The notes beneath the pieces are model-generated. The model was given only the letters and a program-made list of their open reading frames with translations, ran no database searches and was not told where the DNA came from. Shown here piece by piece: positions 1-64,000 of a stretch of 64,000 bases of DNA. The translations under genes were made by a program, and so were the position numbers. Numbering within the stretch: position 1 is the first letter of the stretch; each line of letters starts with the position of its first letter. Source of the stretch: Podarcis gaigeae (Eukaryota); the NCBI GenBank assembly GCA_964106915.2, contig OZ066927.1. One strand, written 5' to 3'.

Positions 1-800
1 CTGATTCCGCAAGACCTTCACTGTCAGAGGAAAGAGGTGTAGATGGCAAAAGCTGTGTACAAAGGCACCAGGTGCTCCTCCTCCTCCAAAACTTGGAGGG
101 AGGTGGAACTGCCAATCTTAGCACCTGAGAGGACCAGTAGGCATGGAGGCCGTCTTTCAGACATTTGGGGATTACAGAAGCCCCTTGAATGGAAATGAAC
201 TAACAGCCAACGCAGCTGTTTTAACGTAGGGAATATATGAGGTCTAAACAAACCCCAGCCAGTACTTTGGCTGCTGCATTTTGGACCAGTTTAATCATCT
301 TCAGGACAACCCCACCAGAGCATGGATAAGCATGGCCAAGTCACCTGTCCCAGAGGAGCTGTAGCTGGCAAGTCAGCCAGAGGTGGAAATAAGCATTCCT
401 GGCCACCAAGGCCACCTGAGCCTCCAGTAACCGTGACCTGGGAGCACCCCCAAGCTATGAGCCTGTTCTTTTCAGGGGACTGCAGCCCCCTTCAGTGGAA
501 GTCATTGTCCCACCTTCCAGACTCAGGAGCTCTGAATGCAGAACTCCTCCAGCATTTCTTTAGGATTTTGAGTGCTCTGTCAACATAGAATCCTTGGCCA
601 GAAGCCATGGGTGGAGCTTTGGGCATGGCTCCTGTGGCCTCCGCCAGCCCATTTCCCAGCAAACAAGACTGACACCCACTTTGGTCCCTCCTTCCTGACT
701 GGTCCATCCTTCCTGACTGTGGTGGTGGGGAGGCCATAGCGGCTGCTGATCTTCCTCCTGGGGATATGGGGTCTGACTCTTGACTCTCTGCTGCCTCCAG

Positions 801-929
801 AGGCCCGCAAGGAAGCCTCCCCGTCTCTGCTGCTGGTGCTGAAGTGGGGAGGCGAGCTGACTCCCGCCGGGAGAGTGCAAGCTGAGGAGCTGGGGAGAGC
901 CTTCCGCTGCATGTACCCAGGGGGCCAAG
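801..929 (+). CDS. PPIP5K1: PPIP5K1 exon ([42 protein letters not shown])
   Basis: ctccag| acceptor, |gtgagg donor, phase 1-1. Confidence 0.93.
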
Positions 930-3900
930 GTGAGGCCAGGCGTGGGGAGCACGGTAGTGTGATGGGAGGGGGAGCTGGGTTTGGCCCGCAGGCCTCCATG
1001 CCTCAGCCACTGTCCTTTGACCTTGAGGCTCTCCTCCCACCTTCCAGGGGACTACGCTGGCTTCCCAGGATGCGGCCTCCTTCGCCTGCACAGCACTTAC
1101 CGCCATGACCTCAAGATTTACGCCTCTGATGAGGGCAGAGTCCAGATGACTGCAGCTGCCTTTGCAAAGGTCCTTGCAATCTCTGTCTTCCCAGTGACTG
1201 GGGGTGGGGGGGTACCTCTTGACCTGGCTGTGTCCTCTTGCAGTGCTGCTGTGGGTGCAGTGGCAGCTGAGCCAAGGCCACCTGGGGATGACAGCTGCTC
1301 TTGCCTGCAGCCAGGCCAAGATGGCTTTCGTTCCAAAGGACCAAGCGATGATCTGTGCCATTCCCTTACCACCAGCAGCACCAGCTGCTAAGGCCTGTGC
1401 CCCATCCCATTTCGCTCTGCAGGGCCTCCTTGCACTGGAGGGGGAGCTGACACCCATCTTGGTCCAGATGGTGAAGAGTGCCAACATGAACGGCCTGCTG
1501 GACAGCGACAGTGACTCCCTCAGCAGCTGCCAGCACCGGGTGAAAGCTCGCCTCAGGGAGATCATGCAGAAGGACGCCAACTTTGGGGAGGAGGACTTTG
1601 AGAAGGTGAGGAGGACAGGCAGCTAGGCTGGCTGGCTGGCTGGCTGGTTGGTTGGCTGGCAGAAGTCACTGGTAAAGGGGAGGACAGCTCCCTGGGCCAG
1701 GCCAGCTCAAGGCTTTGGCTCTTGCATCAAAGGAAAGAACTTCAGCTTTCATGGGACCTGGTGCTGGCAATGAGGCTGGGAGTGAGGAGGTACATCCTAT
1801 CAGCTGCTTACTGCTGTTCCAGTTGGAGAGGGGGCCAGGGGTGGGACTTCCTCATCGGTGATTTGGCCAGTGTCCCTTGGCATGATGGGTAGGCAGGTGA
1901 GTAGAAGGGCCTTCCAGCTGGCGAACTTCCTGCTCATTAAAACAAACTTCTGGTCCTGATGATGCAGTGGGAGCCTGTCTTCCCCTCTGGAAAGCTTTGG
2001 GAAAATGGGCATCAAGGCTGCAGGATCTGGGAGGAGCGAATGTTGGTCATATGGCACCCTGAGGGAGACAAAATGTGCCCCCCCCCCAATATTTCATATT
2101 CATTATTTTTTTGGTACAGTTGCCTTTTTAATGCATCTTCTCAGTCAGTATCTGTATAAATACAGATTATGATTATAATGCATGGGGGTGGGGGTGAGGG
2201 TGGGAAGGGAACCACCTGCACCACCTTAAATCTGGTGTTGATCCAGGGCAGGGTTAGGGGAAAATAACTTTGCATTGTTAGTGGGTTATTTCTAAGGGCG
2301 GGGGGACAGCATGTGGTAAAGCAGGGAATTGCACCTCCACTGAAATTAAAAAACAAACAAACCCTCTCTGAATATTAGCTTAGCAGTCTTGAAGCAGGTT
2401 TATAAGAAAAAAGGGACAAAATAAAAGATAAAGCATGCAGCTAGTCCTCAAGAGTGTGGCGTTTCTAAAAGCCATAGGTTACCACTAGAAGTCCAAAGGC
2501 ATCCAGAGAGGGAGCCAGCACCAGCTGGCGCTTGTGGGGGTGGCTGAGCCAGAGTTTTTGGAGGGGAGGGAATGACTTGCAGAGCCCTCTCCACATTGGG
2601 AGGGGGAACTGCTAGCTGGGCTCATGCTTCAGTTCCCCTTTGCTCTGATCCTGCCTTCAGCTAGCGCCCACGGGCAGCATCTCACTCGTCAAGTCCATGA
2701 GCATCATCCAGAACCCTGTGGAGATCTGTGACCGGGTCTTTGCCCTGATTGAGAGCCTCACGTCCCAGATACAAAAGCGCCTGGAGGACCCCAAGTCTGC
2801 GGGTAGGGAGTGTGCATTGCGCCGTAATAACATTGTGTCGTTTGAAGCTACTGGAAGCATAATAACTGACTCCTCTTGGAAGAAATTGTGGTCCAGGCCC
2901 ATTGAAATATTATTCAAGCTTTTACTTGCAGAACTTGCTTCATAACAGAATTACAATATCAAATATAGATCCAAAAGGTCCATACATTTTCTTGTGTTGT
3001 CCAGCACTGACTCTGAATCTTAGAAATACAGCCATACCTCGGAAGTTGAATGCCTTGCCAGTCAAACGTTTTGGCTCCCGAATGCCGCAAAGCCGGAATT
3101 GAGTGTTCCAGTTTGTGAATGTTCTTTGGAACCCAAACATCTAACGCAGGTTCTACGGCTTCCGATTGGCTGCAGGAAGGTCCTGCAGCCAATCGGAAGC
3201 CACACCTTGGTTTCTGAACATTTTGGAAGTCGAATGGATTCCGTTCGACTTCTGAGGTACAACTGTAAAAGATAACTTCAAAAATCAAAGCAGTGTGTAG
3301 GGCAGGTGGATAGCTTGGCAGTTTGTGTTGTGTGTTTGTGTGTGAGCACCTTAGTCCTTCATCGGTCCTTGTGTGAGTGTCCTAACCTTCCCCCCTGCTC
3401 CGTGGGTGGGATGACTGATGCTGCTGCTGATTCCTCAGACCTGCAGCTGTACCATAGTGAGACGCTCGAGCTGATGCTTCAGCGCTGGAGGAAACTGGAG
3501 CAGGATTTCCGCCTGAAGAACCGGCGCTATGACATCAGCAAGATCCCCGACATCTATGACTGCGTCAAGTACGACGTGCAGCACAACGCAGCTCTCAAGC
3601 TGGAGGGCACCTCCGAGCTGTTCCGGCTCTCCAAGTCCCTGGCGGATGTTGTCATCCCCCAGGTGAGGCCTGGCCCTGTGAGGGAGGGTGTGGTGGTGGC
3701 ATGGGGCTTGTGGGTTGCCCTGGGCTGAGTCCCTTCCTGCTTCCCCAGGAATATGGCATTAAGAAACAAGAGAAGCTGGAGATAGCTGTGGGCTTCTGCC
3801 TGCCTCTCATCCGGAAGATCCAGCTGGACCTGCAAAGGACCCACGAGGATGAGTCTGTCAACAAGCTGCACCCCCTGTAAGGACCACCCCTTGTATTTGT

Positions 3901-6900
3901 ATACAACTTAAATCTCCTTACTAGTTATAAATAGAAGAGCCACTGAAAGTTGTGACGTTCCTTTATCAGTTGTTCCCTTGTTTTAATTTTTTTTAATTGA
4001 ATTTTCAAATTATAACAACAAATTTTCCACAAATCTTAATTAAACAATTTATATATCCATATTTATCCCCTCCCCGCTCTTTGGCTTCCCCCATATTTCC
4101 ATACTGATTTATTAAACAATTTCTATACCCTGCTGGTTTTACCTCTTACATAGTTGTGAAAGTTTAGTCATAACCTGCCAATGAGTCCAAATCTTTATAC
4201 TGTCTTTTTATATGGTTTATAAATGGTTCCCACTTATTTTAATGGTTCCCTTGTTTTATTTTTTTCATCTCCTTGATGCAGTTCTAATAACTCTTAATAG
4301 GTTAACCATTTCTCTTTGCCTGTCAACTCTTTTCTGTAGAAAGCTTCTTGTAGTGAAATTCATTTGGGGGTGGATGGGTGTTTGTGCATAACGCATGTAC
4401 TTTAACTGTATCATACCACAGATATCCATGCCATCCAAGCCTTGCCGTGTCCTAATTCCAAAAGTTTCTCAATGCCATCCATTCCTTCATCCATCCTAAG
4501 CAACAAGCTACAAAATACAATTTCAAGTCAGGCAAGCCCTCACTTTTCCCCTTTGCATCTTGCAGAACTTCAGATTTAACTCACGTTTTCCCCTGCCATA
4601 CAAACGTAGATAAAGATTTTTGCCATTGTTTAAATGGTATATCAGGGGTCAAAATAGATATTGTTTGAAACAAAAAATCTCATTCTAAGCAAGACATTCA
4701 TCTTTAACACAGAAATCCTGCCTAACTTGACAATTTTAGTTTCTCCCATCTTGATATATCTTGTTTAATTTCAGCCCATGTCTTAACATAATTCTTTTGA
4801 AACAACATACAATTCGCATTTGTCATGGTAACACCCAAATACTTTACTTTTTTATTAATTTGAAACCCTGTTTTCTTCATCAAAATCTTGGGGTCTTCAG
4901 TTGTCATATTCTTTATTAGCATTTTCATTTTCTGCTGATTAGCCTTAAAGCATGCTAGTGTACCAAACTCATTTAATTTATCCAGAAAAGTCTCTGTTCC
5001 CTGTAGTGGATTTTGCAATACTATCATCAAATCATCAGCAAATGCCTGTAACTTACAAGTTTCTTTTTAAATCGTTGCTCCCCAAATTCTTTCGTCTTGT
5101 CTAGTGTCTCTAAACAAAACTTCCAAGAGCAAATTGCAGAGTAATGGGGACAGTGATTGCCCCTCTTTCCAAAAGACGTCTGTCTTTTTCTCCTTGTGAA
5201 TCTGTGTTCGCCTCCAAGCCCTCTTGGTGACAGAACTCCCAGAATTGTTGGTGAGCTTTTGGTCCCCTCACTGCTTTGACTGCTCTCCTTCCAGGTACTC
5301 GAGGGGAGTCCTGTCTCCGGGGCGCCATGTCCGGACACGCTTGTACTTCACCAGCGAGAGCCACGTCCACTCCCTGCTCAGCATCTTCCGCTATGGGGGC
5401 CTCCTGGATGTAAGTGAGCCAGAGCCAGCCATGGTGTTGTGTGTGTGTGTGTGTGTGTTTTGGCCATGGACAGGGCTCTCCAGTGCCCTCTGCTGAAGGG
5501 GGAACCCTTTGTCTCCTGATAACTCTGGCAGCGCCCTCTGCTGGTGGCTCCAGAGTCAGCCTTGAATTTCGTTCAAGAGTCTGGAGGGTGGGCCTGAACT
5601 TTCCTCCAAACACGGGGGGGGGGGGGGGGGAGGGAGACAGGACACAGGAAGATGCTCCCTGCAGCCTGTTCCTCTGAGCCATCCTTGGAAGACTTGCTCA
5701 GTAGTTCACCTCCCTGGTTTGACCCAATAGTCACTGAATATCATTTATAGACATGCTTTTCAGGTGAACCCACAAAGCAGTTTACATAGAAATACTTAAC
5801 CAGTCAGCCTCCATGAAGACTTTATAATGGGAAGGCCAAGGCCAGCTACCAAGGGAAGAGAGCACCTTCTGCTATCAGGGCAAGGGTGTCTTTGGGCAGC
5901 TCAGGGGGGCAGCTATGGGAGGAAGAGGCTACTCCATGGACAGTGTGTGTGTGTGTGTTGGTGAGTCAAGCCACTTGCTTCTGCTAGACGGTCACCTGGA
6001 TTTTGGCATGTCCTGAGAATTGGTTGGAGCTGGTTCATCTGAAAGGGTCCACAGCACAGTGGGTTTTTTGGCCAATGCTAGGAAGAAAAGCTGTGGGCTG
6101 CGAAGTCTGCCTTGTGCTGAACCCCTTCAGGAGGGTTTATGCCAAATTCACTGGGGGGAGGAGCACTAGACCCCTTCCAGGTCCCTTCAAGGCTGAGCCC
6201 GCCCCTTCCAGGCCCTTTAATCCTGCCTGTCCCGGTCCTCCTCTTGCCTTTCAGGAATCGAAAGACCCTCAATGGCAGAGGGCCATGGACTACCTGAGCG
6301 CCATCTCGGAGCTGAACTACATGACACAGATTGTCATCATGCTGTACGAGGACAACAACAAGGTGAGGGAGCAGAGGAGGAGGAGGAGGAGAAAGCTGGC
6401 GGGTGGTGGTGGGGGGAGGCCAAGTGGCCAAGCCACTGTGACCTCTTCTCCAGCAGAGCCTCACTGCTCTCTTGGCAGGACCCTTCCTCTGAGGAGAGGT
6501 TCCACGTGGAGCTGCACTTCAGCCCAGGGGTGAAGGGCTGTGAGGAGGACGGCAGCGCCCCGGCAGGCTCTGGTTTCCGCCCGGCTTCTGCAGAGGTGAG
6601 TCCATGGGAACAAAGGTGCTTGTAAGGCAGCTGGTCTGACTGGTCCCCGTTGCTCCCAGATGGTCTGGAATGGCTGTCTGCTGGGAAGGTGGGATGAAGG
6701 GCAGCTCTGACCTGATCTGGCGCAGGTTCTGAGAGATCCCTTCTGACCACCAGAGGAGGGAGAGAGAGGGTGGACGCTGCCTTTCTGGGGGGGGTGTCTT
6801 GCTCTGCCCTGAGGAAAGAGATTCTGCTACCCATTTTACCTCAGGCTGGAGGCACATCCGAGTGACTGAAGGTGCCTTGTTTGAGTTCTGCATTATCACA

Positions 6901-7551
6901 ATGATAGTATTACTAGAAAGAAAGTCTCTGTTCTCCCTGGCTGACCTCTTTCCTCACAGTGTGGGGCAGCGGGGAGACTTTCCCAGCCCAAGGGCTCCCT
7001 TCCCTCCTGGGCCCACATGCCATTAGTGGGCGGGACCAAAACCTAAGTGGAGGATGCAAATTTCCTCTTTGTACAGTAGGCCCATTTCTGTGCACCTTCA
7101 CACACAGAGCCTGTTCTGGATACAGGCATGCAAGAGGCAGAAACCCTTGTGCAACACAGGGCCAGTCTGGGCTTGGGGAGCATGCCAGGGGCCAGAGAAA
7201 GGGGCCCAGAGGGCCACTGCATTCTACCCCAGGCCTGAGGTTCCCACCTCTGCACCACTGCCTCCAGCCTCCTTTTTGCTGCCTAAAGTTTCCCCTCACT
7301 TCCAGTTCTCAGCCCAAGGCAATGCCCCTTACACACCCACCCCCTTGTGCTGCTTTTCTGCAGAAGGAAGCCAAGAAGCCGGAGGAGGGGAGCCTGGAGG
7401 AGCTGGCCACGCCCAAGGCCATTGTGGAGATGGACCAAGCCCAGCACCTCTCCTCTCCGCCCCTGGAACCCATCTACGTCCAGCGGAGATCCCCTCTCAT
7501 CCGCAACCGCAAGACCGGCTCCATGGAGGTAGAGTAGAGGGGCTAGACAGC

Positions 7552-7624
<73 letters not shown>

Positions 7625-10600
7625 TAAGTGAGTGTGTGGGGAGAGATGCCTGCCAGGACAATGAAAAATCCACCTGAAGAAAACGAAGACAAGAGAATGT
7701 ATTGTTCTTTACTTCAACCAAAACATTTGTGCTTATAACCAAAGCTGTTAAGATGCCTGGATGGTGGGTTTGCCTGCATCTTCTAGAGGGAGGATCCCCA
7801 GATGTTGTGGCCCAGAAGGAGGGGAGGTGGTTTTTCCCTCCTCCAAGAGCTGCTTCCTCCTCTGCCCCACAACCACTTTCTGTCTCCCAGTTTGTCCCTT
7901 GCTGCTGCTGCCCCCGGCCAAGGTGCCAGAGGCCTCCAGAGCCACCTGAGTGCTTGTTTTCCACAGGTGCTGTCTGAATCTTCCTCCAAGGCGGGTGGCT
8001 ATCGCCTCTTCTCCTACTCGCGGCATTCCTCAGAGGTGAAGCAGAGCGGGTTAGGTAGGAACTTCTCTCTCTCCCTCTCTTGTCAATCCTGGTGGGTCTG
8101 TGGGTGGGATTTCCTGCCTAGGATTTTGTATGGGTTTTTTCCCCCCCAGCCAGATAGGATCTGAGGCTGTCTCTGTAAAGTGCCCCCCTCCCCCTGAGCC
8201 AGGGCTGCCTGCCTGAGGCCCTGCGCTCCCTTCCCTTCTCTAGCTGGCCTTTTCTCCTGTGGTGCTGCTCTGGGATCTCACAGACATTTTGAGAGTCCAG
8301 GCAAGGAATGTCTCAGGTTGGCAGGCAGGCAGTTTCTGACAGTCAGCAGGAGAGACAGGGAGTCTTGGCCTGAGGGCTAAATGTGGTTTTTCTTTTTTAA
8401 AAAAACCTTTGGGATTTAAGGGGGGAGCAGAAACACATAAATGGATTTTTACCAGCCCTTCTCGGGTGAAGAAGCAATGGCAGTGGTCACCCTGTGCCCT
8501 CCAGCTTTGGCAGGCTGTTTCCCTGGCACATAGGAATGACCCCCTCCCCGCAAAATGAAAGGAGCTATATTCATGTAATGAATGAATATTACATCTTAAC
8601 AGAAGAACAATAATAGCCCCTGTCTCATTGAAAAAGCCCTGGCGGTGGAGAACCCTACCCCCAAGACACGAGTTGTCTTCCAAATGCCTCCAGTGTGTGC
8701 AGTCACTCAAGAAAAAAAGGCAGGTTCTGATTTACAGCCCTTTTTCTGAAGTGGGGGCAGGTTCGGGGGCTTCCTCACAGGCCCTTCCTTCCCAAAAGGT
8801 CGCTGGCCAGGGGACCCCTTCCCATCTCCCCAGAGCCAAAGACAGAGGTGGGAGGAAGGAGCTTCTCCAAGGGCAAAATTGGAGGGTGCAGTGTTTGTGT
8901 TTTGTGCCATCTGTTTGAATCCGGGCACTGACCCAGCACCCAGGCCTGCTTAGCTGCACCTCGAGACCATTATTCTCCTTACCTAACAGGCTGCTTGCTA
9001 AATCACCTGCACTCTTGGCCTGTAGTCTAAATTAGGGGTGGTGAACACTCCAGCCTGCTCTACCTGGCCTTGCTGGCGGGGGGACATGGCATGTGGTCCA
9101 ATCACGATGCTTACCTGAGCCAGTAAAAGCCCACCCACCCCACTCCACACCCAAACCTGTGTTGTGATGCTCCCTCTTGCACCTGCACCTGCCCTTGCTC
9201 TGAGCCACAGGGCTCTCTGCCGGGTGGTGAAGATCAGCCTCTTCCTCTGTCCCTCGGGCTTGGGAGTGTTTTGGTCCGGTCCTGGGCTTGTGTGTGGGAC
9301 CACTGACCATTGCTTCTGGCCACAGCATGTGAGCTGAGAGAAGACGGTGAGGCTTTGAGAAGCTGGAGCAGGCTGGCTGTGCCCTGGGCCGCAGAGGTCT
9401 GTCCCTGCTCCTCTGTTTTGTGTTGCCCTTCAGAGCAGATTTAGGAGCTGCAGACCCCCTCTCTGCTTCTTCCTTTGCCACTTGGGGGGACGGGACGGTG
9501 GCAATCGGGGGCTGCAGCACCTTTTGGGGCCTCTTCCTGCAAGGGCTGCTCTGCTGCTTTCTGCCCCACTAACCTGGGTTGCCTGAGCTGCATGTGTGTG
9601 TGTGGGGGGAGGGGTTGTGCACACACGTGTGATACTAACAGCCGGCTGGACCTTTTCAGGGTCGCAGTGCACGGGTCTCTTCAGCACCACGGTCCTGGGG
9701 GGCTCCTCCAGTGCCCCCAACCTCCAGGATTATGCCCGCAGCCACGGGAAGAAGTTCGCCTCCAGCTTTCTATACAAAGATGGTAGGTGCACCCTCTGAA
9801 GACATCCTGAGGCTTGGGGCTGGGTGCTTGGCGGGGAGGCTCCAGGGAAGCTTGGGGGCTGAGCACTCCGAGCAACCCCTTGCCATCTTGGGTCCTGGGA
9901 GAGCAGGGCTGGGAGGAGGCGTCTCCACAGCCTGAGGGCCTCTTGCCTGGAGCTGCCTGGTCTCACCAACACCACAGGTCCTCATAAGGACCCAGAAGCA
10001 GACTTAGTCATGGCATCCATTAGCAGGGGGATGGAGAGGAGGTTTGAAGCTCTCAGGGATCAGCCTCACTAGTAAAGTACTCCTTCCCCATCCCAGAGCA
10101 GGATGGGAGTTGCCTAGCATTGGAGAGAAGCCACAGGTGCCAGGAGTTGTTATGGGCGGCAGTGTGGGGCAGGGGGAGCAGCTGGGTTGGCTTTTCAGGT
10201 GAAGCAGAACAGGAGACGGGGTTGCCGCTCTGCAAGTCTCTGCCAAACAGCCTGCAGGGATGATTCTCCTCCTCTTCAGTGGCATTTACTGGGTCTCTCT
10301 TGGGGTTTATTCCTCTGGCAGCTGCCTTCAGCCTTCATAACAAGGTTGTTATAAAGTCCTGGCAGGGTTTTCACACCAAATAACACCTTCCCTGTTTGAG
10401 AGGGGCTTGCTTCCTGCTCCTTGCAGCGAAGAATTCTTCTCGGCTCCAGCCCTGTTGTGACTAGCCTGTCTTGCAAACTGGGCTTGAAGCATGGCTCTCA
10501 AATAGTTGGGGAGCTGCTCAAGAACTTTCTGAGCCTCTTTTGGCACTTTCTGGTCCTCCTAAGGTCTTTTTGGCTTCTTGCATTTGCTTGGTTGTTGAAA

Positions 10601-13600
10601 GAGAGAGAGATTCTGCAGCAGTTGCTGAGGCCTGGGTTGGTGTGGCAGCCTGTTTTTGTGGGCTACTAAGATTGGCCTCTTAGGGGCTGCTCCTAGCACC
10701 ATGCTGGGGTGATTCTCCACAGGGTTGTGTGGTGGGTGCTTTCTCTTCTTTCCCAACCAGAAGCTTAGGGGTGTCAGTAACACTGCCTGACCCAACTCAG
10801 GGATATTGACAGGTGAAGGAGCTGGGCTGGTGCTGGTCCTTGGCCAGTAGAGCGTTGTGGAGTATTCCTGCACCCTTCATTGTGGCTCTGGACAGGGAGG
10901 CTGACGAAGCAGGGGCTACTGCCCTCCTCCTCTGCCCTTCTCTCCCATGGGACCCATCTGGGGAGTGCTTGTCTTTGGTCTCCGCTGTTGCGCCGCTGTC
11001 CTGTGGTGCCCATTGCCCCTCTGTGTGTGTGTGTGTGTGTGTGTCGAACCGTCCCTTGTGCATGTTGCTCCTCCCAGCAACCTACTGGGGGAGGGCAGTC
11101 TAGTGTGGGGTGAGGCCCCTTCCTGCAGTGGGCCTGTGCTTCCAGCAGGGGGCGCCACAAGCAGATGTGCGCCTAACTGACGCGATGCTCTCATCTTGTT
11201 TCCTCAGAGCTCTTGTCTATGCCAGCTGTAAAGCGGTTTTCTGTGTCATTTGCAAAGCATCCAACTAACGGTACGTTTGCTTCTTAATTTGACGCCCCTC
11301 CCCGCTCCTCCTGCTCCCTCCACCCTTCCTATGTCTTCCATCCCCGCATGCATGAGTGGGCAGCTGTGTTGTGCTGTGCTGTCCCCCCCTGCTCCTGCCA
11401 CTAACCACCCTCTTGGCTCTCCCTTCTGTGTTCTCACAGGGATGGGGCGGGAGCAGAGGGACCCCTCAACACATAAACAGCAGCAGCAGGGAGGGCAAGA
11501 TGATGCACCTGCCCCCCCAGCTGGAGTGACCTGATGAGAGAGAGCCTATGGGGTACCAGCTGCTCCCCCCTCGCTGTGACCCAGAGTGGGGAGAGAGCCT
11601 TGCCCAGTTCCCCCCTCTCTTTAGGCTGCTTGTCTGCTTCCTTCCTTGCTTGCCTGCCTGCCCTCCAGTTCTCCCACCCCCAGGCAACAGGTCTTGCTGG
11701 GCAGTGCGGGTTCAGAGGCGGGGAGGTGCCACTCTCTTCTCATGGGGGTCTTTGCCTCTGCCGCAGTGTCTGGCTCTTGCCCGACTGCAGGAGGTCTTGG
11801 CTGGCCCTGGGCAGGCTTGGAGGTGTCTGGAAATTGGGGTGGGGGAAGCTGCCCACAGCCCCTTGGGGAAGGTTTTCTTTCAGAATAAAACATACTAATT
11901 GCATTAGAGAGATTTCCAAGTCTTTTCACTTCTGGAAAAGACAGGTTCCTTCTGTTTCTGCTTGCTAAAGTAGAGGGCTGCAAACTCTTTCTAAGCCTCA
12001 ATCATCTCCCTTTCCTTTGTGCTTATTGTCACTTTCTTCTTTGCTTCCCTCTTCTGTTATTTGCCAGCTAGCAAAAAGTCTTGCTTAGATCACTGGAGGG
12101 ACCGGTTGGAAGACAGGGCTGGTTGTAAACTCCGAGCCTCATATCTGGTGCTTCTGTAGTTCTACAATTTATTCATTTAACAATTGGGCTTTTCGGTTTC
12201 TAGGAGTTAAAAGCAAGGTTTTGAAAACTACTGTCTATGGTGCTTGAGTGCATTTCTCCCTTCAGTAGAGCTGAGGAATATCCCTGCCTCCCCTGTGGCT
12301 GGCTGCCAGTGGAGGGGCACCCCCACATTTTGCTCAGTGGAGTCCTTTGCAGCCCATGTGAGGTTTGAGAATGAGCGGTGGAGGGACTCTGAGGAGGAGG
12401 GGCAGCCCAGAGCCGTGGCAGGGGAGGAAGGAGAAGAGCAAGAGACTCAAAGGCTGTAGGCTTACATGCCCCTTCCTTGCCTGCCGAACAGCAAGGCCAA
12501 CTTCTCTTCCTGACTGGCTATTTCTGCCTGGGGAGGGTTTATTCCAAATGGGGGCTTCCCTTAGGCACATCTGGTTGGCCACTGTGGGAAGAGGATGCCA
12601 GGCCCTTTGGGTTCTTCTGACGATTTTATGGAAACTGAATTGGTGCTGACCAGACAATGCTTCTGCCAAATGTCTCAAAGGGCCTTTAGGTGCCCAGAAA
12701 GTGTTTGCCTGTGTTGTCTCTGAAGTGGGAACAGAGTTTGCTCCATGGCAGGTGGTGCTGGCAGCTGTCCTCCCTCCCCATGCTCTTCCATGGTCCAGGC
12801 TGGGCTCCCCCCTCCTCCTCCCCTGCCCTTCCCCCCTCTGTTGCCTTGGCTTTGGCTCTGCTGTGCCCCCCCCCACTCACCCTTTGTGGCCCCTCCCCCC
12901 AGATGAGCTGGAAGGCCCCTGCGGGCGGCTGCTGCTGCGCCACTTTTCCTCTGACTTTGCCGCCAGCCAGCCCGCCTCCCTCCTGGATGCCGCCCTGGCA
13001 CATCACCTCCGCCAGTGCTCCTACCACTTCCGCCTCTTCCGGGACTGGCTGGTCTCTGGCCGGGGGGACCTGGAGAGCCTCGACGGTACGGCATGGCACT
13101 GCATGGTGCCTTGGGGGCCTCCTTGGCTGGGCCCTCCCCGCCCAGGGGGTCCCTGTGGCTCTGCCTCTTCAGGGGCTGCTTCCCTCCCTCCCCTGCCCAG
13201 CTGCCCTTTGCCTGGAGGAGGCCAGCCAGGAAACCTCTTCTCTTGTCCTGCCGATTCTTTCCCCGCTCCTCTTCACTGGGCTACAGCAATGTTAAAACAC
13301 AACATTAAAAAAAAACAGCTAAATTCCTGGCTACCTGGAAAGGCTGTGAGCCCTGGTGGGTCTCGCTTGCCCCCTGCCCACCCCCCATGGAAGCCGGGCA
13401 ACTGAGGAAGGGCTGCCCCTGCTGCTGCTGTTGCTGCTGCTGCCGCCGCTTCTTTGCATAAGGTTTGGTTTGGCTTCTGGGAGCCCCCCAGGCCCTGGCC
13501 GTTGTCTCCCCAGCCAGCCCAGGCTGTTCTGCACCTGGTGCCAAAACCCTTGCAGAGTGTGCATGTGTGGGTGTCGGAATTGTGTTGCATGGGCAAAACA

Positions 13601-16600
13601 GCTTCCCTGCCCCACAACCTGCCAAGGGGGAGCAGTGTGGGACTTGAAGGATGGAGGGCTCTTGGGCAGGCCCATAGGCACCCTCCCTTCCTCTTTCCCA
13701 CCCTGGCACACAGGCCCAGCCACTCTCTGCATGGCTTTGAGCACTGGGCTGGGCTTTCTTCCCAGGAGGGCAAAGCTGCCCAGGTGGCTCTTGACCGGGA
13801 ACCTGCAGGTGGGGGAGGTTGGCAGCTGCCTGCAAGATGCCTGGCTTGTCTTCCAGAGGAGTCTACTGCTTGGGTCATTGCAGACCAACACTGCCCAGGA
13901 ATGGCCTTCTTCCTTCTGTCTGCCCCTGCGTGATGGCCAAGCTGGTTTGAGTTCCACCATCAGGGCAGCTCAGTGGGAAAGAGGACCAGGCCTCCCCTCC
14001 CTTTGGCCTGCGTCTTCTGGGCGGGAGCTTCTCTTCCGCTGGCGCCGTTCCCTTCCCGGGGAGAGGAGGCTCACTTGCAGGCTCCTTTCACAACCCTGCC
14101 TTGTTTGCAGCACAAGTCCCTGCAGTTTAAAAGCCAGCAGCTCTTTTGGACTGGTGCAAAGCGCCCCCCGAGTGGTGCTCAGCGTCCAAGAGAGGAACAG
14201 TTTCAGGTTTGTGTATAATTTGCACAGTGGCTTCCTAAGAGTTTCTTGGGTCATAAATGCAGATTTTGCAGCTTCAGAAAATTGGCTCAGCTCTCCTTAA
14301 AACGGTCGAATGTTGGTTTGTGATGCCAGAATTGGTTAGCGGATGTTCTGCTGGTTTGACCGACGTGAGGCACTGGAGTCCAGGCTTCCTTGCCTGATGC
14401 AGCCCTTTCCCTTCCACGCAGACCCACTGGAGTATTGCTGAGCATTCTGCAGCATCCTCTGCTCAGGTGCTGCAGTGACAAAAGCCAACTCCTGGGTGGG
14501 GCACCTAAACAGCCTGCAGGTGGGAGGCAGCTCCTGAGCAGCTATTTGCAGACTGTATAGCCCTAAGCCATGAGGGCCTTGACTCCAGAGCTCAGTGCAT
14601 GGTGGGGCTGGCTGACTGACAAAGGGCGGGGGGCTCTGGACCTGCAACTCCTCTGGGAGTGCAGGGGCCTCTGCCCAGGCTCACTGTTATAAACTGAGAA
14701 ATGAAAGCTAGGAGCTAAATGGCACCTTAAACCTAGGTTAAGGGCACAACAATGGAATGTCTAGGACTAGGTGCATTTTTTCAATAACAAGAATGCAAAG
14801 CTGAAAAAGAATGAACTGCAGCTAAAATATTATGTTCATTTTTGACATGGTCTAGTCCAGGGGTCAGCAACCCATGGCTCCGGAGCCGCATGTGGCTCTT
14901 TTACACCTTTGCCGCGGCTCCGGGGCGCATACTAGCGAGGGGAGGAGGCGCATTGTGTGCCCCGACACTCCCCACTGTTTTAAATGTTGCAATGGTTTTG
15001 TGGCTCCCAGTGTTTTTTTTCTTCGGTCCAAGTGGCTCTTTTTGTCTTAAAGGTTGCAGACCCCTGGTCTAGTCCTTCCCCTGCTCACCCCCTAATATTC
15101 TTAATAGGGTTTCTTCTCCAGTCTTCAGAGAGTAGCTGGAAGTGGGGATGCAGAAAAAGGTCCTCCTTTCCTTCCAGTCTGCAGTTTTAATCTGAAATCT
15201 TAGGCACAGTACTGCACCCAGAGCTCAGAACTGCTCATGAAATTCCCTGTCACAAAATGCGCCTAGAACAATGGGAGTTTCGAACACTGTTCAGGCCCAA
15301 CCCCTCTGCCCTTCTTATCCCTTCCTGGCCAAGCTTTCCTCCCAGCTTGGAGCAGGCTCTGTGTGGGGCGCAGGCTGCATAGAAGCACAGGTCCTCTAGG
15401 GTGGGGGTAGGGGGCGATACTGGAAAGGGAGCAAGGAACCAAGTGTGTGTGTCTGTTGTGTGGAGAACAAAGCGGTGATCTGCTCTAAAATTTTCAGAAA
15501 TGCTTTGTAAGAAAAGAATGAGCAAACTGTTGTTGATGGGACATTTCAGAAACAGAGTGGCGGGGGCAGGGGCTTCATCCTTCCCTTTCATGGGAACCAG
15601 GAGGCAGGAAGCTGAGGTTGGACAGTATATCCCTAACCCTAACGCTCTCCCTCTCCCATCTGCTGGAATAGCTCCAGGGTTAGAAATTCCAGTTCACCCA
15701 GCAGGGGTAACACAGAACTGGAGACTGAGAATGGCTGCCCAAAGTTTGGGGAGGCTGGGGCTGCCATCACCAGGACCAGTTATGGTGCACCACTAGAGTC
15801 CCTGGGCAAACTGGTTTTGAAGTTTGTTGCATCACCTCTAACAGCCCCCTAGGCAGGTCGAGAAGAGCCTTTGGGGGGGCTGTTCAGGGCTCCAGGTGCC
15901 AAGGAAGGGCATCCCCAGGGACAAGGAGGAGCGGCAGCCAGGCAGCGGGAAGGTGGGTTAGGAGAGCTCCAGGTTTTCCTCCCAGGCCCTGCGTGCTTTT
16001 GCTTCTGAGATGCTAGGCTGGGTCTGGCCTGCTCTTTGGTGTGTTTTGGGGGCTCCATGCCTGTGGCTCGAGGGGAACGTTGGGCTTATTGTGGGCGTCT
16101 GGTGGGGAGGCAGCCGCCACTGGGTTTTCTCCTCTGCAGAGGTCCTTGACGCTGGGTGGGGGGTCTGCTCTGCCTACAGGCTTTGAAGGCTGCTCCATGG
16201 TGCCCAGCATCTACCCCTTGGAGACCCTGCACAACTCGCTCTCCCTGCGCCAGGTCAACAGCTTCCTGACGGCCGTCTCCAGGACCTGCAGCACCAGCAC
16301 TCCCCACCCAGGAGCTGCCCCAGGTACCATCACAGGCAGGCAGGTTGGGCACTGTGCTGGGGTCCCGGGTGGCCACCCCCTCAAACTGAGCCCCCTTCTG
16401 CCCCAGGGCTTCCCGCAGGGCAGCACCCATGTTTTCCAAAGCAGCTTTGCCCAGCTGTGTAGAAGCAACACATTTCACTGCACAGAAAAATAGAATACCC
16501 ATTTTCTGGGGTGCCACCACCAAAAGTGCACCCCATCTCAGCACAGAGACCCTTTGGTGTCTTGGTATTGCAGCTGCATGCGCTAAGCAGCTGTAGGATA

Positions 16601-18123
16601 TAGGAGAGAAGCCCTTAATCAGCTAAGGAAAGCTTGAGAGTGAAGAAGACATTTATGTTTACTGCGAAGCATGTGATAGATGAGCAGAATTTGGCTAAAA
16701 TAGGAGAAGTGTGGGGGCTGGCCTGGGCTGGGGGAATACCTGGGGGCTTCGACAGAAGTGCCTTCCTGGTCACCAGGAAAACCCCAGCCCCTCAAAGGTT
16801 AGCTTGAGCAAGGGGTATCTTTGACTCCAAGGTGGGGGTGGGCAGAAGGGGTGGTGCCTAGAAGCAGGCCCTTGCCCGGGGGCTCACAGTGTTGTCCTCC
16901 TCCTCTGTCCTGCAGCGCTCTTGGACTCCCTGATGGAGAGCCAGGGGCCAGGCGAGGACTTGACGCCGCAGCAGATTCTCTCCTCTTCTCTGCCTCTACG
17001 CCCCCGCTCAGACAAGCCCCCCTGGTGTAAGTAGGCACGGGGCTTGGGAGGGAGGAGCAGTTTGATGGAATAGACACGGACAAACAGGCAAGGCTGCCCA
17101 AGGGGACATTGCAGGTCTTTGGGGTGGGCTTTGTGCCAGCAGGAGGAATCCCAGCCAATGGGAACAGAAGGAACGGGGGCTGGGGGTGGCAGCAGCATCA
17201 GCTAGGTAGACTGGGCTGGTTGCAAGGTTGCCAGGGGCCCTGAGCCCAGACCTTCCTGGCGCTTGGAGTTGGGCAGGGCAGCACTTCTCTAGTGGGAGGG
17301 GGCAAAGCCAGCAGATCTAACCTGCGGGCTGCACAGGATTGGACCCTCACCCTAATTCTGCTTGGGGTAATATGCAACCCCACCCCACCCAGATTGTGTG
17401 GCTACTATTAGACGCTGCCCTGGGATCCTCCTGGCATTCTTCAGGGTGGGACAGTTGCCAGGCCCTGTGCCCAAAGCTGTGACGGTGCCAAGGAAGGGGT
17501 TTACAAGGAGCCTGGGGGGGTATTCTTAGCACCTCACCCCCCCCCCGTGACCACCTCGTTTTGATTCCCTTGCAGACAGCAGCGGCCCCTCCAGCACCGT
17601 CTCCAGCGCAGGCCCTTCGTCGCCCACCTCCTCTGTGGAGAGCTGCCCCCGCTTCAGCTTCGTCTCTCAGACCAGCAAGGAGCGGCTGGCAGGGCCCATG
17701 GAGGGGAGCCAGCCGGGCAACAACGGAGCCTTCAGGGAGAAGGGAGAAGAGCAGAGCCTTGCCAGGGAAGCCTCTGCGCAGGAGGAGAAGGAGGAGACAG
17801 AGCCTGGCGGGCAGGCAGCCACAACCTTACTGCAGAAGGAACTGGAGGGAGGGGAGGAGGCTGCCTCACCCCAGGAGGAAGAGAAGGTGGCGGCTGTGGT
17901 GGTGGGGGAAGAGAGTGAGCAGCTGCCCGCAGCACTGGAGCTGCTGGAAGTTGGGAGCAGCAGAGGTGCAAGGGAAGGGCAGGCAAGCGAAGGACGGAGG
18001 GAGCTGGACCTGCCAGAGGAGGAGGAGGAAGAGGAGGCGGCAGCAGCGGAAACTGGCTCAGGAGAGGCCACCTGGGAGGAGGCCCTGCTCAGTCCCTTTC
18101 TCCCAGTTGGGGAAAGCACTTAG
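801..18123 (+). CDS. PPIP5K1: Inositol hexakisphosphate/diphosphoinositol-pentakisphosphate kinase 1, 3' part (multi-exon; 5' kinase-domain exons lie upstream of the window)
   Basis: 17 exons with GT-AG boundaries and consistent phases join into one frame: 801-929,1048-1169,1423-1605,2661-2802,3439-3662,3749-3876,5295-5409,6255-6362,6479-6595,7364-7528,7967-8054,9660-9782,11208-11270,12903-13085,16180-16323,16916-17026,17576-18123. VIP1/PPIP5K motifs are present ([55 protein letters not shown]). The C-terminal [21 protein letters not shown] and adjacency to MAP1A indicate paralogue 1. Confidence 0.95.
1048..1169 (+). CDS. PPIP5K1: PPIP5K1 exon ([41 protein letters not shown])
   Basis: ttccag| acceptor; weak donor AAG|gtcctt; conserved protein motif. 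Confidence 0.92.
1423..1605 (+). CDS. PPIP5K1: PPIP5K1 exon ([27 protein letters not shown]...DFEK)
   Basis: ctgcag| acceptor, |gtgagg donor, 183 nt. Confidence 0.94.
2661..2802 (+). CDS. PPIP5K1: PPIP5K1 exon ([13 protein letters not shown]...EDPKSA)
   Basis: cttcag| acceptor, |gtaggg donor. Confidence 0.92.
3029..3265. mobile_element. Tc1/mariner (Tigger/pogo-like) MITE
   Basis: TA TSDs (3027-28, 3266-67); imperfect TIRs CAG..TACCTCGGAAGTTGAA / TTCGACTTCTGAGGTA..CTG; central perfect 21-bp palindrome. Confidence 0.8.
3439..3662 (+). CDS. PPIP5K1: PPIP5K1 exon ([17 protein letters not shown]...[15 protein letters not shown]...VIPQ)
   Basis: cctcag| acceptor, |gtgagg donor. Confidence 0.94.
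3749..3876 (+). CDS. PPIP5K1: PPIP5K1 exon ([42 protein letters not shown])
   Basis: ccccag| acceptor after an 86-nt intron, |gtaagg donor. Confidence 0.93.
3986..4244 (-). mobile_element. Short 5'-truncated L1 3' end
   Basis: 14-bp TSD GTTCCCTTGTTTTA (3972-3985, 4245-4258); ORF2 C-terminal [12 protein letters not shown] on -; T-rich tail. Confidence 0.7.
4400..5200 (-). mobile_element. Degenerate L1 ORF2 reverse-transcriptase fragment
   Basis: AFADDL motif at about 5045-5028; VKYLGV in ORF 4722-5030; frameshifts. Confidence 0.85.
5295..5409 (+). CDS. PPIP5K1: PPIP5K1 exon ([38 protein letters not shown])
   Basis: ttccag| acceptor, |gtaagt donor. Confidence 0.94.
5483..5544 (-). promoter_or_regulatory. 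Two tandem CTCF-like motifs
   Basis: Reverse strand reads CCAGCAGAGGGCGC (5544-5531) and TCAGCAGAGGGCAC (5496-5483). Confidence 0.55.
6255..6362 (+). CDS. PPIP5K1: PPIP5K1 exon ([36 protein letters not shown])
   Basis: tttcag| acceptor, |gtgagg donor. Confidence 0.94.
6479..6595 (+). CDS. PPIP5K1: PPIP5K1 exon ([20 protein letters not shown]...FRPASAE)
   Basis: tggcag| acceptor, |gtgagt donor. Confidence 0.93.
7364..7528 (+). CDS. PPIP5K1: PPIP5K1 exon (KEAKKPEE...[16 protein letters not shown])
   Basis: ctgcag| acceptor (CAGAAG tandem NAGNAG), |gtagag donor. Confidence 0.9.
7554..7621. repeat. Compound microsatellite (GT)n(GA)n
   Basis: Direct inspection; about 25 nt downstream of a PPIP5K1 donor. 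Confidence 0.95.
7967..8054 (+). CDS. PPIP5K1: PPIP5K1 exon ([29 protein letters not shown])
   Basis: ccacag| acceptor, |gtagga donor. Confidence 0.88.
9660..9782 (+). CDS. PPIP5K1: PPIP5K1 cassette-type exon ([33 protein letters not shown]...)
   Basis: TACTAAC branch point at about 9633, tttcag| acceptor, |gtaggt donor, 123 nt, phase 1-1. Confidence 0.88.
11142..11155 (+). promoter_or_regulatory. CTCF core motif with upstream TGCAG module
   Basis: CCAGCAGGGGGCGC; CTGCAGTG at 11123-11130. Confidence 0.65.
11208..11270 (+). CDS. PPIP5K1: PPIP5K1 63-nt cassette exon ([21 protein letters not shown]), not in the ORF track
   Basis: CTAAC branch point, cctcag| acceptor, |gtacgt donor, phase 1-1; the peptide is recalled from vertebrate PPIP5K isoforms. 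Confidence 0.85.
12903..13085 (+). CDS. PPIP5K1: PPIP5K1 cassette exon (DELEGPCG...[29 protein letters not shown])
   Basis: ccccag| acceptor, |gtacgg donor, 183 nt, phase 1-1; CpG-rich coding-like composition. Confidence 0.75.
14858..15066. mobile_element. hAT (Charlie-type) MITE, 209 bp
   Basis: TIR CAGGGGTCAGCAACC / GGTTGCAGACCCCTG; perfect 8-bp TSD GTCTAGTC. Confidence 0.9.
16180..16323 (+). CDS. PPIP5K1: PPIP5K1 exon ([30 protein letters not shown]...)
   Basis: ctacag| acceptor, |gtacca donor, phase 1-1. Confidence 0.88.
16916..17026 (+). CDS. PPIP5K1: PPIP5K1 exon ([37 protein letters not shown])
   Basis: ctgcag| acceptor, |gtaagt donor, phase 1-1. Confidence 0.87.
17576..18123 (+). 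CDS. PPIP5K1: PPIP5K1 last coding exon ([18 protein letters not shown]...acidic tail...GEST*)
   Basis: ttgcag| acceptor; frame of ORF 17635-18123; TAG stop at 18121-18123. Confidence 0.9.
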
Positions 18124-18771
18124 GCAGGAGAGGCCTGCTGCCAACTGAGGCTGGCCAAGTGGGAACCTTTCTTGCCCCTCCAGGAGGCTGCCTGCCTAAG
18201 CCAGGGGCCCCGTCTTGCTCGGAGTCCACCTGGCGGGGATGGGCTCTGTACCAGCAGAGGTTGGGGCCGTCCCCCACGTCTGGGACATGAACCTCACTGG
18301 CCCAGCCAGGATGGCCTTCTTTCTCCAAAGTGTCTGGCTGCAGCTGTGCAGAGTGGGGGGGGGGAACTTGAAGAGACACCCTCCCCCAAGTGGTGTCCCC
18401 CTGGCAGTCTGAGTGCGAGAACTGAAGAGGTCTTCCTTGCTGGCGGCAGCGGTGGGGGTGGGAGGCTCTCAGGGGGGGGGGGGAGGTCCTCCAATCCTGC
18501 TGGCCATTGCCAGGGTACAAAGCTGCTTTGGAAAAATCAGGTTTTCTTAGAGACACGTGGATGAGATGCCAAATGGTGTACAGTACAGAGTAAATATTTA
18601 ATATATTATTCGTGCTGGCAGATAGAGGGGGCTGCTGGGGGTCCCCACTCCCTCACCCCTGCTCCATGGCCAGGCATGTGTCGTCCGTGGTTCAGATGTG
18701 TCTATGTTTCTCTTGCGAGGGATTGTACAGCCGTCCCCTGGAATCCTCCTTGTGCTGCATTTTGTGCATGG

Positions 18772-18777
18772 AGTAAA
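18772..18777 (+). terminator. Candidate PPIP5K1 polyadenylation signal (variant AGTAAA)
   Basis: AGTAAA followed about 20-45 nt later by GU/U-rich gtggcttgtgtgtgtctcttt; a second AGTAAA lies at 18589. Confidence 0.45.
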
Positions 18778-19946
18778 ACGCCGACACTCCCAAGACGGGT
18801 GGCTTGTGTGTGTCTCTTTGGAGGGAGCCGCTTGGGGGTCTCTTGGTGTGCCTTTGTGTGGGGGCAGCTTGGGGGGTCCGGGAGGAGGAGGAGGAGGCAG
18901 CACAGAACAGGGCTAAGCTGGCAAGAATTCCTGAAGCACAGCTGTCCTGCATATTGAAAGGCCTTCTTGCTGCACAGTATAGAGGGGATTCCGTAGGCAG
19001 AATTAGCAGCTGCACTAGAAAGGACTTAAAATGCACCTGCTGGCTCAGGCCACTGGAAGCCCATCTTGTCCAGCGTCTTCTTCTCACAGTAGCCAACCAA
19101 GTGCCCCAGCGGAAAGCTTGCAAGCAGGACCTGAGCACTAGAGCACTGTTTCCTCCTGCCGTTTCCAGTAAGGGCTATATAACTGCTAAGAGAAGCTGCA
19201 GGACATCAGAGACACAAAGGGAGGGTGTCTGAAAACCTGTGGAGGTCTGTTTGTGTGAGAAGGAAGCAGTCTTTCCTGAGGCAGGGGCATTTTGTTCAAA
19301 GAGGAGGACAGCTTGGCCACCATCGCAACATCTGTTCTGGGTGGTTGGTGGAACATGTTTTTGAAGTGAAAATCACAAAGCATCATATAGAACAAGGGGA
19401 GCTAACACGCTCCCTTACAGATGTTTTTGGACGCCAATTCCTTTTGGCTCCATGTAGCCTGCCTGACCGATCTGGGATGTTGGGAGTTCTTCCAGTTGAA
19501 CAACATGGGAGGCACTAAATTGACTACCCCAATATGGATGAACAAATCTGGCCTTGCTAGACTTTTGGAGTTCTTTTGAGTGTGTCAACAAACACGTGGA
19601 TCCTGCATACTTGTATTTTCAGTAAGGCTTTAACAGACGCTTGCCAAAGGCTCCTGAGCAAATTTAGCAGCCTTGGGGTGAGAGGACAGCTCTTCTTTAT
19701 AGGTCAGGAACTGGTTAAACAACACAAAGCAGAGAGTAGGAATAAACCAGCGATTCTCAGAGGAGAGGGATTCTCTCCTCCCCCGACTCCTACAAGGCAA
19801 GGGCCTGCATTGGTGCTGGTGCTTTTAACTTCTCCCTCAAGGATCTGGAGGTTGGAAGGAGAAGCCACCTTAGATGCCATTTTGGTGTGGGGTTTTTTTG
19901 GGGGGGTATGGGTGTGTGTAAAAAGCAAATTATATTGTGCAGCACC

Positions 19947-20703
19947 TGTCAGAGTTGCCTCTAGGTCCCAGCTCACAGAGGACCAACGCTAGTCAGTAAT
20001 AACGTATAAAAGTCTTTATTGAAGATTAGTTTCGATTTCCAAACCGCAGCGTGCAACTCTACATCTTAGAACCTAGACCGGCGAAGCTCCATCTGAGTCT
20101 CCGCCTCCTAGACACCAGTTTAAGACTCTAGCCTTATTCTACCTCTTCCGTTGTTCTTTCCTCCTCTGGGTCCTTCTGCCCCCTGGGGTTTCCTCCTTTC
20201 TGGACTCTTCTGACGCTGACCCCCCTGAGTCTTGCCCCTCCTTCCGGCGGGCTTTAGGACCTGGCTCCCTATCCGGGCTACCTGCTGTGCCGCTCGCCTG
20301 TACATTTGAACTTGGCGCGCGCGCCCAGCCGGTAACTTTCCTCTTGACCGTTTCCCCGCTCTCCGATGGAGGCGTGGTCAATCCTGACATCTCCTCTCGC
20401 TGGTGGTGAGAACACTGGTCCCGATGCCTGGGACTCCTCCCCCCCACTGCGCTCTGGTGGGGAAGCTGGTCCTGATTTCCAACTGCTGCTCTGGGAGTCC
20501 CCGCTGGCCCCTTCCTTCTGGGGTTCCCCCTTGGCACCCCCCTTGCCCTGGCCATCGGCGCTCCCTTCTGTGAATCTTCCGATTCGCTGGAGAGGCTCAT
20601 GGAATCCCTCTGACCACTGTCACCGCCTACGCTCCCCTCGGATTCCTCCCCCTCGCTCTCCATTTCCTCCCTCTCCTGTGCCTCTGCTCCTGAGCCCCTG
20701 ACA
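19947..20703 (-). mobile_element. Solo LTR (757 bp) of an LTR retroelement/ERV
   Basis: Termini TGTCAG...CTGACA; 6-bp TSD AGCACC at 19941-19946 and 20704-20709; AATAAA on - at 20020-20015; CpG-rich. Confidence 0.85.
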
Positions 20704-21857
20704 AGCACCCTAAATGGTTCTCTCCAGGTTTGGTGAATAGGCAAGAAAATGGCAAATGCTGCCAAATGTAAATTGATACGCAAAGAACAGAACAAAAACT
20801 ATGCACGCTGCCGTGGTTATCAAGGAGATACATATGGAATACTGTGTGCAGTTCTGATCTACCCCAGCGAGTTGAAACACCTTCATGCAAGGAAAGACAA
20901 ATATTGGTAGCTGTTCAGTTTGGAGGGGGAAGGCAATTAGTGAGGAGCAGAATTACAGAGGGTTTCACAGTGTGGAGATAGTTTTTCTGCCTCTCACATA
21001 ATTTTAGAACTGACAGCTGCCAATGAAATGGACTGGACTAGATTCGGGATGAGTGAGAGGAAGAACTTGCACATAATTGGTTGTGATGGGGATACAGAAT
21101 TTCACAGGTTCAGAGGTGGGATTCAACAACCACAGTTGCAGGAGCCAGCTCTTTCCCTCACCTTGAGGGTCTCCCAATTGTCTGGCCTGTGTTGGTGGCC
21201 CAGCTAGAAGGTTGCTCTGCTCTTGCACTCTTTGTTGGTGTTCCATATCTACAAGGGAAACCAGTTGTTTTCTAGGGTGCCATTCTCTTCTGGATTCTTT
21301 TGCTCTGGACTAGGTGACCCTTGGGCACCTTCCGACTCTTAAGATTCTTTGATTCTATGGCTCATGAGGAACGTTACACAAACAGAGGCCAAATCCTTGT
21401 TCCTGTGCTGCAAACAACAAACCTGAGCAGTTTTCTGGAAATGCCGTTTTGAACAAAAGGTATGTGGACAACAAAGCAGGTTGTTCTGTTCATTCCCCAC
21501 CAAGCAAAAAGGAGATAAACTCTTTGGCCTGCCCTTCCCTGACCCCTTCAGGCCTCTGCTGTGTGGGGCGAGGGAAGCAGCAGGAGCAAGGCCCAGGCAG
21601 GCAGCTGCTCTGGAATGCCCCCAGAGGGGCTTTGAGGGAACAGAGCAACCCTTCTCCTTCCCTTGACCTATGGAGCTCAGTGCCATTGGGCCGGGGAGAC
21701 ACTGGGTCATGGATGCTGGTGGAGGAGCAGAAGCCCAGCTCCCAAAAGGCTGGAAGAGACCTCGGTGGTGGGTGGAGGACCAGGCCTGGGCGCTTTGCCA
21801 GTGCATCAGTCAGTGGAAGCAGGACAGGAGCCCCTTCTGAGTCGCAGTTAATGTGGC

Positions 21858-21863
21858 TTTATT
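21858..21863 (-). terminator. MAP1A polyadenylation signal AATAAA (3'UTR about 2.5 kb)
   Basis: tttatt on +, about 2.46 kb beyond the MAP1A stop. Confidence 0.65.
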
Positions 21864-24322
21864 GGTTAGTGCAGGCCCCTCCATTTACAATCATTAGAAT
21901 TACAGAGAGTTGCACACAGAAATGCGAGGGGAGGGGGGAGAGGAAACTCAGGACCTTGGATTGTACATAACATGGAGGAGAGGAGGATGGCGGGGGGAGC
22001 ACTGGGCTCTATTTATACAACATTCAGTAGCAACGGGAGCTGGGCTAGAAGTCCTTCTCGCCGCTGCTGCCTTTGAGAAAGGTCCCCATGAGCATGACGC
22101 AGCAGAGGAGGAATTGCGTGCTGGGGCCCCCATGCAGGAACAAGCAGAAGCAGGAGCTCAATGTCTTTCTTGTCATTTCTTTCCTGGGCTCCCCAACGGT
22201 CCCTCTGGGTGGGTGGTGGTGGGGTTGCTAATGGAGCTCAGTCTGGGTGCATTATAAACAGCAGTTTTTACAAGCTTTGCCGTAGAACGTGAAGAAGGGA
22301 GATGCTGAAGCCAGCTTCAAAACTACAAATTTTGGGGAAGGACTCAAGCTGGTTGGGTGGGGAAATTGGGGTTGTGGAGAGCAGATCATTGAGTAACCAT
22401 GGGGCGGGGAGGGATGTGGGGGAAGATATTCCCCTGAAGTACTTTCTCCTCTGATGGAGCAGTGGGTCTAAATCCCACTGGCCCCTGCTTCAAGTTTTAA
22501 GATAGACACATTCATAGGTGGGTTAGCGCAGCAGCTTGTCTGTCCAGGCCCAGGGACCCACCACCTCTGCTGCTGGGCCTGAGCATACACGGCTTGTAGG
22601 CACTGGTCTCTGGCTGCTGCCTCATCACAAGCCATGAGGGCAAGTCCAAGACCCAAACCACAATGGATACGCTCCACAGGAAATCAACAATTGGGCTTGC
22701 TGGGCCCCTTCCTGCTGGGCAGGGAGCTGGAGCATGGAACTGAGTCCCTGGAGGCTGCAGAACCAAATGCCAGGGGGAAGGCAGGGGGGCAGGGACTTGT
22801 CTATCATCTGTCAAGCTTACTGCATTTAGAAATGTGATGTTTACCCTGTGCCCTGAAACCCAGAAGCCTTCAGTGTGGTGATGGCAGCTCACAGTAAAAA
22901 TATTTTAAATACACACACACTCACTCACACACACAAAATAGCATACACAGTTCCAATAAAAGGTCAGTTCCAATTACAACCCAAAGAAACCCAAAATAAA
23001 TATATAGACAAGTGACCAGAAAAATAGTTCCTATGGGATTCTCCCCAGCTCCACTTTTTCTTTTCTTTTTTCCTTTTTTTTGCCAGTCTGATGGCAGGAA
23101 CAATTTAGACCAGCTAAGAGAGCTGAGCACATTCTTTCCTAGACCAAGAGCCACACCCAAAGACTCTGTAAGGCTTTTTCAGAGCTTGCCCAAAGGTTCA
23201 CACCCATGATTTGTGACTTCCCAAGTGTGCTCTGCCCCCTCCCTCCCTGTGGCTACAATGTGCTGGGCCACCAGCTCTGGCTTTGCCAGCAGCACAGAGG
23301 ACGAAACCGGGGGCCCTCACTGTGGCTGCTGACAGCTTGAAGGGCCTCTAACGCTATCTGCAGTAGCTGTGAGGAGAATGGCAGTGCATGCGGGGAGCTG
23401 GACAAAGAGCCGGCAAACACCCCCTTCACTTGGCTTGGCCCTCAGTTCTAGCAAAAGGGAGGAAAAGATGTCCTTGTATGTGCAGCAGTGCCAGCTCCAT
23501 TCCCAGAGGGATCCAGTCCCCACCCACCTACCCCAATTTCCCGCCTTCTAGCCACTGTTTTGCTCTCAGGGAAATACTGGGACTTTATGAACATGATCCT
23601 CCTCCAAAGGGCAGAGTCGCTTGGCAGGGGCCAGCTTCACCTCTGGCACTGCTGAAGATGCAGTATTTGGCATTTTCTGACTGCAGAGCTGAAGGGCTTC
23701 TCTGCAATGTACTTGGTACGCCAGGCTGGATTCTTTTTCCAGCACAGCTTTGGCAGAGTGTTGGGGGGCAAGCAAGCCGGTTTCCACTTTTCTGTGTCAT
23801 CATCTCCTCCTCCTCCTCCTCCCAGCTCAGTTCTCACTTCACACCTGAGAGGCTGAGGAATGGTGTCTCTCCTTCTCTTCCTGCTCTCGTCCTCCTTTTC
23901 ACTGGTCTCTTGTGCTGCTTCCATCTGAAGCTACCCCGTGGGCTAAGTCGGACAAAGTTCTGGAGGTCAGAAGAGCCCTCAGGCAAGGGAGCAGGGAGGG
24001 AGGGGGCAGCGCTTTCGCAAGCAGCATCAAAGCAGCTGAATTATTCTACAGCAATGACGGAGGCAGCAAAATAAATCTGGAAAAGTGAAGCAGCTCCCAA
24101 GAGGGTCCCTCCACTCCACACACATCCAGGCATGCTGGACACGTCCTGGGCAAGTTGGCAAACAAGAGCCATGTGCAGGCAGCATGTGCCCAGCAGATCC
24201 AGACCACATTTGGGACTGGAAGGAGACTTGCGCTGTGAGTAGATGGATCTCCCAGTGCTGCATGGTGGGGGGGTGGGGAAGGCGGATGGACGGATGAGAT
24301 GCGCTGCTGCAGCCAGGGGGCC

Positions 24323-24478
24323 TCAGAACTCAATCTTGCATGCAGGAAAGGACTCATCCTGCATCACCACTGTGCTGCTGCTGGCCAGGACCATGATGCT
24401 TAGCTCCTGCTGCTTCTCGTGGGTCTGTTGGTACCATTCCCGGGTCACTTCCGTGTCGTGTGTTGGGATGAGAGTCAC
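24323..24478 (-). CDS. MAP1A: MAP1A last coding exon (VTLIPTHDTEVTREWYQQTHEKQ...FPACKIEF*)
   Basis: ctcag| acceptor; TGA at 24325-24323. Confidence 0.95.
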   Translation of the reverse strand: MTLIPTHDTEVTREWYQQTHEKQQELSIMVLASSSTVVMQDESFPACKIEF

Positions 24479-27400
24479 CTGAGGAAGCACAAGAGACAGG
24501 CTGGGAAGGGGTTCCCTGGTGCTCTGGCCAATCACAGCAGGGACAGGAAACGAGGCAGCTACCTCTGGCTAACAGAGCATCCCTTGCAGAGGCAGAAGGA
24601 GGTTTGCTGCAGGAATGGGTCAAAGGAGCAGGCTGGAGCTAATTTTTCCAGCAGTTGGAGCAGATCTGGTGGAGGTGAGTGGGCCTCCCTCTTTGGACTT
24701 GGCTCAGAATGATTCTAGGCCAAGGAGAGGTGGCTGGATGGGCCAACGGAGACAATGTCTTCCTGGCCAGATGAGACCAAGCAGTAACTGAGCACTGGCT
24801 TGCCTGGTGGGCATAGGGCCAGGACTGACTTAGGCAGTTTCCCTTCAAGTGAACAGTTCTTGTTGCACTGAGAAGTCATACTTTGCAGAGAAAGCAAGCT
24901 CTTCATGAGCCATGCTCTGCTGTAGCCCTTAGGCATGCTTGCAAACTCTCGCCCTCTCCTCCCCCCACTGGCTCCACAGAGAAGCCAGCCCAGCCCGTAC
25001 CTGCAGGTTCTCCCCCCACTGGGCCTTCCCTTCCAGGAGGGCGTCCAACACTGTGCGACTGGGCTCCCCGCTGCCTGGGTCGTTGCCGCTCATGACGTAG
25101 TAGGAGGCCCGGACCCTCTTGAAGAATTCCTGGTCCGTGTTCTTCCCACTGCAGTGATTGGGGATGTAAGCCAGGTCCACATAGATGGGGGGCCCAGGGG
25201 GCACAGAGGAGCTGCTCTTGGGGTTGCTGGAGACTTAGGGAGAGAGAAGAGGGAGGGGATATTAAACCAGCTGGTGGCAACTGGGCCGGGTGGTTGCTAG
25301 CCCATCAGCTCCTGGTGAAAATGCCCCAACTAGGGATCTCTCGCATAACATTGTTCTTATTTAAAAAAAATAGTAAGTTTTATTAATATTTTCCACACAA
25401 CAAGAAACAGAAAACAAAAAATAACAATAGACAAAACACAAAAACAAACATATGAAAAACAAATCCCAAACTTACAAATTAATAGTATAAACACTAAAAA
25501 GGAAAACAAGGGTTGACTTCCACCAATCCCACAGCACCTCCTTTACCTCTCATTGTATCTTCCTGTTTTCCGTATCACCTCAATCCTAGCATCTGGCTAG
25601 GATCACCTGGATGGTGATCCCTTTGCATCTCTTCCTGAGATCCCTCCAGAGAGATTCCCCCTCATAATAATGTATTTGGTAATAGCCACACCAGAGTGCA
25701 GAGTTTCAGAAGTGGAGATAGTGTATTTTCCACCAGGAAAAGGTAGGCCTGATTTGTCATCCATGCCCCAGATTAAATCCACAGGAAGTGCTTCTGGCAA
25801 TCTTTGACCCTAAACCAGGGAGCAGAAGCAGCACATCCTGCTTCTGGGAAAGTCTCCCCAACTTTGGGCAGAAGACAAACGGCTGGACAGCCAGAGGTGA
25901 GAGCACAGATGCCCCACAATTCCCGCCAAGAGGGCCAGGCCTCTGCTCAGTCTTACCTGGGCTGGTTTTGACGCCATTGACAAGGTTCTTGCCAGGGTTG
26001 GGGGGACCCGTCTCTTCTCCATGGGCCTTCAGGGGCTTCTCTCTCTTGGCCAGTGCTGGCTTTGGAGGCCGGTCTGGTGGCTGTTGCTTCAAGGGGGTCG
26101 GGGACCATTTCTCAGGCTTCCGGACAGGGGAAGAGGACTTGGGCTTGCCCAGCGGCTTCCTCACCCCTTTGTTTTTCTCCTTCAGATCCTTCTTGGATAT
26201 TTTGTCAGGCCTGCTCATGTTCTGATCATTGAGCAGCACCTCGGGGTCCATCATGCAGACATCTGGGTGTGGAGGGTGTGGATGGGGGTCCACCAGGGTG
26301 ATGGGTGGGGGGTCATGACCAGCTCTTGTGCTGCTGCTGCTGCTGCTGTGATGGGAGCTGCCCACAGCTTTGTCCACTGGGAGGAAATCGGCGTCTTCAT
26401 CGGAGTCCATGGCCGCGTCGGCTGTGATGGAGGGGCATTCCTCTGTTTCTGGAGGGACATCCGAGTCAGACTGGGAGGTGCCAGAGTCACTTGCAGAGGT
26501 GGGGGGAGTTTCTTCTGCTGTGGCAGGGGGTTGCCTATGGCCACCAGGGATGGATTGTGGCCTTCCTTTCACAGAAGGGTGACCTTCAGCCTGGGAACAT
26601 TCACTCTCCTCTGATGAATCCTGAGGACTGGGATTGATGAACGATGGGGACAGCTCTCCCTTCCTTTGCTTATACTCACACGAGAACCTCTGCCCGTACT
26701 CTGAGGTGGCTCCCAGAGATGGCTCCAACTCATGGGAGGCGTCACCATGATCCTCTGCTTGGCTGCCATGCTGGGCATCTGGAAAGAAGGGCGGGAAAGC
26801 TGGCTCACAGCTCAACAAGGAAGAGGGACGGCTTTGTCTCTCACAGTCCTCCTTCTCGTCATCCTCCTTCTCATCGTCGTCTTCCTCCTCGTCGTCGTCC
26901 TCACTCCTTGTTGCCCCTGTGAGATGTGGCCCACCATGGAAAGCAAGGGGGCTGAGGCTCACCTCTGTGGGCCCGTTGGCAGTGGCAGCTGCCTCCTGCT
27001 GGCAGTGGGGGGAAACAGCCAGGATGTCAGGGAGGGGAGTGGCTGCTGGCCACTCTCCAGGGCTTGGGGGCTGCTGTGTGCAGCTAACTGTGCAGCTGGG
27101 CTCAGACTGCTGAGTGGGCAGAGAGGGCAGGCCCAAGCCGGCAGAGGCATCTCCTCCCATTTCACCTGAAAACATCTTTGCAGAACCTGCTGGAAGCTGT
27201 GGGGACGTGGGTTGCTGTGCTCTCTGGGCATCTGGCCCAGCAGCTGTTCCTCGATAGGGGGGGGACAAGGGGCTCTCACTGACTGCTGGATGTGTTGAGA
27301 TGGAGGCCCTCAAGAAGGTTTCCTCAGGAGAGCTAGATGACTCTTGGGGTGCCCCAGAGAGAAGCTTCCCTCCTCCTGCTGTGAACGATGAATCCTCACT

Positions 27401-30400
27401 AGAAACCTTTTTGGATACCTCCAAGTATTCATCTCTCTTGCCCTTTTCAAAGGGGTCAGAATCAGGGATGCCAAAAGCGAGGGATTTGTCCCGTAAGTGG
27501 GATGAGAAATGTGCTTCGTGTCGGAACAGGATGGATGGCTGGTGCATGCCCAGGGAAGAGAGTTCAAAGCCCGAGGAAGAGCAATCCAGCCCTTTCGTCA
27601 GCAGCGCTGGGCCCTTTGGAGGGTCCTTCTCTTTAGCAGCAGAACCAAAGCAGAAGCCTTTGGAGTCAGTATCACCAAAGCCTTTCCCTATGGAGGCCTC
27701 TTCCTCCTCCTCTTCTTCTTCTTCCTCCTCCTCCTCCTTTTTGGAGCATGGCTTGCTTGAGGCCCACTCCTGCCTTTCTGGACCTGCAAGGCTGCCATAG
27801 GCAGCAACATCCTCAGCCTTCAAGGCTGTTCTCTCTTTCTGACTCTCCTCTCCCAACAATGCACCATAGGATGCTCCTTGCCATGTCGCTGATAGACAGT
27901 CCTCCTTCTCCAGTCCTGAAATGTCTGCATAGGGTTCCTCTTCCCTCTCACTGGCTGGCTTCAGAGCTGAAGGGGGCTCCCCTGGGTGCTTGGATTCCTT
28001 TTCAGACTTCTCCTTGGCCCCCTTCTCCAGCTCTGAGTCGCTGGTGCTCTCTTCTCCCCTTCTGGCTTGCTCATAGTACATATCCTTGGGCAGGGAGTGC
28101 TTGGGAGAAGGAGACCTTTGCTCCTGGCTGATGTTTGCATCTGGAGGGTGGGCACCTTCAACGTAAGGAGCTGTCTCCTCCTGCTTCAGCATGCCTGCCA
28201 CATCAGTGTGGGAGGTAAAGCCTTTGTCCCCCAGAGAGGCTGCAGGCAGGGAGCTCACCAGACTTCCTGGCAGAAGAGGTGAAGAGTCTGCAAGGCTCTC
28301 ATCAGGCTGTGGGTCGTCCTGGGCTGCCAAGCTCTGTGGTACACTGTGCTTCTCTGCTATCTGAAGAGGATGGCCCTGGGCATGGACCTCTGCATACTCA
28401 AAGGAGGGCTCTGCTTTGTCCTTTGGGGAAACTGGAGACGAGAGCTCTTTCTCAGTAGGAGTGTAGAGGCAAGACTCTTCTTCCTTGGAGGAGATGGGGT
28501 AAAGGGTTGTCCCTATCTTGAGACCCACATCTTTTCCAAGGTGGCCAATGCTAGACATGACAACATTCTCATAGATATCTGCATAATGGAAAGTCTTCTC
28601 ATGAGGGTAAGGAGTTGCTTCTCTCTCTTCCCCTTTCCCAAGAGTGTCAACTTTGGGTTCACAGAGCCCAGACTGACTGGGAGAGTCTGTGGTGCTGAAC
28701 CAGGAATGATGCTCTGCTTGGTCAATGGAGACTGTGTCCTGCAAAGGGGTTGCAAGGTCTCCACTTCCTCCAAGGTGGGTGGACTCACTCTTCCCTGGCT
28801 CCACAACTGCAGGGGCCCTGTCTTCCTGGGATCCTACTGGACTCAGCAGAGCTGTCCTCACAACCTGCTCCTTTTGGCTTTCCTCTGAGCAAGTGTGAGA
28901 TTCCACCTCAGCCTCCTGCTCTCTGTCCTGCATCTCTTTGGGATCCCACTTGCTTTTGTAGACATTATCACTCTCTGATCTCCTCTCTGTGGTTCCTGGT
29001 TGGAGTGTGGGCACACTTTGGTCTACTGCAGGGGACTTTCGCTGCTCTGGTGCAGATGCTTCTCTCTCCTCTTCCAAAGCAGGAGGCTCCACCACATAGC
29101 TGGACCATGGCTCTGTGGCCACTTCCTCCTCAGCTTGCTCAAGCGGGGAATCCTCCCTCCATCCTGTTCTAGGTGGAATCTTGACCTGGTGTGGAGGGGA
29201 CAGTATGGCCCATTCCAGGCCGGGTGTTGACACACTTTCTGGCCCAGGAGAGGGGGGGCTTATAGAGCCAGGCATCTTGGATTCCTTTGTGTCCAGGGCA
29301 CTGTGTTCAGCAGCTGCTTGTGGAAATGCCTGTGTTTCGTCAGATGATGTTTCTGGCACCTGCTGGGCCACAACCTTGTCACTCACATGGGGAAAGCGGT
29401 TCTCAGGAGGTGTCTCTTGCTTCAAAGTGGCAAAGTCTTCATGGAAGTGCCTGTATCCTGAGTCCCAAATGTCTTGCATGGCCAGTCCAGAAATGTCATC
29501 TTCAGACTCTGCCGCAGAGTGAGAAATCACTCCCTCTTCAGTCATGGGAGGAGGAGGAGGAGGAGCCTTTGTTTCATGTTTTTCTACTTCCTCATCCAAG
29601 AAGGTACATTCCCCTCTTTCTTTCCCATACTTTGGCTTTTGCTCTTTGCATGGCACTTCCTTCGTCTCCTCTGGAAACCACACTTTCTTCTCAGAGTTTG
29701 TGTCTTTCAGATAAATATCTTCCATTTCTGGAGATTCCTCTTCTTCTTCTTCCTCCTCCTCTTCAGTATCCTGCTCCTCTTCCAGCAACTGACGAGGCCC
29801 CATCTCCTCAGAGGAGACTTGCGAGGGCTCCTTCTCCAGAACTGGGCTTGGTTCTGTGAAGCTTGAAGACTTTGAACCTGGACTTTCTTTGGGGGAAGGT
29901 CTTGGAGATGGTTCTTTGATGGGCTCTTTTTCAGCTAAGGATACAGCTCTGGCATCTTCCATAATAGCATCTGCAGAAGACATTGTGAGGGTGGCATGAC
30001 TGTCTTGGAATGGATCCTTCCCATGGAATGAAAGGGAACTAAGTGAATTGTCTTTGGCCAAAGCTTCAGATGTTTTGCTTCCAAAAGGGCTCTGCTCTGT
30101 GTAAGACTGGTAGCTCATTTCAGGAGAGAATTGTTCTGTGAACACGTCTGATGAGGACTTCTGAGCAGGGACCTCTTTTGTAGACAGAGACAGAGCATCA
30201 GGTTGAGAACCCTCTCCTGTGAACAAGTGCAAAGAGGTTTCTTCACTAAGGCTCACAGAAATGTCACTGCCTTCTGGGGAAGTGTATTTGATAGCAACTG
30301 AGGGGGGTCCCTCTTGGCCTAAGTTGCGCTCTGTGAAATGTAGAGCATTCCCATCTTCTGGCAATTTTTCCATGGCAAAATCATCTGAACATTTTGCTTT

Positions 30401-33400
30401 CCCAGGAGTGTCTTCAATAAATGGGAACACTTTTGCTTCCTCTGGTGAAAGCGGTTTTGTGGGCACTTGTGAAGAACTCTCACCAAAAGCTCTATCGGAA
30501 GGTTCCTCCCACCCTTCTGGAGGAGGAATTTCAGCCGCAGAGAAGAGCACCTCATGGGCAGGACACTTCATGCTTTCCTGGGAGGCTTCCTCGGTAGTGT
30601 CTGCTCCCTTCAATGGAGAGCCCTCTTTGGGCTCTAGAAGTGTGTCTTTGGTGAGAGGATAAAGGTCAGAAATGTCCAGGGTCTCTTGCTTGTGGTAGAA
30701 GCTGATGGCCAGCTCCTCTTTCTCAAGAGGCAGTCTCCGATCCTCACCCTGGACAGGTGCAGATTCTGATACAGTCACACTTTCTGGGACAGGCTTGTCC
30801 TGAAGGACAGTTGATGCCTCTTTCTCCCCAGAAAAGAGCCCCTCAGTAGCAACGACCTCTCCTTCAAAAGCCCTGGAGATCTCAGTGGCTTTGCTGGGAC
30901 TTCTTTCTTCATCCCATTTCACAGGGGCCTCAGAAGACTTGTCAAACAGCTCAGCCTCCACAGTGTCCGATTTCTCCTCTACAGGGGACTGGTGGAAAGG
31001 TGTGTGCCCAGCGCTGGTGGGACCTGACTGGGTGGGAGATGCCATCTTGACTGTGCTGTCATCAGGGCTCATGCACCGCTCTTCAGCCTCACCAGAGCCT
31101 GCAACTACCTGCAGCAACTGGGTTTCTCCGTCGAGTATCAGCATGGCCTCTTGGGATCCTTCCACTGGCACTCCTTTTAAATCATCTCCCAGGGGCCCTT
31201 GCTGAGAAAACAAAGGTGCATCATAATGACCCTGCGCTCTCCAAGGCTTCTCAATATTTGGTGTTTCATCTTCTTCTTCCTCCTCCTCCTCTTCCTCCTC
31301 CTCCTGTTCTGGTTCCTGTTGCTGCTGCAGGCCCTTTTTACAGGCCTCAAGCCTCCTCTCACCTTCTGCTTGTATACGGAAGTCTTCTGGAGGTGGAGAC
31401 TTGAAGCCTTTGTCCTCCTCTAGTGAAGATGTGGGAGAAATGGTGCCAGCGGAGGGAACATAGTCCAGACCTTGTGTAGCCTCTGTTCTAGAGGAAGGGA
31501 TGCTGTTCACTGTATCCAGCAGCAAGGAGCTTTTGCCAGTATCCTCTGTCTGCGGTGCTGTTATCGAGGCAACAGACTGGTCCTCTGCAACAGAGGTGGC
31601 AAAAGAGGAGAGCTTGTCACACTCTGTGATGGATGTTGCTGAAGAAACATGCTCCTCTTCTGCCAAGGGGGCAGCCACAATGTTGGTGGGGTAGGCAAGG
31701 ACTGCAGGGTCTTGGCCAGCAGCTGTCATGGCCTGGATCCCGTGGATAGCTTCAAAGGAGCCAGTCTGGTCTGGCACCGCAATATCAGAAGAGCTAATAT
31801 CTGTCTTGAGCTGGGGCAGCCTCTCCTCCTGCTCATCGTGGATCTCTTCATCGGAGATGGTTTGCTCTGTCTCTGAGTAGCCAGGGATGGTCTCATCCTG
31901 GATGTAGGAGATGTGTTCTCCAAGTGGGGCTGGAGCGCTGCCCAGGCAGGATTCCTCCTCCTCCCCCTTGCCCATTCTTTGCTTCCCAGGCAGTCTGCTT
32001 TCCTCCTTGGCCTCTTTTTCCTTCCCTCTGGAGGGAAAGAGGGGACCTTCTGGCTGCTGGAAGAGAGAAAGCTCACTCTTCTCTGTCTCTTCCCTTTTGG
32101 CCTCTGCAAGGGGCTGTCCGGTCCCTTCCAGCTCTGCCTGTTCCAATCCCTTGTCTCTCCTGTCCATTTGCCTCTCTGCCTGGGTCTCCATCCACTTCAT
32201 TTCCAAAGCAGAATATTTGTCTTCCGAGTAGTCACCGGAAGCCTGCATTGGCTCTCTCTCTTCTCCTGCTTCTTTTCTGGAGACTTCTGCTGTTCTCTCA
32301 AGGGGCTCCCCCAAGGCTGCTGCTCTCTCATCAGGTCTTTTGGGCATTTCCCCTCCTCCCTCCTTGCCCGTTTCCTCCTCTGTTGCACCTTGGGACCAGG
32401 AGTCTGGGCCACTGACTCCTTCTGGGATCAGGTCTGTCTCCTGAGCAGCCACATCACTAAGCCCCTGCTTTCCTGCCTCTCCTTCTGCAGGACCAGGTGC
32501 CTCTGGAAGCCTGGCCTGCTTTTCAGCCTTCAGCTCCTCAAAGTCCTTGGTGAGGTCTTCTGGGGAAGACAAGACCAGCCTGTGTTCAGCCAAGCCTGCT
32601 GGTTCTGGGGGCTGGCTTGGTGGCTTCCTGGGCACAGGCAAGGCCTTCTTTGGCTCTCCATGGGCAGCGTCCTTCTCAGCTTTGCTGCGAGCTTTCTCCG
32701 CTTTGATCCGACCAGGAGCTTTTGCCTTGTACAAAGTCTTCCTCACTTCAGGGGTGAATGACTTCAAGTCTGGCTTTGAAATCTTTTTCAGCTCCGGCTT
32801 GGCTTCCTTCTTTTTCTCTTCTTTCTTTGACTCCTTCCTTTCCTCTTTCTTCCCATCGTCTTTCTTAATCTCCTTCCTCTCTTTCTTGATCTCTTTCTTC
32901 TCCTTGTCCCTTTTCTCCTCCAGCTTAGACACTTTCTCCTTGAGGTGCTTCTTGCCCATTTTGTCTTTGTTGTGTTTCCTTTTCTCTGCTTTGAGGGCAT
33001 CGCTGGAGTCCATTCTTACTTTCTCTGCCTTGGGGGGCTTTTCCAGTGGCTCCTTGGTCTTCTTCTCTGTCTTGGCCTCTTTGAGAACCTCGGACTTCAC
33101 CTCCTTTGCTCCCTCCTCAACACCTGCCTTGGCAGCTGCCGGCTTAGAAGACTTGAGGCTCTCCTTGCTGTCTGTCCTCTGCTTGATCTTGGTCTGCTTG
33201 AGTGCCAGGGTGGGAAGGCCAGAGGCAATTTCCTTTTGCGTAGCAACAGGATACTTCAGGAAATCCAAGTGCCTGAGTTTCTCAAGCCCTTCCAAAATCT
33301 TGTTTTGTGGTGCATTCCCAGGGAACAAAACTCGCACTATTTTTTCCGTTGGACTTGCTGGGAGCCACACAACCAAGGCGGTGATGGAGGTCAGGTAGGG

Positions 33401-36400
33401 TACAGAGATCTCCCCTTCCTTCCCATTGGCCAGAATGATGCCCGTCTTGGCCTTGCTGTTCCCAGCCCACTTCTGCATGAGGAACTGCATCTCCTTGCTC
33501 TCCTTGACTGGGTTCAAGACATACATGTCCAATTTACCAACACCCATTTTGTGGAACAAGGTGATGGGCTCAATTGTGTTGCTGACCACCCTGTACAGGG
33601 GCTCTGGCTTCACGCCCAGCCTGTTGAGGTACTGCAGGGTCAGGCTAGCCTCCTCAATGCTTCTCTTGGCCTTCATGGAAGACTCGGGCATTTTGAGCTT
33701 CTCAGGGACATTGAAGAAAACCACCCCAAGCTCAGGGGAGATGAGATTCTTCATCCAGTCACTGTAGTTGGTGGAGCCCTGAGACTGCTCCTCATCCTGC
33801 TCAGCGATCTTCCTCTGCAAGAGACCATTGATGCCAGGGAGGTTATCGGCCCCAATGTGGGTCAGGAGAACAGAGTCAATTCTGTCCAGGTGCCGCACCA
33901 GCTTCCAGAAACAGGACTTCCTCTCTGAACCGCCATCCACCAGGATGTTGAACCCATTGACAGCAAAGAGCGCTGAATCCCCTCTCCCTCCAGGGAAGAT
34001 GTAGCAGCAGGGCTTGGACAGCTTGAGGAAGCCCCCTGAGGTTGGGGGTTCCAAGAGGTCAAAGGGAGATGGGACATCCACTGTCTCAGAGACATACTCG
34101 GCAAACTCAGAGACCCCATCCATCTCTGGCAGAATTGGGTCAGGGTTCAGTCTCAGACTGAGAAGGTCTTGGAATCGGGGGTGTCCTAGGTTGCTCCAAT
34201 CTCCCTCTCCTAAGCACGACACAGTCAGGGAGGCCTTGGAAGCTGGATCTGTGTTGCTGAGAAGCTGGGCAACCTACAAGAGTCAGAAGCAGGCAATAGT
34301 CAGAAGCACCACAAAAGGTCCTTGACAAAAAACCCCCAAAATGTCTTGTTTAGTCAAATCCATGCAAGCTCAACTTTTAACTAGAACTGGAAACCTACCA
34401 GTCAACCTATGTAACTCACTATTGTTCTTGGGTGGCCAGAGGTGTCCACCAGATGTATCAATAATAGCATCCTGGAAATATGTTACTCTGTGTATGTGTG
34501 TGTGTTGGAGACTAATAATCTGAAAGGGGCCTCTGCAGGAAATTGAGTGTTTCCCAAGCCTACAATAAGCCAGGAGTTGGAATGCATGGTGAATAAAGTT
34601 CTGGTAACACATCCTGAATGCCTGGGAAGATTTGTAACATGTACAACAGTAGTAGCAGCAATCCTCATTTAAGGTGGTCCCAAACTCAGTACCCCATGAC
34701 ACTGCGGGGTGTTAATTTTAGGCAAAAGATTTTCCGAGACAAGCTGTGAAATAAGACTTAAGCTAGGACTAAAAAGAAGACAACAGCATGAGGATGGCCT
34801 CCAAAGCCACCTATGTCAGCCAGATTCCTACACATACAAATCCCAGGTTCCCCACCCACCCAATTTACCTCTGGATCTGCAAGGATCTCAGCAAATTTCT
34901 GATAGGTGAAGGTCCCAGCCTGCAGGATCAAATCTCCTTCTTGGTCTGTGCTCTGTCCACAGAGCACTAGCAGCTTGTAGGCAGAAGGGTCACATATCAA
35001 GGAATGAACCTGTTTGCAGCAGGAGAGACAGTTTCAGCTCCTGAGTTTTGGACTTGCAGAAATGCTGCCCTCACTCGGTCGTGTCTGATGAATGAGCTTG
35101 GGGAGGCAGCCCCATTGAGAGGCAGCTTTGCATCTTGCCTAAACATGCTTGAGTCTGGGCTCTAGACACAGCCCCATAATATCCCAGCCCTGCCTCAGGC
35201 AAGGTCACAGGAGGGGTGGCAGGGAACCTAAATACCCCCCCACACCTGGTCAGGATGATCTGTGCAGTCAAATTTAGCTGCAGGCAGAGAGGAAAAGCAG
35301 GAAGGCAGCCAGGTCCCTAGAAGTGGGGGAGGGAACTGGGTGCAGTCCTGAGCACAGGGCTTTGCAGGAGGGTCTTTGTTTTAAGGCCTTTATCTACTCC
35401 CCTTCATAAATTTTTATCCTGATGGGGCAGGAGGATGGTTTCACAAGGGATTTGTAGCTGGTTTGCCCCCAGAGTCAAGAAGCAGGCAACTTTTGCACCA
35501 TGCCACTGTAGCAACTCTTAGAGGTGTAATCCCATTGGTTACATTGACCCCAGGTAGGCAGGAACCCCAGAGCTTTACCTCTGACACAGTGCTCTGTTCA
35601 TCAGGGTTTACTAGGATGACTGTGTCCAGGTCCTCGCTCTGGTGGTGGAGGGTCCTCTGACCTAGGGAGACAGTAGAAAAGGCTATGTTCAAAACAAGTG
35701 CTCATAGTCAGAGCCCAAGGGCAAAACAACTGCCTTCAGAACCAGGCCATTGTGGCTATCCAGGAGAAGCTGGAAGGGCTGGCAGTTTCCAAGCTGGCTT
35801 CAGCTTTCCCTGCTCTGTTCCTGAGGAAAGTGACCTTCAGTAGAGCAGCCCAGACCAGCTACCTTTGAACTCCCACCCCAGGGAAGCTGCAGGAAGATTC
35901 CTTGGTGAGTGGCTTCAAACAACAAATGAGAACCAAACTAGACCAATACATTTTGGCACAGGAAGTATTGCTCTGCACAGTTTATGCTAGCCATTTGGGG
36001 GGCTGACTTCAGCTTTCATTGGGACAGAAAGTGATTTTGCTTTAGGGCTGAAAGGCTGCTCTGGAGTCCTGCAAATTTGAGATGTGTGCTGATGAGGAAG
36101 CTTCATCCAGCACTGCTGGATATGCAGATGTGTTTGGATGTTCAATGAGCAAGACATAAACATGCCCATAGCATGGATCTTGCAAATGCTCTAGCTTCGG
36201 GCAGCCCCTCCCCGCTCCTCAGAATTGTGCAGGCAGTTGTGAGTTTGGGAAATGAGCAGTGTGTGTGTGTGTGGTGAGGGTTCCTCATGAGCCTGCAGTG
36301 ATCCTTGCAAAAGAGATGAGCTGCCCAACCCAATACTTTCCCTGGGAGTCTGGGCTCCTGCTGCTGAGTTGTAAAACACTCCATGGGTTGAGCTCTGTGG

Positions 36401-39400
36401 CCAATTTAAAATGCATCCATTAAAAAAAAGAAAAAAGACAGACACATAGTGTGTGTGTGTGCGCGCCCGCGCCCAGGATTTTGCACTACAGCAGCTGTTC
36501 CTGCTTGGCATCCATCGTACAGCAGCTGCTCTGGGCTCCAAGGACTGAGCTGAAGCCATGAGCTGCTCAATTCCCCTCCCCTCCCCGGCCCTTCCAGCTC
36601 TCCGTATTTCTCTATAGATGAAGATGGACAGAGGATTTTGAAAGGAGGGAGGGTGTTCTGGAAATGCTTAAAAGGAGGGAGGGTGTTCATAAAACAATTT
36701 TATGACAAAAATCAAGCACACCTTTCGTTCTCTAGGGTCAAGCTCTGGAAAAAATGAGTCATGCTCATTGGAAGCATGAGGCTGCTTTGCCCAGGACTGT
36801 GTGACTAGCAACCCAGGTACTCATTAAGAAGTGAATAGATATAAAAACAAACACATTCCTCTGAGTCACTAAACAAGGAGGTTGAGCCAGGCCAAAGCTG
36901 AGGACCACTTCTCTCCAAAGGCCTCTGCTTAGGAAACCATCTCCTTCTCTCCCTCTGCTGCATCCCCTTCCTCTTTCCTCTTCGGAATGCCCCCTTACTT
37001 GCCTTGCAAAGAGGATGCAAAACCTCTTGTCAATATACATTTGCTGAGCAACGGTTCCCCCCACCCCCACTTAACTTTCTTCTGTTCCCAATCTCAAGGG
37101 ACCCAGAAAGCGGTGGGAGGGGTGTGGGTGTCTTGCCACTGAACCTGCAGCATTTCATGGATTGCAGGCACTGCAGAGGAGGATGCTCACCACACTGCCA
37201 CTGGTCCTCTCCCACTGAAGCCCAGCAGGGAGCGTTTCTGGTTGGCCTTGGCCTCTGTGCCTGGTCACCTGCACCAGCTTCAGACTAAGCCTTCAAGGAC
37301 AAAGCTGGCCACCAGAGAGCACCCTGCCTGCCTCCAACCCTCTGTGGGCCTGCCCAGCTGCTGGCTGCTGCTGCAGCAATTCATGTCAGTAATCTCTCCC
37401 AGGAAAACAAAGCTTGGCTGCTTAGTATTCTGCTTGCATCAGAGGATTTCCTCTGCTCACAGTTGATATTGCAAGAAGTGGGCAGGGGAAGGAGGCAGGC
37501 CAGGCAGGGGCGTGGAGAAGCCACTGGGTCAAGGAAAGGACAGGTGTCCAGGAGATGGCAGCCTCTTGTTTGCTGGCCTTCCCATCCACCCCATCTCCCC
37601 TCCCCAGCAATTCCAGAGGCCTCTGCAGAACTCCTGGCTGCTTTCATCATCTCCTGGTACCTGCAGCTTGCAGCCCATCTCTCCATCTGACAAATGCAAA
37701 TGAGTTGGCCTGCTTACAAATGTGGACCAAACTAGGTTCTCCAATGCCCCAGTAGGCAGAGGAAGCTGTAAATGCCTCACAACCTGGTTTCAAGGCTGTC
37801 TGTGTAAAGCTCCCCTGCAACACCTTTCAGGCCAAAGCTCTTCCAGGCAGCTTGCAAAAGATCTTTAAACCATAAAACAGTTTTTAAAATATAAAGGAAA
37901 GAATCCAGTTACAAAAACTAAAAACAGCAGCAGGGTAAAACCCACCTCACCACACTTCTAACAGAATGCAATCTGAAACAAGTAAGTTTTAAAGTCTCAT
38001 TTTAAAATGAACAAAGATGTGGCCATGCAGACTTCTTTTGAGCAAGAATTCCAAAGATCCGGAGCCACTCCTAAAAAGGCCTCTTCTCTAATGCCTATTA
38101 GCCTGCTGTATCTGGCCACGAGCCTGCAAGGAAGGCTTCTGGGGCCCAGGCAGCTTCATATGCAGGTGGTCCATCAAATAAAACCAACATTCAAACCATT
38201 TAGGGATGGAAAGGTCCAGATTAGCATTTTAAATTGAGCCCAGATACAAATCAGAGCTAAAGGCATCTGGTATGTAGTAGTGGTGACTTATTTATTTATA
38301 TTTTAAAAAAAGTAATTCTAAACTACTTAATATTTCAAAAATCTCTAAATAATGTTCGTTATATACAATATAAAAACTAAAATACAGCCAATAAGACAAT
38401 CTAAACACCTATAAAAGTAAATCAAGCAGAAATTTAGGGGGTTCATACCCATAAAACAGGGTCCAACCCTATTGAGCAGGGAAAGCCTAGGCTTCTTCTA
38501 TGCTTTTTTATGCTCTCCTCCACATGTATTCCGTTTCACGTGAAGTCTCTATAGGCAGCCCCACATGGAGTGCATTACAGCAGACTAGTCATCTACTATA
38601 ACATATTCTGCACTGGGGTCCCTTGGAAGAGTTTGATCAACTGATCTAAAGAAATGTAAGGGAACTGGAAATCTGACATCTCCTCAATACCCTGCCTGGC
38701 CCTTGAGACATGGTGCACCAGATCAAGACGTTAGATGGCGCTAGAGCTCTGGACTAAGCTATGCATACTGTGGCTGGGAGTTCTTTGCATCCTCCTTGCC
38801 CATAGTTAAATTTATTGCAAGAAAACCCCAGCCCCACCTCTACTTCTGCCTTCAAACACCCATGCAAATGGGGGAGGGTTCCACTCTTGCCCTTTGGAGA
38901 GGGGGCAGACTAGAAGCTGGGCAAGGAGAAAACCCTTGGCCCTGCAAGTGGGCAGGAACTCCTCTCCTTGTGGCTGACAATGTGTGCCAGGCCAATGGCT
39001 CCAGCAGGGCCAGACAAAGCACAAAGCCATCATCTGTTCTGGATTCCTGCATACCATTCTGATGGCTGCTGGGATTTGGCTCTGTGGCCGACCATGTGAA
39101 AAAAAAGAGAGAGTTTGACCCTGGAGGGGGGCAGTTTTGCCATCATCCATTCACTTCTTGGCACTGCCCAGAAACCTGTGGGGCTCAACTGATGAGCCCC
39201 CCCTCTTTTTCCAGGAAGATGTCCACTCCTTTTCTGATTCTGCTAGTGGTGGCCTGCTTTTGCAGCACTTCACAGCAACTAGACCTACCTGTAGGAGGAA
39301 TCTCTGTGATGGGTGCAGTGATGTCAGCTTTGCAAGGCGGATGGGTGGCACCCACACAGAGGAGGGAGCGCAGACGCAAGGTGGGTGACCTAGTGAGCCT

Positions 39401-40250
39401 TCAGGTAATGTTTTTGTAGATGGAGCCACTCAACTCCTGCAGTCCTCATCTGACTCATCTCCTTGCATTTGAACAATTCTCATCCTAAAGGAGGGGCTGC
39501 ACCTGGACTAGATTTTTTTTAACTTGTTCATTAATAATCTGCTCAGAGCAAGCTTTGGGGATTTGATGCTACTGAGATGTGGGTGACCCCCAACTCTATA
39601 TTTCCTTCCCATCTAAATCCATTCTCTCCCCCCCCCAACTCCTACATTAGCATTTGCAGTTAGCATTGGATCAGAAAAGGGCTAACAAAATGATGCTTAA
39701 TCCCAACAAGACAGATGTTTTCCTAGTCACAGAATGGCAGCTCAGGGAATGGGGATTCAGTCTGCCTTGGCTGAAGCTGCATCCCCCTTGAAAGTTCAGG
39801 TTTGCAGCTTGGAATGCTCCTGGATCCAGCCTTGGACACAGATGTCCAGGTCCTGGCAATGTCCAGGATCAGCTTTGCTCAGGTGAGATCAGTGGGCCAA
39901 TTGCATATGGTGAATTCCTTTTGATGGATCTTTAGGAAAGTGTAGGGGGGAGAATCTCCCTATATTGTAATGACTTGGTGCAACCACACTTGGAATATTG
40001 TGTACTGTTCTGGTTTATGTACCTCAAAAAGGCTATTGTAGAGCTGGAAAAGGTGCAGAAATGGGCAACCCAAACGAAGGAGGGAAGGGGTTGGCACAAC
40101 TCCCCTATACAGAAAGGTGACATAGTTTATGGGGTGTTCTGCCCAAGTGGTCCATTGAAATGAATAAACCTAAGGTAGTAATGTTTAATAATGTCAACCT
40201 TCTAAGTCTTTTTAGTTTAAGAAAAGGGTAAGCAGTGTGTGTGTTGGGGT

Positions 40251-40292
<42 letters not shown>

Positions 40293-43200
40293 TGTGCTAA
40301 ACAGATATAAAATCCAGCATGGTATGGCAAAATTAGATACAGAGAAGTTTTTCTCCCTTTCTCATGATAGTAGAAACCAGTGGGGTCATTCAATAAGGCT
40401 GAATGTTGGATGATTCAGGACAGACAAAAGGAAGGACTTTTCCCCAAAATATATAGTGGAGCCATGGAATTTGATGTCCCATGATGTTCACCAATGTAGA
40501 TGGCACTGAAGGAGAATTATTAAACAAATCCATGAACGCTCTTTATGGCTACCAGTCAGGCTGGCTGTACACAAACCTTCATGATCAAAATATTTTGAAT
40601 ACCTGGGGCTGGACCTCTGAGAAACAAGATGCTGGCCTAGACATCTTATGTGCTTGTAACTCCATTTAAAGTTTTAAAATTTAAATTCTCCTCAGTTGGC
40701 TGCAAAATACAAAACTATTTTTTGGCTTTAGGAACAAAACCCAGTTCTAGTACTTTATCATATACTTAGGGAAAGTCTCCCTTTCTTTTTTTTCCGCGCA
40801 GTCTTTCAAGGTAGCTATGAGCATTTTAAGAGGGTATGGTACATCTTCTTGGAGGGCATTTGGAGGAGAGGCCCGATTGCTGCTATTAAATGTTGCTTAG
40901 TGATTTGTTGTTCTTTTAATGGACTGTGTTTTTTATGGATTCTTATTTACTTGTTCTATTGGGAATTACTCTGTAGTTTAGGGAAATAATACAAAGTTTT
41001 TAAAAATACCATGAAGAAAGCAGCCTTAAAATGATCAAGTACAGGAAATGAGTCTCTCCTCCAGAACTCCATGAGGTGTGCCTTTGGGAATGCAAAATTA
41101 TTTGCATCTGGAGTGCAAAATCCACTCCAAAATTTGCATAGCAGGTTGGCCTCCTACACTGGGTCTACTCTGGCTACTTTGGAACCGCAGTGGAAGCAGT
41201 TGCCTTATACAGAACCAGACCAATGGGGTCCATCAAACTCAGTTTTTTATACACTGACTGGTAGCAATGAGACTCCAGGATGTCAGGGGACATTCCCAGG
41301 TCTACCTGGAGATGTCATCAAGGACTAAGCCTGGGACCTTTTGCAGACAAAGGAGGTGATCTAAGGACTGAGACACTACTACCCTTCACCTTTCAGAGCT
41401 GGAGAAGCAGGGAAGCGATTCTGGATGCAAACTCTGGCTGTATCCTTCTGCATAACTAACCTAGTCCTTACCCTCAGAGGTAATTTTACTGTACCTTGGC
41501 CTTTATGTCTGAAGGAAGATTAAGTATTCAGTCCTACACACACTTACCTGGAAGTAAGTTCCAGATAACTCAATGTGGCTTACTTCTGAGTAGCTACGCC
41601 TAGGGTTGCAACCAGGCCTCCCGGCTCCCTGTAATGCCCTGCAACCTTTGGCAATCAAATTGATTTTCTTCTCTAGTGTTGAAGCGTTTGCAATGGATGG
41701 CCACGGGATGCCACTGGAAGCTTCTGCATGAGGAAGCAGCATCCCCACCCCAAGATTTGGCTTCCATTCCATTGTGCCTGATAAAGAGGGTTGTATGACT
41801 CAAAAGCCTGTATCTCCTCCATACCAGCCAGCTGATCCAATAAAGATAATGCCTTGCTTAGGGCACAATCCAGTCAAAGCTAAGCACCTTTAAGCCCCAC
41901 TGATTTGTTCTTCGACAGATGTTCCAGTAGCTTCAGATAGTGACTTTCACAGATTGTCCACATGCAGGAAGAAAAGCCTTCCATCAGCAGGGCCTCCTTT
42001 CTTTGGCTCAGCCAGGATGGTCCAGGCCAGACAAAAGGAAGGACTCCTTCACACAGCAGCACAGAGTTAAACCCTGAAATTCACTCCTAGGGGAGGCAGT
42101 GATGGTGGCCACAAATGGGGAAAACTTGAAAAGAGGAGTGGACAACTTCATGGAGGGGGATAAGGTTACCAATTAGTGCAAGCAAAATGGCTGTGTTCCC
42201 CCTCCAGGGTCAGGATGCTGAGGAAATGTGGAGCAGCACTGTGCTCTTGTCCTGCTTTTGAGCTTCCTCTTGGGGCATCTGCTTGGCCACTGTGAGAACA
42301 GAGACCAGTACCAGCTGAGCCCCCTTAGGCCTGATCTTGCAGCTGCAGGGCTCCTCTAAAGTGCTTAGGACCCTTGATGTGGGAAGGGGCTTCCAAGAGG
42401 CAGTGGGACTGGGGTGGGTCAGAGAGAGAGAGAGAGCTTGACCTGACTGGCAGACAAGATGATGAACCCTGCTGCTGGCATCCTCACTGGCACCAGAGGG
42501 TGGGGCACCCATGTTGGAAGAAGAGGGGGAACTCCACGGGACTAAGCTGAGACATCTAAGCAACAACGCGGGGAACGACGGGGGCTGGGCAAGCAGGCCA
42601 GAAGAAAGCATGTGCGGGGGGGGGGGCAGCCCATCCCCTCGGGCAGTGCTCCTTTCCAATCCATCGAGGGCATCTCCGGCAGCGTTCAAGAGCTCTTGGA
42701 GAACATCCCCCCTCCCGCACCGCTTCTGGAAGCATCGGTGTCTGAGAAGGCGGGGGCTGGTCCCGGAGGAGGCGTGCTCCCAAGGGGTCCGGCAGGCCGG
42801 AGGCCGCCAAGCTGACTCCCTGCGCCCCCACCCCACGCGGCACTTGGAGCAGGCGGGCGCCAGCTGCAAAATTTGCCGCAGTGTGCGCGCCTCGCGTGCG
42901 CGCTCAAGAGCCTCCGCCACCGCGTCCCCCCTCCCCGGCAAAGGCGAAAGGGGGCGCTGGCCGGACCCTTTCGCGGAGGCCTTGGTGGGCAGGCTAGCCA
43001 GCCAGCCTGCGAGCTGCCCCCTCCGGAGCAAAAGTACCAGCGCCTCCGCCTTCCAGTCCCAGGAGGGCTAGCTGGCTCATCTGCCCAAGACCAGTCCCCC
43101 CCCCCCCGGGCAGGGATACCCCTCGGGGCACGTCCCCGCGGGGGGAAGCAATGAAGCCGGGGTGGGGGGGAGCGGGCAGCAGCTGCGGACGAGGATGCTG

Positions 43201-46200
43201 CTGCGCCCCCTCCCTCCTCTCCTCCCTCCGCTCCCTTCCGGAGGTCGGGCATGCGGGGAGCAGCCCCCCTTCCGTCCCCCGACGGGCCTCCTCTCGGCCC
43301 GTGCGATGCGCGGAGGGCTCTGGCCACCCTCGTCCTCCCAGGATTCCACCCCTCTGGCCGGCTGGCCGGCCGCGGCCGGTCCCATCCCCGCTCCCCCCAC
43401 CCCATGCACGTACCCGGTGAGGTGGCGACGCGTCCCTCCGCCCTCGGCTGCCCTCCGCGACGATGCCGGCTGGGCCTGGGCTGCGCCAGGCAGCTGCTGT
43501 CAGTGCAAAGCGGCGGCGGCGGCGAAGAGGGGGGGAGGAGGAGGGGGCGGAGCTGCTCCCCCCCCGCCCCGGCAGCCTTAACCCCTCGTGAGCCGCGGCA
43601 AGGCCCAAGGCCTCCGAACTGCCCAAGCGCACGACTGAGCAGAAAAGGGGCAAGAGAGGGCTGGAAGTGGGGGGCGTTGCACGGCTCTTCCCCAGGACGG
43701 GAGCTCGCTCAGGTTGTGGATGCAAAAGGAGCCACTCCACTTCCCTCCTGCAAGACCTGGGGAAGGGGAGCCCGCAAGTGCTGTTCTAGAGGATGCATCA
43801 AGTCGTCTCCAAATTAAGTCCCGTTGTTTCCAATGGGGCTTCCTCCCAAGTCACCGAAACGGGCTGCTGTGAAAATGGAAGAGAAGCCAGATTCCCTGGG
43901 AAATGTGGGGAGCTGTTTCCACACAAGAAAATGGTGCCCATCTGCAGAGAGAATTATTTTTTTGCGGGGAGCAGGATTTGGCATGCCTGAGCTGAGCCCC
44001 CATTTGGATGTGCTTTAGCATACATCCAGTGTCACCATTTGGTGCCCAAAGGGAACCACAACAGGAGGCATCCTCCCATCATTAAACCATGCTTGGTCAT
44101 CATCTTGGGCCTGGAAATGAACATACAGATCCCATATTAAGAGAACCGAAATGAATTACAGGTCCTCTTAACCCCAGTTGCTGCCCGGAGGGTCTGCTAA
44201 GCTCTGCCAGGCTGGTCATAAATAAAAAGACAAGAGAGATGGGAGGAGTTTGGGGGCTTGAAGCAAGAAGTTCCACTTCCGTGGCTAGGAAGCCACTCTG
44301 GCCTGGGAGTGCTGTTCATGGCTGTTGGAAGGATTTGCTGGCCTGGAGGGAAGCGGAGGGGTTGCCACATTCAGAGCAATTGGCAACAGGAAGCCTTTCA
44401 ATTGGCCAGGCCTAGTATGTGCTTGGCCACTCCTGGTATAGCTTCTGCCTGTCAAGCCCAACTCAAACCTGGTCTAAATTAAGGTATCTAGGGAGATGTC
44501 CAACCTGGTCCAGGCAAGGGATGCATTTAGTGGACTAGTTCTGCTAAGGTTAACAAGAACAGGAAAGCAGTTAAAATGTTGCCGTTCTTACTGATTAATT
44601 AATTTACATGTAGCACCACCATTAATAAATCACCATTAAAAAACATTAATTCTTAATGCTGCCATTTCTGAGGTCTTATTCTTCTTTTGTGTAGAGGCTG
44701 GCCTGCTCATCTTACTCAAGATGTGGAAGATCAGATATTGTCCCAGAGTATCTCTAGCGGTGGCAAACACACTTCAGTTGTGCTTCTCTGTCCAGCACTG
44801 AGAAAGCTGAACAGGGAGACTGGGACATCATCTCCATCAGTATAATGCATTCCAGCGAATGCAGCAAAACTCCAGGAAATTAAGACATCTACAGAACAGG
44901 ATATCCAGCTGATTCCTGACAGATGACCAGCACATAAAAACTTGGTGCCTGTGAGGGTAGAGGTGCGATTTTCAGCTTGGGAAATACAATTGTGTCTTAG
45001 AAGGGCTTTGTATATAATGGAATTCCAGCCTCTTCATGCAAGAGAGTAATAGGGAAAATTTCATGCCTCACCTACAGGAGTTGACAGGTGCCTATAACTG
45101 ACTTGGAAGTGCATGTACTGAGCTGCAATGAGTACAAAATCCAGGGAGGTTCTATATGGAAGCAGCTTATCTCATAAGAAAGAACAATTGCAAAAAATAT
45201 TACTTCACCCCCAACTCCCCAATAAACATTGTATAGGTGTGTCATCCTCCTTCCCTCTCTTTGCAAAGATCAGGGGTGAGTACAGATCTGCATGAAGGCA
45301 AAACAGCACCATCCACTAGGGATGGGTGGGTATCATTATTTCAGTTTATCAGTTTTCCAGTCTTAAATTCAGATTTCCACAGATTAAATTCAGATTTCGG
45401 ATTGCTTCATATCCATTGAACCTGTGGTCACGGAACCTGTGGTCAGTTGGCAAATAAGGCATAAGGAGAGTAGGAGGTGGGCAGCTTGGCCTCTGTGCTG
45501 CTGTCTCCTCCTCCAGTCTCTCTTGATCCATTTCACTCCATTTTTTCCAGCAAAAGAGAGACACCCAGATACAGAAAGGAAAGAGATGACCATTGTGTTG
45601 ATAGGCTAAATTGCTCGAGGGATGAAAGTAAGAGTGACATATAGAAATTAATGGAGAAGTCCAATATTTTAATATAGATAGATTTGGGCAGCAGTGTGTC
45701 CCTCCACCCTCCAAAAAAATGTTAGAGCAGAAACTCTTTCCTTTATTGCAAATTCATTTCTTATTTAGTGTGAAAATTTTTAAATATCCCTGCTAATACA
45801 AACTCCAAAGCAAATACTGTTCATTAACCCCTTGGCAGGGGTTGTGGCTAGCAGGGAGTGGCAGCGCAGCTCACACTGAATCCTACGGTTTCCAAAAATA
45901 GGGGTCTAATACTTGTCCACAGCTGTTAGGCCCCTGTTGCAGGTTGGGTGGAAGCTGAGAGTGCAGCTTACACTTTTGCCATGATATCCATCATTTTATG
46001 CTTGCATTGCAGATTGAGCTGGGAAGCATTAAAACAAGGTGCAGCTCACTGTTATACCCCTATTGCTGACTGGAAGACTGTGGCAGGACAGAGTAGTGTA
46101 TGGCACACCTTCAATGCTCTTAATATTTCAGGTCACCAGCAGGGCTGAGACAGATTTGGATTCTAATATTTGTCAGGTTGCAGCAAATCTGTGATACACT

Positions 46201-48198
46201 CAGCTCTCCATCGTGGCCTAGCCAAGCACTCGGCTGCGTGTAGAAGATGTGGGACATTAGCAGCCAAACCTTAGAAATACATATTCTTGCTAGTTAGCAT
46301 GAGAAGGGGCTAACACCACAGAGCTGTATTGTTGACAGGCAGATGCTCAGACCATAGAAATACAATTGGTAGACATTTCCCCCTCCTCTGCTGTAGAAGG
46401 CGCATGTAGCATTTCCTGCTTCTTCCTCCCTCCCTTTCTTTCTTTGACAAGCGTTGGATACATACAAAGCTTTGGGCACATGGATGAGGCTGGTTATACT
46501 GTAGATATGAATACATGTTTTACCTGCATAGTTTTTGCTGCTGCCTTTACTGTGAACCAGTGGAAGGTTATAAAGTAAGTAAATCTTGTTTTAAACTTAC
46601 TTTACAAGTTGTTTCTTGATTCTTTGTTAAGTGGGGTAAGAAACAGAAAACCAGGTTATTTAATAGTTGAACTTGCTCAAAAGTAGGCTTTACTATGGAC
46701 TTTAAAAGTAGTCATTAAAGTAGACCCTCCTTCTATGGAGCTTTTAAAGCAGAGGTTGGATGACCATCTGTCATGGATGACCCTTGGGATTCCTTCCAAC
46801 TCTACAATTCTATGATTCTACAGCCTAATTCTTATGCTTTAAATTTTTGCTGCCAAGGATGGGATTCTAAAACTCTGTTCAACCTACACACGTGGGAGCC
46901 AGAAGGGATAAATTGCAGTTAATATATCCTCTCCTACCCATAAAACTCATCCTACTGAAGCCTCCTGTTCCATTGACTTGCATGGAGACTTTGAAATGTT
47001 AAAGAGGTGATGACACATGAGCTGAAATCTCCAGGGATCTTGCAGCCCAGAACCTGTTAGAAGCAAGATTGAGCTCTGTGTAGATCTAGCCATGAACCAA
47101 AGGCCAGGATACCATGGGTAATGAGCTGCACACAAACTCCTGACTCTCTTGCTATCCTTCCATGAAGGGAAAGCACCAGGAGACAGGCCTGTTTACATCT
47201 TTTCCTGCATCTCTTCTTGCATTCTTCAGGGTTGTCCCGCCTTGCTTTAAACAAGCTGCTTCCCCAATTCTTTCGTCAGCACTGACCATGGTTGCATGTA
47301 AAGAAGTGGATGTCAGTCACCAGAGCTTAGAAAAATAAATGAGACGTCAACAAAGAGTGTTGTGGCAGTGCACACTCTTGGAAGTGCAACACTCTTTGTT
47401 GACATCTCTTTCTTTCTTAGTTCAGTTTGCTCTTTGAGATGTAGTAACATCCTTCCATGAATTAACTCCTGTGGTTTTGAAGTCTCTTTTCCATGGCTAC
47501 CTCTTCTCAGGTTTCTCCTTCTGTTTGGAGACCTGATAGTTCTCTGTTCTCAGCCTCCTCCCTTTTGTTTCTTCTAGGCTGATGATATCTAAATTGATCT
47601 TTCCACCCTTCTCTCTTTATTCCTACAAGGCCAAGGGCCTTTTGGCACCATCCTGAAGGATGCCCAATTTCAGGCTGCATCTTGGGGCAGGGAGAGCACT
47701 GACCAGGGCAGCAGCTTCAGCTTTATTTAAAAAAAGAAAAAGGAAAAGGAAAAAAGAATAGTTGTAGGCAGTGCTATTTTTCTAGAAAAAGAGGTGCCGA
47801 AACTCACCAGGAACACCTCCCCTTGTTCTCTTATAATGGCAATGGGCCCACCTGAGAGGTGCCAGAACTGAACACTGGTTGTAGGAGATGTTGGCTCAGA
47901 AGAAGCTGCCAACACCCTGCTTCCGCCTCCTCAGGATGCCTACCATGACCCTGAACCCAAGCCGTTACCAGGAATCTTGAAGCAGAAGTGGAGAAGCTTG
48001 CTGCACCAGGCATAGCAGGAATACAAACAGAAAAGGGGCTAAACTTCAATTCCCAACAATGAGCCTTAGTCTGTATCTGACCGCCCTGTCACAGACAACT
48101 CCACAAAGATGGCACTTCCGGAGCCTGATTCCCACAAGGAACCCTTGACACCCCACCCCTACCCCACTCTTAAGCATGGGCGATACAGAAAGCGGGAG

Positions 48199-48239
<41 letters not shown>

Positions 48240-51200
48240 AATTTATTTATATGCCACTCATCTGGATTCGGTTACCCAAGCCACTCTCAAGGTAACAGGG
48301 GTGATAGGTGGGATCCAGGCCAAAAGACTGGCTTCAGGGAGTCTCCACTCTTGAGGATCTGGGGGAGAGACTGAAAGAGTGGGGAGATCTGGCCCAAGAC
48401 CAGGGGTCCTCAAACTATGGTCCATGGGTCAGTTCCGGCCCGCCAGGGTCCTAAATCCAACTTGCCCAGCCATTGCAGAACCCAAAAGAGAAGAGGAAGC
48501 AGCGGAGGGGAGGAGGGTGTTTATGAGGCACCTGCTGCCTGCCTCAGCCCTCCCACTCCTCCTCAGCTGGGCTGCCCTCCTCCTGCGAACAGTGGTGGGG
48601 GCGCAGTGGGGCCGGACCATGCAGTGGCAGTGGAGCCTCCTTCCTGTGAGGAGAAGCAGGGGGACTCACCTCCTCATTCCCCCTCACTTGAATGGGCAGG
48701 TGTTTTATTTTGGGGTGGGGGAGGAAAGGTGAGGAGGGTTCTTCCCCCTTCCACAACCACTTCCCTCCTAACAGTCAGGAAAGGGGAGGGGGCGAGCCGG
48801 ATGTTTAGGGGGTGCTGTTGGGTGGGAGGTTGTGTGGAGCAAACACCCCCCTTCCCCAATGCTGCTCAGGCCCCCTGCTGACAACCTGCGTGGTCTCCAC
48901 TGTCAGCCCTCGACTGCCATAGCCTTGGGGTGGGATAGCAGGCATCTCTTTCCCTCCCTCTTGCTCCCACAGGAGTATCTCGCCCTTTCCCCTTCAAAGG
49001 TGTGTGCATTGAAATGGGAGTTTGTGTGTAACAGCACATTTTCGTAGCCTTCGGTGGCCTAACCCCAAAATATTTTATGCAAATGCAGGAACTTCGAGAG
49101 GGAATCCCTCTAGCCCACCTCACCCCCAGCTTGGGCCTGGCTTGTTTATGTTGATTAAAATTGTTCTTCATTTTAAATATTGTATTGTTTTTTCCTGTTT
49201 TTTGTGTACTACAAATAAAATACTTGCAGTGTGCATAGGAATTCGTTCGTGTGTTTTTTCAAACTATAGTCCGGCCCCCAACAGTGTCTGAGGGACAGTG
49301 AACTGGCCCCCTGTTTAAAAAGTTTGAGGACCCCAGCCCTATACAAACATAAAATGTCAGTGGGGTGCAGCATCTCCAAGCTGCCAGTTTGGAGCTGTCC
49401 ATGGTGCTGCGACTGCAGCCTGAGGCTGCTTCCTAGCCCCCAACTTGGATTCCTTCCCCCAACTTGGAGGAGCCCATTGTGTCCCATAGACTCTCCCTTG
49501 GAGCTGGGTCAGATGCCACTAGCATCCCAGTGCACTCTAGGAAAGAGTAAGGCTGACAGCAGGCAGAGCTCTGCTCCTATTTCTGAAGCCACCAGGAGAC
49601 AGCACATCACCCCAGAAGCCTCCCTCAAGGCTGACAGTAGCTCTGGGCACAAATGCAAATCTCAAAAATTAAGATAAACAAGGTGGGCACTGACCTTTGA
49701 CCTCTGATGAAAAATGTGCAAGATGACGTGTAACAAACAGTCTCAGTTGCTGATTAAGGTCACAGGAAGAGAGGTCAATGTCCCATGAGCGAAGACCTGT
49801 TGAGAGAAAGGGAGAGAGGAATGAGTTCATGTGCTCTCCTGGAAGAGACCAAAGGTGTACACTATGATTCTGAGGAACACAGGCCTGACTTGTACCTTGG
49901 GTGAGGAAGTGGGTTTGACCACCCAGTAGAACCAGAGTCCTTTTCTGTGCATTGGATGCTTTGCTCCTTGGATGAGAGTCCAACTCTAGTCCAAGCTTCT
50001 ACTGCCTAATCACTTTCCCAAAGCCTCTGAGCATCCTGATAGCCTCAGAGTTTGCTCTTTAATCCATGTAATCTATGAGGGCTAATCACCTTCCTATCCC
50101 AGCAGGGTGCTCAGTCTGTCCTTCCAAACAGAAGTTTAGCCTCTCCAGGTAATCCATGTGGCTTCCCCATCGTGCGGCGGGAGTCACCTTCAGGTCCATG
50201 AGGTGAGTTTCTTCCACACTGTCCAGAGAATATTCCTTCATAGGGACTGTTTGCCTCAGCCAAATGGCACTATGGAAAGCTGAAGAATGGGCTTGTGTAT
50301 GTCCTATTTCATTTAGCACAGATTTATACTACGCTGCAGTCATGTACATTGCACTGACCAGCTTCATCAATGCTGATCAGCTTCATCAATGCTGATCAGC
50401 TTCATCGATGTTGCCTTGCTAAAGCAGTTTTAGTCCTAAAAGTAGGCCAGAAGTGAGATGAAAGAAGTCCATAACATCAGCACCATTTAGAAATATTTGG
50501 AGCCGGGTCCTTATCACCAATTCAAGCACCTGTATCAATGAGTAAGGCTGGACACACAAAGAACTGGAAGGTACCTCAGCTCAGCCCCACTTGTCAGTCT
50601 TCTGCTAAAGCATCTATGATGGGTGACCATACAACTTGCACTAAAAAATCAAGGAGAGCCTTCGAAGGCAGTCTCTTTTTTATTATTTTTTAAAATATTT
50701 ATTGAAGTTTGACAATTACAAAGAAAGAAAAACAAACAGTAATAATAATAGAAAAGATTACAATACTTCAAAAATACAGGAAAATACAATGCTAAAAAAA
50801 AGAAAAAGAGAGAAAAAAAGGAAAAAGGAAAAAGAGAAAACCCAAAAACAATACAGCTAAGCAATAACATTTAAAAACAATAACATCCAGTATTTTCATA
50901 TCTTTATCTTTCATTTACTTATTTCCATGACTTCCTCACACCTCCCTTTTTGTATTCTTAATTCATAATTGTTTCAGCAAGTCCTTTCCCTCTTTCTCAA
51001 ATTTTATTCCATAATTTATCTTAACGCAATTTAACCTTAAATTATACACTTTAACCCATTAACAATCCATTTTAATTTAATTCTTTATAACCTTTCTGCT
51101 AAGACCATGTAGGTTCATTCCAGCATCTTTCTAACATTCATTAATTTTACAATACTTTTTTAAATATACTTTAATTTTTTTCCAATCTTCTTCCATCGAC

Positions 51201-54200
51201 TCTTCTCCCTGGTCTCGGATTCTGCCAGTCATTTCCGCCATTTCTATGTAGTCCATCAGTTTCATCTGCCATTCTTCCCTGGTGGGTAGATCTTGCGTCC
51301 TCCAATACTTTGCAATAAGTATTCTTGCTGCTGTTGTGGCATACATAAAGAAAGTTCTATCCTTCTTTGGCACCAATTGGCCGACCATGCCCAGGAGAAA
51401 AGCCTCTGCTTTCTTCAGAAAGGTATATTTAAATACCTTTTTCATTTCATTATAGATCATCTCCCAGAATGCCTTGATCTTTGGGCATGTCCACCAAAGG
51501 TGAAAGAAAGTACCTTCTGTCTCCTTACATTTCCAGCATTTATTATCAGGCAAATGGTAAATTTTTGCAAGCTTGACTGGTGTTATGTACCACCTAGAGA
51601 TCATTTTCATTAAATTCTCTTTAAGGCATTACATGCCGTAAATTTCATACCAGTGGTCCATAACTGTTCCCAGTCAGCCAACATAATATTATGTCCAACA
51701 TCTTGTGCCCATTTAATCATAGCTGATTTCACCATTTCATCTTGAGTATTCCATTTCAACAGCAAGTTATACATTCTTGACAAATTCTTAACTTTAGAGT
51801 CTAACAGTTCTGTTTCCAATTTGGATTTTTCCACCTGGAAACCAATTTTTTTGTCCAAATTATATGCCTCCATTATTTGATAGTAATGGAGCCAGTCTCG
51901 CACTCTATTTTTTAATTTTTCAAAACTCTGCAATTTTAGTCTGTCTCCCTCTTGTTCCAAAATCTCCCAATACTTCGGCCATTCCAAGGCAGTCTCTTCC
52001 ACCACTGAAAGCTCTTTCTAACGGTTAGTAGAAATCCTGTTTCCTATAATTTTAACCTATTAGTTCAGGTCCTATTCTCTGGAGAAATAAATTGCACCAT
52101 TATCTATGTGACACTCTTTAAGTATATGAACATGGTTTTGTCTCATCTCACCTCTTAATCGTCTCTTCTCCTGGCTAAACATACCCACTTCCTTCATCTT
52201 TTCCTCATAGGATGTGGTTCCCAGGGGCCTCACTATCTTTGTTGCCCATTTCTGGGCACATTCCAGTTGGGCACTGCTTCAGCTGCTGTGCCCACCACAG
52301 CTGGACACAGGTAGGTCTAGATGAGGTCTGACTAAAGCAGAATAGGGTGCCATCATTAGTTTTGTGGTGTGGACATTTTATACATTAGTTAATGCAGTCT
52401 AGAACTGTATTAGCTTTTTTAGTTACTGCATTGGATTGCTGATTTATATTTAGCTCATGGTGATGGTCCAAGCAAGGTTTATTTGGCAGCAACTTCCAAC
52501 AGAGCACAGATGTGGGAAACTTTGTCTCTCCATGCATCTGTCTTCACCCTCTGGCTGCAACAACTGAAACTCATCCAAGCAAGTGCTACCAGATGCAGCC
52601 AAGGCAGCAGCCCATATTTTTACAGTATTCAAAGCAGAACCCAATTCGAAGTTATTTGCAAGTGAATTACAGTGGACTACTGAAGATTTATGACCACAAG
52701 CTCCCTGGAGTACCAGGGGACTGACCTGGAGCTAAAGTATTTATTTTTTCTAACACTATTGGGCTTAATTTGTTTGAATAGACCGGGGGGGGGGAGGAAG
52801 GGGGGGAGAGCACCTTTCAGTGCAATGGGGCACCCTGAATGAAATGCATCTCTTCTACCCTGGGCTATCCAGCCTCAGGTTCTGGTCAAAATTGTACATA
52901 GAATATTCCAATTTCAATAAAGACTAAATGAACTTGGATAATAAAGAATGAAACTGGGACCACCCAAGTCAGGCTCTCTAGTGGATTGGAGTTTTTAAGG
53001 TTATTTAAAATGTACAAGACATACACACAAGAAACAAGCATGTTCAATTTGAAAATGACAGAACAATTTAAGACCAAACAATATGCACTAATTTCAGTTG
53101 CATACATTGTAATCTACACTCCATACAAAACAGATTTCCTCATTATGTTCCCTAACATTCAGTTTATCATGGTGCTGCTGGAATGAATGAAGTGAAATAG
53201 TGGGAATCAGGAAAACGTCCCTCAAGGACCTTCAAGTCTTCCTTGAATTTAGGAGAGGAGCTAAAAGGTTTTTTTAAAAAAACTAATATTATTAAAGCTT
53301 GAAAAACAAACAAGGAATAAACAATATAAAGAATTCAACATTAAATTTCCAGCATTTTTAAACATAAAAGCTAAAATAAATAAGTTACAGAAAAAGAAGG
53401 AAAAAAGAAAATACTTCCAATTCTCCATCTATTAGTTTTAAAAGCTCGTGCAAAAACTTACTCCATAATAACATCCAACTCTTCTACTTTACATAAACCA
53501 ACTTTTTTCAGTCTTCAAAATGTCAACAATGATTTTTCTTTAACATGTCAACTTTGCAATCTCAGCCAAATCCATTAATTTCAATAACCATTCTTTCATA
53601 GTAGGTAATAGTAAGTTCTTCTGTCTTTGTTGTGCTTATTAAAATCTCACTGCTGTGATCATATATTGTATTCCATATTCTTTTTCTAGTTGTACAGCCA
53701 TTAGTCCCAGCAGGAAGAGTTCTGGTTTCAGGTGAACAAGAGGAGCAAATAGTTCTGAATAGGTGTCAGAGGTCAGTAATGGATTGGATGGGGGCTTATA
53801 TACTATGTGAGTCCAGGCAAGGCAGAACTGCTGTGGAGAGGAATTTCATCTAAGCCAGAATGGTATAGAAGTTAGAGTGTCAGAGTAGGACCTGGGAGAC
53901 CAGGGTTCAAATCCCCAATTGGCCATGATGCTCACTGGGTAACCAGGGGTCATCACTGCTTCTCAACCTAACCTATCTCACAAGGCTGTTGTGGGAATTA
54001 AATGAAGAAGGAGGGGTATGATGTAAAAGGTAAAGGTAAAGGCACCCCTGCCCGTACGGGTCAGTCGTGACCGACTCTGGGGTTGCGTGCTCATCTCGCT
54101 TAAGAGGCCGGGAGCCAGCGCTGTCCGAAGAAACTTCTGGGTCACGTGGCCAGTGTGACGAAGCTGCTCTGGCGAGCCAGCACCAGCGCAGCGCACGGAA

Positions 54201-57200
54201 ACACCGTTTACCTTCCCTCTATAAAGCGGTACCTATTTATCTACTTGCACTTAGGGGTGCTTTCGAACTGCTAGGTGGGCAGGAGCTGGGACCGAACAAC
54301 GGGAGCTCACCCCGCCGCAGGGATTCGAACTGCCGACCATACGATTGGCAAGGCCTAGGCACTGAGGTTTTACCCACAGCGCCACCTGCGGTATGATGTA
54401 CACCACCTCAAACTCCATGGAGGAAATGGAGAGTTATAAATGCAATAAATTAATAAACAAATAAAATGTGACTAGGAAGACAGTTTTGGCCTGTTCTGAA
54501 TGGGATTATACACCCCTTAAGGATCAAGCACAGAATTTTGGAGTGCTGTTAAATCCTTCTAATAGTTTGGATATCCTGGGGCATCTGCATCATCAGACTA
54601 GTCAGGTTCACTAGCTGTGACCCCTTGCCACTATTGCCCATCTATCTTTAGATTATATTTGAAGACAATGCAAAAATGTAAAATGCTGCAGTTTAGGTTA
54701 CTGCTTGGTACTAGTAATGAGGAACACACCATTATGTTCAAAAATAGCTCCAGATTTCCTATTTTCCCAGGTAAACTGCTAGTCTTAACCTTTAAAATCA
54801 TTTATGCCTTAGAACCTTGGTGTCTGGAAGACCACCCACTCCTATGCAAACCTTCTTCTGCCTATAGAAGCAAGGCAGGTGGTAGCTGGAGAGATTATGT
54901 CCCATCACTGCAATGCCCTCCATATACAGCTGCTCCACACGTTTGCTAAGTTTTCAGTGCCAGATAAAGACTGCTTCATTTGTAGGAGCTTTTCATGAGC
55001 AACATTTTAATTTTATTTGCTGAATTGTGTACAGCCTGTTTTATCTTCCTTATTATGCTGTCCAACTTATTTTATTTCCACTGATCTTTTGAGTTAAAAA
55101 TTAATAATAATGTGCTATTCCATTTACAGTACATTGTGCTCTGTTTTACCAGCATTGTGCATTGCTTTAGAAATTATTTAAATTTAAAAACAAGAGATAT
55201 GCATTTTTGAAATTAAATAAGAATAAAGCAATGCCCTTCTAGACTTACAAAGACAGCCCCTCTCCAAAAACCCTGCAGTGTAAGACTGCTTTAAAAGGAT
55301 TCAGCCAACCACAGGGGAGGAAAATAAAAGAAAAGGAGGTGATTTCCATGTGTCCAAAGGAGGAGTCAACCACAGTGGCAATTCCTCTTTCATTCCCTTG
55401 AAATGACCCATTCACATTGACAAGGTGCTACAAATATCACCCTAAGGAGAGACAAGAGGGCTGCCTTTACTCCATTCCTGGAGAATGCCAGGTAAGAAAA
55501 GAGCCCTCACCTACTTCCTGCTCACTAAGGAGGCACTTTCATGCTGCTCCTGCTTCACACTCACTGCAGAGAGAAAGTCCAGGAACTAGCAGGAAAGAAA
55601 GCTGCACTGCAGCACCAACTACACACCACAGCAGCAGCTGCAGCAGCCACTACCTGCCTCTTTCCAAGCTTGCCAGCTTGCTTCCATCTGCTCCCCTTAT
55701 GTGCAGCAAGAAAGATGTGGGTTTCCCATAAGTTGCTGAAAATCAGAGCTGCAACTAGGAGGTCCTTGAATAGCACTGCAGTGTCAATCCCATGACACTG
55801 ATTTGCATTCTTGGGGGAGGGCCAATATGGGACATTTTGCTGGCAGCAGCTGGGCAAACACCAGCCACACCCTCCAGGCTGCAGAGAAGGGGAACCTTCC
55901 TCACTTACCTGGATACATGGTCAGTGGGGTTGCATGCCTTTCCCCCCTGCCAGGCTGGAGTTCCTGAGGAGAGAGGGCATTAAGGGTTCCACCCCAGCTG
56001 TAAAGCCTTATTGGGAGTGCACTTACTGTCTCATTCCTTATGCCCTTAGCAGGAATGATCACAGTATGTGCTTTGTATTTGTTTACTCCTAGCTTTATAC
56101 TCCATCATTCCCACCAGTTCAAGCAGCAGCAGCATTGTGCCAGATAAAAATACAACTACAAGTCAGTTTTCTTAAGAAAAAGTCATACCAGACAAACTTC
56201 ATCTACCTCCCCATTTTTACAACTAACTTGATAGAACAGGGGGATGGTACAAGATGTAGCTTAGCTTGTTTTCAGCAAGGCTTCCAACAAGCTCCTCCAC
56301 AATATTCTTGTTGACAAGCTGCTAAAATGTGTGATAGACTAAGCTTGGGGACTCTCGGATTCAGGGACAGAATAGAGACTTCCAGAACTCCTTATCCAAC
56401 TCTTTAGACTTTCCCCAAGCCAAAACCCTCAAGAGCTCTGGATCCAGTTCCTCCTGTAGGGTTTTTGCCTGGCTGAAATGTGCCCTTGAATTGTGTCAGT
56501 GGATGGAGAAGGGTGTGTGGGGAAATCATTGGCTTGTTTGTGGCAGGGCTGTAGTCTATTGTACTAAGAAGAGTCACATCTGTTGCTCATTTTGCTTCTA
56601 GTCCTGCTCGCCTTTGGCAAACAGTTCCCAGAATGCTGCCTATGAAGGTTCCCCACCCCCACATGAAAGACACTGCTACTGTTAGGCAGATGTGTAGCTA
56701 GTGGCTCAACAACTTTGTATAAAAGACTTGGACACAAAAAGTAGAGAAAATGTTCATCAAATCAGTAGATAACACCAAACCAACAAAATTCAAGGTGAGT
56801 CTAGCATGATGAAGAACTGGACCAAAGTAACAAATTTAATTTCAACACAGATAAATGCAACATTATGCATTTAGGTAGGAAAATCAAGACACACAAGTGC
56901 AGGATGGAAAGCACCTGGCTTGACAGTAGAGCCAGGTTTCTTAGCACACCATGAGCTAAAAATGAGCCAGCAATGTGATGCCGCTACTAAAAAGGCTAAT
57001 ACAATTCTAGGCTACAACGGAAACATAGTGTCTGGATCACGAGAAGCTATGGGACCGCTAAATTCTGCTTTGGTCAGTCCTGTACTACTGTGCACTGCAG
57101 CAGTTTAAGAAGAAAGGACTAATAGACGAAAACGATGACAGTTCCCGGTCTCTCCCATAGATGACAGAGCAAATTTGTCTTCAGTTACTCCCCAACCGGC

Positions 57201-57805
57201 AAGATCAAAATAGCAAGAAGACTGACCGCCAGGTGGATCTTCCAGGGAGCGGCGCCTCGGGGGCTCCTGCCCAGGCGGCAGCGGGCAACGAGAAGGGTCC
57301 GGCCAGAAGAAACCAGCCCAGAGGCTCTGCACCTCACGACCGCTCAGCGAGCTTCCTGCGGCGGCGGCTGGGCCTGGCGACCCGCTTTCCCTTCCTCCTC
57401 TTGGCGGCCAGTGTCCCGCCCCCTCCCCGCCACGGACTCTCCAGGGATGGGGACGCCGCCGCTCTTGGGAATTCCGGTCCAGGGAGCGCCGCGCCAGGGC
57501 CAGATCCAACCGGTCACGCGCCCCTCAGGGGCTCCCGACGGCGGCTAATCAGCAGGCCCTCTCCAGGGTGCTGAACGCGCAGACGGCGGCTGCAGCGGCG
57601 GCTTCCGGCAAGCCTCCCCCTCTCCCTCCCTCCGCCCGTCCTTACCGCGCTCGAGGCTCCGGCGCAGCGTTTCCCGCTCTTGCTCGGTGCCGACCTCGCC
57701 GATCACGGCAAGCACCGCGTGGCCCCGCCGCTGCCTCCCCCGCCTCTCGCTGCCGGGCGCCGCCGGCGTCTCCATGGCGACAGGCCCGGCCGCCGGCGTC
57801 CCCAT
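24323..57805 (-). CDS. MAP1A: Microtubule-associated protein 1A, long isoform (heavy chain plus light chain LC2 precursor), about 3,063 aa
   Basis: 7 exons in phase: 57805-57646, 49796-49695 (102 nt), 35661-35579 (83 nt), 35009-34869 (141 nt), 34273-25957 (8317 nt), 25233-25001, 24478-24323; total 9192 nt. MAP1-family motifs: FLKLSKPCCYIFPGGRGDSALFAVNGFN, KKE repeats, YVDLAYIPNH, C-terminal FPACKIEF. MDGVSEFAEYV and synteny identify MAP1A. Confidence 0.96.
25001..25233 (-). CDS. MAP1A: MAP1A exon 6 (LC2 region: PPIYVDLAYIPNHCSGK...WGENLQ)
   Basis: ctaag| acceptor, |gtacgg donor. Confidence 0.92.
25957..34273 (-). CDS. MAP1A: MAP1A giant exon 5 (8,317 nt); includes the short-isoform start ATG at 34123 (MDGVSEF)
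   Basis: gtag| acceptor, |gtaaga donor; uninterrupted frame of ORF 25757-34222. Confidence 0.96.
34869..35009 (-). CDS. MAP1A: MAP1A exon 4 (VHSLICDPSAYKLLVLCGQS...ILADPE)
   Basis: acag| acceptor, |gtaaat donor, 141 nt. Confidence 0.92.
35579..35661 (-). CDS. MAP1A: MAP1A exon 3 (GQRTLHHQSEDLDTVILVNPDEQSTVSE)
   Basis: ctag| acceptor, |gtaaag donor, 83 nt. Confidence 0.92.
39965..40560 (+). mobile_element. CR1 LINE remnants
   Basis: VQPHLEYCVLFW..LEKVQKWAT RT C-terminal motif and FRTDKRK-like segment; interrupted by (GA)n. Confidence 0.75.
40253..40286. repeat. (GA)n microsatellite
   Basis: Direct inspection. Confidence 0.9.
41190..41385 (-). mobile_element. Degenerate tRNA-derived SINE with CR1-like tail (Squam2-like)
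   Basis: ggaagc..gccttatac..agacca..ggtccatc..ctcagt and cctgggaccttttgca resemble a recalled squamate SINE. Confidence 0.55.
42560..43720 (-). promoter_or_regulatory. Intronic CpG island: MAP1A internal promoter with alternative first exon ending at 43414
   Basis: Isolated CpG island in intron 2; GC box and TTAA at about 43545-43580; donor CGG|gtacgt at 43414/43413 on -. Confidence 0.7.
46726..46820 (+). mobile_element. CR1 3' terminus
   Basis: ccttccaactctacaattctatgattcta tail; a similar end lies at 21270-21358. Confidence 0.75.
47341..47408. repeat. 22-bp inverted repeat with 24-nt spacer
   Basis: GAGACGTCAACAAAGAGTGTTG ... CAACACTCTTTGTTGACATCTC. Confidence 0.9.
47769..47877. mobile_element. 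Internally deleted hAT MITE, 109 bp
   Basis: CAGTG...CACTG termini; perfect 8-bp TSD GTTGTAGG (47761-68, 47878-85). Confidence 0.8.
48200..48239. repeat. (GAT)n microsatellite
   Basis: Direct inspection. Confidence 0.95.
48401..49336. mobile_element. Non-autonomous hAT transposon, OposCharlie1/OC1-like ends
   Basis: TIR CAGGGGTCCTCAAACT / AGTTTGAGGACCCCAG; decayed 8-bp TSD cccaagac/ccctatac; the 3' end matches the recalled OC1-type terminus. Confidence 0.75.
49695..49796 (-). CDS. MAP1A: MAP1A exon 2 (GLRSWDIDLSSCDLNQQLRLFVTRHLAHFSSEVK)
   Basis: acag| acceptor, |gtcagt donor, 102 nt; MAP1-family GIRSWD motif. Confidence 0.92.
50359..50410. repeat. 19-bp tandem repeat CAGCTTCATCAATGCTGAT, about 2.7 copies
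   Basis: Direct inspection. Confidence 0.9.
50678..51985 (-). mobile_element. Young 5'-truncated L1 (ORF2 C-terminus plus 3'UTR)
   Basis: Zinc knuckle CWKC..FFHLWWTCP; one frameshift at about 51610; perfect 13-bp TSD AAGGCAGTCTCTT (50665-77, 51986-98). Confidence 0.92.
52040..52460 (-). mobile_element. CR1 3' region, degenerate
   Basis: cttctcctggctaaacatacccacttccttca..ttcctcatagga is typical of reverse-oriented CR1. Confidence 0.6.
53268..53737 (-). mobile_element. Older L1 3' fragment
   Basis: PELFLLG-type ORF2 C-terminal remnant and T-rich tail; degenerate flanking repeat agaggagc. Confidence 0.65.
53852..54466 (+). mobile_element. tRNA-derived Squam3-like SINE, interrupted by a Sauria SINE
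   Basis: A-box TGGTATAGAAG, B-box GGTTCAAATCC, L2-like 3' end and (TAAA)n tail. Confidence 0.8.
54026..54389 (-). mobile_element. Sauria SINE (full length)
   Basis: (ACCTTT)n tail, B-box GTTCGAATCC on -, characteristic core; TSD GGTATGATGTA at 54015-25 and 54390-400. Confidence 0.92.
54485..54990 (+). mobile_element. Old L2 LINE remnant
   Basis: Degenerate NLGVLLD-like and KLLVLTFK..AL segments; a similar remnant lies at 39660-39900. Confidence 0.5.
56222..57090 (+). mobile_element. CR1 RT remnants, interrupted
   Basis: FSKA..K, DKC..MHLG and MSQQCDAATKKANTILG motifs. Confidence 0.75.
57646..57805 (-). CDS. MAP1A: MAP1A coding exon 1 (MGTPAAGPVAMETPAAPG...HAVLAVIGEVGTEQERETLRRSLER)
   Basis: ATGs at 57805 and 57775, |gtaagg donor; resembles the MAP1B exon 1 LVVVGEI motif; lies in a CpG island. 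Confidence 0.85.
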
Positions 57806-57811
57806 AGCAAC
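57768..57811 (-). promoter_or_regulatory. Two RFX X-box-like sites overlapping the MAP1A start codons
   Basis: GTTGCTATGGGGAC (57811-57798) and GTCGCCATGGAGAC (57781-57768), versus consensus GTTGCCATGGCAAC. Confidence 0.7.
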
Positions 57812-59222
57812 TGGTCCCCAACTCCGCAGATGCCGCAGCAGCCTCCTGCGCGCGCCTCTTAAGGGGAGAGCCGGCCGCGCGAGGATTGGCTCCTCAGAAC
57901 GCACGTGCCCTACGAGGCGCTGGGGCGGGGATTCACGTGGCCCCGCCCCTCGAGGGCGTCCCCGCCCACCTACCCAGGCGTGCTTAGTCACAGAAGGGGC
58001 GGGGCTCTTTCCACTCCCCGCGTCGAACGAGCTGGGAGGGGCGGGGCGGAATTGCATCTTCCTTCGCCTCTCCTGGAGAGATATACACGCTTCTTCCAGG
58101 ACCCGAGGCGATCCCAGCCGCTGTCCTGCAGCCCAACAGGCGCTTATCTCTGTTAGCGGAGCCCCCTCCTCTACGCGCCAGGGTTTGATCCAGCTTTTGC
58201 TCCTGCTGCTGGGCTCCGGTGATGTACCCCCAGCCGGCACCAAGGAATGAGGGCGACCCTTCCCTCTTTTCATCGGGTGGGGCAAGGGAGAGCGAACCCC
58301 TTTGCCTGCCGCGAGAAGGCGACCCCTCCCCGCCGGCCCGAGGTCTGCCCCCCCCCCTCAGTCAGACCAGGGGCCTCCAAACGAGCGGAGATGGGGAAGC
58401 TGCCTTGGCCCCCAGCTGCAGCGCCTGTCTACAATGCAGAGTGAGGGGCGGCAACCCGCGGGGCCCCTGCAATGCTGGTGACCCTATAGCCCTCCTTCCT
58501 CAGAAGGGCAGCCCTGCCAGCCAGTTCCCCGACCTTCCTCTTTTACCTCCACTCTGGCAGCTGGTGTCCATCCCCAAGGGGCTGCAGGTTCTTGGCAGGG
58601 CAGAAGGTGGTGCTGAGCATTGAGGGCTTCTTAGCTTCGAAAGAAGAAAGACAGCAGAGGAGTGATAGATTATACATGGTGTGGAGAAAGGGGACAGCTG
58701 CCCTTTGCCTTCTTTCAAAATACTAGATCCTAGGGACATACAGTGAAGCTGAACACTGGAAGATTCAGGTCAGACAAAAGGGGAAAAAATTCACATGGCC
58801 GTAGTTAAATGATGGAATTCACTTCCACAACAATAATTTTAAAAATATTATTTATATGCCACCCATCTGACTGGGTTGCCCCAACCACTCTGGGCAGTTT
58901 CTAGAAAATTATAAAACCACAGTAAAACATCGCACACTATAGGTGTGACGATGGACCAGAACTCAGATGCCTTTGAAAGGGAATATAAAAATATGGAAGA
59001 CAGTCACCTTGTGTTTTGTCTGTTGTCGGACACTCCTTGGGGCACCTGATGGGCCACTGTGGGAAATCAGAAGCTGGACCAAATGAATCCTCAATAGGGC
59101 ACTTCTAGCTCTTTTTCTTCAAAGAACCTGAAGTGGGCTGCTGATTTAAGCCGGGAAACAGCACTGAGGGGAGAGCTTTTAATTCTCTCCCCCTGCCCTT
59201 TCCTCAATTGTAAGAATATTCC

Positions 59223-59333
59223 TAATAATAATAATAATAATAATTTATTTTTTGTACCCCGCCCATCTGGCTGGATTTCCCCAGCCACTTTGGGCGGCTT
59301 CCAACAAAGATTAAAAATACATTAAAATGTCAC
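59223..59333 (-). mobile_element. LINE 3' end with (TTA)n tail; related copies at about 58845-58905 and 48200-48290
   Basis: Shared ccgcccatctggctgg..ccccagccact.tgggcggc motif next to microsatellite tails. Confidence 0.55.
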
Positions 59334-61126
59334 ACATATGCTGGCATATGCACCACTGGAGAGGAGGGTAAATACCTGTTGCCCCACACCTTTTGCCAGA
59401 GGGAGACGACTTGGGACAGGTACAAATAGCATATGTCCACCAGTGCAATTTCAGTCAAAGTGGCAGCTATTCTGAAGAAAATAAAAAGACACCAGGTGAT
59501 CGGATTATACACCTCCCATTTCCCATCTTTGTTGTAAAACAAGGAAGCAAAGGAAGGGACAGCAATAGAACCTGCAGGACCAAGGACAGTTCCCAACAGC
59601 AAAGAACTTGCTCCAAATGGTTTCAAGAGCTAAGTACTCCTGATTTTCCATCTCCCAATCTTATTGCCTTTCTCAGTCTTTTAGACAGTTCATATCTATA
59701 TAGTACCTTTACTGCTATATCTTAGTTTGTTATTAACCAATAAATTATGTTCTGTATCAGGGCACCCAGCTCCTCTGGATGACCATGGGGCCTCTGGTGT
59801 TCCCTTGTGATCAGTGTCTGATCAATGCTTCAGACCAAAGACAAGACATGGGCGTCCAGTTATAGATTATCTATCTGGTATTGATCCAGGATTAAATCCC
59901 TGTTCAGGGAGCTTGAGTCCAGCATCCTATGAAGGGGCAGAGGTTGTCCACCTCTGGTGGTATGAGGAGTCTCAAACTTGGCCTGAGCTCCTTAGAGAAA
60001 AAGAGAAGAGGAAGGAAATAATGTGAAATAAGTAAAAATCCACAAATGTCCATATATCTCTATCTCTCTCTATCTATTTGACAGTCACAGTTCAAGAATC
60101 TCCATTCCTGTAGTGTGTAAGTTACTAACTGGAATACACTGAGGCTAGACCAATTAAGGCTGTGCTCATGTGGACATTTACCTGCACGCAGGTTCCACTG
60201 ATTTTAGTGGGTTTCAAAGTAAACACGCCTTTTATCAGGCTGTATTTATTCAACAAATCTCTTTCTCTTACCCAACAAAACTCCTTAGTGAGCAAAAAAA
60301 TGTGATTGAACTGGAATTCAGCAGCAATTGAATAGGAGCCTAACTATATTTCTTCCAAAATCTAACTGCTTCAATTATAATTGGAAAAACAAATGCTTTT
60401 TCTTCAAAGTAATTATTTATGGAGGCAATGTACAAAGACCAGTATTTCCTGTTTTACCTATCATGCAGGACCTGGTTCCAGAGCCATCTCTTTCTCTTCC
60501 AGGAGTAAATGGCATCATAGAGAATTGATGCTTAGAAGGAAGGCAGTTCCTGCCCAGCTCTGCCTCTTTTAGTTTTGGAATACCAGCATTTATTGCAGGA
60601 GAAACCAACTATAGAACAAAAATGTCATCTCTTAACAGGTAAAGAACATTCTGTTTATTTTAAGAAGCAGACTAACTTTTCTTCTTTCTCCTTCAGGTGT
60701 TTTGTTTAAAGGGAACAGGCTGCAAACTGGTCTCCGGAGCAGGGTGGGCAAGGCTTCTTCCTAGGATGCAAAACACATCTCTGATGACAAAACCAGACAT
60801 AGCCCTTCTCCTCCCCGTGTAGCACCTCAGCACTTTAAAATGTGACACAGGGAGGGGCAATCCATCTGGTCCCTCTGGCTCAGAACAGGCAATTACGTAG
60901 GAAGAGCCTTGCTGCTGGATGAGGCCAAAGGCCCACCTAATCCAACATCCTGTTTTCACAATAACCGACCAGTTGCCCCAATGGGAAGCCCACAAGCAGA
61001 ACTTGAGGGAAACAGGATTCTCCCCACTTGTAATTCCCAGCAATTGGTATCAAAAATCATATAGAAGAGCATTACAAAGCATAAAAAATAATAAGTCTTG
61101 CTGAAGATGAATCAGCATGGCTTCTC

Positions 61127-61235
61127 CATGCACACGAAAGCTTATACCCAGAACAAACTTAGTTGGTCTCTATTTTTTTTATTTTATATATATATTTCGA
61201 CTGCGTCAGACCAACATGGCTACCTACCTGAATCA
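61127..61235 (+). mobile_element. Penelope-like element terminal remnant
   Basis: catgcacacgaaagcttatacc..aacttagttggtctc..cagaccaacatggctacctacctgaatc matches recalled reptile PLE ends. Confidence 0.65.
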
Positions 61236-62059
61236 TTAACCTTTTAGAGTGTCAATAACTACATTTTTGTTTATGTTATTGACACTCTAACGGTGTTATC
61301 TGGTAGACATTGTGTACTTGGAAGAAATGGGATTCCCCAGATATCTGTACTGGGACCTGTGCTATTTAACTGGTTTATAAGTGATACGGAGTCAGGATGA
61401 ACATTGAGGAAGTCAAGTATGCTAAGGACACCTAGTTATTCAGGATGTTAAAAACAAAACAGGATAGTAAAGAGCTCCAAATGGATATTTTCAATCTGGG
61501 GGAAGGGGCATTAAATTTGCAACACTGGTTCAGTGTAATCAAATGTAAAATGATGCACATGGGTAAAAAAATCCTATCTTTACATCTATATATCTTGGAA
61601 AGTTGACTGTTTGCTGTGTGTTTGGACACCTCTTAAGATATCATGACCAAATTGTTTGTTCCTGAGATGGAGGTTTTTGTCTATGTTTAGATACAACTGG
61701 ATGCCATTTGGAATCAAGATTTAAATAGCACCAATTTGATGGGCACGGCTTGAGGAAAAAGGCCTTGTGACCAAAAGTAGAATCCCTGCCAGGTCTAATT
61801 TGGCCTGGAGGATCAGAGGCTCCCCTGCCAGCTCTGTCATCTCCCATCTTACCAAACTAAAACGTCCCAAATGTTGTAACCTTCTTCTTGCAGGGGAGTT
61901 GCTTCTGCCCCCCAAATTGTTGCTTGCCCCGTTGTGATCCTGTACCAGATCTACACCATCCTGTTCCAAATATCCCATGTATGGAATTATGACCCCATAG
62001 AGAAGGGCTGGAAGGAAACATGAAAGACTCAGCTCCACCTTTGTGGCAGGGGCATCCCT

Positions 62060-62214
62060 TATGGGTGTAGCCAGGGGGGTGCACCTGCCCTTCCCCAAAT
62101 CAAGTAAATAAATAAAAATACTTAACTGACCAACAGCATCACAGATAACTCAGTTCTGCCCCCCCCCCCAATAATGCCTGCCTCCCTCCAAAATAAATCC
62201 TGGCTACGCCCGTG
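62060..62214. mobile_element. Small TIR MITE (hAT-like)
   Basis: TATGGGTGTAGCCAGG / CCTGGCTACGCCCGTG inverted ends; decayed 8-bp TSD gcatccct/acacccct. Confidence 0.65.
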
Positions 62215-62908
62215 ACACCCCTCCTTCCTCTGTGGGTGTTGCTATGCCCTTGCACAAAGACAGTTCTAGGAGTGTGCCCTTGGTATCTCAGGTGTGTGGC
62301 CAGCCGGATAATGCCAAGCGTCTTTCCATCAAAATCCCCCTTCGTCATCTGTGCCATCTTTGACAATCCACCTGGTGGAGCTGCATCTATTATATTATTA
62401 TCGTTCCCTGTTCTAAAGGTGACCGGGCACACGTGACCCTCGCTTTGGGGAGCTTGTGCACTGCTGCCTCCTGGCGTGCGCTGCTGGCGACCGGGCCTTC
62501 AGAGCCAGCTTGGACTCCCATCAGCGTCACCACCCGCGACCACAGACCATTCTCTTGCTTATTTATATTCAGGCCTGGCATTGGAAGCGGGGAGGTGGAG
62601 CTTTCCGCGAGCCCCGCCTCCTCTCTGGCCTTGGCCGGGGCATGTGGCGCCGCGTTGTCATGGCAACCCCCGCGCAGCGCGGAACGCGTGGGGGCGGGGC
62701 CTGCAGCGTGGCCGGCCGGAGCCGCCGCGCGAACGCCCGAGGGGGCGGGGCAAGGCGTTCTTCTCGCGCGTGCGCTCGCTCCCCGCCTTTTTTTTTTTTG
62801 CCTGTGCGCGCGCGCTCGCTCGTCTCTGTGTCTTTTGGGGGAGGATTCGCAGCTCACGCGACCCCCCGTCCTCCCCTCCGAGAGGCCTCCTTCTCCGCCT
62901 GGCGCAGG

Positions 62909-63294
62909 ATGGACCCCGCGGGGAGCCCGCTGGACTTAGGCTTCTGCCCGTCGGCGCCCTGCCTGCTGGTGGAGGACTCGCAGCCGGAGCCGGACTCCGC
63001 CCAGGACGACGGCGAGGAGCCGCAGGCCCTGCCCGGCCTGAAGAGGAGGTGGCAGCGACCAGGGGCGGAGGACGAGACGGATGGGCCGCGGGTCGTTCCG
63101 GGAGCGAAGGCGGCAGGAGGAGGCCCGGAGGAGCAGCAGGAGGAGGGCCGGGGCTGTGAGGGGGCTGAGCGGGGTCCCGCAGGGGGCTCTGGGCCCGCTC
63201 CCTTGCCGCCTTCGCTGCCGGCCTCCGACTCGCCCCGCGCCCTCCTCAGCCAGGTCCTGGAGCAGCTGCCGCCGCCGCTCGCCAGGAACACCAG
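62909..63294 (+). CDS. TP53BP1: TP53BP1 first coding exon
   Basis: ATG at 62909 preceded by a pyrimidine tract and CAG; donor AG|gtgggc, phase 2. Confidence 0.8.
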
Positions 63295-63904
63295 GTGGGC
63301 ACCTCCATTCCTTCTCCGCGGGCGGGCTTTCGGCCTGCTTGACCCCTCTGAGACGTTGCTTGTCTCCCTTGCAGGGCGGCGGACGACCCCCGCGGCGGCG
63401 GCGCTGCTGCTGCACCGAGCTCGCTCTGCGCGGAAGGTAAGTGGCCTCCTCCGCCTGCTGCTGCTGGGGACGGCCCTTGGGGGCTGCCCCTTCGCCATTG
63501 CTGAGAATCCAGCCCCGTGGTGGGGGGGGGGGCTGCTGCACAGGCCGTCGTCTGTTCTCGCTGGAGGCTGTCCTTGAACGGTGGGGGGGGGGTCGGGTCT
63601 CCTCCTGACTGTTCTGCAGCCCTCTTGGGTTCACAAGTAACCTTGGCGGGGTGGGAGAGGGAGGGGTTGTGGGCCAGGCCCATTTCCTCCCTTTGGATGC
63701 TGGAGCCCTTCCACATGTGCTGAGGAAGTTCTTATCTTCTGATGCTAGAATCAGGCATGTCACAGCTGGGCTTCGGTGTTTTGGAGCTCTCCCAGAGCCA
63801 GAACCTTGAAGACGACTCCACAGCTAGTGTGGTTAGTGATAAGGAGCAGCTGCAACCCAAAGTGGCCTTGGAAGAAGAGGAGCAGGAGGAGGATTCCAAG
63901 GGCG
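62909..63904 (+). CDS. TP53BP1: TP53-binding protein 1, 5' coding exons (62909-63294, 63375-63436, 63749-63904); continues beyond the window
   Basis: MDPAGSPLD..PCLLVEDSQPE, SQVLEQLP and SQLGFGVLELSQSQ match the recalled 53BP1 N-terminus; GT-AG junctions are in phase; divergent from MAP1A as in mammals. Confidence 0.9.
63375..63436 (+). CDS. TP53BP1: TP53BP1 exon (62 nt)
   Basis: ttgcag| acceptor, |gtaagt donor, phase 2-1. Confidence 0.78.
63749..63904 (+). CDS. TP53BP1: TP53BP1 exon (ESGMSQLGFGVLELSQSQNLEDD...)
   Basis: gctag| acceptor (alternative CAG 6 nt downstream, same frame), |gtaggt donor. Confidence 0.88.
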
Positions 63905-64000
63905 GTAGGTGAAGTGGGGGCGGCGTCCTGAGCAGCCCTTTCCTCTGGGATAGGAAAACTTCACTCCAACTCTTCTGTTAAACTACTCACACTGCCTCAA

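Follow-up and report, generated by a model that had tools for sequence, protein, structure and literature searches.

The open reading frame in the U3 of a lizard solo LTR is very probably the C-terminal end of a chromovirus Pol polyprotein

The window, a 64,000-nt stretch of contig OZ066927.1 of the lizard Podarcis gaigeae (assembly GCA_964106915.2), carries on its minus strand the solo LTR of a young retrotransposon, here called family A (Table 1). The LTR sits about 5 kb downstream of a 2838-codon exon (25757-34273, minus strand), presumably that of a MAP1A-like gene, and what we take to be the start of a TP53BP1-like gene lies at about 62900 on the plus strand. A sequence-only reading of the window had described a 757-bp element with TGTCAG/CTGACA ends and an AGCACC duplication, a frame open from the LTR edge to the stop, and an ATG at 20663 yielding 174 aa, and all of these were found again in the letters. 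It had further proposed that the U3 encodes an undescribed accessory protein. The U3-encoded sequence is indeed conserved, undescribed and acidic-to-basic, but the frame is fused to Pol and does not form a stand-alone gene.

Table 1. Features of the solo LTR and its borders (positions in the window).
Feature	Position	Strand	Remark
Solo LTR, young Tf1/sushi-type Gypsy chromovirus (family A)	19947..20703	-	757 bp, TGTCAG/CTGACA ends
Target-site duplication, left copy, AGCACC, 6 bp	19941..19946	.	Matches right copy
Target-site duplication, right copy, AGCACC	20704..20709	.	Matches left copy
C-terminal 210 codons of Pol (very probable reading), U3/R-encoded	20073..20702	-	Family extent; broken in window copy
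ATG of the sequence-only reading, very probably an internal Met of Pol	20661..20663	-	Missing from 2/5 LTR families
Acidic Ser-rich block SESEDSQKGAP, conserved	20556..20588	-	Between-family comparison; presumed CK2-type sites
Stretch between two private gaps, other-frame reading in window copy	20389..20526	-	Copy comparison
Block with silent sites also unchanged, families A, B and C	20302..20320	-	19 nt; likely overlapping promoter DNA element
Arg/Lys-rich segment, helix predicted	20142..20183	-	Likely nuclear localisation or nucleic-acid binding (candidate)
Early stop, private to window copy	20139..20141	-	Absent from other family-A LTRs
Terminal hydrophobic-x-x-W motif	20112..20126	-	Kept in distant families; overlaps TATA-like box
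TATA-like box	20119-20124	-	Overlapped by hydrophobic-x-x-W motif
11-nt self-primer, complement of PBS	20084..20094	-	Located 30 nt past TATA-like box; would mark the U3/R border, where transcription is predicted to start
AATAAA polyadenylation signal	20015..20020	-	LTR sequence

Full-length elements are 6.5-6.6 kb long and contain gag (Retrotrans_gag with CCHC) and pol (protease, RT, RNase H, integrase and a Tf2-type SH3), with no env. In young copies, a single pol frame stays open through these domains, continues past the chromodomain and an acidic tail, and crosses the polypurine tract and the U3 up to a stop ~20 nt into R of the 3' LTR. This frame, counted from the protease to the stop in R, was unbroken in 7 of 14 elements sampled by position on C1 (1566 codons), in 3 of 8 family-B elements (1547 codons) and in one family-A element (1528 codons). 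The U3 frame begins in the interior, a possibility that the sequence-only reading had raised. Depending on the family, Pol runs 160-370 residues past the chromodomain, with 70-230 codons lying inside the 3' LTR.

The same fusion was found among annotated proteins. A UniRef search with the U3 peptide gave five hits among 6398 candidates, two of which were Podarcis muralis proteins (1498 and 813 aa) carrying the whole U3 peptide behind an integrase (71% identity, 100% cover), and a profile search of 1.84 billion representatives gave 10 hits, with 5 named clusters among the 8 looked up. All named protein relatives were from Podarcis, which sets no bound on the host range because repeats are usually masked before gene calling. 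The U3 peptide had no match in Pfam or the ESM Atlas, and the tail of a distant family retrieved only chromodomain clusters from the latter, at 0.81. Contigs from four putative RNA runs, whose RNA nature is a guess, covered all 30 bins, and none of the 15 joints listed, of 36, had splice-type ends; no weight is placed on this in either direction.

The frame from the chromodomain to the U3 was continuous in 22 of 46 distinct elements (A, 6/24; B, 5/7; C, 9/13; E, 2/2), and continuity went with youth, being seen in 13/16 elements whose LTRs differ at two sites or fewer, as compared with 4/16 older ones (Fisher p = 0.004; two mis-paired nested elements left out). Most breaks occurred in G-runs preceding the polypurine tract, at different runs in different copies. 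Assembly error is unlikely to be their main cause, as most young copies of family C have these runs too and yet remain in frame. The low continuity in family A speaks against too simple a picture; age-related slippage may contribute to it, together with the use of a frame-shifted copy as the query with which the family-A sample was drawn, a possible source of bias. Because the shifts hit different G-runs and the tree of elements is star-like and poorly resolved, a family-A sub-lineage that replicates without the U3 tail could also exist.

Three distant families, located by profile search and present in many copies in the same genome, show the same arrangement. In two of these, whose LTRs of ~412 bp were mapped, pol crosses into the U3 again, and in the third, the read-through shows as the same junction peptide. 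The distant families have 71-102 U3 codons (the RT region of one is 72% identical), and at the end of their tails stand basic residues and a hydrophobic-x-x-W motif, the latter placed over the TATA-like box. The U3 frame very probably forms the last ~200-210 codons of Pol rather than a gene of its own, in an element whose RNA is predicted to start at LTR position 613.

Comparison among five LTR families (65-89% DNA identity), in which the same frame is open to the same place, indicated that the U3 frame is under purifying selection. In all 10 family pairs, dN/dS in this frame was 0.21-0.31 (upper limits ≤0.51), whereas the remaining sense frames gave 1.3-2.9 and 0.7-1.0; this favours the conserved coding sequence for which the sequence-only reading had named dN/dS as a check. 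Among the closer pairs, gap lengths add up to multiples of three; for the distant pairs, gap placement by the aligner is uninformative. Constraint on the U3 part (0.27-0.32) is weaker than on the enzyme domains (0.04-0.14). One antisense frame, with the same third positions, contains only 0-2 stops per family (4/5 families have at least one), and for this reason dN/dS alone cannot fix the strand.

It is conceivable that the tail is translated but represents a merely tolerated charged spacer, with the signal of selection coming from promoter DNA and from the avoidance of stops. Several observations are in line with such a spacer: the U3 part can be as short as 71 or as long as 231 codons, frame shifts are common among family-A copies, the W motif and the TATA-like box occupy overlapping sequence, and across families A-C a 19-nt block shows no change even at its silent sites. 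However, constraint at the DNA level would not favour third-position change, which in the U3 frame exceeds change at positions 1-2 (mismatch 0.18-0.46 vs 0.07-0.29); the residues of SESEDSQ and SGPASPPERS are preserved through codon changes; and a stop before the LTR would be the simpler escape. We therefore consider a tolerated spacer unlikely. The 19-nt block itself resembles what we take to be adjacent E2F and CHR cell-cycle elements.

The predicted start of the RNA bears on whether the U3 could express a protein of its own. The PBS is not tRNA-like; in 36 of 44 LTR-plus-flank rows it is complementary to a 10-13 nt segment of the LTR located 30 nt beyond the TATA-like box. PBS and self-primer show matching changes on both sides between families (co-variation) and pair with each other in the predicted fold (fold z -2.4), which suggests a self-priming PBS that would pair with the 5' end of the RNA. 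The position of the self-primer would place the RNA start at LTR position 613 (window 20094), and consequently nearly the whole U3 frame upstream of the LTR's own start. The ATG of the sequence-only reading lies ~570 nt upstream of this predicted start, so that a solo LTR should not express the frame.

A separate small protein, released by the protease or translated from a spliced RNA in the manner of nef or sag, might nevertheless be an additional or even the main product of the U3 frame, which is in pol's frame. Met codons do occur early in the frame in every family, 43 of 59 family-A LTRs keep the U3 open though in many copies pol no longer arrives there, and the acidic disordered linkers might contain a cleavage site. 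Yet no Met is common to all five families, and the strong-context ATG proposed as the start is found in only 3 of them; the frame precedes the predicted start site; young LTRs remain open even without selection; and the fusion to pol is retained across six families. A separate protein is accordingly, in our assessment, very unlikely, and the frame is best read as the end of Pol.

The copy in the window is a damaged one. Compared with 58 other family-A LTR sequences, it is short of a single base near 20526 and of two bases near 20389, and these two gaps put ~45 codons into another frame. The two gaps and the early stop were each seen in 1 of 59 family-A LTR sequences, and the stop region has a single match in the genome, in agreement with the suggestion of the sequence-only reading that the TAG is a mutation of this copy; as it had also guessed, the frame of other copies continues for ~21 codons beyond. 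Its 174-aa protein, by contrast, is not the product of the family, and most of its Pro/Arg middle results from reading the stretch between the gaps in the alternative frame. The window LTR is likely a remnant unable to express the U3 frame.

The length of the frame was weighed against shuffled sequence, as the earlier reading had proposed. In dinucleotide shuffles (5000 per scheme), an ATG frame of at least 174 codons arose in only 0.4-2.5%, but an open frame of at least 187 codons in 1.5-13% when 3 frames were considered and in 4-18% when 6 were; the length is only mildly unusual because the U3 is 10% T. Length alone is weak evidence, and it is the comparison of copies that establishes the frame as real. 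A chance frame in a purine-rich, T-poor LTR, which the up to 13-18% of matching shuffles might suggest, is practically excluded by the frame-specific purifying selection and by the same frame having stayed open across five families, some with as little as 65% DNA identity.

The element itself is an env-less Tf1/sushi-type Ty3/Gypsy chromovirus, an assignment that follows from domain order, chromodomain, self-priming PBS and TGTCA ends. Its Pol has the order PR-RT-RH-IN with a Ty3-like RT, and its best PDB match is Ty3 Gag-Pol (E = 8e-135). The chromodomain at the integrase's C-terminus scores over the Pfam cut-off in the three distant families (E about 1e-11), with a predicted fold like that of HP1/CBX chromodomains; in family A it is degenerate (18.1 of 25.1 bits, under the cut-off), yet aligns with those of the distant families. 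Target duplications in 25 distinct solo-type copies were 5 bp in 22, absent in 2, and 6 bp in the window copy only; the length that had been taken as a class mark is peculiar to this copy. The accessory gene of an alpha/beta-type endogenous retrovirus, suggested by this 6-bp duplication and the good-context ATG of the window copy, has next to no likelihood given the 5-bp duplications, the 6.5-kb elements without env, the Ty3 match and a PBS that is not of the tRNA type.

Between the chromodomain and the LTR, Pol carries a further conserved feature. In all six families examined, the chromodomain is directly followed by a predicted helix with Phe as its last residue, 8-10 aa of linker and the sequence FxGF. 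This unit occurs twice in the three distant families, where the linkers are acidic, and its linker in families A-C is Thr/Ser-rich instead. F, F, G and F are invariant and x is variable in 13/13 aligned segments (an alignment that left out two older copies with a changed motif), and F-x-G-F is kept in 62 of 63 occurrences in families A-E, the exception having a stop at x. The motif pattern appears in 0.03-0.4% of shuffled tails. The helix just before the invariant Phe was predicted in two models at low to moderate confidence, and the AlphaFold prediction of the family-A tail (mean pLDDT 36) is a sign of disorder only. Counted from the LTR, the motif lies ~140 residues upstream in the same tail, and the window's element does not include it.

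This architecture is that of the TND-interacting motifs (TIMs), for which two reports give a helix, an acidic or Ser/Thr linker of 8-16 aa and FxGF in a disordered region (PMC9987994; 10.1101/624023); among TIMs, FxGF is tied to LEDGF and HRP2 (PMC9987994). The TIMs of MLL1, JPO2, IWS1, POGZ and fly JIL-1 share helix, linker and FxGF with the lizard elements, but the lizard motif sits in the integrase of a retrotransposon and has a non-acidic linker in families A-C. PDB searches with single motif peptides and with the 13-row profile retrieved no known TIM and no LEDGF-motif fusion chains. The lizard genome encodes the LEDGF-domain exons. From the architecture of the motif and its conservation we infer putative TND binding.

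These elements point to the following model. Genomic RNA would begin within R of the 5' LTR, at LTR position 613, and would hold the U3 frame only in its 3' LTR part. Gag-Pol would be produced through a -1 frameshift, and after proteolysis the integrase would likely keep a tail of ~420 residues, predicted to be disordered, that comprises the chromodomain, the FxGF motif, acidic Ser-rich blocks and the basic U3-encoded end. U3 is copied into both LTRs, and where the interior is later lost the frame stays behind, as it has in thousands of LTRs. For the tail, the most likely roles are entry into the nucleus and tethering to host chromatin. It is plausible, at slightly under even confidence, that helix-linker-FxGF binds a TFIIS-N-terminal domain (TND), such as the LEDGF/HRP2 IBD, and that the basic end serves nuclear import.

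The gag and pol frames overlap. The overlap of families A and B contains the heptamer G GGA AAC (L064:2428 and L094), which we take to be a likely -1 frameshift site, as in PEG10; a search for this pattern in the overlap of family C did not find it.

HIV integrase binds the same host domain, in LEDGF, but via its catalytic core. We tentatively propose that lacertid chromoviruses have evolved host-type TIMs to dock on LEDGF/HRP2 or another TND protein, which would make them the first retrotransposons to reach the tethering factor of HIV by motif mimicry, with chromodomain and LTR-encoded extension jointly steering insertion, possibly to chromosome ends. No report of an FxGF motif in a retrotransposon was found in the literature searched. 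A candidate LEDGF/HRP2-binding motif in all six families makes the choice of insertion sites by vertebrate Gypsy elements a testable question.

Genes overlapping the polypurine tract or the U3 of the 3' LTR are familiar from HIV nef and MMTV sag. Those, however, are separate genes of retroviruses, expressed from spliced RNAs, whereas the lizard frame is fused to Pol. A conserved open frame in a solo LTR can thus be a Pol tail, which corrects a tempting misreading of such frames as genes. With Tf1/sushi chromoviruses, the lizard elements share the CCHC Gag, PR-RT-RH-IN order, chromodomain, overlapping gag and pol, TGTCA ends and the self-priming PBS, a mark of this group (10.1101/2022.12.06.519325; PMC3601003); they differ in the extension of Pol past the chromodomain and into the 3' LTR. 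The literature searched, of which Butler et al. 2001 and the Repbase notes were not part, contained no pol-into-LTR read-through in vertebrate chromoviruses. The precedent comes from plants, where pol extends into the 3' LTR in CRM group A and in the beet chromoviruses Beetle and Bingo (PMC3059260, PMC3605345). In CRM group A, which belongs to another clade and host, a CR motif located in the LTR replaces the chromodomain and the PBS is of the tRNA-Met type, whereas the lizard elements keep the chromodomain upstream, followed by FxGF motifs, with an acidic-to-basic extension encoded by the LTR and a self-priming PBS. The layout of plant centromeric elements is now shown in a vertebrate chromovirus, and the novel part is the helix-linker-FxGF unit between chromodomain and LTR.

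The genome contains 4156 LTR starts of family A and its sister families, and at least 40 copies, among 2464 candidates, are 98-100% identical to the window LTR. LTRs are concentrated at chromosome ends and within telomeric repeat. Such crowding hints at targeting, and it might also result from selection after insertion; tethering to active gene bodies would predict a different pattern.

Sixteen LTR 5' ends lie directly in telomeric repeat (for example, C3:122609787, C17:6180, C25:56906269 and C31:13872646), 15 of them in one register per strand, where ~0.3 would be expected from the 4156 starts and ~115 kb of repeat; some of the 16 may be segmental copies, and not all are assigned to a family. 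Seven LTR starts fall in the first 65 kb of C1. C32 is rich in elements of these families, and at 24.7-27.4 Mb (L031, L032, L035 and others) a single full-length insertion recurs many times with the same flanks, pointing to amplification by segmental duplication. Elements are often inserted in one another (L052, L059, L062, L063, L066), and at several loci (L061:6200-7701, L067:4850-6400, L103, L104) LTRs stand in tandem or back to back, a few bases apart and with no interior.
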